Shown here: in pieces, positions 1-64,000 of the stretch
How positions within the stretch are numbered: position 1 is the stretch's first letter
Layout of the letters: each line of letters starts with the position of its first letter
Virus record (IMG/VR): IMGVR_UViG_2744054987_000003
Location: 1 to 64,000 of that record
Reading direction: 5' to 3' (one strand)
Origin: a virus
Taxonomy: Duplodnaviria > Caudoviricetes
Length of the DNA stretch: 64,000 bases
Program-made: the position numbers and the translations under genes
Notes under the pieces: generated by a model
The model's input: only the letters and a program-made list of their open reading frames with translations
Database searches by the model: none
Told to the model about the DNA's origin: nothing

Positions 1-60
1 AAAGCATCACAGCGGCTGACCCGGCGGTGCGGCGGCGACGCCGCGCCGGCGCCGTCGATG

Positions 61-105
61 TGGTGCCCCCAGTAGGACTCGAACCTACGACCTGCGGATT
101 AAAAG
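61..105 (-). other. att core: 3' half of tRNA-Lys(UUU) (attP or prophage junction)
   Basis: Minus strand reads CTTTTAATCCGCAGGTCGTAGGTTCGAGTCCTACTGGGGGCACCA: TTT anticodon loop, T-arm and CCA. The 5' half (D-arm) is absent, and the site is adjacent to the integrase. Confidence 0.85.
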
Positions 106-177
106 AGCAAAAGACTGGGGATCTAGTTGCGGAAATATCAGAAGATACCCCCGGGCGTCCTAACCTAAACCTTAGAG

Positions 178-1077
178 TTGACTGTGACTATGACGGTGAG
201 CCCACTTACACATGATTTGATCCATGCCGTGTTAGTGAAATATCGACTGATCCAGACATGGCAACTAGTCCAAGTGTCAGCGCGTTTGTCCTCGCGCACC
301 ATCGGTGAGCGGGTCCGCGTCATATGCCAAATGGCGGCTGAGACGGGCTGCGACCCGGCCCTGATGGAACCTGTGCAAATCATGGAATGGCTTGCCAGTC
401 ACGCCGATGACTGGTCGCAGTCCACCGCCGCGACCTATCACTCGTATTTGCGGGCGTGGTTTTCCTGGCTGCAGCGAATGGATCACCGCATCGACGACCC
501 GATGGTCAAGCTGACCGCCCCGCGCTACCCCGAGCGGGTGCCACGCCCGGTGGCCGACGACGGCCTGCTGCGGCTGCTGACCATCAGAATGCACCACCGC
601 ACCCGCGTGATGATCCTGCTCGCCGCGCTGGCGGGACTGCGGGTCTCTGAGATCGCGCGTGTGCGCGGCGAGGACTTCGATTTCGGTCGCAATGTCCTCT
701 ACGTCACCGGCAAGGGCAACAAGCGCGCGGCGCTGCCGTTGCATCCCCTGGTGCGTCAGGCCGCAGAAACGATGCCGCGCCGTGGATGGTGGTTTCCGGG
801 CAACTCCCGCCGTCCCGGCCAGCACATCCTCGGTAAAGGGGTCTCCGACATCGTCGGGCAGGCGATGCGCCGCGCGGGGGTGCAGGGCACCCCGCACTCA
901 TTACGTCACTGGTACGGTACGACGCTGCTCGATGACGGGGCCGACCTGCGCACCGTGCAGACGCTGCTGCGGCACTCCTCGCTGGCCACCACCGCGATCT
1001 ACACCAAGGTGCCCGACGGTCGCCGCCAGGACGCGATCTCGCGGCTAGACCCGTTCCGTGCTGCTTCCTGCGCCTGA
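178..1077 (+). CDS. int: Tyrosine integrase (short, no evident N-terminal arm-binding domain); exact start uncertain
   Basis: GLRVSE (R), GKGNK (K), HSLRH, LLRH, IYT (Y) catalytic motifs; next to the tRNA att core. Confidence 0.92.
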   Translation: MTVTMTVSPLTHDLIHAVLVKYRLIQTWQLVQVSARLSSRTIGERVRVICQMAAETGCDPALMEPVQIMEWLASHADDWSQSTAATYHSYLRAWFSWLQRMDHRIDDPMVKLTAPRYPERVPRPVADDGLLRLLTIRMHHRTRVMILLAALAGLRVSEIARVRGEDFDFGRNVLYVTGKGNKRAALPLHPLVRQAAETMPRRGWWFPGNSRRPGQHILGKGVSDIVGQAMRRAGVQGTPHSLRHWYGTTLLDDGADLRTVQTLLRHSSLATTAIYTKVPDGRRQDAISRLDPFRAASCA

Positions 1078-1230
1078 ACCCTGTGGATGCAGCTGGGCGT
1101 AGATCCGCAGGAGATGATCGAGCCGATTGTCCCAGAACAGTTCGCGCTCAAGTTCGCCCTGCTGGCGCGCGGATCGTAGTTGAGCGAGTGCCATGGTGAT
1201 CTGACCGGTCAATGGCATCCGCTCGGCCAT
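1045..1230 (-). CDS. Hypothetical protein
   Basis: Last gene of the lysis run; convergent with int. Confidence 0.5.
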   Translation of the reverse strand: MAERMPLTGQITMALAQLRSARQQGELERELFWDNRLDHLLRIYAQLHPQGSGAGSSTERV

Positions 1231-1232
1231 GG

Positions 1233-1697
1233 CTACCCCTTGCGGAGTTTGTCGGCGATCTTGCGATCTTCGTCGATGCGAGTCTGGGCTTCGCGGTGCA
1301 GCTCCTCACGCATGTTGACCAGCTCTTTGCGGACCTCGCTGCGGAAGGCACCGAAATCTTTCCTGATGCCGCTGATGTCACCGCCGTGAGAAGTGACGAG
1401 CGCCAGCATCTCGGAGAGCTTGACGTCCATGAGTTGCACGGTGACCTGGGTGGCTTTGCAGATCCGGTTGGCTTCGTCGATGTCCTCGCGCATGTTGCTT
1501 TCGTGGGTGTTTTTGACCTGCTCGTGGACCTCATGCACGGTTTTGCCGGACTCTTTGTTCTGATTGAGAATGTTGCGGTTCTGCAACCAGATCGCACCTA
1601 ACCCGCCAGCGACCATGACGATGACCGAGATCAGGCCGATCAGGGTGGTGGGGTGGGCGATGGTTTCGGGACTCATCACGAAGGGTTCTCCGACCAA
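1233..1697 (-). CDS. Lysis-cassette membrane protein (single TM plus coiled coil, DUF2746-like)
   Basis: TM segment LIGLISVIVMVAGGLGAIW followed by EQVKNTHESNMREDID, a motif typical of the gene after holin in mycobacteriophages. Confidence 0.7.
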   Translation of the reverse strand: MVGEPFVMSPETIAHPTTLIGLISVIVMVAGGLGAIWLQNRNILNQNKESGKTVHEVHEQVKNTHESNMREDIDEANRICKATQVTVQLMDVKLSEMLALVTSHGGDISGIRKDFGAFRSEVRKELVNMREELHREAQTRIDEDRKIADKLRKG

Positions 1698-1705
1698 TAG
1701 TCCCG

Positions 1706-1933
1706 CTATTTGCCCTTGTCCTCATCGTGTTCGAGTACGTGTTCGATCTTCTCCAGGAAGCCGCATACGGCTGCGACCACCGCGAGTCCACTGGCCAGCA
1801 ATGCAGCCCAGTCGGTGGGTAGAAAACCCGAGGCGGTGTGCAGCGCGGTGGTGCCGATGGAGCCGAGTGTCGCCAGCGCGGCGACGACGGCCTGGAGCCG
1901 ATTCGCCAGAGACAGTTTGTATTTGGGGAACAT
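1706..1933 (-). CDS. Putative holin (2 TM)
   Basis: 75 aa, two hydrophobic helices, charged C-terminus, directly after lysB. Confidence 0.65.
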   Translation of the reverse strand: MFPKYKLSLANRLQAVVAALATLGSIGTTALHTASGFLPTDWAALLASGLAVVAAVCGFLEKIEHVLEHDEDKGK

Positions 1934-1961
1934 TGTCAGGCACCTTTCGCTTCTCTATCTA

Positions 1962-2858
1962 TTAGGCGGCTAGGCGTGTCAGTGCCTTCGTAGCAATTCT
2001 TTCTAGGAACCCGACAGCATCGGCGACCTGGTTGCTGTAGCCGGGGATCTCACCCAGGTAGCTGATGTGCGGCGCGGTCGGCCCACCCGGAGCGGCAACG
2101 AACTTCATGCCCTCGATGGCCGCGCCGATAGCGTCGATGGGGGCCTCGATGGCGGCGGCGGCGTCGTTCCACAGGTTGACCATGAAGGTGGTGAATCCCG
2201 AGAAGTCATGCAGTTCCAGCTCGGTGGCGGTCAGGTAGACCTTCTCCATCAAGTCACCGGTGTGGTTGTCGGGCACGCACGGATACATGTCGAGTCCGGC
2301 ATCACCGTTGGCTGGGGAGTGCACGTAGTCGGCCCAGACCACTTCGCCGTCGATGACGGGCAGCCGGGTCATCCGGGTGGGGGAGATGCCCCGGTAGGGG
2401 CCGGGGTCGGCGATGGTCGGGGCGTGGAAGCCCTTGCCACGGCTGGGGTTGCCGAAGGTGACCCCGCCTGCGAAGTTGGGTAGGAACTGTTTGAGGTCAC
2501 CGTCCATCAGCTCCATGGCCACCCGCGAGGCGGCTTCGCCGCCTTGGCTGTAGCCGTCAAGCACAAACGGGGTGTTGGGGTTGGCGCGCATCCACAGCCC
2601 GGCGTTGGTGACTGCCGTGGACACCGACTCCTGGTAGCTCGGTGAGCCGATCGGTCCCATAACGGGGCCGAAACTCCACGGTGCTTGAACAGGCACTTCG
2701 TAGCACAGCATCGGGTTGACGTACTGCGTCAGGCCGCTGACGACGTTGGAGGGATAGCCCGTGCCCGGCGCGGCCCACGTCCCGGCGAACGTGAGCACGG
2801 CAACCCGGTTGAGCCGTCGCCCGTCGAGTTTGGCGACGAACTCGGCGAAGTCAGCCAT
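1962..2858 (-). CDS. lysB: Lysin B-like cutinase/serine esterase
   Basis: GTW near the N-terminus, GYSQGG nucleophile elbow, FGNP, GI, D-x-Y, C-terminal His (PH). Confidence 0.82.
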   Translation of the reverse strand: MADFAEFVAKLDGRRLNRVAVLTFAGTWAAPGTGYPSNVVSGLTQYVNPMLCYEVPVQAPWSFGPVMGPIGSPSYQESVSTAVTNAGLWMRANPNTPFVLDGYSQGGEAASRVAMELMDGDLKQFLPNFAGGVTFGNPSRGKGFHAPTIADPGPYRGISPTRMTRLPVIDGEVVWADYVHSPANGDAGLDMYPCVPDNHTGDLMEKVYLTATELELHDFSGFTTFMVNLWNDAAAAIEAPIDAIGAAIEGMKFVAAPGGPTAPHISYLGEIPGYSNQVADAVGFLERIATKALTRLAA

Positions 2859-2862
2859 GGCG

Positions 2863-3237
2863 CTATTCCTGCGGTGCGGCTTGCGTCGGCGGCAGCGGCG
2901 GATCGGCCACGTTCAGCGCGGCACGCACGTCGGCGGGGTCGTGGCCTTCGACCAGCACGGCGAACAGCCCACCGATCATGTCGAAGACCGTCTGGTGGTG
3001 ATACCGGCTGGTCAATATCTCCGCTGTCACGGTGACGTGGTCGATGGTCGAGGGTGTCCACCACAATCCGCCGGGCAGCTTGCCGGGGTCTGCGCCCTCC
3101 GGGCGGACGACGGTGGACTGCCCGAGCGCCACCTCCCGGTAGTGGGAGACGCCGACCCAGTTCAGCGGCGGATAGTTGGGCTGGTCGGGATCGCGGCCAT
3201 CGAGTTTCCCGATCGCGGTGGCGGCAGCATCGGCCAT
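2863..3237 (-). CDS. Hypothetical protein
   Basis: ORF with GGAG RBS, in operon with lysB. Confidence 0.6.
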   Translation of the reverse strand: MADAAATAIGKLDGRDPDQPNYPPLNWVGVSHYREVALGQSTVVRPEGADPGKLPGGLWWTPSTIDHVTVTAEILTSRYHHQTVFDMIGGLFAVLVEGHDPADVRAALNVADPPLPPTQAAPQE

Positions 3238-3247
3238 GATGGGTCTC

Positions 3248-3859
3248 CTAATCCACGAACAGCAGTGAGTCGGCGAAATCGGCGCGCGGCGGGCGCACTG
3301 CGGCCAGCCGGGGACGTGGGGTGGCGCGGCCTAAGGCGGCGACTTTGCTTGTGAACGCGTCGGCGACGATCTTGGCGCGCTGGAATCCCTGGGCGGGGCC
3401 GTGGTTCATCGCGTGATGCCGGGCGCGTTCGGACAGTTCTTCGGACTCATGGACGACGTCACGGTTGGCGTGCAGGAACCGCGCGGATTCCAGTTCGATC
3501 CAGCGGGTCTCGGTCGATGACAGTGGCGTGACGGTCTTCGAGGCAGTCCGGCCGGGAGGGGAGACACCGGCCTCCCGGCCGAAGCCACCCGTCAACGCAT
3601 CTTCACGCAGCCCGCTCAAGACCGTTCGATCCGCTGACAGTTCTTCGAGGGCGGCATGGTAGTGCTGTGCACTGTCCAGCGGTGAGCGAGCCACAATCGC
3701 GGTGGCGGTGCTCGTCAGCTTGGCGCAGCGACGCAACCGGGTGTCGATCGAATCGATGGAGCCGTCGAACCAGTTGTCGGCCGTCTTGCGCCACTCGTCC
3801 ATCGCTTCGTCGAAGCCGTTGGCGGTGCGCTCGCGTCCGGGTGCTGCGCTACGGAACAT
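3248..3859 (-). CDS. Hypothetical (possibly head-associated) protein rich in R/K-x-A motifs
   Basis: ATG at 3859 follows GAGGAGG and the late-type motif; contains RSA, RTA, KTA, REA, RTA, RLA. Confidence 0.65.
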   Translation of the reverse strand: MFRSAAPGRERTANGFDEAMDEWRKTADNWFDGSIDSIDTRLRRCAKLTSTATAIVARSPLDSAQHYHAALEELSADRTVLSGLREDALTGGFGREAGVSPPGRTASKTVTPLSSTETRWIELESARFLHANRDVVHESEELSERARHHAMNHGPAQGFQRAKIVADAFTSKVAALGRATPRPRLAAVRPPRADFADSLLFVD

Positions 3860-3865
3860 GGGGTG

Positions 3866-3883
3866 CCTCCTCACCTATTGAGG
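3866..3883 (-). promoter_or_regulatory. Repeated putative late-promoter motif plus SD (CCTCAATAGGTGAGGAGG)
   Basis: One of about 10 related copies upstream of lysis/virion-type genes. Confidence 0.6.
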
Positions 3884-3900
3884 CAGGACACCCCTTGCTT

Positions 3901-4185
3901 TCAGTAGCCCATTCCGGCACTCACCCAGGCTTCGAGCTGACGCTCGCGCTCAGACCTTGGTGTGTTCTTCTTCTGTCGTTGCCGGTCGATGTCGTCGAAG
4001 ATCGCCACCATCGTGGTGTTGGCCAGCCGTCGCAGCCACTCGGGCCGGTAGCCGGGCGAGGCCGGGTCGTCGTTGAGGTGTGGTGCGGTGTCGATCGCGA
4101 ACTCGCACGCCACAGCCACGATCTGCGAGACGCCGTCACAGTCGTGAAACATCAGCGGGTTGATCACCAGCGGGTTGGGTTTCAT
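3901..4185 (-). CDS. Hypothetical protein
   Basis: ATGA overlap with the HIT gene stop. Confidence 0.55.
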   Translation of the reverse strand: MKPNPLVINPLMFHDCDGVSQIVAVACEFAIDTAPHLNDDPASPGYRPEWLRRLANTTMVAIFDDIDRQRQKKNTPRSERERQLEAWVSAGMGY

Positions 4186-4694
4186 CGGGCATCCCGTGTC
4201 GACTCGATGTCGTTGGGCGGCAGCGCGCCGTGGGTCGGACAGTGAAAGCAGCTGTCGTGATAGAACACAGTCGCATGACACCAGACACAGCGCAGTGATG
4301 GCTCCCAGTTGCGGGCGGGCGTCTCCCGACGCTGCTGCTGCGGGGTCCAGGGCAGGGGCAGCCCGTCATCGGGGCGGCGCGGCACCACATGCACGTGGGT
4401 GTGCTTCACGGTCTGCGTGGCGTGCTCGCCGACGCTGGTGATGATGTTGGCCTGCATGGCGGGATGGTCGGCCACGTACTGCGCTGCAATCTGCATGAGA
4501 TCCCGTGCGATGCCGGGGTGCTCGGCCGCGTTGTCGCTGTGCTCGGAGCTGATCACCAACACGTGGCCGTCGGTGACCGGGTTCAGCGGGTTGAGGATGG
4601 CGACCCGACACTGACCTTCGACGCGCAGGATCGTGGTGTCCTGGATGATGTCCAGGTTGTCCCAGTTGTCGGGGCAGAACACGCAGTCGGTCAT
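4182..4694 (-). CDS. HIT-family nucleotide hydrolase with C-terminal Cys cluster
   Basis: CVFC, PLNP-x-x-GHVLVI, QTVKHTHVHVVPR histidine triad. Confidence 0.9.
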   Translation of the reverse strand: MTDCVFCPDNWDNLDIIQDTTILRVEGQCRVAILNPLNPVTDGHVLVISSEHSDNAAEHPGIARDLMQIAAQYVADHPAMQANIITSVGEHATQTVKHTHVHVVPRRPDDGLPLPWTPQQQRRETPARNWEPSLRCVWCHATVFYHDSCFHCPTHGALPPNDIESTRDAR

Positions 4695-4975
4695 GTGAAC
4701 CTCGGGGCGTCCAATGCTTCACGAAGATCGTCACGTCCATCCCAATACAATGGTCGTTGAGTCAACTTGAACAAATGCGGCCCGACTATATCATTCTGGA
4801 TGGCCGCAGGACTGTAATACTGGTCGGCCACCCAATTGGGATCACAGATGATCCACACATGACAGGCTTGCTCGTAGCACGGGTATATCTTGAGAATCCG
4901 GGCACACCAAGTGTATTCGGGGCTGATGATACCGCCGACCTTCAGCTTGGCGACTGAGCGTCGCGTCCAGCTCAT
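4691..4975 (-). CDS. Hypothetical protein
   Basis: Translationally coupled ORF. Confidence 0.5.
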   Translation of the reverse strand: MSWTRRSVAKLKVGGIISPEYTWCARILKIYPCYEQACHVWIICDPNWVADQYYSPAAIQNDIVGPHLFKLTQRPLYWDGRDDLREALDAPRFT

Positions 4976-4976
4976 T

Positions 4977-5315
4977 TCACCACCCCGTGTAGCTGATCAG
5001 CAGGTCGGCAAGGACGCGCCGTCGCTTCTCGTCCAGGCCAGCGGCAAGGGCACCGGGATTGGCTGGACCGAAGTCGTGGAATCGCGCCGAGCTGTTGTAA
5101 AACGAGTACATCGCCAGCAAGAACACGCGTTCGCCCTCGGAGAGGTAGCCGACCGACTCGTTGATTTTTTCGTACTGGGGAACCAAGTCCCACTTCGAGG
5201 TGATGGTGTCGAGGTCGACACCACAATTGCTGAACCAGCTACGCCCGGCAATCTTCACGCCTTCTTTCCAGGCAGCCAGGAAATCATGCTCGTTGTAGAA
5301 CGCCGTGATGGTCAT
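4977..5315 (-). CDS. Hypothetical phage/plasmid protein
   Basis: GGAG RBS; AWKEGVKIAG...LSEGER...FYN...YTGW looks like a folded conserved domain. Confidence 0.6.
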   Translation of the reverse strand: MTITAFYNEHDFLAAWKEGVKIAGRSWFSNCGVDLDTITSKWDLVPQYEKINESVGYLSEGERVFLLAMYSFYNSSARFHDFGPANPGALAAGLDEKRRRVLADLLISYTGW

Positions 5316-5388
5316 GTCGTCTCCCATGCGGTGATTATGGAGGAGTAGGCCGAGGCGGTTCCCCATCCGCCCCAGCCACTCCGGTCTC

Positions 5389-6435
5389 CTAGACGCTGGT
5401 CAGGATCTTCCAGGCATCTTCCTTAAGGCCGCCGCCCGCCGAGGCTTGCAGCATCGTGCGAGTCGCCCGTGCGATGTCGACATCCTTGGCACCGCGCACT
5501 CCGGCGTGGTGGTCGACGTACTCGGTGACGGCCTGGAACGCGCCGAACCGGGTAGCGGCCACCGGCGTGCCAACGATCGCCGGGGACTCGACGAACAGCT
5601 TGTGGATGCTGCCCGCCTGGTTGCGGCGCTGTGTGGCTGCCGGGGAGGTGGGGTCGACCTCGTCGAGCTTGACCAGCTCTTGGCTGAACAGCTTCATGTC
5701 GTCGCCGCTGAAGGGCTGTTCGAACAGTGCACGCGCCTCGGCCTCGAAGGCGTCCTCGTACTCCCAGGTCAGCCGCAGCTGCTCACGGGCCTCCTGGACC
5801 GCGCTGCGGTAGCCCTTGGTGTGACGCACCGTGAACTTAGACTTGGCACCACGGATGGCGGCGTTGGCGGTGTTGGCGCAAACCACCCGCACGGTGGTGA
5901 TCACCCCGAACATGGCCGAGGAGCCGTCGTGGGAGTTGAACAACACCAGATACCACTCGGTGGTGTCGATCGAACCATCGAGTCCGATCAGGCTCAGGTG
6001 GCGCGGCAGCTTCATGGTGATGAACACCTTGGAGTAACTCTGCAGCGACCCGGCGGTCTCGTAGTGCGCCCCGCCTTCGTCCACGAGTGCGTCGGCGAAC
6101 TCGGTCAGTGCCTCGTTCTGGATGACGCCGTACTTCTTACCGACCACGCCGATCGGGGAGACCTGCTTGCTGACCGGGTTGTCGAAGACGGTGGCGAACT
6201 TGCCCGGCACCACGATGTGACTCGGTGCCTCGCCGTCGGCACCGGCGATGGTGGCGGTGACCGGAACCTTGCGGACGTTCCAGTTCGCCAGGAACGCGGC
6301 ATCGAGCGCCTCCTGCGCGGTCATGGCGTGACCGACCGGCGTACCGAGCTTGTGCCAGGCGTCGACCTTGCCGTTGCGCACACGACTGTCAGCGAAGCTG
6401 GCCACGCCGTCGGTGATCGAGAGCTGATGCCCCAT
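5389..6435 (-). CDS. DUF932 (phage/plasmid-like TIGR03299) protein
   Basis: AWHKLG, IQNE, ETAGSL, NSHDGS, RVVCANT, EYVDH motifs. Confidence 0.88.
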   Translation of the reverse strand: MGHQLSITDGVASFADSRVRNGKVDAWHKLGTPVGHAMTAQEALDAAFLANWNVRKVPVTATIAGADGEAPSHIVVPGKFATVFDNPVSKQVSPIGVVGKKYGVIQNEALTEFADALVDEGGAHYETAGSLQSYSKVFITMKLPRHLSLIGLDGSIDTTEWYLVLFNSHDGSSAMFGVITTVRVVCANTANAAIRGAKSKFTVRHTKGYRSAVQEAREQLRLTWEYEDAFEAEARALFEQPFSGDDMKLFSQELVKLDEVDPTSPAATQRRNQAGSIHKLFVESPAIVGTPVAATRFGAFQAVTEYVDHHAGVRGAKDVDIARATRTMLQASAGGGLKEDAWKILTSV

Positions 6436-6475
6436 CAGGTGCCTCCTCAGGCTAGACGATTGTTTGTCAGTCTCT

Positions 6476-6505
6476 AGATTAGATCAGAGTTGATCGGCTT
6501 GTCAA
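6476..6505 (-). promoter_or_regulatory. SigA-type promoter TTGACA-N18-TAATCT
   Basis: In the AT-rich gap upstream of the DUF932 gene. Confidence 0.6.
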
Positions 6506-6528
6506 GTGTTTGTATGGCTGACGTCTAG

Positions 6529-7323
6529 TCACCACATCGCCATGAACGCATCAAACAGTGCCTGCAGCGGATTGTCGATGTCGACTGTGGCGATGAAGTG
6601 CTCGGTGAACTCCGGGCCGAGCACGATGTCGTCAGCACCGGCGATCTGTTCCGGGTCCAGGCCCAAATACTCCAGATGCTGAAGGCTCGACAAGCCCGGC
6701 CAAGGAGAGCTGGCGGCATCAGCCCAGTTGTCGCCCTCGATGACGTAGCTGTCGGTCTGGTAGTAGTCGGTGGGCGTGACGACTCCGGCGGGGTTGTCGA
6801 ATCCGAACAGCCGCACCAGTTCTTCCCACAAGCCCATGAAGCCGCGATCGGGTTCGGCGGCATTGCCGATCAGCACGAAACGCAGGTAGTCCTGCGGGAT
6901 GCCTTCGTCACGGAAAGCCTGCATTGCCTCGGAAGCGATGGTGGCACTTTGGGAATAGCCGAAAATGTAGAGCGGGTCGTCGGCGCTGATCTCACCGCTA
7001 TGGTATTGGCCGAGCACCTCCTGCTCCAACAGATCCAGCCCCCGCTCGTAGCTGTCGTTGGTGTTCTGCTCAGGGGTGTAGAACGACTCCAGGTCGGTGG
7101 GGGCGTCCTCGCCGTGGAAGGCTGCAGCAGCGTCGAGGTACTTTTGCGCGGCGTCGAGGTATCCCTCACCGGGATTGGGGAAGCCGGTGGGTCCGAGCAC
7201 TAGCGCGTGCGCCGTAAGCTCAGAGTCTGTCCAGGGCAGCGACGTGCTCACGATGGCGACCGGCGGATAGAGCAAGGCCGCGACCAGCGCAACAGACAAG
7301 GGTGTCCTCATAACAATTCTCAT
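6529..7323 (-). CDS. Secreted PE-PPE-domain serine hydrolase
   Basis: Signal-like N-terminus; ALVLGPTG-x-P, YTPE, FGYSQSA, FVLIGN, D-x-WAD, HLEY. Confidence 0.82.
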   Translation of the reverse strand: MRIVMRTPLSVALVAALLYPPVAIVSTSLPWTDSELTAHALVLGPTGFPNPGEGYLDAAQKYLDAAAAFHGEDAPTDLESFYTPEQNTNDSYERGLDLLEQEVLGQYHSGEISADDPLYIFGYSQSATIASEAMQAFRDEGIPQDYLRFVLIGNAAEPDRGFMGLWEELVRLFGFDNPAGVVTPTDYYQTDSYVIEGDNWADAASSPWPGLSSLQHLEYLGLDPEQIAGADDIVLGPEFTEHFIATVDIDNPLQALFDAFMAMW

Positions 7324-7351
7324 TTCTTGGTGAAGAGGGACGGTGAAAAGG

Positions 7352-7525
7352 TCAGCGACGCCAGTCGGCGGGTAGGAAGCCGCCCATGCTCAGCCATTCG
7401 TCGAGTGCGTCGGCAGCGGTGAAAAGCCGCACGACATCATCTCGGTCGAAGTCGTCGTCATCGGATGTGTCAGCAAGCCTGCGTACCGCATCGCGCATGT
7501 CGGTGAGTGCCTGGTTCGGGTCCAT
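7352..7525 (-). CDS. Small conserved actinophage protein
   Basis: MDPNQAL...ALDEWLSMGGFLPADW. Confidence 0.6.
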   Translation of the reverse strand: MDPNQALTDMRDAVRRLADTSDDDDFDRDDVVRLFTAADALDEWLSMGGFLPADWRR

Positions 7526-7779
7526 TACTGGTCTCCGATGTGTCGACGAGCAGCGGCTTGTGCTTGCGTGACGTTGAAGTACCAACCCAACTTCACCGAC
7601 TGGACATGACCGGTGTGGTTGATGGTGAGGTCGTAACCTTCCTGCACCTGGTCGTCGGCAAGCTGATAGAGCTTGGGCAGGATCTCGAAGAACTCGATGT
7701 CGTTGATCCAGACAACCAGCGAGGAGCCTTCAAACTTCCAGTTCTGTGGGTCGAGCCGGTGAATGCTGTTGGCGCTCAT
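7525..7779 (-). CDS. Hypothetical protein
   Basis: Coupled ORF with RBS. Confidence 0.5.
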   Translation of the reverse strand: MSANSIHRLDPQNWKFEGSSLVVWINDIEFFEILPKLYQLADDQVQEGYDLTINHTGHVQSVKLGWYFNVTQAQAAARRHIGDQ

Positions 7780-8048
7780 GCGAGAACCTCCTGTACCGCA
7801 TGCGCTTTGGCGTGCAGGTTGGCGATCAAGATCGCGTCGTATTTCTTTGCCGCTGTGGCGACGTATCGGCCCTCAGCGACCTTGATCCCGTCGCACAACG
7901 TGCCTTCGGCCACGGGGAACGCCTCCAGGGGCCAGCCATGCAGATGTTTAGCCGCGACGTAGTGCCAGCCCGGTGCCTTGATAACGACTTTGTCGTCGTC
8001 TTGTTCGACGACCTGCACAACGAAATCGATGCGATACGTAGCGTTCAC
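7776..8048 (-). CDS. Hypothetical protein
   Basis: GTGA overlap, GGAGG RBS. Confidence 0.5.
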   Translation of the reverse strand: MNATYRIDFVVQVVEQDDDKVVIKAPGWHYVAAKHLHGWPLEAFPVAEGTLCDGIKVAEGRYVATAAKKYDAILIANLHAKAHAVQEVLA

Positions 8049-8443
8049 AAGACCTCCTCGGCAGGAATGAGAGATTCGACGACGGCGCACAAATCGCGCA
8101 CCAACGGCAAGTCGGTACTGGCCTCATTGCGTATCCGGCGCACCTCACGCAGTGCCCTTTCACGAGGCGAAAGTCTCTCGGACGCTTCGGGATGCGACTC
8201 GGCGTAGAGTCGGTCGAAGTGCTTCTGACAACTGACCTTGGCTTCGATCAGGTTGAATAGCACCGGGTCGTCCCATTCGACTTTGACGCGACCACCGCCG
8301 GGGACATCACGCAGAACGCGGCCCTCGGGCAGGTGCGAAATCACCCAGAACGTGCCGTGCAGATCGATGTCATAGCGACCGTGGTCCGACGTCCGGGCGC
8401 GATGTGCTCCTGGCTTCCACTGGGTCCAATGCAGGCGTGGCAT
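8045..8443 (-). CDS. Hypothetical protein
   Basis: GAGAGG RBS before ATG. Confidence 0.5.
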   Translation of the reverse strand: MPRLHWTQWKPGAHRARTSDHGRYDIDLHGTFWVISHLPEGRVLRDVPGGGRVKVEWDDPVLFNLIEAKVSCQKHFDRLYAESHPEASERLSPRERALREVRRIRNEASTDLPLVRDLCAVVESLIPAEEVL

Positions 8444-8486
8444 CGCCATCCTCTCGTCAGGTGTTATACGATCACTATACATCCAA

Positions 8487-8516
8487 TAGACAAGACGACG
8501 CAACTGGTGGTATGAT
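8487..8516 (+). promoter_or_regulatory. Promoter TAGACA-N18-TATGAT for the plus-strand operon
   Basis: Matches the recurring TAGACA-N18 class. Confidence 0.6.
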
Positions 8517-8550
8517 AAGTGTATAGCATTCAACTAATGGAGGCAGGCAC

Positions 8551-8802
8551 ATGACCGCTGTTGTCCCCGAGATCGTCTGGGCACCCGAAGTTGACCCGAA
8601 CTACCCGGTCACCCCACCCGCTGAGCCGATTGAGGTCATCACCGAAGCCGACATCGACTGGGTCGCTGAGATCGAGGCAGCCGATGAAGAGGAGTTGGAA
8701 GCGATTGCCTACTACGACGAGGTCCGCAGCTGCTGCGGCGGACGTGACCCCTGGTGCGGTCACTACCACCACTTCCCGCCCGCAATCGAGCGCGAGTACT
8801 GA
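8551..8802 (+). CDS. Acidic hypothetical protein with CC...CGH motif
   Basis: GGAGG RBS; first gene of the plus-strand operon. Confidence 0.55.
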   Translation: MTAVVPEIVWAPEVDPNYPVTPPAEPIEVITEADIDWVAEIEAADEEELEAIAYYDEVRSCCGGRDPWCGHYHHFPPAIEREY

Positions 8803-8826
8803 ATCACCACCAAAGGAAGCAGGCAC

Positions 8827-9105
8827 ATGACATCCACCGAAATGCGTACCGCGCAGGACATACTCGACATCGTCGAAAGCGAAGTCAAAGCGATGGCCGA
8901 TCGGGTCACTCGCATCGCTCGCCTTAACCAGGAAGTCCCCGGTTCGATCAGTAAGAAGATCGCCGAACGAAACCTCAACCAGCTGTGGGGTGGACGCGAA
9001 TTGGCCCTGCGGGTCTTCGGCGGCGTCGAAAACCTTCCCGAGGGACTGCTGGGCTACATCAGCCGGGCGTGGCACGTCCACGCCCTGGAGTGGGGACGCC
9101 ACTGA
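8827..9105 (+). CDS. Hypothetical protein
   Basis: AAGGAAG RBS. Confidence 0.55.
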   Translation: MTSTEMRTAQDILDIVESEVKAMADRVTRIARLNQEVPGSISKKIAERNLNQLWGGRELALRVFGGVENLPEGLLGYISRAWHVHALEWGRH

Positions 9106-9452
9106 TGCGCACTCACAGCATCTGCGAGCACTGCCACGAGCCGGTGCACACCGACGGTGACCCCAAGCGCGGCTGGATTCACACCCAGACCGATCGCTAC
9201 ACCTGCCATGACTGGCACGGCAACTTCGCCCTGCCGCTAAACGTCGATGCCCAGGAGGAGAAGCTCGAAACGGCCTACGACGAAGGCTATGCCGCCGCCG
9301 AGGGGATCATGCGCGACGAACACGAAGCCGAGTCGCTGCAAGAGGGGCGTCGGCTGATGTACGACGAGATACTCGATGTGCTCAATGCCTTCGGCGAAGG
9401 CACCAACATCGAAGCCGTCAGATCGGCACTGTTGCATCAGGTGACGCCATGA
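9105..9452 (+). CDS. Hypothetical protein (CxxC)
   Basis: TGATG coupling; CEHC. Confidence 0.55.
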   Translation: MRTHSICEHCHEPVHTDGDPKRGWIHTQTDRYTCHDWHGNFALPLNVDAQEEKLETAYDEGYAAAEGIMRDEHEAESLQEGRRLMYDEILDVLNAFGEGTNIEAVRSALLHQVTP

Positions 9453-9775
9453 GCTTCGAACCAGTCCACGAAGTCACCTACTATCAGGCCCGCTGCACCG
9501 AGTGCGGTGTCATCGAAGACGACTACGGTGACTACAGCGCCTGGAGCGATGCCGGAACGGCGATCGACAACGTATGCGACAACGACTGGTTCGCGATCTA
9601 TGAACCCGACGGCAGCACCACCGTAACGGGTCGTCCCGCGCAGGTGCTTACCAAACTGCTCTGCCCACAATGCCAACATTGCGAGGTCTGCGGGAACGAG
9701 CGCGCCTACGCGGTCGATGAGCACCTGGTGTGCGAGGAGCACGAAGATCACGAGTTCACAGAGGATGACGAATGA
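9449..9775 (+). CDS. Zn-finger hypothetical protein
   Basis: CTEC, CPQC, CEVC, CEEH; ATGA coupling. Confidence 0.6.
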   Translation: MSFEPVHEVTYYQARCTECGVIEDDYGDYSAWSDAGTAIDNVCDNDWFAIYEPDGSTTVTGRPAQVLTKLLCPQCQHCEVCGNERAYAVDEHLVCEEHEDHEFTEDDE

Positions 9776-10011
9776 GTGATCCAGCAGTCGATGCCGCACA
9801 GCGGGCATGGGATGGATGCGACGTATGCCCACCCGACAGTGGGCACAACAAGCCTCCATCGAGCAGTGTCGCCGCTGCCCATGAAGCTCTCAAGCCGGTA
9901 CGGGAAGTTGTTGAGAGGTACGAGAACCTGCTGAACCCTTGGGATGACGTGGGATTCGAGATTCTAGATGCACTGCGTCCACTGGTCTATCCCACCGAGG
10001 AGCTGACATGA
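9772..10011 (+). CDS. Small mycobacteriophage protein (MSDPAVDAAQRAW type)
   Basis: Characteristic termini MSDPA-x-x-AAQRA and LRPLVYPTEEL. Confidence 0.6.
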   Translation: MSDPAVDAAQRAWDGCDVCPPDSGHNKPPSSSVAAAHEALKPVREVVERYENLLNPWDDVGFEILDALRPLVYPTEELT

Positions 10012-10607
10012 CCGATGACGTGACGGACCGCGTACGGGCTGAGCGCGACAAGTCGTCTCGCGGACTGCCATGGGGGCTGGCCGACGAGCTGCTGGCCGAG
10101 GTCGAGCGCTTGCACACCTGGGACGGCCTCATGTCCTTGCTCGATGAACACTGGCCGCAGTCGATCTTCCCCACATTGTCAGACGACCCCGGCCGCGATC
10201 CCGGCCCACGCATCGTGTCGTTGCTGCGCTGGGTTGAACATCTCCGCGCGCTCCAGCGTGACGACCGCCAGAACGCCATCAACGCCATCGAAGAACGCGA
10301 CCAGGCCGTGCGTGAGGTCGAGCGGCTACAGAGCGATCTGAGCTTCTACCGAGAGTGGTCCAACGAGCTTACTCAGTACATACCAGAGGAGTTTGACGAC
10401 GACATTGCCCAGGAGGCCATCATCAGCAACTGGGCCAAGTTTGTCTCCGCCGAGGTCGAGCGCTTGAGGGGTGCGCTCGAAGCGCTCGCACATGACCTGA
10501 ACGCCCACAGCCAGACCACCCCGGACGATGACGACCACGAGATCATCTGTGATGTCGAGTCGGCCATCGCCTATCGCATCGAGGCCGTGCTGCGGGGTGA
10601 CCAGTGA
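10008..10607 (+). CDS. Ead/Ea22-like mosaic protein
   Basis: Three EVERL modules; LHTWDGLMSLLDEHWP...DPGPRI. Confidence 0.6.
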   Translation: MTDDVTDRVRAERDKSSRGLPWGLADELLAEVERLHTWDGLMSLLDEHWPQSIFPTLSDDPGRDPGPRIVSLLRWVEHLRALQRDDRQNAINAIEERDQAVREVERLQSDLSFYREWSNELTQYIPEEFDDDIAQEAIISNWAKFVSAEVERLRGALEALAHDLNAHSQTTPDDDDHEIICDVESAIAYRIEAVLRGDQ

Positions 10608-10877
10608 GCGACTACTACGCCGACATCGGCGGCTGGGACACTGTTACGGATGTGTTTCTGCCGCTGAAGGTTCACCGAGTCGAATAGTCACTCCAGTAGT
10701 CGCTCGGCGATGTCTAGGTCGGCGAGCTGCTCGGCAATGCGTATGCGCTCCTTGTCGAGCCGACGTAGTTGTTTAGCCAGCTCAGAATCCCGTTCAGTCA
10801 GCCCCCTGCGCCGCCGTAAGATGATCTGACGCAGCTCTAGATCGGTGTACTCGGCGCGATGCATGATCGCGTCATCA

Positions 10878-10987
10878 TGGTGCCCTCATCCGAGACTCGA
10901 ACTCAGATTAGCCGTCATGTCCTACCGCAACTGAGCGCTATCGCTGCGGGGTGTCACGACGGCATCACTTCACCGCGAAGTGAGGGC
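10878..10987 (-). ncRNA. tRNA-like RNA with an extended, non-decoding anticodon arm
   Basis: Acceptor GCCCTCA/TGAGGGC plus ACCA; T-arm CTGAG-TTCGAGT-CTCGG; D-arm TCGC-GGTGAA-GTGA; anticodon arm replaced by a long hairpin (GCCGTCGTG/CATGACGGC then CCGCAGC/GTTGCGG). Confidence 0.7.
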
Positions 10988-11257
10988 TTGTGGGCAGTTT
11001 TCCGGTGGATGCCCAGCCACTCAATCCATCCCCGCCGTTCCTGGCTTCCTTGTGAGAGGCACCCAACGTACGGCTCTGGAGGCTTGCTCAAGGTAACCAG
11101 GGACATCGCACATCCGTTGTGGCACGGCTCGCGCCCAATCCTCGACTCTAGCGCGCTATCCCTGGTCTTTACCGCGAGGTCGACCTTGTGTGGCATACGT
11201 TGACCCGCCGGTATGCCAGCGACGGATGAGCAGGGCGTCCACCGAACCCTGTCGCCG
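10988..11257 (-). ncRNA. Putative structured RNA (about 270 nt) between tmRNA and the tRNA mimic
   Basis: Dense nested helices and no convincing ORF/RBS. Confidence 0.45.
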
Positions 11258-11680
11258 TGGACCTGGGGGGACTCGAACCCCCGTCCGCGCTTCTGTCTAA
11301 CTGCGTTCTACGGGCGTAGTTCGTGTTTGGTGGTACCAGCTAGCCTGCCCCACGAACAGGACGATGACTAGGACCGTGCGCGATTGTGCTCTAAGGCAAT
11401 GCCGACCGGCCAGGCTCGCGCAGCCCACTCCGATACCCGCCTGCTGCTAAGGATGATGCCGGAAACTCTGTGCAGCAGAGTGACTTGTCTCCGGCAGGTC
11501 ACTGACTCAGACCAGGACACCCTCGTTGGCGTAAGCCTCGATGGCGTCGAAGTCGGCGTCAGTGAACCGTGCGTCGTTGATGTCGGCGCTTAATCAATTT
11601 CCACGTTCACTTGAGGTAGCTCGTGGAACACCTGCCCGCTGTTCAGTTGTCTATCCACACGTCGAAACCTTTACAGGCCC
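11258..11680 (-). ncRNA. ssrA: Phage tmRNA; tag ORF 11587-11507 encodes ADINDARFTDADFDAIEAYANEGVLV
   Basis: 5' GGGCCTGTAAAGGTTTCGAC; 3' GGGGGTTCGAGTCCCCCCAGGTCCA; G3-U70 Ala determinant; TAAGC upstream of the GCC resume codon; CCA not encoded. Confidence 0.93.
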
Positions 11681-11709
11681 TTGCTGCACTCATCACGAGT
11701 ACGACTACC

Positions 11710-11738
11710 ACTATACAGATGAGACAGACTTTGGACAA
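11710..11738 (-). promoter_or_regulatory. Promoter TTGTCC-N17-TATAGT (extended -10) for the tmRNA cluster
   Basis: About 30 nt upstream of the mature tmRNA 5' end. Confidence 0.6.
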
Positions 11739-11741
11739 GTC

Positions 11742-12119
11742 CTAGATCATCGGCAGATATGCGTGGTGGTTGAACTGCGGTTGGTAGGCCCCACCGCCGC
11801 CGAACTTGATGCCGCCGCGTTCTCCCGAAGAAACAGCAGTGCCGTCCGGCAGCGTAGCGGCGGTGTGGTAGCTGTTCCAACCGACCACCAGAGCATTGGG
11901 CGCGGTGCCGGGAATGAAGCCGCGAGCGGCCAACTCAGCGCCCTCGTTGTGGGTGCTGAAACGCCCCGAGTAGGGCGCTCGGCCAGAGGCGATGTTAGCG
12001 ACGAATGACACCAGACCCGAGCAGTCGCTGCCTGCTGGACCATTGCCGCCAGAGATGTAGGGCGTGCCCTGCATCTGGCCGACGAACGCGATGATGGCCA
12101 CTAACGCTTCTGCCGTCAT
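11742..12119 (-). CDS. NlpC/P60-family peptidoglycan endopeptidase
   Basis: GTPY-x-x-GG, DCSGLV, HTAATLPDG. Confidence 0.82.
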   Translation of the reverse strand: MTAEALVAIIAFVGQMQGTPYISGGNGPAGSDCSGLVSFVANIASGRAPYSGRFSTHNEGAELAARGFIPGTAPNALVVGWNSYHTAATLPDGTAVSSGERGGIKFGGGGAYQPQFNHHAYLPMI

Positions 12120-12220
12120 ACTGTTTGAGGCAAGGCAAACGTATTTGTTTTAGACGACCTCTATAACAGAGCAGGTCGAGGCTTTAAGCCTGTCGCGAAA
12201 TCCATGTGACGGCAAACCTT

Positions 12221-12490
12221 TTACTTAGGCCCTCTACGTTTGAAAATCTCGATACGTTCGCTGGAGGTCGTACCGCCCCAGACGCCGTGCACTTCTTCGT
12301 TGTCCAGCGCATACTGCAGACACTGCATCTTGACCGGGCAGCGCTGGCAGACACGTTGTGCGTAGCGAGAGTTCGCGCCGAGTTCGGGATACCAGATGTC
12401 GGTGTCGAACCCACGACAATTGGCATGGATACGCCAGCTCTCGGGATCGTCATCTTCGTCGGGCGGTAACGAGTACGGGCTGGCGCTCAC
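12221..12490 (-). CDS. whiB: WhiB-family transcription factor
   Basis: W-x-x-x-ANC, CQRCPV-x-x-x-C, GVWGG-x-x-x-x-ER. Confidence 0.92.
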   Translation of the reverse strand: MSASPYSLPPDEDDDPESWRIHANCRGFDTDIWYPELGANSRYAQRVCQRCPVKMQCLQYALDNEEVHGVWGGTTSSERIEIFKRRGPK

Positions 12491-13017
12491 GCATCCTGCC
12501 GCTCAGACCAGTTCTTGTTACCTTGTCCGACTTCGACTTTGATGCCAAGCGAAGTGAACATCTCGATGCACTTCGGGTCGTCTTCCAGGCAGCCGCGCAC
12601 GTCGTAGCTGTTGATGAGATAGGTGTAGATTTCACGCTTGAGCACGTCGCTGGGCCGGTGATCATCGTCGTCACGCATGAACGGGCCGTCGTAGGGCAAC
12701 TTCAGGTGCTCGCCGAGCCAGGCGCGGGTCAGGTCACGCCATTGACGCATCCGACCGGTGACGACAACAAGTTTGTGGCCGGTGTCAAATGCGCGCTGTG
12801 CGTAGTCGACGCCGTGGAGGTAGGGCGGGCACCGTCGGCTGGCGTCGTGGAAGGCGTCGAAGTCTTTGCCGCTGTCGCTGAACAGCTTTGGCAATGCGCT
12901 GGTGATGTCGCACAGCGAGCCGTCGACGTCGAGGATGACGGCTTTGGGTCGCTCGTAATGGCAAGCGTGGGAAGCGATGCGCCGCTGCGAAAGCGTGTAA
13001 AGCGACAGGTCACGCAT
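12487..13017 (-). CDS. HAD phosphatase (polynucleotide kinase phosphatase domain-like)
   Basis: ILDVDGSL, VTGR, MR-x-x-x-DHRP...K, EDDP. Confidence 0.82.
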   Translation of the reverse strand: MRDLSLYTLSQRRIASHACHYERPKAVILDVDGSLCDITSALPKLFSDSGKDFDAFHDASRRCPPYLHGVDYAQRAFDTGHKLVVVTGRMRQWRDLTRAWLGEHLKLPYDGPFMRDDDDHRPSDVLKREIYTYLINSYDVRGCLEDDPKCIEMFTSLGIKVEVGQGNKNWSERQDA

Positions 13018-13393
13018 CGATGTTTCTCCCCGGTCGGTTGTCGTATTCGGGCAGATTGTCGGCGAACCAGGCCAGCGTGAAGGCGTGCCAGGCGACGGCG
13101 ATGATGTGCGGGGTGCCGGTCTCTGCGTCGATATCCTCGCCTGACCAGAACTGCCACAGATGACGATTGAGCGCGGCAAACGAAAGCGACCACTTGTAGC
13201 CTCGCTGCCAGTTGTTTTCGCCGTCATGGATGATATTGCCCATCTCATCACGCTCGGTGTACTTCTCAGCGCCAACACCAAAGTGGCGGGCCAGCAAACG
13301 CAACGGTTCAGCGGGTATTAGATCGTACCGCTCATTTTTTTGACCCTTGCGTCCGCCGGTTGGAGAGACTAAGCGAGTTTCTTCGGTGGACAT
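13010..13393 (-). CDS. dATP/dGTP diphosphohydrolase (DUF5664)
   Basis: TGGRKG-x-K-x-x-RYDLIP, GAEKY, NW-x-RG, RH, ETG-x-x-H-x-x-AVAWHA. Confidence 0.85.
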   Translation of the reverse strand: MSTEETRLVSPTGGRKGQKNERYDLIPAEPLRLLARHFGVGAEKYTERDEMGNIIHDGENNWQRGYKWSLSFAALNRHLWQFWSGEDIDAETGTPHIIAVAWHAFTLAWFADNLPEYDNRPGRNIDA

Positions 13394-13989
13394 ACGTCTC
13401 CATACCTCTCAATCACTTCGTATGCCCAAGCGAGCATGTCCTCGACACGGGCACCAGAAGGGTGTCCCACCGACCACAGTTCGAGATTCTGTGGTCTGTT
13501 GTCGTTACGCACCTTGTTCTTGTGGTGCACCCGCTCGTCGGGGTGTAAGTAGCGACCCAATTGTGTTTCCATGACAGCAATGTGCTCAAGTACGTAGCGT
13601 CCGTTCACCGCCCGAGGGTGGTCCGGTGCCCAGACCCTGACATAGCCGTCCTTAAGCTGGACGCGACCACCCCTCCATGACGGATGGTTCTCGCCACGCT
13701 GCGCCTTACATCGACATGCTGCGCACGTACGAGCGGATTTGTTTTTTGTCCTCCCGCACAAGCAAGTGTCCTGATCCGACGCCCGGTAGGTGGCAATCCT
13801 GCACGAATGGCAGTACTGATACCTGGCAGGCACGGATGTACCGCAGCACTTGCAAAAACGGTCTTTGGTTCCCTTGGTACGCTCTGTCCGCAAACAGCTG
13901 ACGCACTTACCGTTCTGTTGAAGCCTAGTCACCGAATGGCCACACGCCTGAACTTCACCTCTAGGAGGGCGGGGCCACGGCTTGCTCAC
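13369..13989 (-). CDS. HNH homing endonuclease with Cys-rich N-terminus
   Basis: HPSWRGG, GYV, LEH-x-x-VME-x-x-LGR, VHHKN-x-x-RNDNRPQNLELW. Confidence 0.88.
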   Translation of the reverse strand: MSKPWPRPPRGEVQACGHSVTRLQQNGKCVSCLRTERTKGTKDRFCKCCGTSVPARYQYCHSCRIATYRASDQDTCLCGRTKNKSARTCAACRCKAQRGENHPSWRGGRVQLKDGYVRVWAPDHPRAVNGRYVLEHIAVMETQLGRYLHPDERVHHKNKVRNDNRPQNLELWSVGHPSGARVEDMLAWAYEVIERYGDVCPPKKLA

Positions 13990-14186
13990 TCGGCCATCTC
14001 CCTGGCGACCACCCTCGTAGAAGATTTGGCCTGCGCGGTCAGCGATACGCTGATTCCGATCCGGGCATTATGTTCGGAGGTTCGCCGGTGCTTGCCGCAC
14101 GAACAGTCCGGTCTGCACTTCGGCTGGAACCGACCTTTTTGCGAACGGTGTTTGCCGCAGGTGCAGTTCTCCGGACAGTGATTCAT
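13986..14186 (-). CDS. Small protein with tandem C-x3-C-x-CGKH repeats
   Basis: CPENCTCGKH and CRPDCSCGKH, then a NUMOD3-like RTSEHNARIG. Confidence 0.55.
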   Translation of the reverse strand: MNHCPENCTCGKHRSQKGRFQPKCRPDCSCGKHRRTSEHNARIGISVSLTAQAKSSTRVVAREMAE

Positions 14187-14422
14187 GCGATGCTCTGATT
14201 CGGCGCGATCGGTGAGCTGATCAGCCACTCCGATTCCTGGCCGGGCAGCAGGCCCAGCGCGCCCATGAGGTCGCGCGCATCGGCTACCTGCTGCTCTTGG
14301 GTATCGCCCTGGGCGTTGGCGCAGACCAGCCTGGCCGCAGCTATCCGTAACTCGTCGGGCAGTGCGTCGACATCCCCACATTCATCGATCCACGCGGCGA
14401 TTTTGCTGCCTTGACTTGTCAC
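14183..14422 (-). CDS. Hypothetical protein
   Basis: GAGAGG RBS; promoter TTGCCA-N18-TAGACT at 14461-14490. Confidence 0.55.
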   Translation of the reverse strand: MTSQGSKIAAWIDECGDVDALPDELRIAAARLVCANAQGDTQEQQVADARDLMGALGLLPGQESEWLISSPIAPNQSIA

Positions 14423-14498
14423 AGGCCGCCTCTCAGATGTTGGGGAGTGAGACTGTGTCTAGTCTAATGGATGTGTGTCAAACTTGGCAAGAATGAAG

Positions 14499-17400
14499 TT
14501 AGGGACGTCCGAGTCTGCCACGGCCTTGTCGTGCGTGAATGTTGTTGGCACGCAACGGCGAATAAGTATTACCGCGTCCCCGCGACAGCTCAGCCATGGC
14601 TTGACGGGCCTTGTTCTCCGAGTAGCCGCCACGCGGCAGCGTGGTCAGTCGCTCCAGGTCACGACCGGAACGCAGTCCGGCGACATTGGTCGAGCCGTAA
14701 GAACCGGCAGCGAGGTTGCCGTCAACGCCATAGCGTTCCAAGGCGTCGTGCAGCAGGTCGGTGACCACCACCGAGAAGGCGTCGAACAGGTCTTTGGTGG
14801 TGACCGGCCCGAAGTCCTGCTTGACTACGCGACCGGCTTTCTCGCTCAGGAACTTCGACTCCATCTCCAGCAGACATCCGGCGTCGTCGTAGAAGGTGTC
14901 ACGATAGCTGGACACCCACTCCAGGTTGACGGCGCTCTTGAGTTTTTCGCAACGGATCTGGTTTTCACGTTCGGTGAAGGTCACCTCGGTGACTCGGATG
15001 CCGGGAGAGAACCTGCGGCGCAGCGAGGCGATCAGGCCGCTGGAGTTCCACTGGTCGAAACTGATCTTGGAGGTCGACGGGAAACGCACCAGGATGTCTT
15101 CAATGTCCTGCTGGACCTGCACATAATCGATCGTGGGTTTGCCGGTCTCCTCGTCGGGAGGGAAGTCGCTCGGCTTCCAGACATGCAACAGGTCGATGAT
15201 GACGTGCGGTCGATACTTACCGTCATCAAGGGGGCGATCTTCGACGTGGCCGATGCACAACGCGAAGTTCGCGCCCGTGTTATGACAGACGATGCCATTG
15301 GCCACAAAGTTGTGCTCACCAGATTCCATCGTCAGGTCATAAGTGGTCTCCTGGCCGTCCGACTCTATAGACTTGACCTCATGCCAGCCGTCATCTCCGC
15401 GCGTCTGCCTGGTCTTGTCAGATAGATGTGGCAGGTCAGCCAGATAATCCAACCGAGCTACTTTTTCATGGAAGTCAGCCAGAAAACCGATCTCGTCACG
15501 GAACCTGACCAGGTTTCGGCCCCGGATACTTAACTTCCAATACTCGGTCTTGGCGCTCCCCTTGACTCCAGTCGCTCGCCAACCGCTGTACTGGCCAGAG
15601 ATGATGCCGAAATTGGCGAGGACTACCTGTGTCTGTCGTATCAACTCGCCGGATGCGGAGCTGACCGTCACCTCACGACTCTTTTGGTGTGGTGCTGACA
15701 CCCATCCATCACCAGAGAAATAGGCCGCCATGAACTCTGCCACGACAGGCTTTGGTGACCGCAGGATGGACCATGGGATGCACGTCTGTCGACAGTGCTC
15801 ATTGGGGATGAAGCCCATTTCGGCCAGCACGGCAATCATGTGCGGATTGCCCCACCCGATTGTCTTGCACTTGCCCTTGAATCTTTCCCACGACGGGTCG
15901 ACACCAAACAATTCACGAATGAGGTCGGCACACTCGTCGGCAAGCTTCTCGTCGCTGTGGCAACTGATCGTCAGTTGATGCCACTGAATCGACCCCTCAG
16001 CGCAGATATAGCCGAACAGCCTACCCATCTTCTCTGTGACGAACGGAGCAGGACTGCACATTCGTGCGTTGACCCGCTTGCCGGGCCGAACCTCGGGGAT
16101 GTCCACGTATTGCGTCGCCCAGATGTCGGTGTCCGAACGCACCCGAACCTTATCGTCCGTGCGGAGATCGCTCAGGGGCACCCAGCCGCGCTGAGTCCAA
16201 ACCGGATGCTCCGCACTGCCGCGCACCGACCAGCCGCCCTTCAGGGTCAGCTTCAAGATAGGTTTGACGCCGCTGTTTACCCACCGCACTACATTGTCTG
16301 AGCCGTCCCTGGTGGCGACATGATCACCGGCCTCGACCTGCGCAACACTGACAATGCCGTCCGTCGTGTAGAGGTACGAGTCCGCCGTCAGACAGCGGCC
16401 TGGGTCGCAGTGAATCCGATAGCTGTGAGTCAGGATGCCTCGGGCCTGTGCTTCCAGCGGTGCTCGCCAAGAAGGGGTGTCGAAGATGCGATCCACCTTG
16501 TCGGGATCGAGGTATGCGCCTTGGACCTCGGCGAATTGCGCTTCGCGTTCGACACGGAATCGGTCAGGATTGCGCAGTTTGCGACGACGCTGCGACTCGT
16601 GCTCCAGCCCCCACTGAATGGGACGCTTGAAGGGGATGCCGACCAGCTCCGGCCCGCGTTGCCAGTCCTCGTAAAGCGACCAGCTTGGTCCTTGGAAGAT
16701 GAGCATTTCAGGGTCGGCAGCGATCTCGGCGATCTTCTGTTCGGCGTCGATACCGAGTTGCTTTTCGGTGACCCGCTCGACGGCGACCTGCTTGTCGCGA
16801 TAGGCGGCCATCAGCGCGCTGCCCTGCTGGTAGAGCTGGAAGAAGATCCCGACCTTCGACCAGGGTGAGCTGGGGCAGTAGGTCAGACCGTCGGTGCCGA
16901 ACTGGTCAAGTGATGGCTGGGCGGCGTTGTAAATTTCGTCGCCAGACTTCGAGGAGCCGGTCTGGATCAAGAACGCCATCTCGTCGTAGGTGTTGGCGTA
17001 GCCGGTGCCACCGCGAGTTGCCGCCGATGTCGAAGACAGCGCCACAGCGGTCAGTGAAGCGATCTCGTGGTCGATGGGTACGTGGGCGGCTTTCAGCTCG
17101 GCGATGCGCCGAACGTCAGCCGGGGTGCGGATCGACAGGTAATACTCTTTGGAGCTGGCGATGTGCGGCTGAAGGTACTTGCAGTCCTCGACGGTGCGCC
17201 GGATGTCGGCGAACTGATAGCGCATGGCCTGTGTTTGGCTGGTGGCCACCACCGACATGACGCCGTTGAGGCCCGGTGCCACGCCGTAGTGGGACTGCCA
17301 GTCGTCCAGGGAGAAAAAATACGCGATCTGCTCGGTGTTAACGATGCCTCCGATGAGGCCCTTGCTGGCGCGCCGTCCGGCCACCATCTGGATGTGCGGG

Positions 17401-17732
17401 AAGCGGCGGTAGCCGCGCGCCTTCAGGTACTCGACGCGCTCCCAGATGTCGGGTTGCACGCCGAAGACGTCACGACGGCGCTGGAATCCCTTGCGCCACT
17501 CCTCGATGACATCGAAGTCATAAGTGGTCATCCTCTCGGTCTCTAGGAAGATGAGCTTGAGCAGGGTCTGCTGGCGCGGGTAAAGCCGGTAGCCACAGTA
17601 GTCGCTGCCGACAGCGAAGTGAACAATGCCGTCCCACGGCGGCTCTTTGATGACAGCGGCTTTGAGTCGCGCTACCGGATCGAAGTCATCAACGCTGAGC
17701 AGTCGCAGTTGGGCATTCGGATGGAAGGCCAC
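14499..17732 (-). CDS. terL: Terminase large subunit (intein-containing)
   Basis: GTG overlaps the lysin stop; YPRQ adenine-binding motif, Walker A GRRASKG, Walker B YDEMAF, SSP coupling motif, nuclease HCDPG...FDQWNS...KDLFDA. Confidence 0.88.
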   Translation of the reverse strand: MAFHPNAQLRLLSVDDFDPVARLKAAVIKEPPWDGIVHFAVGSDYCGYRLYPRQQTLLKLIFLETERMTTYDFDVIEEWRKGFQRRRDVFGVQPDIWERVEYLKARGYRRFPHIQMVAGRRASKGLIGGIVNTEQIAYFFSLDDWQSHYGVAPGLNGVMSVVATSQTQAMRYQFADIRRTVEDCKYLQPHIASSKEYYLSIRTPADVRRIAELKAAHVPIDHEIASLTAVALSSTSAATRGGTGYANTYDEMAFLIQTGSSKSGDEIYNAAQPSLDQFGTDGLTYCPSSPWSKVGIFFQLYQQGSALMAAYRDKQVAVERVTEKQLGIDAEQKIAEIAADPEMLIFQGPSWSLYEDWQRGPELVGIPFKRPIQWGLEHESQRRRKLRNPDRFRVEREAQFAEVQGAYLDPDKVDRIFDTPSWRAPLEAQARGILTHSYRIHCDPGRCLTADSYLYTTDGIVSVAQVEAGDHVATRDGSDNVVRWVNSGVKPILKLTLKGGWSVRGSAEHPVWTQRGWVPLSDLRTDDKVRVRSDTDIWATQYVDIPEVRPGKRVNARMCSPAPFVTEKMGRLFGYICAEGSIQWHQLTISCHSDEKLADECADLIRELFGVDPSWERFKGKCKTIGWGNPHMIAVLAEMGFIPNEHCRQTCIPWSILRSPKPVVAEFMAAYFSGDGWVSAPHQKSREVTVSSASGELIRQTQVVLANFGIISGQYSGWRATGVKGSAKTEYWKLSIRGRNLVRFRDEIGFLADFHEKVARLDYLADLPHLSDKTRQTRGDDGWHEVKSIESDGQETTYDLTMESGEHNFVANGIVCHNTGANFALCIGHVEDRPLDDGKYRPHVIIDLLHVWKPSDFPPDEETGKPTIDYVQVQQDIEDILVRFPSTSKISFDQWNSSGLIASLRRRFSPGIRVTEVTFTERENQIRCEKLKSAVNLEWVSSYRDTFYDDAGCLLEMESKFLSEKAGRVVKQDFGPVTTKDLFDAFSVVVTDLLHDALERYGVDGNLAAGSYGSTNVAGLRSGRDLERLTTLPRGGYSENKARQAMAELSRGRGNTYSPLRANNIHARQGRGRLGRP
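15279..16394 (-). mobile_element. Intein with LAGLIDADG homing endonuclease (372 aa) in the TerL nuclease domain
   Basis: R|CLTADS start, SAEHP block B, FGYICAEG and MAAYFSGDG blocks, TYDL...HNFVANGIVCHN|T end. Confidence 0.93.
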
Positions 17733-18586
17733 TAGTCGGGTTGTTCGAGCTTGTCGTAGCAGCCTGGCACACCGAGTTTGGCGCAGGCGGCACCGAGTGC
17801 CTCCATCGGCGTGCGTCCGCCCAGGAAGTCCCAGCGAGTCAGGTATTGCAGCCACATGTCTGCGGTCTGGACGTCGGGGTCATCGGGCATGGGAATGGCA
17901 GTCGGACTTGACACAGGGGTGCCTCCTGACGGCGGTGGCGGCGGCGGCGGCGGTGGTGGGGGTGCGCTGTCGATGCCACACGAGGCGGCGAACTGCTGCG
18001 GGGTCACGCCGTCGGCGGAGTTCATGTCGCAGCGACCGAACGGCGGGCAGCCTTCGGGCAGTCCGCCACCGTAGCCCTGGCCGTCGGTGTACTGGTGGGC
18101 GATCTTGCCGGGGAAGTCGGGGTTGGAGCCGTATGCGGCGACGATGAACTGGTTTTCGCGCCGGTTACGCCACATACTGTTGAGGTCGTAGGTGTTGCCG
18201 TAGGCGATGACTCGTCGCGGGTCGCCGGTCCAGGCGCTGAGCGCGTCGTCGGTGGCGTTGAGTGCGTCGGAAAAGTCGCCGGAAGGGTTGCCGCCGCGTT
18301 CGACGTCGATCATCAAGATGGTCTTGGGGTGCAGACCACCGTTGTCGTTGATCATGTCCTGATGGGTGGCCACTGACTGCTGCCAGTTGGGTCGCCAGTA
18401 GAAGTAGATGATGCCGCAGGCGAGGCGTCCATCGTCGAGTGCGCGGCGCATCCAGGCGTAGTTGCGTGCGAAGTTGTGATCACGGTAGGTGCCGTCGCTG
18501 GTGCGGATCGACAGCACCTCGTACGGGTATGAGTCGTCGACCGGAACTTGAAATTCCGAAACGTCGGCAAAAATGGTGTCTGCCAC
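17732..18586 (-). CDS. lysA: Lysin A, GH25-like muramidase with Pro linker and cell-wall-binding tail
   Basis: ADVSEFQ, IYFYW, MIDVE, HQYTDG, CDMN; poly-Pro linker; W-x-x-LGGRT-x-x-EAL tail. Confidence 0.85.
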   Translation of the reverse strand: MADTIFADVSEFQVPVDDSYPYEVLSIRTSDGTYRDHNFARNYAWMRRALDDGRLACGIIYFYWRPNWQQSVATHQDMINDNGGLHPKTILMIDVERGGNPSGDFSDALNATDDALSAWTGDPRRVIAYGNTYDLNSMWRNRRENQFIVAAYGSNPDFPGKIAHQYTDGQGYGGGLPEGCPPFGRCDMNSADGVTPQQFAASCGIDSAPPPPPPPPPPPSGGTPVSSPTAIPMPDDPDVQTADMWLQYLTRWDFLGGRTPMEALGAACAKLGVPGCYDKLEQPD

Positions 18587-18602
18587 TGAGTCCTCCTGGT
18601 GT

Positions 18603-18617
18603 CTCTACTTATTCAGG
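18603..18617 (-). promoter_or_regulatory. Late-type motif CCTGAATAAGTAGAG upstream of lysA-terL
   Basis: Copy of the recurring motif. Confidence 0.6.
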
Positions 18618-18774
18618 AGTCGTCGTCGGCGAAGTAGTCGCCGCAGCATCCGCAGTCGCACGGACGGTGCTCGTAGACAGCCTTGGGGTGGCGTGGCTGT
18701 CCTTTGGTACGGATGTCGACCGAGAGACGTTGAGTGCGGTGGGAGGATTCTGCGCAGCCGCAGACGCATTTCAT
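18613..18774 (-). CDS. 53-aa Cys-rich protein (MKCVCGC...CDCGCC)
   Basis: TAAATG coupling; below the ORF-track cutoff. Confidence 0.55.
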   Translation of the reverse strand: MKCVCGCAESSHRTQRLSVDIRTKGQPRHPKAVYEHRPCDCGCCGDYFADDDS

Positions 18775-19539
18775 TTACGAGATCCGCATGATGTATGCAG
18801 CACCGGACACTGAATTTTGTGACGCGGAGATTTGACCTGCCGGGTTTGATTCGTTTTTGTTGAACGCCCAAACCGTCAGCCGCGCATTGAGGTTCGGCGA
18901 GTATGACGTTTGTACGCCATTGGCCATTGAACCTATTGGCGCGGCAGCACGCACGACGACGGCTTGCAGATCGTTGTAGGCGTAGCGTCCGATGCCGGAG
19001 GCGACCAGGGTCTGGCTGTCGTAGGTGGTGTCATTAGTAATGTCTCCGATGCGGACCTCGACAGCAGGTGTCGCCTCCAACGAAACCTGAAGTTGGGCAA
19101 CCAGAAAGACCCACGGTTGGAAGCTCCATCCGGTGACACCGAGGTCGAACTGCGCGATCTTCATCGGGGTGGTGCCGGTCGAACCGGCATAAGTGGCACT
19201 GACGCCCCAGCGGCCCCGGAAGGTGCCGAAGCCCAGCGCGGGGATCTGCGCTGCGGGCAACTTGCCATCGCCGTCGAGTGAGGCGATCCCGCCGGTATGC
19301 CCCAGTTCGGTCTTGAGGATGTTCAATGCGTCCTGTGTTTGATAGTAGGACTGTGATGCCCAATCAGAGGTCAGTTCATCGGCGTGGCCCTTGGTGGCGT
19401 AGTCGGACCCCTGGGCGGCGATCTGATCGGTGGTGTAGGTTTGGCGGCTCTGCGCTTGCAGATAGTTCTCGGTGGCTAGTTTGGTGGCGATGCCGCTGTC
19501 GCGTGACGGTTCGGGGCCGACGTATTTCAAGGAAGGCAT
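18775..19539 (-). CDS. Minor tail/structural protein
   Basis: LKYVGP N-terminal motif; GGIASLDGDGKLPAAQIP; beta-rich C-terminus. Confidence 0.7.
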   Translation of the reverse strand: MPSLKYVGPEPSRDSGIATKLATENYLQAQSRQTYTTDQIAAQGSDYATKGHADELTSDWASQSYYQTQDALNILKTELGHTGGIASLDGDGKLPAAQIPALGFGTFRGRWGVSATYAGSTGTTPMKIAQFDLGVTGWSFQPWVFLVAQLQVSLEATPAVEVRIGDITNDTTYDSQTLVASGIGRYAYNDLQAVVVRAAAPIGSMANGVQTSYSPNLNARLTVWAFNKNESNPAGQISASQNSVSGAAYIMRIS

Positions 19540-20321
19540 CAGCTCACCTCGTCTGTGGGCAGCACCATGGCCCAGAAGTCGAACCCGAGCGGGTCGTAGG
19601 TGTAGGAGCTGCCGCCGAGCAGCGACAGCCACATCGTGAGGTTCAGATCGCCGGTGATGGCCTCAGGTGTGCCGTCGAGTACCTCCACGGGCACGACAGG
19701 GAAAACGTCCATGATGCGCGAGTTGTTGGCAAGACCACCGGCATACGGATTGCCGTCGGCGTCGATGACGTTGATCTTGCCGAATGATGCGCCGCCGCTG
19801 CGCCGGGAGTGATCGACCTCCTCGGGGCAGAATCCGGCCACCGCACCGAAGACAGCCACCGTGTAGGGGTAGCCAGGGTCTGCGATGCTGAGATCGGCGG
19901 CCTGGTAAGTCTTGATGTCGGTGGATTCGACTGACTGCTGTGAGGTCAGATAGATCATCGACGCCGGAACGAATTTGACAAGATTCTCGGTGACTAGTGT
20001 GGGCAGTTGCGCGTCAGGGATGTAGGTGTTGGCGTCGAGTGTGGCCGCGCCGTTGGCGACTCCGAGCGCAGACCGGGCCACATAGAGCGCCTGGTCGGTC
20101 TTGAGCTGGTCCTTGGTGGCGAAGTCGGCTTTCATGGCGTCGACGTAGTCGGGTTTGATCAACGGCTTCGCGCTGGCGTAGTCGGCGACTGCGCCGTCAA
20201 TGTAGTCGTTGTCAGCTGCCAGACTGTCGTGAACCTGGTCGATGTAGCCCTTGTTGACCACCGACGAATCGGAGGCGATGACGCTGGCGGGATTAACGCC
20301 GACATAGCGCAGGCCGCTCAT
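19539..20321 (-). CDS. Minor tail/structural protein
   Basis: LRYVG...NKGYID; GVANGAATLD...IPDAQLP. Confidence 0.7.
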   Translation of the reverse strand: MSGLRYVGVNPASVIASDSSVVNKGYIDQVHDSLAADNDYIDGAVADYASAKPLIKPDYVDAMKADFATKDQLKTDQALYVARSALGVANGAATLDANTYIPDAQLPTLVTENLVKFVPASMIYLTSQQSVESTDIKTYQAADLSIADPGYPYTVAVFGAVAGFCPEEVDHSRRSGGASFGKINVIDADGNPYAGGLANNSRIMDVFPVVPVEVLDGTPEAITGDLNLTMWLSLLGGSSYTYDPLGFDFWAMVLPTDEVS

Positions 20322-21766
20322 GCTGCCAGCGCTATCGCCGAGAAGCTGGCTTCGTCAACGTACCCTGCCGACACAACGGTCTGCGCGGTCGTGGAAGCCA
20401 CGGTGACATACAGCGTCTGCGGGCCGGTCAGCACATCTTGCGAGCCAAGGGCCTTGGGCATGACATCGACCGGAGAGTAGCTGATCTGACGATCTGACGG
20501 CAGCCGGTCGTTGATGGTGATCCAGTTCAGTGCAGCCGGAGCGGTCTGCGCGGTGGGGAAGCCACCGAACTGAACCTGGCCGCTCTCGTAGCCGAAGCCC
20601 CAGTGCCGATAGTTGGAGCCGATCTGTGTGGCTGCTGCGACGTCGGTGTAGTTGAGGACGACGGCGTCGTTGCACAACAGCTGAAATTGGCGGGTGCTGG
20701 CCGCAGTGCCAAAGCGTGCCGCCCATTTGACCCCGGCGGCGTTGGGTAGACCCGAGACGGTGGCAAGGTAGTTCGAGGCGGTTCCGTTGACCGAGTAATA
20801 CAGACCAGCCGACCCGGCACCGACGACGAAGCCGCAGAAGGTTTTGGCGTCCGAGGAGCAGCGTCCCAGCACGAGGTTTTGCGCATCAGCGCTTGCGGGG
20901 TTGTTGGGATCGTTGCCCGGCTCGCAGGCGCTGGCGGTCAGCCAGGTGATCTCTTGAATGTCGGTGGGGGTGGTGGCGTCGTTGCCGGTGCGGATGAACA
21001 GTCCGATGCGTCCCTTGTTGACGCCGTTTTTGGAGTAAACACAGTTGGACCCGTCGGTAACGGCATGCCCGGTTCCGGGGCCTGTCCAGCTCTCCTGCCA
21101 TCCGCTGCCCAGATTGCCGCCTACGCGATTAAAGTGGTCGATGCCGAGGTAGTCATACCCCTCGTACGATCCGACGCCCTGAGCGATCACTGGGCCGGTT
21201 TTTGAACCCACTCGCACACGCACCAGGGGTGCCACCGCGCCGTCCTGGCCGGACAGTCCCAGCGTCGTGCAGAACACCGCTAACCGGTAGGGCGTGCCGG
21301 GGTCGGTGATGTCGGTGGTGTAGATGACGGCCTCGTCGACTTCCTCGATGCCGTGGGAGGCGTCTTCGGGATGAACCGATACCGGCGAACCGAAGTCGGT
21401 AGGCGACCACGGGCCATGAGGGAAGCGTTGAGTGTTGTCATGATTGATCTGTCCGCGCGATACGCGTCCGGCGGCGTCGAGGGTGGGAACGCCCCCGGCA
21501 GTGTCTTTGAAGGTCAGCGGCACGAGGTTGTCGGTGCCGGGGATACCGGCTGTCGAGTCCCCTGATTTCACATCGTCTTTGGTCGCCATGTCAGCGGTCA
21601 GAGATGTGAGATCGTCGGTGCTGACGTAGGCGCTCAAGTCGGTGCTGATCCGCGCGTCGATGGTTGAGGTGGGGATGTCGTCGTCACCCACCGAGTGCAC
21701 GTAACCACGAGTGCCCAAGTCTGCGTCGTCGACGGCGGCAGGGCCGAGGTAGTCGAGTTCAGCCAT
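20318..21766 (-). CDS. Minor tail protein with lectin-like insertion
   Basis: LDYLGP...TRGYV; GGVPTLD-x-x-GRV; DHFNR...LG-x-GW...NYRHWGFG module seen in mycobacteriophage minor tail proteins. Confidence 0.72.
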   Translation of the reverse strand: MAELDYLGPAAVDDADLGTRGYVHSVGDDDIPTSTIDARISTDLSAYVSTDDLTSLTADMATKDDVKSGDSTAGIPGTDNLVPLTFKDTAGGVPTLDAAGRVSRGQINHDNTQRFPHGPWSPTDFGSPVSVHPEDASHGIEEVDEAVIYTTDITDPGTPYRLAVFCTTLGLSGQDGAVAPLVRVRVGSKTGPVIAQGVGSYEGYDYLGIDHFNRVGGNLGSGWQESWTGPGTGHAVTDGSNCVYSKNGVNKGRIGLFIRTGNDATTPTDIQEITWLTASACEPGNDPNNPASADAQNLVLGRCSSDAKTFCGFVVGAGSAGLYYSVNGTASNYLATVSGLPNAAGVKWAARFGTAASTRQFQLLCNDAVVLNYTDVAAATQIGSNYRHWGFGYESGQVQFGGFPTAQTAPAALNWITINDRLPSDRQISYSPVDVMPKALGSQDVLTGPQTLYVTVASTTAQTVVSAGYVDEASFSAIALAA

Positions 21767-21776
21767 CGCTCTCGCT

Positions 21777-22019
21777 TTAGAAGATCCGGTTCAGAAAGTC
21801 GGTCATGCGGGTGATGGGGTCATAGCCGCGCAGGTAACCCATGAGGTGGGCGTACAACCCCAGTGCCAGCAGGGGCACCAGAACGGGATGAGCAAGCGCT
21901 TGGCGCTTGGACGTCTCAGACAGCATCTCTCGGTGTGTCCCAGCGGCCCAGATGTTGTGTCCGAGCACGAATCCGAAGATCAGCGCCCAGCCACGTGTCG
22001 GGCGCGATTCGCCGCTCAT
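21777..22019 (-). CDS. Small membrane protein
   Basis: Two TM segments; EMLSE...HP...HL pattern. Confidence 0.6.
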   Translation of the reverse strand: MSGESRPTRGWALIFGFVLGHNIWAAGTHREMLSETSKRQALAHPVLVPLLALGLYAHLMGYLRGYDPITRMTDFLNRIF

Positions 22020-22039
22020 CCCGTTCTGCCGGGTTGTCG

Positions 22040-22369
22040 TCAGCCCTCGGTGCGCACGTGGCTGGTTGCCACCGCGCCGCCGACCACTGCGGTGATGACC
22101 GCGATCCACGGACTGAGCTGGGCGTCGGTGAAGACGTGCAAGCCGACCAGCAGCGCCTGGACCGCAGCGAGCACGCCGTAGAACCAGGTGCGGAACCCGT
22201 TGACCGAGTTGATCGCGGCCAGCGACGGGGAGAGCACCGCCAGCGCCGCGCCGATCCACAGCTGCGAATTGCTCACGCCGAGCGCCAGCAGGACCACCGG
22301 GGTGAGGGTGTACAAGAACGCGCGCAGACTGTTGAGGTCGCGCAGTCGAATGACGTCGAAGATGTCCAT
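22040..22369 (-). CDS. Second holin-like membrane protein (about 4 TM)
   Basis: Internal repeat LRAFLYTL / FRTWFYGV; hydrophobic. Confidence 0.65.
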   Translation of the reverse strand: MDIFDVIRLRDLNSLRAFLYTLTPVVLLALGVSNSQLWIGAALAVLSPSLAAINSVNGFRTWFYGVLAAVQALLVGLHVFTDAQLSPWIAVITAVVGGAVATSHVRTEG

Positions 22370-22410
22370 GACGAGCCTTTCGCATCCGGGTCCGCGCCGA
22401 TGCGGGCCAT

Positions 22411-22423
22411 CCACCTATTCAGG
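22411..22423 (-). promoter_or_regulatory. Late-type motif CCTGAATAGGTGG
   Basis: Upstream of the holin/minor-tail operon. Confidence 0.6.
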
Positions 22424-22513
22424 TGCAGGCTCGTTGAGCGCGTCGACCTGACGCAGACGCTCGATCCAGCCGTCGATGTCGAAAAGATAGTGCACGTCCA
22501 TGTGTCTATGATA

Positions 22514-22555
22514 CAGCAATAGTACAGAGAGTGTCTAGTCTCTGTACTATTGCTG
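22514..22555. repeat. Perfect 17-bp inverted repeat with an 8-nt loop, overlapping a TAGACA-N18-TATCAT promoter
   Basis: CAGCAATAGTACAGAGA-gtgtctag-TCTCTGTACTATTGCTG. Confidence 0.85.
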
Positions 22556-22567
22556 CCCTCCTGTTCG

Positions 22568-23815
22568 CTACTTCGCGATCTTGCCGCGAGTGATCACGGT
22601 GGTGTCGATGCCCTCGTAGACCTCGTGAGCCTTTATGGTGGCGGCTTCCAGGTTCAAGGTGTCGCCGGTGTCCTGCGGGAACGTGCCCGAAGCGAACCAC
22701 TTGACCACGTGGCCGTCAGCGGTGCGGCCGATGAACAGCGTGGTGGTGCCGTAGTTGCCGTCGAACTCACGCACCGTGGTCAGGTGCAGGACGATGTTGC
22801 GGACGCGCTCCTTGACCTCGCCGATGTAGCCCTTGGCGACCGGGTTAGCCTCGCGCTCGGCCTCGATCTGCGCGGCCTTGGCGTAGACCTTGACCAAGGA
22901 GACCAGGATGCCCAGGTTGCGGCCCGAAACGGTCTCGCCGTCCAGGATGACCCGCAGGTTACGACCGTAGTCGGAGTTGGCCGAGGTGGTCTCGACGCTG
23001 GCCTTGATGGCGTCGAGCAGCGCGGTGTCGGCCAGGTAGCCCGCAGCCTCCTCGGCTTTAGCGGCGAAGTAGCGGCGCTCCTCCTCGGTGCGCAACTTGG
23101 TGCCGAACAGCGAGGTGCGAACCAGCTGCACGGTGGGGGTGTCGTTGTACGCCTGCGCCGAGACGTAGGCGCGACCGCCGTTGGAGTGAGCGAAGGCGAA
23201 GGCCAACACCCGGTCAACGTCCACGCCCAGGTCGCGCGAGGAGAAACCGCCGCCATCCAGCAGACCGTCGTCCTCGGTGAACTCGGCCAGCTCCTGGTCG
23301 AAGGTCAGCGCCCACAGGCCCTTGGGGGCGATGCCGGTGTACAGCTCGATGCAGCTGTGGCCCAGCTGGATGATGGAGTCGTCACGCTCGTCGCGCACCA
23401 GGTACAGCCGGGTGCGGTTGCGGTTCTTGCCGCAGTGGTCGCACTCGGTGGTGCCCTTGGGGGCGTAGCCACCCAGCTCCTGGCCGGGAGCGCTGTGGAC
23501 GGTGACACCGGCCTGCTCGGGGATCAGGGAGGCGACGAAGGTGAAGTGACCGTGGGCCAGGCGCAGCGGGCCGGTCAGAGTGGCACGTACCCAGGGCTCG
23601 TACACGGCGGCGCTGGTGACGACAACGGCCTGGTTCTCACCCGGCCGCGCACTGCGGCGCTGGAAGTTCTCGTAGGCAACCTCGAAGCGCGCGTCGAGAC
23701 CGGCGCGCTCCAGCTTGCGGTTGGCCTGCGCGACCTTGGACTGAAAGGCGGCGAGCTTGTAGGCGGGGATCTCCCACTCGTGGGTTTCGATGACGGGGGC
23801 GTTGTTTTCGCTCAT
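22568..23815 (-). CDS. Conserved large-phage protein with Zn site and C-terminal OB fold
   Basis: CDHC...R-x-R...G-x-SC; YIGEVKER...YGTT...KWFAS...ATIKAH-x-x-YEG-x-x-T-x-ITR; strong codon bias; leaderless promoter. Confidence 0.7.
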   Translation of the reverse strand: MSENNAPVIETHEWEIPAYKLAAFQSKVAQANRKLERAGLDARFEVAYENFQRRSARPGENQAVVVTSAAVYEPWVRATLTGPLRLAHGHFTFVASLIPEQAGVTVHSAPGQELGGYAPKGTTECDHCGKNRNRTRLYLVRDERDDSIIQLGHSCIELYTGIAPKGLWALTFDQELAEFTEDDGLLDGGGFSSRDLGVDVDRVLAFAFAHSNGGRAYVSAQAYNDTPTVQLVRTSLFGTKLRTEEERRYFAAKAEEAAGYLADTALLDAIKASVETTSANSDYGRNLRVILDGETVSGRNLGILVSLVKVYAKAAQIEAEREANPVAKGYIGEVKERVRNIVLHLTTVREFDGNYGTTTLFIGRTADGHVVKWFASGTFPQDTGDTLNLEAATIKAHEVYEGIDTTVITRGKIAK

Positions 23816-23821
23816 GCCCTT

Positions 23822-23851
23822 ATTTTACCACAACTGGCTAACTTATGTCTA
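23822..23851 (-). promoter_or_regulatory. Leaderless promoter TAGACA-N18-TAAAAT-N6-ATG
   Basis: -10 is 6 nt from the ATG; no SD. Confidence 0.7.
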
Positions 23852-23859
23852 ATGGGTGT

Positions 23860-24774
23860 CTAGTTCACCGTACGTACGCTGGCCTGCCGGACATTGGGGC
23901 CGTGGTAACCCCACTCGTAGTAGCTGTCGCCGTTCTGCCATAGATGCTTGGCGGGCACCGTGGTCTGAATGACCGGCCAGTCCTCGTCGCCGCCTTCTCT
24001 CCTGGCGTGTTGCTGCGCATACTCTAGCGAAGGGGTAACCCAGTCACCGGTATTGAAGGTGCCGTTCCCGTGCGGGAGCGCACGGTAGATGGTCACCGGC
24101 GCTTCCGGCTTACCACGGATGTCGTTGTAGAGCCGATGAACCTGTCTCATCTCTCGCGAGCTAACCTCGCCAGGGGCTGCGTAGTACTGCGGGTGGGTGT
24201 ACCAGTCCTCGGGTACACCGCCCATCTCATCGCTACCAGTCATGTCGTGCACGGGAAAACCTGAGTCAGGGCCGGGAGCCAGATGGTGTCCGCGATAGTC
24301 CTCGGCGGCATGCACTCGATGGCCGCGCTGGTCTTTGGGTCGAATGTCGACGATCTCGCCGGTGCCGTACTTGTCGTGGGTGATCACACCATCGTGGCCA
24401 GCATCGAGCAGAGCCTGCGAAAGTCCTTTGCCGGTCGCCCCGTACTGATCGGCCAGCGCTTTCTTCCAGCCGCCGTCGTCGTGGGTGAGACGCAGCGGGT
24501 TGGCGAAGGTGACGGTGCCGCGCTCCCAGCCGGGCTGTAGCGCGCTGTCGGGAGCGCTGTCCTCGCTCATGTAGCGCCCCCACGGCTCGACTGCCTGGTC
24601 GAAGTCGCCGGGACCGGCGTGCTGGCGCAGCCCGTTGTTGTTGCGGATGTAGCGCATCACCACCGGCGCATCCTTGGCAGCCACTTTGACGAGGGTAGTC
24701 TGCGCGGCCAGTTCCGGGTTCCAGAACGCGGCAAGTTCCACCTGCTCGCGAGCAGTGATGATCCTGCGTGCCAC
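23860..24774 (-). CDS. RRIITAREQ-tagged polyprotein with two ADP-ribosyltransferase-like domains
   Basis: GRY...FANPL...L-x-x-AGHDGVI...EIV (ART-PolyVal-like) and IYRALP...GDWVT-x-S-x-x-YA...EWGY. Confidence 0.65.
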   Translation of the reverse strand: MARRIITAREQVELAAFWNPELAAQTTLVKVAAKDAPVVMRYIRNNNGLRQHAGPGDFDQAVEPWGRYMSEDSAPDSALQPGWERGTVTFANPLRLTHDDGGWKKALADQYGATGKGLSQALLDAGHDGVITHDKYGTGEIVDIRPKDQRGHRVHAAEDYRGHHLAPGPDSGFPVHDMTGSDEMGGVPEDWYTHPQYYAAPGEVSSREMRQVHRLYNDIRGKPEAPVTIYRALPHGNGTFNTGDWVTPSLEYAQQHARREGGDEDWPVIQTTVPAKHLWQNGDSYYEWGYHGPNVRQASVRTVN

Positions 24775-24792
24775 GTCTAGCCCTCCTACCGA

Positions 24793-25701
24793 TTAGGGCT
24801 GCGTCTGCCGTGCATTGCGTCTCGCCGCAGAGATGGTCAGGCGGTGCAGCCCGACGAGCGTCAACTCGCTCAGCTCAGAGCCGACGTAGCCTCCGGCCAG
24901 GACGAACGCGACCGGGATGTCCTGCTGGAGGCACCAGTCGAAGACCAGTTGCTCGCGCTCGGCAAGCATCTGCATGTCGATGCCGACAAGACCGCCGACA
25001 GTGCAGCCCTCGTAAGGGTCCATGCCCGCGTTGTAGAGACATAGGTCGAACGGACCGTGCTCTTGTGCCCAGGCCAGCGCGTACTGAATGTTCGGCAGGT
25101 AGCTGTCGGCGTTGGATGATTCAGCCAGGAAGGCGTTGGTGCGCCGACCGGCGTTGTAGCCGTCGTAGCTACTCACCGACACGTCGGCGTGAACAATGCC
25201 GCGATCGTTTGCGATGCAGCGCACGGTGCCGCCGCCGCAATGCGCGTCGAGATCCAGGATGAGCACTCGCGACACTGCACCCTCATCACGCAGCGTGCGG
25301 GCAGCGATGGCCAGACCGTTGAAGGTGCAGAAACCCTCGCCGTAGCCCGGCTTGGCGTGGTGCAGGCCCGACGACAACGATCCGGCCACGCCGTCATCGA
25401 GCGCAGCGCGGGCAGCATCGAGCACACCGCCGTTGGTGACCAGCGTCATCTCCCACAACCCGGCGTCCCACTCGAAGCCCTGTGACTCGGCGAAACTGCG
25501 CGGCTCACCGGTACGCACCGCATCGACGTAGTTGGCCTCGTGAACACGCAGAATGTCAGCCTCGGCCAGCAGCTGCGGCTCGACGAGTTCGACACCGCTG
25601 ATCCGATTGTGGGTCAGCGAGTCGGCGATCCAGCCCGCTTTGCGTGTGGTGTCGAAGTCATGCTTCGAGAGCGTGTAAGCCGGGCTGTAGAAGACCTTCA
25701 C
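24793..25701 (-). CDS. Zn-dependent histone deacetylase-family protein (HDAC/AcuC-like)
   Basis: RVH-x-x-x-YV, GLHHA...GFCTFNG, DLDAH-x-GGGT, YNAGMD, AGGY. Confidence 0.92.
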   Translation of the reverse strand: MKVFYSPAYTLSKHDFDTTRKAGWIADSLTHNRISGVELVEPQLLAEADILRVHEANYVDAVRTGEPRSFAESQGFEWDAGLWEMTLVTNGGVLDAARAALDDGVAGSLSSGLHHAKPGYGEGFCTFNGLAIAARTLRDEGAVSRVLILDLDAHCGGGTVRCIANDRGIVHADVSVSSYDGYNAGRRTNAFLAESSNADSYLPNIQYALAWAQEHGPFDLCLYNAGMDPYEGCTVGGLVGIDMQMLAEREQLVFDWCLQQDIPVAFVLAGGYVGSELSELTLVGLHRLTISAARRNARQTQP

Positions 25702-26027
25702 CTGCCACTCATGGCACGTCGGGCCTGCTTTGCGCGGCGATTCTCACGAAACTCGCGCAGATGCTGCTCCAGTTCATGGTTCTTGCGTTCGCGGAAGTCA
25801 GCGGTGAGCGCATCCAGCTCGCGCGCCCTGGCCAGGTCGTCGGCGTAGTGGGCAACCAGCTGTTCGACAGGGATGTCGAGCTGGTGTGCCTCGATGCCGA
25901 TGGCCTCCATCAGCAGCTGTTCTTTGGACAGGTGCCCTTCGTGCAAGATGCTGTGTTTGGGCAGGTCGACGTCGGGGAAGTTGATCCCGAGGTTGTTCCA
26001 GTGCTCCAGAAATGTTTTGCTTGCCAT
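25698..26027 (-). CDS. Hypothetical coiled-coil protein
   Basis: AGGAGG RBS; coupled to the HDAC gene. Confidence 0.6.
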   Translation of the reverse strand: MASKTFLEHWNNLGINFPDVDLPKHSILHEGHLSKEQLLMEAIGIEAHQLDIPVEQLVAHYADDLARARELDALTADFRERKNHELEQHLREFRENRRAKQARRAMSGR

Positions 26028-26045
26028 GACGTCGTCTACCCTCCT

Positions 26046-35633: not shown

Positions 35634-35864
35634 CTAGCCATCCTCTCGGAAGCGACATGATTCACCCTCACTGCGTGCTGCGTGAAATTCAGCGCTCCAC
35701 TTTCGATTCAACTCCTCAAGCTCCACATCAGTGACACCGAGTGCATTTAATGCCTGTGTCGTCTCTTGACGCGCATCGTCTTCTTCTCTTGCACTACAAC
35801 AAAACTCACCAGCCACGGAACTCGACAGATATAGGATATGTAGAACGGCCTCTTCGCGCGTCAT
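35634..35864 (-). CDS. Hypothetical protein
   Basis: ATGA coupling; lower GC. Confidence 0.45.
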   Translation of the reverse strand: MTREEAVLHILYLSSSVAGEFCCSAREEDDARQETTQALNALGVTDVELEELNRKWSAEFHAARSEGESCRFREDG

Positions 35865-36150
35865 GCTGCTACCTCATCCACGCAGTAGCTGTCGATCCAG
35901 CTGGCGTAGCGCTCTTCCAAGCGCTCATGCCATTCACTGGGCCAGGGGTCGTCGTGTATCGCACCCAGCACCGACCCGGCGATGGCCGCAATCGAGTCGG
36001 AGTCGCCGTCGGTAAGCGCGGCACGACGCAGCGCCCGCACGGGATGATCGGGCAGCATGTCCACGCACAACAGCGCGCATGCCAGAGCGTCGGGCGCGTT
36101 CCAGCCGGGAAGCTCGCCAGAGGGATCGTCAGACCATGGGTTGTCCCTGA
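35861..36150 (-). pseudogene. C-terminal remnant of ADP-ribosylglycohydrolase (DraG/ARH)
   Basis: GW-x-A-x-x-ALA-x-A...TDGDSDSIAAIAG-x-x-LGA; N-terminal TDD motif and credible start missing. Confidence 0.75.
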
Positions 36151-36165
36151 TGCTAGCTAGCGTAG

Positions 36166-36423
36166 CTAGCCGTTGAGACTGCCGGGCGTGCCCACGGGAA
36201 CTTCCTGACCGAGCCAGTTGCACGGACGCAGGGTGGCGAAGGCGGTGAACGCACACTTGAGTGCAGGATCAGCGGCGGCGCACTGCGGCTGGCCGGGACC
36301 ACCACAGGTCTGCTCCATGCCGGGCACGGCCTGCGCCGGAGCACCGGACACCGCAGCCGTCGCGCTCAGCAGCACCGCAGCGATAGAGATGACATACAAC
36401 GATTTCTTCACAGAGATGTTCAT
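36166..36423 (-). CDS. Small secreted Cys-containing protein
   Basis: Signal peptide ending A-Q-A; 4 Cys; AT-rich upstream region with GGAG. Confidence 0.65.
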   Translation of the reverse strand: MNISVKKSLYVISIAAVLLSATAAVSGAPAQAVPGMEQTCGGPGQPQCAAADPALKCAFTAFATLRPCNWLGQEVPVGTPGSLNG

Positions 36424-36499
36424 ATTAGTATCTCTCCTGTCATTGAGAAGTTATTAATTACTATTCACTTGTCGTTGTGCTGCAGTCAATACCCCGAAG

Positions 36500-36730
36500 T
36501 CATGATCCGTAAAAAGGAGGCACAATCGCGGGAGGATACGGCTGGCACACCCCGTGCAGCGGGTCGTAGAAGCCACAGTTGTCGTGCGGCCCGTAGCCGG
36601 GATAGCCGGGCTGCGGATTGGCCGGGTAGTAGGGCGCACAGGCCCCGTGCGCCGGGTCATAGACGTTGCCGTCGCCGCAGGTATTGAACGGCGCGTGCTG
36701 GAGCCACAGCGCGGCCAGAATCGTGATCAT
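36500..36730 (-). CDS. Small putatively secreted protein with two YDP-x-HG-x-C-x-PY repeats
   Basis: Hydrophobic N-terminus; repeats shared with the 26-29 kb polyprotein. Confidence 0.6.
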   Translation of the reverse strand: MITILAALWLQHAPFNTCGDGNVYDPAHGACAPYYPANPQPGYPGYGPHDNCGFYDPLHGVCQPYPPAIVPPFYGS

Positions 36731-37014
36731 CGGTCTTCCCTTTCCCACGGTGTGACATAGCGACTGGCGATGATCTCGGCGTCGTCGGCGTCGGTGTCAT
36801 CCAACACAAGTCCGCTGACATCGCCGACGCGCCAGGACAGTTCGGGCCGGAGCTTCAGCGCGTTGATGACCTGGCTGGCGACGTGCTCGGCGTGAGAGCC
36901 TTCGGCAGACAGGCAGTCATCGCCGCACTGACACCACCAGGCCCGCCGGTCATGGTGCACCAACAGGTGCTGCTTGTGCACGCGGGCGATCTTCTTGACG
37001 ACGTCCCGCATCAC
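36727..37014 (-). CDS. Hypothetical protein (C-x-C...HAEHVA)
   Basis: Ends RYVTPW, similar to 50355-50711 (RWVSGW). Confidence 0.55.
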   Translation of the reverse strand: MMRDVVKKIARVHKQHLLVHHDRRAWWCQCGDDCLSAEGSHAEHVASQVINALKLRPELSWRVGDVSGLVLDDTDADDAEIIASRYVTPWEREDR

Positions 37015-37235
37015 GGCTTCCCATTCAGCGCAGGCTGGAAGACGACCGCGCCGTCGGGGCCGTAGTTGACGGTGCCGATGGCAGGAGGGTCAAAGGCGTC
37101 GTTGATAAGCTTCAGACCGTCCGCCGGACGCATCCCAGCCTTGCCCAGCGTCTCGCAAAGCTTCTCCCACAAATCGATTGCGGCGGCAACGGCCAGCAGC
37201 TCGTCGCTGGCCAGATCGTGTGGCACAGCGGTCAT
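37011..37235 (-). CDS. Hypothetical protein
   Basis: Coupled ORF. Confidence 0.5.
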   Translation of the reverse strand: MTAVPHDLASDELLAVAAAIDLWEKLCETLGKAGMRPADGLKLINDAFDPPAIGTVNYGPDGAVVFQPALNGKP

Positions 37236-37471
37236 TCCCACTCCTCGGGGTCGTAGTCGCACCAGTCGCCGCCCTCGTCGAGGTAGCTGATGCCTCCGGC
37301 GTTGGCGTAGTCGGGGATCATGTTGTTGTCGAACTGATACAGCGCCACCTGGTAGATGGTGTCGAGGATGAGCAGACCGACCTTGGGGTCATCGATCTCG
37401 CGCTCGAATGGCTTGCCGGGCACCTGATGGATGTACCAGAGCTTGAACTTGGTGGGCGTGAAGTCAGTCAT
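37232..37471 (-). CDS. P22 gp17-like (superinfection-exclusion-countering) protein
   Basis: W-x-I-x-QVP-x-KPF...Q-x-DNN-x-x-PDY-x-NA-x-G...W-x-D, recalled from the P22 gp17 family. Confidence 0.6.
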   Translation of the reverse strand: MTDFTPTKFKLWYIHQVPGKPFEREIDDPKVGLLILDTIYQVALYQFDNNMIPDYANAGGISYLDEGGDWCDYDPEEWE

Positions 37472-37743
37472 CGCAGTACCTCTTTCTCGAAAGTCCTGAA
37501 CGACGCACCGGCCATCAGCGGCTTGCGGTGATCGATAGCACAGCAGTGCGCGTACCGTCGAGCGTCGTCGAGTTGCTCCTCCGACGCACCGGCCCCAACA
37601 GCCTTTGAGCGCAAGACGTCTCTTACCGAGGCAGCGTCCTCCGTTTGCTCGCCGACAAGACCGCCGTACCTGCGAGAGAAATGCCAGTAGACCGCCGCGC
37701 CGTAGAGGTCCAAAGCGCGCTGAAGCTCGACCAGGTCACTCAT
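37468..37743 (-). CDS. Hypothetical protein
   Basis: Coupled ORF, GGAGG RBS. Confidence 0.5.
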   Translation of the reverse strand: MSDLVELQRALDLYGAAVYWHFSRRYGGLVGEQTEDAASVRDVLRSKAVGAGASEEQLDDARRYAHCCAIDHRKPLMAGASFRTFEKEVLR

Positions 37744-37937
37744 CAGCCGACCTCCTCTTCGGTGAACCAGGGACACATGTGCCCATGTTTGGTGGCGTAG
37801 TAGCGGTCATGATCGCAGGTGGCGCAGACATCGCTGTTGCTGTGCGAGCACCGGCGCGGGTCGATCCAGAGCCTGTCGCCACCAGAGACCCAGACATAAG
37901 GTGATTCAAGGGTCACGCTGACATCCGCGCCTTGCAT
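37743..37937 (-). CDS. Hypothetical protein
   Basis: Coupled ORF with Cys/His. Confidence 0.45.
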   Translation of the reverse strand: MQGADVSVTLESPYVWVSGGDRLWIDPRRCSHSNSDVCATCDHDRYYATKHGHMCPWFTEEEVG

Positions 37938-38082
37938 CGCAGCAAAGCCCTGTAGGCTTCGTCCTGGTCGCTGCCGACGCCGTAGACCTCGCGACCGTCG
38001 GCGGTGATGGCGGTGGCGGTGTAGATCCACTCGCCGTCGATGACCTCACTGGTGAACTCAACATCCATCATGGCTCCCTCAT

Positions 38083-38331
38083 TCATCGGGTCTTCTCCAG
38101 TTCGTTGATGACGTTCTCCAGCCAGTAACCTTTGCGGATACGCAAGGCCCAGCCAGGCAGGTCGGCGTCGAGGGTCTCGGCGACGGTCAGGGCGCGGGCG
38201 GCGGTGACGTAGCCGATCGCGGGCACGGTGTCGCCCCAGCGCTCCAGGATGGCGTAGGCCACGGCCTTGACCGACGGGCGGACCTTGGCGACGCGGATGT
38301 CTTCTTCACGGGTTCTTCCGATGACGTCCAT
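38083..38331 (-). CDS. Hypothetical protein with near-leaderless promoter
   Basis: TAGACA-N18-TAAAAT (38339-38368) lies 7 nt before the ATG. Confidence 0.55.
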   Translation of the reverse strand: MDVIGRTREEDIRVAKVRPSVKAVAYAILERWGDTVPAIGYVTAARALTVAETLDADLPGWALRIRKGYWLENVINELEKTR

Positions 38332-38365
38332 GGCTCCTATTTTACAGCATATGACCAAGGTTTGT

Positions 38366-38911
38366 CTAGTAGTCGCGAGAATCGCCGTACAGGAAGCGCT
38401 GCACATGGGGATTGCGCTGCGCGGTGCATATCGCGCAGCGGCACAACATGCGGTCCTTGCCGGTGTACCGACAGACGACGACCGGCGCTGGGATCTGCGC
38501 ATCGGCGATAACCTGCGCACGAGACAGCTGGATACTCCTATGCAGCATCCCGACAAGGCCGTCATCGGTCTCACGCGCAATGACGACCCCGTTGGGGAGC
38601 GTGACGGCGTTGGTGGGACGCTCCTGCGAATCGGACTTGGCCCAGAACTCCTCGAAGACGTCGATGGCAGGCGGGTAAGAGCCATAGAGGCCCTCGGACT
38701 TGTTCTCCAGCCACAGACGGTGCTGGCGCTCGGCGCGGGCCGCCAGCGCCTGAGTCTCGGACTGCTGGTGTAGCGACGTCACATCCATGAGCTGATCCCA
38801 CACCGATTGGAGCTGCTCTTCGGTGAAGATCTTCGACACGACCGTGCATGAAGTGCCGACAACAAGCATGAGAAACAAGACCACGTATCCAACGACGTCA
38901 GGAGCCATCAC
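38366..38911 (-). CDS. Membrane-anchored hypothetical protein
   Basis: N-terminal TM; ARA-x-x-QH...GLYG-x-YPPA; C-terminal Cys cluster. Confidence 0.55.
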   Translation of the reverse strand: MMAPDVVGYVVLFLMLVVGTSCTVVSKIFTEEQLQSVWDQLMDVTSLHQQSETQALAARAERQHRLWLENKSEGLYGSYPPAIDVFEEFWAKSDSQERPTNAVTLPNGVVIARETDDGLVGMLHRSIQLSRAQVIADAQIPAPVVVCRYTGKDRMLCRCAICTAQRNPHVQRFLYGDSRDY

Positions 38912-39083
38912 AACGCCTATACTTGCGGCCTAAACCCTCCGGCGTCACCCAGAAACTGCGTTCAGTGGCGAGGTTACGCGCCAGCAGCGAGCGGTTGCTA
39001 CGTCCAGAGCTGTCGCTGTCGGCGTCGATGATGATCTCGGCATCGTCGGTTTTGCGCCGCCAGCGCGTCCCTTCCAGGCCCAT
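38898..39083 (-). CDS. Hypothetical protein
   Basis: Coupled ORF. Confidence 0.5.
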   Translation of the reverse strand: MGLEGTRWRRKTDDAEIIIDADSDSSGRSNRSLLARNLATERSFWVTPEGLGRKYRRCDGS

Positions 39084-39364
39084 CAGGTCTCGATACCGTA
39101 GAAGCGCCGAATCCAGCGCGGGCTGAACTCGCCGTACTGCGCGGGATCATCAACGAAGGTCTGCGCACCACCGGGGGAGACCATCACCACCGGGCCGCCG
39201 TAGACGCTGCCGATGAAGCTGACCTTGAGCAGGTCGCTGTCGCTGCCGAAGTCGTTGTCGGCGCTGTCATAGCGGTAGCGCACGTCGACGTCGTAGGCGA
39301 TCTGTCCGGCGATGCCGTTGTGCCGGGTGACCTTGATGATCTGGCGGTCAATGACGGTCGTCAT
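39083..39364 (-). CDS. Hypothetical protein
   Basis: AAGGAG RBS. Confidence 0.55.
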   Translation of the reverse strand: MTTVIDRQIIKVTRHNGIAGQIAYDVDVRYRYDSADNDFGSDSDLLKVSFIGSVYGGPVVMVSPGGAQTFVDDPAQYGEFSPRWIRRFYGIET

Positions 39365-39366
39365 GG

Positions 39367-39663
39367 TCAGTGCTCCTTGCTGTTCCAGTGCGTCACTACG
39401 GCCTGCTTCGCGGTGACCAGGGATTGGCGGCCCGACAGAAACGGCACACGCTCGTGGCCGTCATCGGGCTGCGGGGTGCCCTGGGGCAGATACAGGATCA
39501 CCCACTGGCCGCCGAAACGACTGATGATGTAGCGCGCACCGTTGTCGTCGAGCGGCAGCGTCGAGTAGGCCGGATGGTTGCCGGTCCAGATGATCTTGCC
39601 GCCGGTGTTGCGTACGGGCTGAAAGCCCTTGAGGGCTTCGCCGAAGATGGGGTGGATGCTCAT
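39367..39663 (-). CDS. Hypothetical protein, leaderless
   Basis: TAGACA-N18-TATACT (39670-39699) lies 6 nt before the ATG. Confidence 0.6.
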   Translation of the reverse strand: MSIHPIFGEALKGFQPVRNTGGKIIWTGNHPAYSTLPLDDNGARYIISRFGGQWVILYLPQGTPQPDDGHERVPFLSGRQSLVTAKQAVVTHWNSKEH

Positions 39664-40254
39664 GCCATCAGTATACAGCAAGTGTCTAACTATTGTCTAG
39701 CCTCTGGGCGTAGTCAGGATGCGCCTGCGCAGGATCGGAAGTCCAACCCCACTGATCGATGCCGACGCCTTTCTCGCGCACCGGCCGATACCAAGTGGTC
39801 CCGCTGTCATCGGTGCGTGCCGGATACTGCTGTGCGACGTTCAGTCCCATTCCGCGTTACCTCGCTCATCGACCCAAATGCAGATTGCGGTGATCCCTCA
39901 ACCACTTCTTGGTGACTTTATCCTCGCGCGGGCCGACGTAGCGCTCTTTGCAGGTGGAGCACTCGAACATCTCGACGGGGCCGAGATGGCGGATCAGTCC
40001 CATGTCGCTGCCTCCACTTCTTCCGCGCACATCTCACAGTCCTCGATGGGTTCGCGATGGCGGCAGAGGCGCGGAGTCTGCACCCACTGCGCTGATTCTC
40101 CGGTCATTCCGGCCATGACACCGCTGCCACCATAGGCACCGAGTACCACGGGGACATGGTGGCCGCGCGGCACCGCCTCACAGACAGCAATGGGCACCCC
40201 GCCGATGCTGCCGACCGGCTCGTGGTCGGGCTGGCCGCAGAGCTGACATGGTCA

Positions 40255-40650
40255 TCACTCCACACCAGCCGTCGGAATCAGGCGGTTGGTGTACTGCGGG
40301 CAGTAGACGTGCACCGAGTCGTAGATGAACTGGTTAGCCTGGTGGTTAGGGATCGGCGGAACATCCAAATTGCGCTGTGTGCTGGTCATTCCGTTGTTGA
40401 TCACCAGCCAGATTTCGTACTGCTGAATATCGGAGCGGCCCTCGGCGGCACACACCTGGTGGGCTAGCGCGATATAGCCACGACGCAACTGCGGCGAGTT
40501 CTGATCGTGGATGCCGTGATGGTTGATCTTGTACAGGAACTCATCATCATCGGAGCGGGCACCGACTTCGTAGTGGATCGTCGCGCCGATGACCCACGCT
40601 ATTGCCAAACCGACCGCGATCCACAGAGCCTTTTTCCTGTTGATGCTCAT
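40255..40650 (-). CDS. DUF732-like secreted/membrane protein
   Basis: TM, then DDEFL...G...AHQVC...A-x-x-FI-x-x-SV-x-x-YCPQY. Confidence 0.75.
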   Translation of the reverse strand: MSINRKKALWIAVGLAIAWVIGATIHYEVGARSDDDEFLYKINHHGIHDQNSPQLRRGYIALAHQVCAAEGRSDIQQYEIWLVINNGMTSTQRNLDVPPIPNHQANQFIYDSVHVYCPQYTNRLIPTAGVE

Positions 40651-40880
40651 GCCGTCTCCTCACCAGATGCGCGCAGCCAGTCCAGCACGATGTCGCATTT
40701 GCCGGTATCGGCCAAAGAGTAGCGCTCGTTGCCGCGTGCGCACCAGAGAATGCCGCCGGGCCTGCTGTATTCGACGGTGACAGTCTGACCGTCGCGGGAG
40801 TAGTCGGTCGTCGTACGACCAGCGTGCGTCTGCCAGCCGTTATCTGCGGCAGCTTGATCGATCTGGTTGCGGGCGCTCAT
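40647..40880 (-). CDS. Hypothetical protein
   Basis: Coupled ORF. Confidence 0.5.
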   Translation of the reverse strand: MSARNQIDQAAADNGWQTHAGRTTTDYSRDGQTVTVEYSRPGGILWCARGNERYSLADTGKCDIVLDWLRASGEETA

Positions 40881-41155
40881 TTCGCTGTCTCCTCGGCGTT
40901 GCGCCATTCTTCGATGTCGGCTAGGAGCAGAGTCTCCGGCTCGCCGCCTTCCAGCCAGGGGACGCCGGGGTTGATCATCGACCGCCGGGTCAGTTTGCGC
41001 AGCAGCACAGTAGCTGCCCACTCCTCACCGCGTTCACGCAGCAGCTGTCCTGCCCGAAGCATCACGACCGGGTTGACGAAGCGGCTCTCGTCGGCCTGAC
41101 GACGTCCTGCGGCGTGCAGCTCGGCTAGACGCTCAGGGGTCAAGGTGGTTTTCAT
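40877..41155 (-). CDS. Hypothetical protein
   Basis: Coupled ORF. Confidence 0.5.
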   Translation of the reverse strand: MKTTLTPERLAELHAAGRRQADESRFVNPVVMLRAGQLLRERGEEWAATVLLRKLTRRSMINPGVPWLEGGEPETLLLADIEEWRNAEETAK

Positions 41156-41358
41156 GACTGGTCTCCGTAACTCTTGAGCCAGTTCTCCAACGACATCTTG
41201 AACGCGCCACGACTGGTCTCGTCGGTGGCGTAGGTGTAGTAGACCGTGTTCTTGCGTACCGAAGTAACCTTCATCGCGGTGGCGGTGCTGCCGTTGACGG
41301 TGAGATCGAGGAAGTGCCGGTGCACGAACGTAGTTCCTCGACGCGGGTAGGCACTCAT
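41152..41358 (-). CDS. Hypothetical protein
   Basis: Coupled ORF, GGAGG RBS. Confidence 0.5.
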   Translation of the reverse strand: MSAYPRRGTTFVHRHFLDLTVNGSTATAMKVTSVRKNTVYYTYATDETSRGAFKMSLENWLKSYGDQS

Positions 41359-41494
41359 GCGGTCCTCCGGCGAATCAGTTCCAGCTCGAAGCGCTGCGCC
41401 TTGCGACGGTCGATCTCGCCGACGTTGACGCCTGCGGCGATGGCGACACGATGCCGGTCGAGCCACGTCTGGATGCTGGCGGTGCTCAACTCGC

Positions 41495-41929
41495 TCATCG
41501 CACCTCCTCCAGCTTGTCCGCGACCGTGAAGTCGGCGCTGCCCCAGTGGACCTGACCGCCTTTGCCCTTGCCGCCGACCTTGCGGACCCGGATGCGCAGC
41601 GTGCCCCGGTCGTCGGTGATGACCGAGCCGACCTCGCGCAGGGTGTTCACCGCGTGGCGCTCCCAGTTCGCCGACCGGAAGCTGGACTGACGGCTGTTGT
41701 GGGTGTACACCAGATCGCCGACCTGAACCGAGCCGTTCTCGATCGCCGAGAACTCGCCCCAGTGCAGCGAAGCGAAGCGGTCGTTCTCGCGCAGCTTGGC
41801 GGTGACCTCCGCGTTGAGCTGGTGATCCAGACTCCACAGCTTGCGGTCACGGCTGACGCGAGGGGCTGCACCGCGCACGAAGCGGGGCATAACGAAGATG
41901 TCGGCGGCGGGGATGTCTGCTTTGCTCAT
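41495..41929 (-). CDS. Hypothetical protein, leaderless
   Basis: TGGACA-N17-TATACT (41936-41964) lies 6 nt before the ATG. Confidence 0.6.
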   Translation of the reverse strand: MSKADIPAADIFVMPRFVRGAAPRVSRDRKLWSLDHQLNAEVTAKLRENDRFASLHWGEFSAIENGSVQVGDLVYTHNSRQSSFRSANWERHAVNTLREVGSVITDDRGTLRIRVRKVGGKGKGGQVHWGSADFTVADKLEEVR

Positions 41930-42378
41930 GGGGCCAGTATACCAGACTCTCTAGTGGATGTCCAACGTTTGTCTATGACGGGCGCGGGAGCGATGGCCAG
42001 CCAGGCGGCGGCGAGAACGGCGGTCAGGGTGCGAGGCATCCGTCCGGGCCTAGATCGGCCAAAGCGCAGTCACCCCAGCGGGCCACGCCGTAGAGCAGTG
42101 CCAGCGCGACGATGACCGCCCCGAAGCCCAGGGCGGCGAAGACCACACGCGACGGCTTCACGGCGGCGACGCTAAGCGCGCGCCGTGCAAGCCCCAGATC
42201 AGCGCATCGCAGCCGTGAAAGCGTCGGAATTTCCTAATGTGGTGTCAAAAGCAATGTGGCCCACGCTGATAAACCCTCCTGGCGGGCGGCCTGCGGTTGT
42301 GCATCCCGCACATGCATAAAACCGGACCTTGTCAGGAAAGTTGACAATGTGGTCGGCCTTCGTTGTCGCGGACGCGAG

Positions 42379-43365
42379 CTATTCCCAGGTGATCTCGACG
42401 TAGCCATCGCCTGGGGTGCCCCCGCTTTGGGTCTGGTTGTTGCCACCGCAGGAGCCACCGGAGCCCGCCCCGTACTGTCCCGCGTCGCCGCCCGGCGCCT
42501 CGCCGTAGAGGGATCCGATGCCCGCGCCGCCACCGCCGCCACCGGGCCTGCCCGAGCCGCCGGAGCGTCCTGTCTGTCCGGTTGCTTCGCTGACGCTGGT
42601 GTTGCTGGTGCCACCCGGGCCGCCATTCGCGCTGAGGGAGTTTCCACCATCACCTCCGGTTGACCCGAAGACGCCCAGCCCGGAAACCCCGACGCCACCG
42701 CCACCACCCGGGCATCCACCTGTGGTGTTGTCGGGCGCATCGCCGCCGCTGCCGCCGCTTGGACTGCCGCCGCTGCCGCCCGCTGTGCCGTTGTGCCCGA
42801 CAACCCCAGTAACACCGGTGGCCGACCATGTGCCCCCGGCACCGCCAGCCACCGTTGATGACGCGTTGCCCCCCTTGCCGCCCTTGCCGCCATTAGCCGT
42901 GAGGACGACACTGCCTGAACTGAATCGACTGAGGCCACCGTCGTTGCCCGGCGAGGAGCCGCCGATCGCGCCGCCCCGGCCCGACGGTGCACCTCCCTGG
43001 CCGACAACCACCGAATACGTCGACCCGAGCAGTGAGACGGGGATGACGATCTCGTCGATGACCGCAGAGCCGCCACCACCGGATCCGCCGCCGCGGTTCG
43101 ACGACCCCGACCCGTATCCAGATCCACCCGAGCCTCCGCCACCGATCAACTTCTTGATGCGGACCTGCGTTGCACCGGCAGGTACCGGGTAGTTGGTGCG
43201 GGTCTGGTTGATCTCGGTGATCGGGGTAAATGACGGCCACACCTTGACGAATTGGCTGCCGTCCCAGATCCAAACACTGTCGGCGGCACTGATCGCTGAC
43301 CCGCTGCCGTAGGAGAAGTCTGGTTCAACGAAGCTGCTGCCGTTCCAGATTCGCGAATACGCCAT
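42379..43365 (-). CDS. Glycine-rich minor tail / receptor-binding protein
   Basis: WDG-x-x-x-x-KVWP, PAGAT...IGGGGSGG, G-x-x-G repeats, GDGYVEITW. Confidence 0.78.
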   Translation of the reverse strand: MAYSRIWNGSSFVEPDFSYGSGSAISAADSVWIWDGSQFVKVWPSFTPITEINQTRTNYPVPAGATQVRIKKLIGGGGSGGSGYGSGSSNRGGGSGGGGSAVIDEIVIPVSLLGSTYSVVVGQGGAPSGRGGAIGGSSPGNDGGLSRFSSGSVVLTANGGKGGKGGNASSTVAGGAGGTWSATGVTGVVGHNGTAGGSGGSPSGGSGGDAPDNTTGGCPGGGGGVGVSGLGVFGSTGGDGGNSLSANGGPGGTSNTSVSEATGQTGRSGGSGRPGGGGGGAGIGSLYGEAPGGDAGQYGAGSGGSCGGNNQTQSGGTPGDGYVEITWE

Positions 43366-43751
43366 CAGTCGTCCGTGTAGAAGTAAAAGAAAGCAATGCC
43401 ATCGCCACCGGAACCGCCAACGGGGCTACCTACACCGCCGATGCCACCCCCACTGGCACTAATGGCACCACAAGTTGTCGCTTGCCCCATGCTGCCTTGG
43501 CTAAAATAGGAAGTCCCCATGACCCATCCTTGACCGCTCCCGCCGCCGCCGCAGAGCACGCGGTCTCATTTAGTTGCCCCGTCCGGCCACGACACGCTGT
43601 AGTTGCCTACGGTGTCAACGGTGACTAGTTCTGGTTCAAACGGAACGATCGCGTCACCCCACTCCTGCCCAATCCAGGAACTCGACTCACGCCGCTGCGC
43701 GAATCCCGGCACCCACACTGTGCCGTTGAAAACCATGACGCCTTTGGACAT
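43365..43751 (-). pseudogene. Glycine-rich tail protein gene with a single in-frame TGA (43566-43568)
   Basis: WPDGATK*DRVLCGGGG reads in one frame; ends GGDGIAFFYFY. Confidence 0.75.
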
Positions 43752-46700
43752 CAGGTGACCACGTAAAGCACGCCGGTGGTGCCGCTGGCGGGCAGCGATG
43801 ACCCCATCCACAATCCGGTGGCGGTGCCCGAACCCTGCACCGCGCCATCGGCTTTGGTTCCCTGAGCAGCAGTCGCATAGGCAGTGGAGTCGGTGGTTGC
43901 CGCCGTGCCGAGCCCCAGGCTGCTTCGGGCACTGGAAGCGCTCGTGCCTCCGGTGCCTCCCTTGGTGAGAGGCAGTACGCCCGATACCCCCAGTGTCACA
44001 TTGGCGCTTCCGTCGAAGGTGGGGGAGGCTCCCGAACCGAGGTTCACCGACAGAGTTCGCGCAGTCGAAAGCTCGGTGGCCGTAGCGGCATTGCCTGTGG
44101 TGTCCTGGTTGAGCGTCGGAAAATCCGAAGCACTGGCAACGCTGAATCCAGATGTGCCATTGCCTTTGACGATTCCGCTCAGCGACGTGGTTCCCGTGCC
44201 GCCGTGATTGACCGCCAGCGTACCCGAAAGCTGACTCAAAGCGGTGGGGACCGTCGGTTTGTTCAGGATCGCAGCATCCCCAGAACTGGCGTTCCAATCC
44301 GATTGAACGTTAGCCTCCGCGCCGGAGGCGATGCCCGCCAGCTTAGAGTGATCAGCATTGAGTTGGGCTCCGGTCACGGTGGTGTCAAGGTCGGTCAACG
44401 CGGTCGGAACATTCGGTGTGCCCGAAAGATCGCTGTAGGCACCGGATGTGGCCACCGTGGCAAGATCACCCGGCTGCACGGCGCTCGCCGCCAACGATCC
44501 CTGCGCGGCAGTAGCATAAGCGCTGGAGTCGGTCGCAGCAGCGGTACCGAGTGTGGGTTTGTTCAAGATGGCGGCATCACCGGAGCTGGCGTTCCAGTCC
44601 GATTGCACGTTGGCTTCTGCGCCCGAAGCGATCCCGGCGAGCTTGGCATGGTCGGCGTTGAGTTGCGCGCCGGTGACCGTCGTATCCAGGTCGGTGAGAG
44701 CATCAGGGATTGCGGGTGTGCCCGACAGATCCCCGTACGCGCCGGAGGTGGCGACGGTAGCCAGATCAGCGGGCTGCACCGCTGAATCGGCCTTGGTGCC
44801 CTGCGCTGCTGTCGCATACGCTGTCGCGCTTGTTGTTGCCGCACTTCCCAGCCCATCGATGGCGGCGGCGTTGAGAGCCTGCCAGGTCTTGTCGCCGCGC
44901 CAGTACTGCGCGGTGGTGCCCGCGCCGATCTTGGGTTCTTTGGTGGCATCGGCCACGGTGATGTTGGCGGTGCCGTCGAAGTTCACCCCGTTGATGGCGC
45001 GCGCGGTGGTGAGTTTAGCGGCGCTGGCCACGGACTTGGACGCATCGGCAGTGTTGTCGACGTTGCCCAGGCCGACATCGGATTTGGTCAGCACCACGTC
45101 GCCGGTGCGCCCGGCCACCGACGAGACCGCATCCGAGCCGCCGGAGACCTCCCACACCGAACCGCTGTAGGTGACCCAGTCGCCGACTCCGAACTCGATA
45201 TCACCCGAGCCGAGGTCTTGGGTGCCCGCCACCGAGACGCGATAGACATCGCCGATATTGCCGATGCCATCAGCCAGCGTCGGGGTATTCGTCGAGGCGT
45301 TCCAGACGCCCTGGTATTCCATGACGGTGGCGGGCAGCTGTGAGGCGGGCACTTTACCGCCTGAATCCAGCGAGGCATACCCGCCCGCTGCGCCCTTGTT
45401 CGCGGCGTCTTCGGGAGTGTATCCCAGTGCCGCCTGTTTGCCGTCGAGCTGCGTTTGGATCGAGCTGGTGGCATCGAGGTAGCCCAGCTCGGTTTTCGTG
45501 ACCCCAGCGCCGTGCAGGGCGTTGATCTCCGACGCGGTGGCCGTGATCGACTGCTGCCAGGAGTACAGCGCATTCAGCTGAGTGCCGGTGACCGTGGTGT
45601 CAAGATCGGTCAATGCTGTGGGCAGCGCCGGGGTATTGAGCAGATCAGCGTAATCCCCGCTGGTGGCTACCGTTGAAAGATCACCGGGCTGGACCGCGCT
45701 GTCAGCCAGAGCCCCTTGGGCTGCAGTGGCGTACGCGGTGGAATTGGTGGCTGCTGCGGTCCCGAGGGTGGGCGTACCGGACAGATCGCCGTAGGCACCG
45801 CTCGTAGCGACATCGGCGAGGTCAGCCGGTTGGACCGCACTGTCGGCGAGTGCGCCTTGGGTTGCGGTCGCGAACTCCCCGACGTTGTGGGAGGCGGCGC
45901 TGCCCAGCGTCGGTTTGTTGAGGATCGCCGCGTCGCCGGTGGTCGCATCCCAGTCTGCCTGCACATTAGCTTCGGCCCCGGCAGCGATGCCATCGACCTT
46001 GGTCTTGAGCGCGTTGAGCTGCGCCCCGCTGACCGTGGTATCGAGATCGGTCAAGGCGGCGGGGATGTCGGGCACACCGGACAGGTCGCTGTATGCGCCA
46101 GTGGTGGCCACCGTCGCCAGGTCGGCAGCCTGGATGGCGGTGTCGGCCTTGTCGCCCTGAGTCGCGGTGGCGAAATCGGTTGCGGCATGCGACGAAGCGG
46201 TACCCAACGTGGGTTTGTTGAGGATCTGCGCATCCCCTGATGCGGCATTCCAGTCCGGCTGCACGTTGACTTCAGCACCAGAGGCGATACCTGCCAACTT
46301 CGAATGGTCGGCATTGAGCTGGGCACCAGTGACCGTGGTGTCAAGATCGGTGAGAGCGCCAGGAATCGTCGGTGTGCCCGACAAGTCGGTGTACGCACCG
46401 GACGTAGCCACTGTCGCCAAATCGCCTGGCTGGACAGACGAATCGGCCAGTGCCCCCTGTGCGCTAGTCGCGAAATCGGTTGCAGCATGAGTGGCTGCGG
46501 TGCCAAGTGAACTGGCATCAACTTTGGCGTCAAGGGCGGTCTTGAGGTCAGTTTGATTAGCCAGCGTGCCGGTGATATCACCCCACACGGCACCCGTGTC
46601 GGCAGGAGTATCGACAAGATCGTTGTAGGAGCCGGAAGTGGCCACCGCCGCGAGGTCACCTGGTTGCACAGCACTGTCGGCGGTGGCCCCTTGGCTGGCG

Positions 46701-47503
46701 GTGGCGAAGTCGGTGGCGGCATGGCTTGCCGCGCTGCCTAACGCAGGCTTGTTGAGGATCGCAGCATCCCCGCTGGAGGCATCCCAGTCGGGCTGGACGT
46801 TAGCTTCGGCCCCCGACGCTATCCCGGCAAGTTTGGTGTGGTCAGCGTCGAGCTGCGCGCCGGTAACGCTGGTGTCGAGATCAGTCAAGGCGTCGGGAAT
46901 CGCAGGGGTGCCCGACAGGTCGCTGTATGCGCCGGTGGTGGCGACACTCGCCAAGTCCGGCTTGTTGAGGATCTCGCTGACCCCGGAGGTGGCGTTCCAG
47001 TCGGAGTTGACCTGCGCGGCTGGGATGCTCGGGGTGCCGGTCAGGTCATCGTAGGCTCCGGTGGTGGCGACAGTGGCCAGATCAGCTGGCTGAACCGCCG
47101 AGTCCGCTGTCGCACCCTGAGCAGCAGTAGCGAAATCGGTGGCGGCGTGCGTCGAGGCGGTGCCCAAAGAACTGGTGTCGGCCTTGGCATCCAGCGCCGT
47201 CTTGAGATCGGTCTGGTCTGTCAGGGTGCCGGTGATGTCGCCCCAGACCGCAGCGGTGTCTGCAGGCGTATCGACAAGGTCGTTGTAGGAGCCGCTGGTA
47301 GCGACATCGGCCAAATCGCTCGGTTCGACGTAGATCGCATCGAGGGCTTCGCGGGTATCCGAATCAGACTGATTGATCAATCCGACAAGGGTGGGTTCGG
47401 TCAGGCCACCGCCGGTGGCCGCAGTCACCTGGGCGTCGACGTAGCCCTTGGTGGCGGCTTCGCTGTTGGATGTGGGCGCAGGCCCGAGTAGTTCGCGTGC
47501 CAT
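43751..47503 (-). CDS. Long tail-fibre-like protein (1250 aa)
   Basis: LLGP...ATKGYVD N-terminus; many LATVAT[ST]G-x-Y-x-DL-x-x-x-P and ATAAQG-x-x-ADSAVQP repeats; YQGVWNASTNTPTL; VSSVAGRTG-x-V. Confidence 0.82.
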   Translation of the reverse strand: MARELLGPAPTSNSEAATKGYVDAQVTAATGGGLTEPTLVGLINQSDSDTREALDAIYVEPSDLADVATSGSYNDLVDTPADTAAVWGDITGTLTDQTDLKTALDAKADTSSLGTASTHAATDFATAAQGATADSAVQPADLATVATTGAYDDLTGTPSIPAAQVNSDWNATSGVSEILNKPDLASVATTGAYSDLSGTPAIPDALTDLDTSVTGAQLDADHTKLAGIASGAEANVQPDWDASSGDAAILNKPALGSAASHAATDFATASQGATADSAVQPGDLAAVATSGSYNDLVDTPADTGAVWGDITGTLANQTDLKTALDAKVDASSLGTAATHAATDFATSAQGALADSSVQPGDLATVATSGAYTDLSGTPTIPGALTDLDTTVTGAQLNADHSKLAGIASGAEVNVQPDWNAASGDAQILNKPTLGTASSHAATDFATATQGDKADTAIQAADLATVATTGAYSDLSGVPDIPAALTDLDTTVSGAQLNALKTKVDGIAAGAEANVQADWDATTGDAAILNKPTLGSAASHNVGEFATATQGALADSAVQPADLADVATSGAYGDLSGTPTLGTAAATNSTAYATAAQGALADSAVQPGDLSTVATSGDYADLLNTPALPTALTDLDTTVTGTQLNALYSWQQSITATASEINALHGAGVTKTELGYLDATSSIQTQLDGKQAALGYTPEDAANKGAAGGYASLDSGGKVPASQLPATVMEYQGVWNASTNTPTLADGIGNIGDVYRVSVAGTQDLGSGDIEFGVGDWVTYSGSVWEVSGGSDAVSSVAGRTGDVVLTKSDVGLGNVDNTADASKSVASAAKLTTARAINGVNFDGTANITVADATKEPKIGAGTTAQYWRGDKTWQALNAAAIDGLGSAATTSATAYATAAQGTKADSAVQPADLATVATSGAYGDLSGTPAIPDALTDLDTTVTGAQLNADHAKLAGIASGAEANVQSDWNASSGDAAILNKPTLGTAAATDSSAYATAAQGSLAASAVQPGDLATVATSGAYSDLSGTPNVPTALTDLDTTVTGAQLNADHSKLAGIASGAEANVQSDWNASSGDAAILNKPTVPTALSQLSGTLAVNHGGTGTTSLSGIVKGNGTSGFSVASASDFPTLNQDTTGNAATATELSTARTLSVNLGSGASPTFDGSANVTLGVSGVLPLTKGGTGGTSASSARSSLGLGTAATTDSTAYATAAQGTKADGAVQGSGTATGLWMGSSLPASGTTGVLYVVT
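44260..47300 (-). repeat. Modular coding repeats within the fibre gene
   Basis: LTDLDTTVTGAQLNADH-x-KLAGIASGAE-x-NVQ-x-DW-x-A-x-SGDA-x-ILNKP occurs about 5 times. Confidence 0.8.
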
Positions 47504-47938
47504 CTAAGCCGCCTCGCGATCGCATACGAAGTTGATTTGGGTGGCGTAGCAGGCCATGTCGGCCTGGCAGTTGACGTGCGCGGCGTAGCGCACACTGTGG
47601 CCAGTGACTGCTTCGACGAAGTGGTCATGGCGAAACGGGTTGTAGGTGATGCGTTGCGCCCAGCCGAACTCGGCCCAGTCGCCCAGGACCACGGGCAGCG
47701 GCATGCCGGTGATGAAGGCATGCACATTGCGGGTGCGAGTCTTGCGGGCGCGCTCCTGCCCGCCGGGCTGCACGACGAACTCGGCGTCACGCAACGCGAT
47801 CGAACTTGCGTAGCCGATGGTTTTGCCCTTGTGGGGGCCGTCGCAGGCGCGGACACTCCAGGCATCGCGGTGTAGATTGCGATGCACGCTGACCCTGCCG
47901 CCGGTGTAGGCGCGGTTTTTGTAGGCGGTGAACTGCAT
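47504..47938 (-). CDS. Conserved phage hypothetical protein
   Basis: VHRNLH...WSV...F-x-V...NVHAF...YNP. Confidence 0.65.
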   Translation of the reverse strand: MQFTAYKNRAYTGGRVSVHRNLHRDAWSVRACDGPHKGKTIGYASSIALRDAEFVVQPGGQERARKTRTRNVHAFITGMPLPVVLGDWAEFGWAQRITYNPFRHDHFVEAVTGHSVRYAAHVNCQADMACYATQINFVCDREAA

Positions 47939-47948
47939 AACCGCTTCC

Positions 47949-48758
47949 CTACGACACCGCTTGCAGAGACGCCCACAGCGTGCCGACCGCATCGCCGACA
48001 GGCCCGCTGCGCCAGATCGTCGTGAGGCCGGTACGGGTATCGGGTGCGAACGCATGGATGTCGAGACCGGGATACATGTTGTGCTGGATGAACAGCCCGA
48101 GGATATTGGCCCCGTCGTTCCAGTCGGCGTAGCCATCCCCAGCGATGGTGAAGATGTCGGTGGGGTACAGATCGGTGGGGGTCTGCAGAGGATCGAAGCC
48201 ATCGAGTCCGACCCATTGGCCGTAGCCGGTGCTCTCGACGATGCTGCGCACCGCGTCGTGCAGTGCTGAAGGAAAGACCTCGTCGAGCCAGCCGAGTAGC
48301 TCGGGGAAAATTCCGCCGGGTGCGGCGGGATCACCGAACAGCACGAAGTGCAGGGACTGCGAGGGGATTCCGGCGTCGGCCAGGTCACCCATGAGCATCG
48401 AGATGATCGACGCCGACTGGGAGTAGCCGACCACCCACAACACGCCGCTGTCGAGTTCCCCGGCCTGGAACCGGTGAACGATCTCGGTGTAGAGCAGCTG
48501 CTTGCCGGTGGCGATCGAGTCAAGTTGCGTGGTTTCAGGGGTCCAGAACGCTTGATAGTCACCGGCGAATCCGAGCGGGCTGAGATAGCCCGTGACGAAG
48601 GCGTTCATCATCCCGTCGGTAGGCACGGGGAATCCGCTCGGTCCCAGGATCAGGGCGTGGTCGGCGGGGCCGGGGGAATCAGCGACGGCCTTCGGCGCGC
48701 AAGACATAAGCACCAGCGCAACACACAGCGCCATCAGAAGACGTGCGACAGACTGCAT
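47949..48758 (-). CDS. Secreted/lipoprotein PE-PPE-domain serine hydrolase (second copy)
   Basis: Signal peptide with Cys; ALILGPSG-x-P, WTPE, GYSQSA, FVLFGDP, DGYADW, H-x-x-Y. Confidence 0.82.
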   Translation of the reverse strand: MQSVARLLMALCVALVLMSCAPKAVADSPGPADHALILGPSGFPVPTDGMMNAFVTGYLSPLGFAGDYQAFWTPETTQLDSIATGKQLLYTEIVHRFQAGELDSGVLWVVGYSQSASIISMLMGDLADAGIPSQSLHFVLFGDPAAPGGIFPELLGWLDEVFPSALHDAVRSIVESTGYGQWVGLDGFDPLQTPTDLYPTDIFTIAGDGYADWNDGANILGLFIQHNMYPGLDIHAFAPDTRTGLTTIWRSGPVGDAVGTLWASLQAVS

Positions 48759-48765
48759 GGGCGGG

Positions 48766-48784
48766 CCTCCTCACCTATTTCAGG
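48766..48784 (-). promoter_or_regulatory. Late-type motif plus SD (CCTGAAATAGGTGAGGAGG)
   Basis: Copy of the recurring motif. Confidence 0.6.
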
Positions 48785-48793
48785 TGTGAAGGC

Positions 48794-49066
48794 TTAGCCC
48801 ACGCGCGGATGGTAGTTCTCGTCGACGACCAGCGCCGCATACGGCGCAGACTTGGCGTAGCCCTCAACGTAGACGCCGCCCCTGCTGCGTCCGGTGCGTC
48901 CGTTGAGGATGTCGACCTGACGTTGCGCGGCGCGGGTGGCATTGGACTCGGTCTCGTAGGTGTCGGGGGAGGCTGCTGCGGCCATCCCGTTGCGTGAGAC
49001 CTGCGTCCACGCCCAGTTCTTTCCAGCACGGTGGACGATGATGCGGTGCGGTACTGATGCGCTCAT
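48794..49066 (-). CDS. Small protein (DUF1508/YegP-like)
   Basis: W-x-W...NG...S-x-x-x-Y...NA-x-RAA. Confidence 0.5.
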   Translation of the reverse strand: MSASVPHRIIVHRAGKNWAWTQVSRNGMAAAASPDTYETESNATRAAQRQVDILNGRTGRSRGGVYVEGYAKSAPYAALVVDENYHPRVG

Positions 49067-49073
49067 GGTGATG

Positions 49074-49091
49074 CCTCCTCACCTATTCAGG
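49074..49091 (-). promoter_or_regulatory. Late-type motif plus SD (CCTGAATAGGTGAGGAGG, consensus)
   Basis: Copy of the recurring motif. Confidence 0.62.
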
Positions 49092-49135
49092 TTTTGGAGA
49101 CTGCCAGAGCTTGGCGTACAAGAGTTGTCGTAGTG

Positions 49136-49324
49136 TCAGCATTTAACCTCGCAACAGTCGGGGCAGTCGTCTTGGCAGTCGTGGTCCCACTCTCGGAACA
49201 CACATCCCATACACTTCCGGTCATCGCAGTTCCGGCAGGAACTGTGTTGCCCGGGACAGTGCCAATCTCCGTCTACGTGTTTGGGGTGGATCTCATCTCT
49301 GTCACATAGTCCATGGATGCTCAC
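49136..49324 (-). CDS. Cys-rich small protein
   Basis: 11 Cys in 62 aa; GTGA coupling. Confidence 0.5.
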   Translation of the reverse strand: MSIHGLCDRDEIHPKHVDGDWHCPGQHSSCRNCDDRKCMGCVFREWDHDCQDDCPDCCEVKC

Positions 49325-49701
49325 TGGTCACCCCGCAGCACAGCCTCGATGACCTTAATGTGATCGTCTAACGCGGCGCGGTATTCTCCGTGGATCAGCG
49401 TCAACGTCTGTGCTTTCCATAGCTGCACAACCCGGTCGAGCGCACCCCTCAACCGCTCGACCTCGGCCAGCAGCTCCGGCACCAGCGTGCGGGCAGCAGC
49501 GATGAACCGGGCGTCCCTCCGGTCTATTCCGCTGGACGAGAGGAAAACTGGAGCCGAACCATGCACGTCGGGATAGACGCCGCCTCGGATGCAGCTACTT
49601 CCATCCTCGTAGTCGATTCCGTCGAGTAGCGATGCGCGCCACGGCCCCTCGGTGACTCCTTCCAGTGCCGCGGTGGCGCGGGCGATCACGTCATCGGTCA
49701 T
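49321..49701 (-). CDS. Ead/Ea22-like protein
   Basis: TEGPW...DARFIAAAR-x-x-VP-x-LLAEVERL. Confidence 0.7.
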   Translation of the reverse strand: MTDDVIARATAALEGVTEGPWRASLLDGIDYEDGSSCIRGGVYPDVHGSAPVFLSSSGIDRRDARFIAAARTLVPELLAEVERLRGALDRVVQLWKAQTLTLIHGEYRAALDDHIKVIEAVLRGDQ

Positions 49702-49931
49702 GGCCGTGTCTCCTCAAGCTTTCGAGCGAGCAGGTCAACCAGTCGGATCAACGCGGGTACATCGTCGGCCGCTAGGTCATGCAGTGCGTTCTCATGCGTC
49801 GAGGCACCGCAACGGCATTCGTTCGTCTCGATGCGATGCAGACGCTCTTGAATCTGGTCAATAGTTCGAGGCGCGTAGGGGCTCCCGCCGACGACGCACT
49901 CGGACAGCAGCCTGTCGACATATCGGCTCAT
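49698..49931 (-). CDS. Hypothetical protein
   Basis: Coupled ORF; DVPALI. Confidence 0.5.
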   Translation of the reverse strand: MSRYVDRLLSECVVGGSPYAPRTIDQIQERLHRIETNECRCGASTHENALHDLAADDVPALIRLVDLLARKLEETRP

Positions 49932-50239
49932 CGCTCACCGCCGGGAGACCACAGGACGGTTGCGGGGAGGTCGATCGCGTCAGACCACCGTTGCCCTTCC
50001 CATCCAGGTTGATACCACCGTCGGGCCGTCGCCTTCTCGTAGACATACCGAGAGTCATCGCGCACCACAGAGTCCTCCGGCAGAGCATCTAGCTGCTCCA
50101 CCGTCTCGATCCGCCGCCGGTAGTGCTGCTCGGCGGCAGCAGCGATCAGGGCGGCGACATCCTCCCGTGACGACCCAGAGCCGAGCCGCCATGAGTGGCC
50201 GTGCAGGATTTCGGCGATGCGGGCGGTGAGGTCAGTCAT
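49928..50239 (-). CDS. Hypothetical mycobacteriophage protein
   Basis: IETVEQLDALP-x-x-SVV...LPATVLW-x-P. Confidence 0.6.
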   Translation of the reverse strand: MTDLTARIAEILHGHSWRLGSGSSREDVAALIAAAAEQHYRRRIETVEQLDALPEDSVVRDDSRYVYEKATARRWYQPGWEGQRWSDAIDLPATVLWSPGGER

Positions 50240-50354
50240 CAGAGCAGCCACCTAGTAATGAGTTCAATCAGGGCCATGAGCACAACGGCAATCAGTCCAA
50301 TACCTCCCGCGAATGCGAGGGCGAATAGCAAGACCTCCCAGATACTCGGTTCGC

Positions 50355-50711
50355 TCACTTCTCGCTCCGTTCTTCTGGTGTCCAGCCGGAAACCCAGCGG
50401 GATGAGATTCGATGTTCGTGCAGTGGATTGACTCCGCTGAGCCGATTGGCTCTTGCTTCGTCCAACGCCCGGAACTCCCGCACCACGCCCCACGGCGTGT
50501 ATTGCCGTGCGAGTCCTCCGAGGGCGGCGTCAACCATCTCGGCGACGTGCGGCGGATGCTCGTCGTAGGTGCATGGATCATCGCAGCGGCAACGGTCTTC
50601 GTACTTGCGCCACTGGTGCGCCCGCAGCACGCCCGCGATGACGGCAACAGCGGAGCTGGTGCCTATAGGGTTCGATCCTCCGGTCGATCCCGCCTGCTGT
50701 GCGTCACTCAT
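50355..50711 (-). CDS. Hypothetical protein
   Basis: C-x-C...H-x-x-HVA...RWVSGW. Confidence 0.55.
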   Translation of the reverse strand: MSDAQQAGSTGGSNPIGTSSAVAVIAGVLRAHQWRKYEDRCRCDDPCTYDEHPPHVAEMVDAALGGLARQYTPWGVVREFRALDEARANRLSGVNPLHEHRISSRWVSGWTPEERSEK

Positions 50712-51051
50712 CGCCCACCGCCTCTGCTGCTTTGGCTGCGGCCAGGAGCGCGGCGGCAAGGCTGCGGGCATCCTCGGCGCAGTTGACCGGGTTGGATGTA
50801 CCCGTGAATGCGATCAGCCCATCCGTCTTGCGGATCGACACCTCGCCGTCGTCTATACGTCTGTCACCCCAATGCTGAGCGACTGGCCATGCGAGCGCGC
50901 TTCCGTCCCAGCGGAGATGCGCCTCCGGCAGCTTCACCACCTCGTAGCCTGCGGCGGTGAGTGCGGCGAGGATGTGAGTCGCCCATGTTGTCGTGGTGCC
51001 GTAGCGGACCTCCAACGCACCCGCGATGACCTCTATCGCCTTGTCACTCAT
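50704..51051 (-). CDS. Hypothetical protein
   Basis: GY-x-VV-x-LP...ARSLAAALLAAA. Confidence 0.55.
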   Translation of the reverse strand: MSDKAIEVIAGALEVRYGTTTTWATHILAALTAAGYEVVKLPEAHLRWDGSALAWPVAQHWGDRRIDDGEVSIRKTDGLIAFTGTSNPVNCAEDARSLAAALLAAAKAAEAVGDE

Positions 51052-51236
51052 GCGCCCTCTCCTTCTGAACATGCCGGGCAGGCGTCGATGCGCATCTGGT
51101 TGTGGATGGAATGGCGAGGACGTGTCCAGCCATTGAGTCTGGCCTCAGCACGAGCACGGGTTGCCTTGTCGTAATCGGTCTCGAAGTCCACGCCGCACCG
51201 ATCGCAGCGCACGACATAGCACACCAAGGCCGTCAT
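51048..51236 (-). CDS. Zn-ribbon small protein
   Basis: CDRC...GW...CPAC. Confidence 0.55.
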   Translation of the reverse strand: MTALVCYVVRCDRCGVDFETDYDKATRARAEARLNGWTRPRHSIHNQMRIDACPACSEGEGA

Positions 51237-51778
51237 TGTGGCTCCTCTGCGTCCGGTGAATGCTGCGGCACGCCCCATGCCTTAGTGATGTCCTGAGCCA
51301 GCGCTTCATTGCGACCAATCTCAACCTTCACCCCCGTCCCGCCTCGTGCTCCGGCGTAGCCCCGCCAAACCCCGGTCTCGACGATGACCGCGTCGACCAA
51401 CAGTTCGGCGGCACCGAGCAGGTGGGTGATCTTCTCGTCGTTGTGGGCGTAATCGTTGCGCGCGGCGTCAAGTGCTTTGCGCAACGCGCTGCGGGCGAAC
51501 GTCAGGTGTCCACCAGCGTTGTCGAGCTGACTGACGACAAACTCGGCGCGTTCTTTGCTTGGCCCGGCTGGGAGCTGGTCACCTGGGGGATTTGGACGCA
51601 CGGCACCCGACGACGACTCAGTGCCCTCCCCCAGGTCGTTACCGTCGCCACGACCAGCCTTCTCGATGGCGTCGGCCAGGTTCTTGATGGCGTAGCGCAG
51701 GTTCTCCAGGATGTATTCGTGAGAGCCGCCTCCGGCGTGGTCGGCAAGCCGACGGGCCTCGGCGAGGTGATCGGTCAC
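51233..51778 (-). CDS. Hypothetical protein
   Basis: GTGA coupling. Confidence 0.55.
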   Translation of the reverse strand: MTDHLAEARRLADHAGGGSHEYILENLRYAIKNLADAIEKAGRGDGNDLGEGTESSSGAVRPNPPGDQLPAGPSKERAEFVVSQLDNAGGHLTFARSALRKALDAARNDYAHNDEKITHLLGAAELLVDAVIVETGVWRGYAGARGGTGVKVEIGRNEALAQDITKAWGVPQHSPDAEEPQ

Positions 51779-52506
51779 CAGGCCGCCACCTTCGCAACGT
51801 CCTCGGTGGCGGCGACGAGCGCATTCACCAGCGCGGGCAGGTCCGACTTGCCGTCGGCGTCAGCGACGGCCCTGGCCGCACGTAGCGCCGCGTACTTGAG
51901 ACGAAACCACTCGTTGCTGTCCACCATGATGGGCAGCGGCTTGGCGCGTTCGGCGGCATCGGCCCTGCGTTCGGAGTCGAGCTGTTCCTGCCAGACGCGA
52001 AGGTGTTCACGCCGCTCAGCGGTCAGCCATAGCGCCAGTGCCGGGTCGGCCAAAAACACCTTGACGCGCTCGGTGAGGGTGCGCCCCCTGCCGTCTTTGG
52101 TGAACAGCTCGCCGTTAGAATCACGGCCAGTGACCAACCACAGCGCGCAGAGTTCTTCCGAGCTGTACTTGCTGGGTCGCGCCAGCGACAGCTCGCGGTC
52201 GAAATCGTAGCGCTGCTCGCCCAGCGGGTGCTGCTTGTTGCCGCGCTCATCGACGTAGGTCACGGTGAGGCCGTGCAGCCGGTCGCCGTAGGTGACGCTC
52301 CAGCTATTGCTGCCCCTGACCTGGAAGTCGAACTCGACACGCCACTGCCCGCCGTCGGGGGCGTCGTGCAGCCACACATACGGATTCTGAACCTCATCAC
52401 CCCGGATGATGCGCTGAAGCGTCGCAGTGGGGTCCAGCCGCCAGCCGTTGTCCTTGGCGACGTGCGCGAGCTGGTCGTACCTAGTCTGTTTGGTCTGAGC
52501 ACTCAT
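51775..52506 (-). CDS. Hypothetical protein, leaderless
   Basis: TGG-TAGACT extended -10 lies 6 nt before the ATG. Confidence 0.6.
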   Translation of the reverse strand: MSAQTKQTRYDQLAHVAKDNGWRLDPTATLQRIIRGDEVQNPYVWLHDAPDGGQWRVEFDFQVRGSNSWSVTYGDRLHGLTVTYVDERGNKQHPLGEQRYDFDRELSLARPSKYSSEELCALWLVTGRDSNGELFTKDGRGRTLTERVKVFLADPALALWLTAERREHLRVWQEQLDSERRADAAERAKPLPIMVDSNEWFRLKYAALRAARAVADADGKSDLPALVNALVAATEDVAKVAAW

Positions 52507-52720
52507 GCAGCCAGTCTACCACAGGTCTCTAGATTCAACACAGTGAATGTCTAGTGCCATCCATAGCGCCCATCGACGCTCCAGTCGCGTTGAGAGACCC
52601 GGTACTGCTTGTCGCGAAAGTGAACCGGCTCGCCCACGGCAGGCACCGCGTCAACGGTGCCCGACCAGCTGGGAAACTTCCCTATCTGAGCTGGTTCGTC
52701 AGCGATGAGATAGCAGTGCA

Positions 52721-52906
52721 TCAGGCTGACGTCTTCCCGACTTCGTCGTTGAGTGCTGCCGCCACTGCCGTGAGGTACTGGCGCATCTGCTCTTTGGGGC
52801 TGTCGTTGTTGAACGGCGTGAGGCGGACCTCGCCGGACATCACCACGCCGTCGACAACGACGATCGGTGCCATCCCAATGTAGGCATCGTTTTCATTGAC
52901 CGTCAT
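52721..52906 (-). CDS. Hypothetical protein
   Basis: ATGA coupling. Confidence 0.45.
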   Translation of the reverse strand: MTVNENDAYIGMAPIVVVDGVVMSGEVRLTPFNNDSPKEQMRQYLTAVAAALNDEVGKTSA

Positions 52907-53268
52907 GCGTTGACCTCTTTGATGCCGATGACGCTGGGGAATCCGCCCCACCAGCGGTAGCCGCCGGTGGTGATGTCGTAGGTCTTGCCGACCTCGATGA
53001 CCGACCAGCGGTCGTAGGACTGCCAACCCCCGGCGATGGTGTCATCGACCGCGAACACCCCGCAGCTGGTGGACACCAGCTTCTGGTAACTGGTGTGGGT
53101 GTCACCGTCGGATCCCGAGACGTGCTGGCGCTGTTCTTTGTTGGTGACCGTGCAGTTGCGGTGGGTCTTTTGGTTCATCGTCGAGCAGCCCGCGCTGAGC
53201 ACCACGAAGGCCAGCATGGTCGCCAGCGCCAGCGCGATGAACGCCCGGCGGCAGTACGTATCACTCAA
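52903..53268 (-). CDS. Putative lipoprotein
   Basis: Lipobox LSAGC; CTV-x-x-K...T-x-CG-x-F...G-x-TY-x-I-x-T-x-G-x-R. Confidence 0.65.
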   Translation of the reverse strand: MSDTYCRRAFIALALATMLAFVVLSAGCSTMNQKTHRNCTVTNKEQRQHVSGSDGDTHTSYQKLVSTSCGVFAVDDTIAGGWQSYDRWSVIEVGKTYDITTGGYRWWGGFPSVIGIKEVNA

Positions 53269-53692
53269 CACGGACCCCCTTCGCATTTGGTGCAGAGCAC
53301 CTTGCCGAAACCGAAGTGCAGAGCATCCTGGTTGGCCAACATGAGGCGGGTGACGACCAGGCCACAGCCGCAGGTGCCGACGACCTCGCGATCTTCTTGA
53401 CGGCGGCGCTGCTGTTGTTTGGCGATGCCTTTACGATGGGTTTCGCGGCTCATGGCTGGCGGTTCTTCCTGCGGCTGACAAACCAGCGCGGCCAGCGAGA
53501 GAGTTTCACGGGCGGGATCATGCGCGGTGCCTTCCTTGGTAGTCGGCGTCGGGGGTACGAACGATCTGGACTCCCGACAGCGCCAGGCCGTGTCGTCGGC
53601 GCAAGTGAAAAGCACTGTCGTAGCGCAGTCGCATGAGCGTGTTGCCCGCACCGATGATGGCCACGCTCACAACACCCCGAGTCCGGCCAGGA

Positions 53693-54028
53693 TCATGAGC
53701 GCAGGTCTCGCTTCCCAGCCATCCACGGGTGATCGTCGGGCAGGTCGACCGGATGGATGTTGACCTCCTCGACCTGATCGGCATACGCCGGATCTGACAC
53801 CAGATTCATCAGGCGCGGACAGCCGGGGTCGTGCAGGGTTTCGACGGCGTTGACCGGAACGTCAGCGCTCAGACCGAGATGCTCGACGAGTTCTTGCGCG
53901 CAATCCCCGCACAGCTCGGCGTCGTGAAAGTATTTGACCAGCGACGGGTAGGTCTGAATCTTGACGTCGCGGCGCGCACAGTCCGGGCAGATGTTGAGTT
54001 CTTTGATCTCGCCGTAGCTCAGGATCAT
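53693..54028 (-). CDS. Zn-finger hypothetical protein
   Basis: CPDC, CGDC. Confidence 0.5.
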   Translation of the reverse strand: MILSYGEIKELNICPDCARRDVKIQTYPSLVKYFHDAELCGDCAQELVEHLGLSADVPVNAVETLHDPGCPRLMNLVSDPAYADQVEEVNIHPVDLPDDHPWMAGKRDLRS

Positions 54029-54345
54029 TGAGTGCCTTCCCGTGAAGCGGAAACGGAATCGGTGTAGAACCAGGCGACATACAGCTCGCCTTGGCGTACT
54101 GCGGCACGAAAACCTTGATCTCCGCGCAGAGCTGCGGGTGCCAGCCTGGAGCCGTTATTGATGGCTGCGGCCACGGTGCGTTTGGAGTTGACCTTCAGTT
54201 CGTGCGGATACTTGGCCCACCGGCCGGGGGAGGAGCGCAGCGCGTCGGCGAAACGTGCGGTGGTCTTGTTGCCGCCCCGGCCCGCGTTGTTGTGTCGAGT
54301 CGGCTCGGGCAGCTCGTCGACGAACTCGAACTCGGCGCTGTTCAC
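54025..54345 (-). CDS. Probable DNA-binding protein
   Basis: FVDELP...LR-x-x-PGRWA...F-x-A-x-x-R-x-x-x-LYV. Confidence 0.55.
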   Translation of the reverse strand: MNSAEFEFVDELPEPTRHNNAGRGGNKTTARFADALRSSPGRWAKYPHELKVNSKRTVAAAINNGSRLAPAALRGDQGFRAAVRQGELYVAWFYTDSVSASREGTQ

Positions 54346-54968
54346 TCGTTGTCGTCCTCGCGAACGAAGTCGAGCAGCCGCTGACAGGCGTCCTCGACTT
54401 TCCGGCGTGCCCCGGCCCGCCAGCCCACCAGCATGTCGTCGAGGTCGGTGGCCAGCTGCACCAGACGTGGTGTGGGGGCGACAGCGACCTCGGTCTGCTT
54501 GTCGGAGCATTCGGTGGGACCGAACAGTGAAACGCCGTCGTCGAACGCTTGGGTCTGTGCGGCCAGTTCTGTCAGCCTGGACTTCATCCGCCGCAACGAA
54601 TCCTGGTCACGAGGTTTCAGCGGCAGCGTCTCCACCTTGCCCTGACTCACCGGCTCGGTCAGCTTGTAGCCGACCGGTGTCTTGACCGGCTCATCGTCAG
54701 GGTCTTCGGTCAGGGTCTCCATCTTGACCTCCTCGGAGGTGACATCGGAGTAGTCGGCACCGCTGCGCAGATAGCCGACACGTTCGGCGACGTCGATGTC
54801 AGTACCGAGCTTGGCGGGCGGATGATGCTCCTCGTAGAGCGCAGCGGCGAAGTTGCGCCACAGCTGTTTATGCTCGTCGGTCATGGCTTCCCAGGCCAGT
54901 GCGCCTTGGGGGACGAAGGTCGTGGTGTAGAGCCGGTAGATGCGCTTGGCAGAAACCCGCCTGATCAT
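54342..54968 (-). CDS. Hypothetical protein
   Basis: ATGA coupling. Confidence 0.55.
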   Translation of the reverse strand: MIRRVSAKRIYRLYTTTFVPQGALAWEAMTDEHKQLWRNFAAALYEEHHPPAKLGTDIDVAERVGYLRSGADYSDVTSEEVKMETLTEDPDDEPVKTPVGYKLTEPVSQGKVETLPLKPRDQDSLRRMKSRLTELAAQTQAFDDGVSLFGPTECSDKQTEVAVAPTPRLVQLATDLDDMLVGWRAGARRKVEDACQRLLDFVREDDNE

Positions 54969-55741
54969 GCGTGAGTCTTCTTCCTGGGCTTGGGCTGCTT
55001 CTTGAACTTCTCGGTGAGGTTGGGCTTGATGACTTTGATGCCCAGCTGTTCGGGAGATTTCAGTGGATGGCTGCGCCGGTTCCAGTCGGTGCGGGTGCCC
55101 ACCCGCCAAGCGGTGCGTCCCGGCAGTCGGGGATCGTCGTCGGTGCGCTTAGCGATGACCGGTTCGATGTCGGCGTGCTCGATGATGCTCGGCACGCTGT
55201 AGGCGGCTTTGAGTTTGAAGCGATGCATCCAGGCGCTGATGCGTTCATCGACAGGCCGGGTGTCACCACGGAAGGTACGGACCTGCGCCAGCAGACCCAG
55301 ATGCTCGGGGCGCATCGCATACGCGGTCGCTGACAGCAACGGTTTACCGATCAGCCAGCAGGTGTCGGCGGTAGGAAGTGTGGTCAATGCTCGGGCGATC
55401 GAAGGCTGCCAGTGCGGGGGCCGCATCCGCCCGAGGTAAAACGATGCGATGCTGGCGGTCTTCGGCAGGTGTGCCAGCGCATGCCGTGCCTGGTCGATGA
55501 AGTCTTCGGTGGGCACCATGTCGTCTTCGACGATCAGAGCGTAATCGGCTGACGAGTCTTTGAGGTAGTTCCATGCCTGGGCGTGATTGAACTCCGCGCC
55601 TTTGAGATTGTTGTCCCAGCAGACAGCGTCTGCGCGCAGAGCCTCGGCGAGCCTGTTAGCGCGGTCTTTGCGTCGCGGGTGTGCGATCACAGCGACATCC
55701 ACTGTGGGGAGTCGCTTGGTTCCGCTGGTTCCGCGATTCAA
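54965..55741 (-). CDS. Glycosyltransferase (GT-A fold)
   Basis: IAHP-x-R, NH-x-x-AW, IVEDD, SFYLG, D-x-x-I, PS-x-x-EH-x-D. Confidence 0.78.
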   Translation of the reverse strand: MNRGTSGTKRLPTVDVAVIAHPRRKDRANRLAEALRADAVCWDNNLKGAEFNHAQAWNYLKDSSADYALIVEDDMVPTEDFIDQARHALAHLPKTASIASFYLGRMRPPHWQPSIARALTTLPTADTCWLIGKPLLSATAYAMRPEHLGLLAQVRTFRGDTRPVDERISAWMHRFKLKAAYSVPSIIEHADIEPVIAKRTDDDPRLPGRTAWRVGTRTDWNRRSHPLKSPEQLGIKVIKPNLTEKFKKQPKPRKKTHA

Positions 55742-55870
55742 AGGTTTGACCTATCCGTTGTATTGCAGAAATGTCAAGTTTGTTGGTCATATGCTAGCAC
55801 GATATTAGAGCTACATGCAATATAAGGAAAGAGGGATGCTGGATGACGGGAATGCAAGTCTAGCGCATGT

Positions 55871-56317
55871 CTAATCGTCAGTGGTGGTTGTCGAAGATGG
55901 AGGTACAAGCATCTCGATGATTTGTGCCAGTGCAATGACTGCCTGGACGGGTTGACCCATGTGCGCCAGATCGCGGGCGTTGGCCAGAACGTAGCCGATG
56001 TGCTCGCGGGCAGCGGGGTCGATCGTCAACACTTCAGCGTTGGCGCGGCGGGTCGTCGACGGCTCGGGTGCGGCATGACGTGGGGCGTGTTCGTTGGGCA
56101 CCAGGTTCTGTGAGTACGCGGCGCGACGTGTCACACAGTTGCGGTGGACGCGGCGAGGCAGCGGGAAGTCGGGGTCGAGCTGCCAGGCATCACCGTCCTG
56201 GATGCCCGTGCTGCATTCGGGGCAGATGTCGTTGATGCTGGGGGCAACGGCATGAACGATGCCTTGATCGAGGTCGCCGACACGGTTCTTGTCGAGCTGC
56301 TTATCTTCGTCACTCAT
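55871..56317 (-). CDS. Hypothetical protein (CxxC...HxxC)
   Basis: ORF with RBS. Confidence 0.5.
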   Translation of the reverse strand: MSDEDKQLDKNRVGDLDQGIVHAVAPSINDICPECSTGIQDGDAWQLDPDFPLPRRVHRNCVTRRAAYSQNLVPNEHAPRHAAPEPSTTRRANAEVLTIDPAAREHIGYVLANARDLAHMGQPVQAVIALAQIIEMLVPPSSTTTTDD

Positions 56318-56460
56318 GGGGTGCCCTTCGAGGGGAACGAGAAGAGTTCAATGATCTGGGTGGACTCGCAGCCGCAATGTTTGCAGCCGGAGGTGAGGCC
56401 CTGATGGTGGGAGATGTAGCCGCACTCCAGGCAGCGGACATCGTTGTTGGAGCCGGTCAT

Positions 56461-56844
56461 TCAGTAGCCCCTCGCCTTCTCTTTGAGATCGGAGATGTGA
56501 GCGACCAGGGCACGGATCAGGATCTCCTGCGTCTGGTAGGTGTCTTCGGCGAGCGGGTCGATCTGGTTGATGATCTCGGTGAAACGATCCACGAGCTGCT
56601 GGCGTACCGGGTGGGCGGCGATCACTTCTTCGGCTACCTGATTAGCCACCCGATTGACCGCCATCTCGAACTGCTCTTGCAGCGGGGTCTTCGACGTGCT
56701 GTTGTAGCGGTCCCTGCTTGATGTCATCAGATGCTTAAGCGCACCCTCAATCAGTGTTTCCTTGGTCTGCGCCGACAGCGAATCGAGGATCGCTTTGTTG
56801 AGGATGCTGGACAGTTCGTCGACGGGAATCATCAGTTCGCTCAT
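56461..56844 (-). CDS. Hypothetical protein
   Basis: TGATG coupling. Confidence 0.55.
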   Translation of the reverse strand: MSELMIPVDELSSILNKAILDSLSAQTKETLIEGALKHLMTSSRDRYNSTSKTPLQEQFEMAVNRVANQVAEEVIAAHPVRQQLVDRFTEIINQIDPLAEDTYQTQEILIRALVAHISDLKEKARGY

Positions 56845-57422
56845 CAGTTGGTCAGCACTCCTCGGATGTCGGGGGCGATGTACTGGTCAGGCTTCTGGAC
56901 TTTGCCCGCAGCATCCTTGATCGGCAGTCCCTCGCCGATGACTTTGGACAGGTTGGATTTGACGACCTGCGCGGCAGCAGCTTTGGCTTTGTCGGGGCCG
57001 ACGTAGGCCAGCAGGGTTCCCCAAGCGACCACGATGACATCGAGCAGCCCGTCAACGACTTCAATGAGGTCGTTTTCGATCTCGGCCTGCCGGTACTCGA
57101 AGAATTCTTCGTGGAGCAGGTTGCGGCGCAGACGGCGTAGGTCGTTGCTCCAATGTCCGGGGAAGCCGACCTCATCGAGCTGTCGGGCCTTCTCCATGAA
57201 CAGCTGTGTGCCGTCGAGAATGTTGGGCAGTGCATCCTCGCGCCCCTCACGCATGACCAGATCGAGCAGCTCCTGCTGCGCCGCCTCCTTGGCCTGTGCT
57301 TCGGAAGCGAAGCCTGCGAGAGCGACCTGACGCCCCTTCAGTGAGGCAGTGCAGCCGAAGGTATTGCCGTAGGTGGGGTAGGTGATGGAGGTGAAACTGT
57401 CCTGATCACCTGCTGAACACAT
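56844..57422 (-). CDS. MazG-like / PRA-PH NTP pyrophosphohydrolase
   Basis: LR-x-x-LL-x-EE-x-x-E...EVVDGLLD...SNLSK...GKV-x-KP. Confidence 0.82.
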   Translation of the reverse strand: MCSAGDQDSFTSITYPTYGNTFGCTASLKGRQVALAGFASEAQAKEAAQQELLDLVMREGREDALPNILDGTQLFMEKARQLDEVGFPGHWSNDLRRLRRNLLHEEFFEYRQAEIENDLIEVVDGLLDVIVVAWGTLLAYVGPDKAKAAAAQVVKSNLSKVIGEGLPIKDAAGKVQKPDQYIAPDIRGVLTN

Positions 57423-57460
57423 GCTGTTCCTGACGCTGTAGGTTTGTTGGACTTACTCTA

Positions 57461-57976
57461 TCACACCGTCGGACGGTTTTTCCACCAAAATCGTCCAATG
57501 ACCTCGCCTTTCCACGTCTCGCAGCCAGGCAACTGTTCGGCCATCTCGTCGAAGTCCCATTGGTACAGATGGGTCTCGTGAATGTTGCCTTCCAGCTCGC
57601 CCTGGGGATAGTCGATGATGGGCACCGACACCATGATTTCGTCGGCCAGTGAGCGTGCGCGGTCCAGGAACAGCGCCGCCTCGAAGCGGGGAAGATGCTC
57701 GATGACGTCTCCGGCCAGCAGCACAAAGCGTTCAGTAGGCAGCTGGTAATCGCGCAGATCGCTGACGTGGACTTCGTCGTACTTACTGTGCAGCTGGTAG
57801 CGCTCGACGTACGGCTCGAAGATATCCACCGCGATCCAGTGCCGAGTGGGCAGATGGTCGCGCGCCAGCATGCTGTAGGTGCCTTCGCCCGCGCCGAGAT
57901 CGACGATGGTGGGCGCGGTGGTCTGCTTGAGGTGCTCCAGCACCCAGTCACGACCTTCAGGATGAGAACCGGGCAT
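57461..57976 (-). CDS. Class I SAM-dependent methyltransferase
   Basis: IVDLGAGEG, AVDIF, GDVIEH. Confidence 0.85.
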   Translation of the reverse strand: MPGSHPEGRDWVLEHLKQTTAPTIVDLGAGEGTYSMLARDHLPTRHWIAVDIFEPYVERYQLHSKYDEVHVSDLRDYQLPTERFVLLAGDVIEHLPRFEAALFLDRARSLADEIMVSVPIIDYPQGELEGNIHETHLYQWDFDEMAEQLPGCETWKGEVIGRFWWKNRPTV

Positions 57977-58688
57977 CGCCTTGCACCTTCCGTAGGGAAC
58001 ACTCGCATGTAGCTTCGTTGGCGTAGCGCTTCCACAGCTCATGGTTGGCCCGCCACTGCGGGTCCATCATGCGGGTGATCTTGTCAGCGCTGGGGTGCCA
58101 CAAATGGAACGCTGCGCCCTCGATGCGCAACGGGCTGCCGCCGAGGATGGTGGCAGCGTGAGCGAAGGCGTTGTCTTCGCAGCCCCAGCCGATGAACCGT
58201 TCATCGAAACCCCCGACGCGATCCCACAGCTTGCGCGGCACGACCAACATCGAGGACTGCGTCTCGATCTCGGCGGTGCGCACACGCTCAACGTCCGGCC
58301 AGACGCGGTCGCCGTTGGTCTCCACCAGCCGCTTGGTGTAGTGCTCGCTCAGTTCGATAACGCTGGTGAAGGCGAAGGCCAGCCTGCCTGTGCGCCGCGC
58401 CAGGATGACGGCGTCGTCGAGCTGATGCGACGGCACCCACGTGTCCGCGTCGGCGATGACCGCCACGTCCCAGTCGTCGGGCTGCTGAAGGTCTGCTCTG
58501 TGTGCCATCGTGTTGATGGCGCTGCTGCGGCTGAAGACCGTCTCTGGTGGGTTGTCGAGACTGCTGTGTCCTGCGAAAACGGTGTAGTCGTTGCGCAGTT
58601 GCGCCCAGTAGGTGGCTTTGAGGTAGGTCCAAATGTCGTCACGCCAGCCATTGTCGCCACGATAGGGGACCAGAACAGGAATCATCAC
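57957..58688 (-). CDS. Glycosyltransferase (GT2/GT7 galactosyltransferase-like)
   Basis: VPYR, FSRS-x-AIN, DAD, GGFDERF-x-GWG-x-ED, HLWH. Confidence 0.87.
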   Translation of the reverse strand: MMIPVLVPYRGDNGWRDDIWTYLKATYWAQLRNDYTVFAGHSSLDNPPETVFSRSSAINTMAHRADLQQPDDWDVAVIADADTWVPSHQLDDAVILARRTGRLAFAFTSVIELSEHYTKRLVETNGDRVWPDVERVRTAEIETQSSMLVVPRKLWDRVGGFDERFIGWGCEDNAFAHAATILGGSPLRIEGAAFHLWHPSADKITRMMDPQWRANHELWKRYANEATCECSLRKVQGDARFSS

Positions 58689-59074
58689 AAACGCTTGACG
58701 TTGGCAATGATCTCGCCAGGCACGTTAGCCACCTGGTAGTTCCCGCCGTTCGCAGCCCAGTAAAGAACGCTGCCTTCAGGAGCATTGCCATTAGTGGGAT
58801 TTGCTGTGAAGTATGCAACATTGTCCATGTTGATGTAGAGCAATCCAGGAGGTGCCCCCAACCAGCCTGCCGTGAAGGCCAGCCAATTTCCATCGTTGAT
58901 GAGATTGACAACCTCTGAGGGCACCTCCGTGACGTAGATCAGATCGTCGCCGCCGGTGGTGTTGTTCTGCAAAACGCTACCGCCGCCAGCGGAGGGCGGC
59001 GCAATCTGAAATAGGTTGGCGCTGTTGACATACACAGGCGCTCCAGTCGTCCTGTCAGTCAGAGTAATCCACAT
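58685..59074 (-). CDS. Hypothetical protein with two tandem FlbD-like repeats
   Basis: WI-x-LT...YVN...GSVL...V-x-E-x-P-x-EV occurs twice. Confidence 0.55.
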   Translation of the reverse strand: MWITLTDRTTGAPVYVNSANLFQIAPPSAGGGSVLQNNTTGGDDLIYVTEVPSEVVNLINDGNWLAFTAGWLGAPPGLLYINMDNVAYFTANPTNGNAPEGSVLYWAANGGNYQVANVPGEIIANVKRL

Positions 59075-59075
59075 T

Positions 59076-59792
59076 TCAATACAACCTCTCTGTTGTGTTG
59101 GGAACCAGATGCCCACCAGACGCCATGTACTTGCGCAGCTCGTCTGGCTTGCCTTGCAACGCACGCACCTTGTCGCGTACTTCCGCATTTATGGCAGCGT
59201 AAATCTCACAAGTAGGGTCAACCGTCAGCCCTCGCGGATGCCACAGGTGCATGGCGCTGCCTTGCATGTATTCGATACCTGCGGTGAAGGTCCGCAGCAT
59301 GACGGCCATGACATCGTCTTCGTAGCCCCAGCCCCGCAACTCCGCGAAGCCGCCTACTTGGTCGTATGCCTTACGCGACAGCGCCATCACGCCTGATGCG
59401 TGGTCGTGCATGACGGCCCAGTCCTCTGTCTGCGGCGCAACGAAGAAGTTGCCTTCTTGCATCAGGCGATCACTGGAGAACTGATCGAGGTACATGTAAG
59501 CGCTGTAGGGGAAGACGCAGCCGCCAGTCTCATGCGCTCGGCGCACAGCTGCTTCAAGCATCTGCGGGTCACTGATGTTATCGGCGTCGTGGAACACAGC
59601 GACATCCCACTCACCTGCCGACCGAGCGGCGTTGTTGCGCGCCGCGCCCCGATTGAATGTTCCCGGCTCACTATCGCCTTCATAGATCATCCAGTCACGG
59701 TGGTGGCGGCGCAGCCAGCCTTCGACGAAGCACCACAGCTCGTCTCGCCGTCCGCCGTCACCTCTGCGCGGCACCAGTATGACGACCCTCAT
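59076..59792 (-). CDS. Glycosyltransferase (GT2/GT7-like), paralogue
   Basis: VPRR, FNRGAARN, DAD, GGF-x-x-x-x-GWGYED, HLWH. Confidence 0.87.
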   Translation of the reverse strand: MRVVILVPRRGDGGRRDELWCFVEGWLRRHHRDWMIYEGDSEPGTFNRGAARNNAARSAGEWDVAVFHDADNISDPQMLEAAVRRAHETGGCVFPYSAYMYLDQFSSDRLMQEGNFFVAPQTEDWAVMHDHASGVMALSRKAYDQVGGFAELRGWGYEDDVMAVMLRTFTAGIEYMQGSAMHLWHPRGLTVDPTCEIYAAINAEVRDKVRALQGKPDELRKYMASGGHLVPNTTERLY

Positions 59793-60427
59793 GTCTGCCC
59801 CAGGTCGAAAAGCGCGAGTTCGTGATTGCTTCCGCCGGGGAACTCAGGAACACCCTCAATCCTCCCGGCCAGACTGAAAGGTGCTGCTTCCAGGTTGATG
59901 GGGCGGCAGTAGTATCCCGGCAGGTTCTCGTCACCGCCGTCGAGCGGGCAACTCGCGTCGTTGGGTGCGCCGGGGTAGTGAGTTGCCGCCAGGTAGCGAC
60001 TGCCGCTGGCCTTGAACTTCTCCAACACAAGAGTGATGCACTCGTTCGGGAGATGAATCATGAAGTCGCGGCACAGGATCAGGTCCACCTTCGGCACGGA
60101 ATCGACGGTCAGCAGGTTGACGACAGAAAGGTTGCAGTCGGGGAAGCGTGCGCGGTTGTGGTCGATGATAAAGGGTTCGACATCCCAGCCGGTGTAGTCG
60201 ATACCCGTCAGGTCGACGTGCTGAATCCAGTTGCGGTCTCCGCATGGCGCATCCAGCATCGTCTTGATGCCGTACCGCTCAAAAATAGAGGGCAGCCAGT
60301 CGCGGATGGGCTTGGTCAGCCCTACCTTGGAACCCCACCCGCTGTAGGTCTCGCTGCCATGGACCTCAAAGCGGTCGAGGTATGTCGTCCATGCCGTCGC
60401 CTGCCGTTCGATGAATCCTTTATCCAT
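59789..60427 (-). CDS. Class I SAM-dependent methyltransferase
   Basis: SG-x-GS, LDAPCGD-x-NW, Y-x-G-x-D, DLILCRD-x-x-x-HL, NL-x-x-x-PF. Confidence 0.85.
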   Translation of the reverse strand: MDKGFIERQATAWTTYLDRFEVHGSETYSGWGSKVGLTKPIRDWLPSIFERYGIKTMLDAPCGDRNWIQHVDLTGIDYTGWDVEPFIIDHNRARFPDCNLSVVNLLTVDSVPKVDLILCRDFMIHLPNECITLVLEKFKASGSRYLAATHYPGAPNDASCPLDGGDENLPGYYCRPINLEAAPFSLAGRIEGVPEFPGGSNHELALFDLGQT

Positions 60428-61025
60428 TGTCTGTCCTCCAACTGTGGTGCCAGAGGTGGACTCCGAACGCCCACGGGTTCGATCCCCTGATCCGGTCGAG
60501 GTCGGTGATCAACGCTTTGTGGGTGTAATGCACGGGGTAGAACACACCCGGTGGCAGCAGCAGCATGTCGTCGCGGCCCTTGAAGACCTCGGTGGTGACG
60601 CCGACACCGGCCTCCCAGGTGCCCAGCGACTGGCGTGCGACCGCCAGTCCGAGTACCTGAGCCAGTGCGGGGTGTCCCGGCGCGAAGCCCATGACGGCGT
60701 TGGGGATGGCGCGATCGTCCTCCCAGGCGGCGAAGGCCCCGCAGGAGACCAGCGTGTCGAATGACTTCCAGCACAGGTAGTCCGAGTCGATGTAGACGCC
60801 GCCGTTGTGGTAGAGGTATTCAGCGCGTACAAGGTCGGCGAGCTGTGCTCCGGTCTGGCAGTTGTCCCAGTGCGGTGAGGTGATCGGGAAGCCGTCACGG
60901 TCGATGGGATCGCGCAGCGTCACCCACTCCCACTCGGGGTGCAGACCAGTGGCGATGCGCCAGAGTTCTTCGGTCTCCTCGCTGGTGTGCTCGGGCACAG
61001 TGCGGACCAGGGTGCGAGGGATCAT
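60420..61025 (-). CDS. Glycosyltransferase (GT32, DXD)
   Basis: MIPR, LHP-x-W, ADLVR-x-x-x-LY-x-x-GGVYIDSD, FYP, HLW-x-x-SW. Confidence 0.88.
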   Translation of the reverse strand: MIPRTLVRTVPEHTSEETEELWRIATGLHPEWEWVTLRDPIDRDGFPITSPHWDNCQTGAQLADLVRAEYLYHNGGVYIDSDYLCWKSFDTLVSCGAFAAWEDDRAIPNAVMGFAPGHPALAQVLGLAVARQSLGTWEAGVGVTTEVFKGRDDMLLLPPGVFYPVHYTHKALITDLDRIRGSNPWAFGVHLWHHSWRTDNG

Positions 61026-61384
61026 TGTGCGGTCCCGTAGTTGATGACCGGAATGCCTGCGCGCTTGGCCTCTCTCATGCAATGACGGGTGCCACGACTA
61101 GGCCCTAAAGGGAACGCAAGGCAGACATCAGCGCCCAGCTCAACCATGGCCTTGTTGCGCAAACGACCAGCCGCCCGCCCGTACTTCTCCCACTGCGCCG
61201 GGTATGCCTCAGTGGGCAAGTCCAGCTCCTCACACACACGATCGGCTATGTCGTCCGCACCACGAGCACCGCCATGAATGATTACAACATCGTCGGCGTC
61301 TTGGATGGCCTCGCGAATAGCTTGAAGCACCGCGTCGTAGTCAGGCCAGTCGCGGCTTCCAGTCACCAGGATTCGCTTCGTCAC
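61022..61384 (-). CDS. YspA/SLOG-family protein (DUF2493)
   Basis: ILVTGSR, HGGARGAD, A-x-W-x-x-YGRAAG-x-x-RN-x-x-M, S-x-GT. Confidence 0.87.
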   Translation of the reverse strand: MTKRILVTGSRDWPDYDAVLQAIREAIQDADDVVIIHGGARGADDIADRVCEELDLPTEAYPAQWEKYGRAAGRLRNKAMVELGADVCLAFPLGPSRGTRHCMREAKRAGIPVINYGTAQ

Positions 61385-61540
61385 GTTAACGCCCACTTTT
61401 CCGATGCTGATCCACTGCCTCCGCGCAGTGGTTGCAAAACCAGTCGGGGGAGCCGTTGACGACGCGCAGCATGGTGCCCACACGCGGGCAGTCACGCCCG
61501 GCGCAACTAGCTTTGCGCTTCTTGTCGGAGTAGCGGGACA

Positions 61541-61897
61541 CTAGGGAGTGGAGTTGCTGTTCAAGGCGGCCAGCGCTTCGTTGGCCAGCTCGACGATCTT
61601 GGCCTCGAATACTTCTTCGGCGATGCGCCGGACGTCGGCAGACGTCAGCGGCGACATCTGGACGGTGGGGATGGCGGGCGGCACAGCACTCTTGAGGTAC
61701 TTGTCCCAGTCCTCGGCGGGGTCCGACAGATCAACCTCACCCATCGAGCAGTCCAGGCACTCATGTTCCTGCTCGTAGAGCGCCAGCAAGTCCTCGGAAG
61801 TGAGGGATGCAGGCTGCATGTCGCGGTAGGGCGAATACATCCACCCGGTCAGCACGTCGGCACACCGATCCACGAACTGCGATAAACGCGACACCAT
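61541..61897 (-). CDS. Hypothetical protein
   Basis: GGAG RBS before ATG 61897. Confidence 0.5.
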   Translation of the reverse strand: MVSRLSQFVDRCADVLTGWMYSPYRDMQPASLTSEDLLALYEQEHECLDCSMGEVDLSDPAEDWDKYLKSAVPPAIPTVQMSPLTSADVRRIAEEVFEAKIVELANEALAALNSNSTP

Positions 61898-61901
61898 TCT
61901 C

Positions 61902-62048
61902 CTATGTGCAGGGTTTTGTGAACTTGCGCCACTGCTCGAAGACGCTGGCGAATCCGAAGGCGGCGGCACGTTGGTGAAGAACCTCATTGATGTAGGGCGG
62001 AAGCGGCGGATTCTCACCGAGAGGTTGGTCTTCATCTGCGAGCGCCAT
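61902..62048 (-). CDS. 48-aa protein after a late-type motif
   Basis: GGAGG RBS; CCTAATGAGTAGG at 62071-62083. Confidence 0.45.
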   Translation of the reverse strand: MALADEDQPLGENPPLPPYINEVLHQRAAAFGFASVFEQWRKFTKPCT

Positions 62049-62084
62049 GGCTGCCTCCGCTGTGAGAGTTCCTACTCATTAGGG

Positions 62085-62534
62085 CTAGATGATTAGCTTC
62101 TTTATAGGGTCGTCCCGCTTGGAACCATCCTCGCGGATGAAGCCTCCATCGCCGTTGAGCAGACCCGAGGTGATCTCGTGCTTCTGACGTTCGTGGTCGT
62201 ATTCGGGGAGCTTGTCGGTGCGCGCTACCACAACGACTTTGGGGTTCCAGTAGAGGTTCTTGTCGTCGGGATCATCGCTGACGTTGGGACTGAAATTGTC
62301 CGGGTTGTTCTCGTCCTCCCAGGTCCACAGAACATCCACCACCAAGCCGATCTCGGCGCAGCGCTCGCGTGCCTCCTCGGCGAAGGTGCGTTTGACTGCG
62401 TCCTCCTGGTCGACAGTGAGCACACCCCTGAACGAATGGCGCTGCATGAGCGCGGCGACGATGCCGCGAAGCGCCTTCTTCTCGCTGTCATAAAGCTCGG
62501 CTACCTCGTGCCCGATAGGCGGCGGCGTTCCCAT
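62085..62534 (-). CDS. Hypothetical protein
   Basis: GGAG RBS; YDHER-x-x-HE. Confidence 0.6.
   Translation of the reverse strand: MGTPPPIGHEVAELYDSEKKALRGIVAALMQRHSFRGVLTVDQEDAVKRTFAEEARERCAEIGLVVDVLWTWEDENNPDNFSPNVSDDPDDKNLYWNPKVVVVARTDKLPEYDHERQKHEITSGLLNGDGGFIREDGSKRDDPIKKLII

Positions 62535-64000: not shown

What the first reader, a model, noticed from the sequence alone, without database searches (positions are those of the whole stretch)
10878..10987. CCA-ending tRNA mimic whose anticodon loop is replaced by a long hairpin
Seen: a 110-nt cloverleaf with a perfect 7-bp acceptor stem, encoded ACCA, TTCGAGT T-loop and GG-containing D-loop. The anticodon arm continues as a 9-bp plus 7-bp extended helix with no U33/7-nt loop, so it should not decode as is. 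It lies downstream of tmRNA on the same strand. Inference: a decoy for tRNA-targeting toxins, an aminoacyl donor, an SmpB/EF-Tu or RelA ligand, or a mascRNA-like processing signal. I cannot assign it to a known family.
Basis: partly seen in the sequence, partly recalled or inferred. Interest (0 to 1): 0.8.

Follow-up and report, generated by a model that had tools for sequence, protein, structure and literature searches.

The report
Orphan tRNA-shaped gene in a phage
An actinobacterial phage carries, just after its tmRNA gene, a one-of-a-kind gene for an RNA that keeps the top half of a tRNA but has a long hairpin where the anticodon loop should be, so it most likely cannot decode and serves, if anything, as an RNA-processing handle or tRNA look-alike.

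Summary
On the minus strand, 10987..10878 encodes a 110-nt cloverleaf: a 7-bp acceptor stem, encoded ACCA, a 5-bp T stem with a UUCGAGU loop, a small GG-containing D hairpin, and a 9-bp plus 7-bp arm in place of the anticodon stem-loop. All 32 modelled pairs are standard (MFE z = -4.1). A simple descriptor found it in the real genome and 0 times in 40 shuffled genomes. ARAGORN and Rfam do not call it.

It lies 268 nt downstream of a phage tmRNA in a 147.5-kb Phrappuccino-like phage record. Its acceptor and T arms are closest to actinophage tRNA-Arg(UCU) genes (ranks 1-3 of 72). In cluster C mycobacteriophages that tRNA sits downstream of tmRNA on the same strand. The bacterial Arg determinants A20, C35 and U36 are absent.

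No homologue was found. Five metagenome sources hold part or all of it (one the full 110 nt) with no differences, so there is no covariation and no RNA evidence.

Best reading (0.4): a remodelled tRNA-Arg-derived gene whose conserved top half serves tRNA-end processing in a tmRNA-sRNA operon. Rivals: an inert relic, a trans-acting mimic, or a spliced tRNA.

In passing: the spacer holds a covarying, Rfam-absent sRNA motif shared with Gordonia phages.

The parts
10878..10987 (-). 110-nt tRNA-shaped RNA gene (the finding)
   Evidence: Sequence. Fold z = -4.1. Model R1 scores 142 bits on itself and finds no second copy in the genome. The descriptor control found 0 hits in 40 shuffled genomes.
10981..10987 (-). 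acceptor stem, 5' strand (p1-7, GCCCUCA)
   Evidence: It pairs perfectly with p100-106. It is identical to the acceptor stem of Gordonia phage GMA2 tRNA-Arg(tct).
10968..10980 (-). D-like hairpin (p8-20): 4-bp stem and 5-nt loop with GG. Alternatively a UCGC/GUGA stem with a GGUGAA loop.
   Evidence: and the ARAGORN drawing at -ps85. C stands at position 8 and U follows the GG, where tRNA-Arg has A20.
10911..10963 (-). long arm replacing the anticodon stem-loop (p25-77): 9 bp, internal loop, 7 bp, apical loop
   Evidence: The inverted repeat I3 is reported.
10918..10951 (-). 34-nt segment (p37-70) flanked by a GACA direct repeat. Removing it in silico gives the commonest near-threshold ARAGORN call, tRNA-Val(gac).
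   Evidence: 0 of 1485 deletion variants were called at the default threshold. At 95% of it, 12 of 1485 were called, 6 of them Val(gac).
10890..10906 (-). T arm (p82-98): CUGAG / UUCGAGU / CUCGG
   Evidence: The 44-nt 3' half hits only T-arm/acceptor parts of assorted phage tRNAs, all at E >= 3.
10878..10888 (-). acceptor stem 3' strand (p100-106), discriminator A and encoded CCA
11255..11680 (-). phage tmRNA gene with no encoded CCA; tag ADINDARFTDADFDAIEAYANEGVLV*
   Evidence: Rfam RF00023 at 94.7 bits. Tag from translation. 72% identical to the Phrappuccino tmRNA region.
11710..11738 (-). only sigma-70-like promoter match in 10400-12200, 30 nt upstream of the tmRNA
   Evidence: 9 of 12 hexamer matches. 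This is a consensus match only.
11090..11187 (-). motif A: structured sRNA-like element in the spacer, shared with Gordonia and Mycobacterium phages
   Evidence: BLAST, alignment A3 and covariation counts. No Rfam hit.
10991..11027 (-). motif B: 37-nt element ending 4 nt before the tRNA-like gene. In Forzavirus Gordonia phages it sits inside a tRNA array.
10688..10864 (-). 58-aa ORF, 14 nt downstream of the CCA end. It is the homologue of Phrappuccino gp10, which there follows the tmRNA after about 60 nt.
   Evidence: 60% identity, E = 1e-6.

Best explanation
The element is a remodelled descendant of a phage tRNA gene, most probably the tRNA-Arg(UCU) that accompanies tmRNA in related actinophage tRNA arrays.

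It has kept a flawless acceptor stem, T arm, discriminator and CCA. This is the half of a tRNA that RNase P, 3'-end trimming and CCA repair recognise (textbook knowledge). Its anticodon loop has been replaced by a closed 9+7-bp hairpin, and its D region is shrunken.

Inferred mechanism, none of it shown:
- It is transcribed from the tmRNA promoter as part of one RNA: tmRNA, motif A, motif B, tRNA-like element, 58-aa ORF.
- RNase P cuts at its G1. That sets the 3' end of the upstream 268-nt RNA carrying motifs A and B.
- Trimming to the encoded CCA releases a stable 110-nt tRNA-shaped RNA and separates the downstream ORF message.
- It does not decode and is probably not charged by ArgRS or ValRS.

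In short, it acts as processing punctuation, and the released tRNA look-alike may have a further role.
For: - The structure is real and not chance.
- All 32 modelled pairs are standard, and the 3 non-Watson-Crick pairs are all G-U on the tmRNA strand (structure; my count). The reverse strand scores 22 bits against 142.
- Decay is uneven. The acceptor and T arms have 0 mismatches, whereas the D and anticodon regions are heavily rebuilt.
- Among 72 scorable distinct tRNAs from the loci held and the phage's own genome, the 3 tRNA-Arg(tct) genes rank 1-3 in acceptor/T-arm identity: 26, 22 and 22 of 34, against a mean of 15.9 (sd 3.7). GMA2 tRNA-Arg(tct) has the identical 7-bp acceptor stem, A73 and T loop.
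- In cluster C phages Nappy and Tonenili the gene order on the tmRNA strand is tmRNA, tRNA-Gln, tRNA-Arg(tct).
- Context: the spacer is non-coding and holds a covarying sRNA motif. Motif B ends 4 nt before G1 and lies within a tRNA array in Boopy.
- Only one promoter-like site (upstream of the tmRNA) and no minus-strand terminator-like site were found in 10400-12200.
Against: - There is no homologue of the element. It is absent from Phrappuccino and Settecandela, where the tmRNA is followed directly by the gp10 homologue.
- Nothing was found in 50,697 phage records by blastn, in plasmids, or in 10 phage records searched with R1.
- The copies or partial copies in five metagenome sources show no differences, so there is no covariation.
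- There is no RNA evidence at all.
- One extra base (A99) lies between the T stem and the acceptor stem, C stands at position 8, and the D loop is very short. These could impair tRNA-like folding and RNase P recognition.
- The Arg(UCU) ancestry rests on 34 positions and on two effectively independent comparators, because Nappy and Tonenili are near-identical.
- Promoter and terminator scans are consensus matches only and fit mycobacterial promoters poorly.
Confidence: 0.4

Rival explanations
1. Inert relic. A phage tRNA gene was disabled by insertions in and around its anticodon loop. It is still carried, and perhaps still processed, but has no selected function.
For: - It is an orphan: no homologue in any search, and the nearest phages lack it.
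- It has lost U8, A14, A20 and the anticodon loop.
- ARAGORN rejects it even after any single deletion: 0 of 1485 variants were called at the default threshold.
- Phage tRNA arrays commonly hold odd or undetermined tRNAs, for example the 'tRNA-OTHER' beside the Phabba tmRNA.
Against: - Not one of the 32 pairs is broken, including the 16 pairs of the new arm.
- The acceptor/T half is untouched while the rest is rebuilt, which is not what uniform decay predicts.
- The encoded CCA is kept.
Confidence: 0.3
2. Trans-acting, non-decoding tRNA mimic. A stable tRNA-shaped RNA with a sealed anticodon arm titrates a tRNA-binding factor, such as a host anticodon nuclease or other tRNA-targeting defence, a synthetase, EF-Tu, or SmpB alongside the phage tmRNA.
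For: - The tRNA elbow elements are kept: GG in the D loop and a UUCGAGU T loop.
- It is adjacent to the tmRNA.
- The phage encodes RNA-end healing enzymes: a PNKP-phosphatase-like ORF and a 2H phosphoesterase.
- Phage tRNAs are proposed to counter tRNA-targeting defences (PMC10264068; search listing and start of the abstract only).
Against: - No partner is identified.
- The Arg and Val identity sets are not met.
- It has no G3-U70, so it lacks alanine/tmRNA-like identity.
- There is no conservation data.
- Nucleases that read the anticodon loop would have nothing to bind.
Confidence: 0.17
3. Intron-bearing tRNA. A short segment of the long arm, such as the 34 nt flanked by GACA and compatible with the canonical 37/38 position, is removed by host enzymes to give a decoding tRNA, for instance tRNA-Val(GAC).
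For: - At 95% of ARAGORN's threshold, 12 of 1485 deletion variants are called. Six of them are tRNA-Val(gac), and five of those are the same product because of the GACA repeat.
- The insert pairs with the would-be anticodon loop, as eukaryal and archaeal introns do (the comparison is recalled).
Against: - 0 of 1485 variants pass ARAGORN's default threshold.
- Other readings pass equally at 95%: Pro(agg) x3, Leu(cag) x2 and Gly(ccc) x1.
- There is no bulge-helix-bulge motif (my reading).
- 34 nt is far too short for a group I intron, and Rfam finds none.
- No RtcB, Rnl1-type or Rnl2-type ligase was found in the phage, although the Rnl1 model rang in no control genome, so that blank is uninformative.
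- The acceptor pairs C3-G70 and C4-G69 contradict the bacterial Val identity set.
- The acceptor and T arms resemble tRNA-Arg, not tRNA-Val.
Confidence: 0.08
4. Chance fold, or a DNA-level element such as an att-site remnant or a cruciform, rather than an RNA gene.
For: - The record is labelled a provirus.
- A tRNA-Lys(ttt) with a similar 3' end (GGGCACCA) lies near the right end of the record.
- tRNA genes serve as attB sites in mycobacteriophages (PMC10865867, abstract).
Against: - 0 hits in 40 shuffled genomes.
- Both acceptor strands are present, so it is not a half-tRNA junction.
- Phage genes homologous to Phrappuccino genes lie on both sides.
- All three wobble pairs fit only the tmRNA strand.
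Confidence: 0.03

Closest known systems
Actinophage tRNA-Arg(UCU) genes (Gordonia phage GMA2; Mycobacterium phages Nappy and Tonenili)
   Same: The acceptor stem is identical to GMA2's (7 of 7 pairs, plus A73), and the T loop is identical. The first 5 acceptor pairs and 3 T-stem pairs are shared with Nappy and Tonenili. In cluster C arrays this tRNA lies downstream of the tmRNA on the same strand.
   Different: The element is 110 nt, not 74-76. It has no 7-nt anticodon loop and no UCU. U stands where A20 should be. It has C8, a 5-6-nt D loop and an extra base between the T and acceptor stems. ARAGORN and the Rfam tRNA model do not call it.
tRNA-like processing signals: mascRNA at the MALAT1 3' end, tRNA punctuation, and sRNAs released from bacterial tRNA operons (recalled, not tested)
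   Same: A tRNA-shaped module with a non-functional anticodon region lies next to other non-coding RNAs. RNase P cleavage there would define the neighbour's 3' end.
   Different: Rfam mascRNA-menRNA (RF01684) does not match the element. Its only weak hit, 14.9 bits against a gathering score of 42.5, is on the tmRNA T arm. Here CCA is encoded, the arm is much longer, the host is bacterial, and no processing has been shown.
tRNA-like domain of tmRNA
   Same: An acceptor stem and T arm, a reduced D region, and a long helix where the anticodon arm would be. It sits next to a tmRNA gene.
   Different: It has no G3-U70 (C3-G70 instead), no mRNA-like domain and no pseudoknots, and the long helix is closed. 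ARAGORN's tmRNA mode and the Rfam tmRNA families do not match it.
Intron-containing pre-tRNAs with the intron at 37/38
   Same: An extended anticodon helix forms between loop bases and the inserted segment. One deletion register fits 37/38.
   Different: There is no bulge-helix-bulge motif and no splicing endonuclease or ligase in the phage. 0 of 1485 deletion variants reach ARAGORN's default score.
YrlA-type bacterial Y RNAs and the two small stable RNAs in the phage T4 tRNA cluster (both recalled)
   Same: Non-decoding RNAs with tRNA-like parts; the T4 ones are encoded among phage tRNA genes.
   Different: In YrlA the RNA ends lie on the Ro-binding stem, not on the acceptor stem. No Ro (TROVE) gene is present in this phage, and no Rfam Y RNA hit was found. 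The T4 RNAs could not be compared, because my search listed only general T4 papers, which I did not open.

Membership tests
tRNA (Rfam RF00005 / ARAGORN) | Detected by the family's covariance model or by ARAGORN | tested here: not met
   ARAGORN finds 0 genes in the window and nothing on the isolated element, with or without introns, at the default, 95% or 90% thresholds. Rfam gives no tRNA match on the element even at E <= 10.
tRNA (Rfam RF00005 / ARAGORN) | 7-bp acceptor stem, 5-bp T stem with a TPsiC-type loop, and discriminator plus CCA | tested here: met
   There is one extra base (A99) between the T and acceptor stems.
tRNA (Rfam RF00005 / ARAGORN) | 5-bp anticodon stem with a 7-nt loop carrying U33 and an anticodon | tested here: not met
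   p25-77 folds as 9 bp, an internal loop and 7 bp.
tRNA-Arg (bacterial identity set) | A20, C35, U/G36 and A/G73 (PMC9976931, Table 1) | tested here: not met
   Only A73 is present. U follows the D-loop GG, and there is no anticodon. The numbering of the D loop is my own reading.
tRNA-Val (bacterial identity set) | A73, G3-C70, U4-A69, A35, C36 (PMC9976931, Table 1) | tested here: not met
   The element has C3-G70 and C4-G69. The bases A and C are available only in an internal loop or after hypothetical splicing.
tmRNA / tmRNA-like | G3-U70, an mRNA-like tag region, and a match to the Rfam tmRNA models | tested here: not met
   The element has C3-G70. All tmRNA and permuted-tmRNA hits lie at 11235-11680, none on the element. 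ARAGORN -m finds nothing.
Intron-containing tRNA (protein-spliced type) | Bulge-helix-bulge at the splice sites, and a canonical tRNA after intron removal | tested here: not met
   No BHB can be drawn. 0 of 1485 deletion variants are called at the default threshold.
Group I intron in a tRNA gene | A group I core of more than 200 nt in the anticodon loop | tested here: not met
   The whole arm is 53 nt, and Rfam gives no intron hit.
mascRNA-menRNA (RF01684) | Match to the family model | tested here: not met
   There is no hit on the element. Whether it works like one, through RNase P cleavage that releases a neighbouring RNA, was not testable with these tools.
Y RNA / YrlA with Ro | A Ro (TROVE) protein gene nearby and a Y RNA model match | tested here: not met
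   PF05731 is absent from the 147.5-kb record, while it rang in 2 control genomes. No Rfam hit.

The most novel reading that the evidence does not exclude
The phage deliberately maintains a tRNA whose anticodon loop is sealed into a helix. This would be either a nuclease-proof tRNA look-alike that soaks up a host tRNA-targeting defence factor or a translation factor, or the first short, non-group-I intron in a tRNA gene of a bacterial virus, removed by host end-healing and ligation enzymes.
Probability: 0.15. Interest if true: 0.8.

Novelty: new variant of a known kind. Interest (0 to 1): 0.4.

Why it matters
Phage tRNA genes are annotated almost only with ARAGORN and tRNAscan-SE, so tRNA-derived RNAs that have left decoding go unseen. 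This one keeps exactly the half of a tRNA that the end-processing machinery reads. It sits in a cluster with a tmRNA and two other conserved non-coding motifs.

If it is processed as proposed, it would be a bacterial-virus example of tRNA-like punctuation of a non-coding RNA operon. If it acts in trans, it would add a new kind of player to the conflict over tRNAs between phages and hosts.

As it stands it is a single sequence without expression data, so its value is as a lead, together with the covarying motif A next to it.

Tried and rejected
**Homologue searches that found nothing**
- blastn of the element against phages gave only a 24-nt Moraxella match at E = 5. blastn against plasmids gave none.
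- Exact 29-mer scan of viral contigs: none.
- Protein-anchored locus searches with the 58-aa ORF and the PNKP-like ORF in viral contigs and genome contigs: none.
- A tmRNA-derived pattern found only the Phrappuccino record in viral contigs. In metagenome contigs it found one identical contig (L007) and one relative cut off before the region (L008). The gapped form found nothing in genome contigs.
- Motif B 19-mer in viral contigs: none.
- Both genome-contig scans were then spent, so I obtained no host genome handle and could not run R1 over bacterial genomes.

**R1 hits judged spurious or trivial**
- Phrappuccino 111891-111996: 13 bits, inside the gp173 CDS, with many non-pairs.
- ScarletRaider: 14 bits, many non-pairs.
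- The remaining hits were ordinary tRNAs.
- The four further records gave none.

**Sequencing runs**
- No RNA holder was listed.
- Contigs of three DNA runs cover parts of the element with 0 differences, which gives no information on selection or expression.

**Ideas tested and dropped**
- The spacer as a decayed duplicate of the element: the best local alignment is not significant, with 96 and 137 of 500 shuffles scoring as high under the two scoring schemes.
- The insert as a templated copy of window 4284-4314 (31 nt, 81% identity): 44 of 400 shuffles score as high. No second copy of the 34-mer exists at <= 6 substitutions.
- ARAGORN's forced tRNA-Leu(cag) with a 23-nt intron, at 85% of its threshold, ignores the 9-bp helix.
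- An HDV-like (theta-type) ribozyme directly after the tmRNA: by eye, a 6-bp P1 with a G-U, plus P3 and P4, can be drawn. But L3 would be 11 nt and P2 only 3-4 bp, and no Rfam HDV family matched. I do not claim it. For PMC10879173 I read passages only.
- The MAFFT alignment of the window against Phrappuccino (A4) misaligned and was not used.

**Other blanks**
- Absent from the phage: TROVE, RtcB, CCA-adding enzyme and PF09414.
- PF09511 rang in no control genome, so that blank says nothing.
- The protein Atlas gave no lead for the 58-aa ORF: best score 0.83, unnamed clusters.

**Literature**
- Searches listed no paper that, by title or abstract start, describes a phage tRNA-like gene with an extended anticodon helix. 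These were keyword searches of an open-access library, not proof of absence.
- Supplementary files were not consulted.

Full report
**What is there**

The window is the first 64 kb of a 147.5-kb virus record that IMG/VR labels a provirus, with 61% G+C. On the minus strand, 10987..10878 reads as a 110-nt cloverleaf. Element position p corresponds to window coordinate 10988-p. Its parts are:
- Acceptor stem GCCCUCA/UGAGGGC (p1-7 with p100-106).
- Discriminator A and an encoded CCA.
- T arm CUGAG-UUCGAGU-CUCGG (p82-98).
- A small hairpin with GG in its loop (p8-20).
- Between these, a 53-nt arm (p25-77) of 9 bp, a 5x5 internal loop, 7 bp and an apical loop.

The MFE is -51.6 kcal/mol against -37.0 +/- 3.6 for shuffles (z = -4.1, 0 of 200 as good). 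On the structure I gave to the covariance model, I count 29 Watson-Crick pairs, 3 G-U pairs and 0 mismatches. The three wobble pairs would be A-C mismatches on the other strand, and the reverse strand scores 22 bits against 142.

I scanned with a plain descriptor: a T loop with a 5-bp stem, an adjacent 7-bp acceptor stem, and NCCA. It found the element in the real genome and nothing in 40 dinucleotide-shuffled genomes. The two ORFs that overlap the element do not look coding.

**What the standard tools say**

ARAGORN finds no tRNA or tmRNA in the window. On the isolated element it finds nothing at 100%, 95% or 90% of its threshold, with or without introns. At 85% it forces a tRNA-Leu(cag) with a 23-nt intron, which ignores the 9-bp helix.

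At gathering scores Rfam 15 finds only the tmRNA, at 11680..11255 on the same strand (94.7 bits). In permissive mode (E <= 10) over 10600-11300 it finds nothing on the element.

**Where it sits**

The nearest known phages are Mycobacterium phages Phrappuccino and Settecandela, 72% identical over the tmRNA only. In both, the tmRNA is followed after about 60 nt by gp10. gp10 is the homologue of the window's 58-aa ORF 10864..10688 (60% identity). The 268-nt spacer plus the 110-nt element is therefore an indel relative to those phages.

The only promoter-like match in 10400-12200 is 30 nt upstream of the tmRNA, and no terminator-like site lies on the minus strand there (consensus scans only).

The spacer is not junk. 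It holds two conserved motifs.

Motif A (11187..11090):
- It is 83-89% identical to unannotated intergenic stretches of Gordonia phages (GMA2, GMA3, GMA7, HayZem, ScarletRaider, Zany, UBSmoodge, Evaa) and of M. abscessus prophage prophi79-1. Mycobacterium phage Hangman gave a shorter 26-nt match at 96%.
- I aligned nine of these sequences and named a structure of four helices, one of them a loop-loop pseudoknot.
- 91.1% of cells are paired, against 28-42% when partners are slid. 11 of 25 pairs change on both sides, and 0 of 500 shuffles reach the observed values.
- Rfam has no match.

Motif B (11027..10991):
- It is 92% identical to a 37-nt stretch of Forzavirus Gordonia phages. In phage Boopy that stretch lies in a tRNA array, between tRNA-His and tRNA-Ser.
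- It ends 4 nt before G1 of the element.

The locus therefore reads as a non-coding RNA cluster: tmRNA, motif A, motif B, tRNA-like element, then the small ORF.

**Ancestry**

I scored the acceptor strands, T arm and discriminator (34 positions) of the element against tRNAs that ARAGORN finds in the loci held and in the phage's own genome. There were 97 calls, 75 distinct and 72 scorable; three distinct tRNAs without a recognisable T loop or a full 3' strand were dropped.

The three tRNA-Arg(tct) genes rank first to third: 26, 22 and 22 identities, against a mean of 15.9 and sd of 3.7. The GMA2 gene has the identical acceptor stem, discriminator and T loop, and also shares an 8-mer at the junction of the anticodon stem and the variable loop. 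Nappy and Tonenili are near-identical, so this amounts to two independent comparators.

In those two cluster C phages the order on the tmRNA strand is tmRNA, tRNA-Gln(ttg), tRNA-Arg(tct). I take the element to be a remodelled tRNA-Arg(UCU)-type gene (my estimate 0.6).

It has lost the bacterial arginine determinants A20, C35 and U/G36 and keeps only A73. For PMC9976931 I read Table 1 and the arginine section as passages. The D-loop numbering is my own reading.

**The intron idea**

As a positive control, four real tRNAs of the genome were all called.
- At the default threshold, 0 of 1485 were called.
- At 95% of the threshold, 12 of 1485 were called: Val(gac) six times, Pro(agg) three times, Leu(cag) twice and Gly(ccc) once.
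- Five of the six Val(gac) calls are the same product, because the removed 34 nt (p37-70) is flanked by a GACA repeat.

That register is compatible with the canonical 37/38 position. Against it:
- No bulge-helix-bulge can be drawn.
- The acceptor pairs contradict the Val identity set.
- The arms look like tRNA-Arg, not tRNA-Val.
- The phage has no RtcB or PF09414 ligase. The PF09511 search rang in no control genome and is uninformative.

The phage does encode a PNKP-phosphatase-like ORF and a 2H phosphoesterase. Both are end-healing enzymes, but neither is next to the element in a way that links them to it.

**Homologues and expression**

None were found. See Tried and rejected for the full list of searches. 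Contigs of three DNA metagenome runs (soil, wastewater and landfill by their labels) cover parts of the element with no differences. One JGI metagenome contig holds the full 110 nt, and it scores the same 142.2 bits as the window copy with no differences in the printed alignment. No run on record as RNA holds the stretch. There is thus no covariation and no evidence on transcription.

**Interpretation**

Shown:
- A real, non-chance tRNA-shaped gene on the tmRNA strand.
- Not a canonical tRNA, not a tmRNA, and not in Rfam.
- Closest to actinophage tRNA-Arg(UCU).
- Embedded in a cluster of conserved non-coding motifs.

Inferred:
- It is co-transcribed with the tmRNA.
- It is cut by RNase P at G1 and trimmed to its CCA.

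The pattern of change is uneven. The half that the end-processing enzymes read has no flaw, while the D and anticodon regions are rebuilt, and the rebuilt arm is itself perfectly paired. I read this as selection on the top half, and so prefer a processing-punctuation role (0.4) over an inert relic (0.3). A trans-acting mimic (0.17) and a spliced tRNA (0.08) remain open.

With one sequence and no RNA data these numbers are soft.

**Verdict**

The element is best filed as a new variant of a known kind: a phage tRNA-derived, non-decoding tRNA-like gene. It is an orphan so far, which limits both confidence and interest (0.4). The covarying motif A beside it is an independent lead.

Noticed in passing
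window 11090-11187 (-): Motif A is a structured RNA of about 100 nt. It is shared with unannotated intergenic gaps of at least 8 Gordonia phages, Mycobacterium phage Hangman and M. abscessus prophage prophi79-1. In 9 sequences, 11 of 25 pairs change on both sides, 91% of cells are paired, and 0 of 500 shuffles score as high. It includes a loop-loop pseudoknot. Rfam 15 has no match. In GMA3 and prophi79-1 it is followed by a strong hairpin and a U run, like a stand-alone sRNA gene.
   Followed up: partly
window 10991-11027 (-); L013 701-737: Motif B is a 37-nt stretch, 92% identical to Forzavirus Gordonia phages (Boopy, Forza, BlueNGold, Mareelih). There it lies in a tRNA array gap between tRNA-His and tRNA-Ser. 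One stem differs by a compensatory change, judged by eye. Only two distinct sequences are known.
   Followed up: partly
window 11255-11680 (-): The phage tmRNA is missed by ARAGORN but found by Rfam at 94.7 bits. It has no encoded CCA. Its tag is ADINDARFTDADFDAIEAYANEGVLV*. In Phrappuccino and Settecandela the homologous region is annotated as a hypothetical protein (gene 9).
   Followed up: partly
window 14499-17855 (-): A 1118-aa ORF matches terminase large subunit PHROGs and carries an intein with a LAGLIDADG endonuclease domain. An HNH endonuclease ORF lies at 13369-13989.
   Followed up: no
window 12487-13281 (-); genome 137591-138247 (-): There is a PNKP-phosphatase-like ORF, whose N-terminal ~100 aa may be a wrong start, and a 2H '2-5 RNA ligase' superfamily ORF. 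Both are RNA-end healing enzymes. No RNA ligase was found in the phage.
   Followed up: partly
genome 89785-90099 and 144965-146237: The record has eight canonical tRNAs: Gln(ttg), Gln(ctg), Tyr and Pro in one cluster, and Lys(ttt), Glu, Asp and Phe near its right end. I did not resolve whether the second cluster is host flank or phage. Pfam found nothing host-like there.
   Followed up: partly
L013 993-1077 (+) (Gordonia phage Boopy): An unannotated stretch in the tRNA array scores 40.8 bits with the Rfam tRNA-Sec model, below its gathering score of 47. The annotated tRNA-Ser beside it scores much the same (40.6 bits). It is probably an unannotated long-arm tRNA.
   Followed up: no
window 10855-10875 (-): By my reading, the AUG of the 58-aa ORF sits in the loop of a 6-bp hairpin. 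The Phrappuccino homologue also has its AUG in a small hairpin loop.
   Followed up: no
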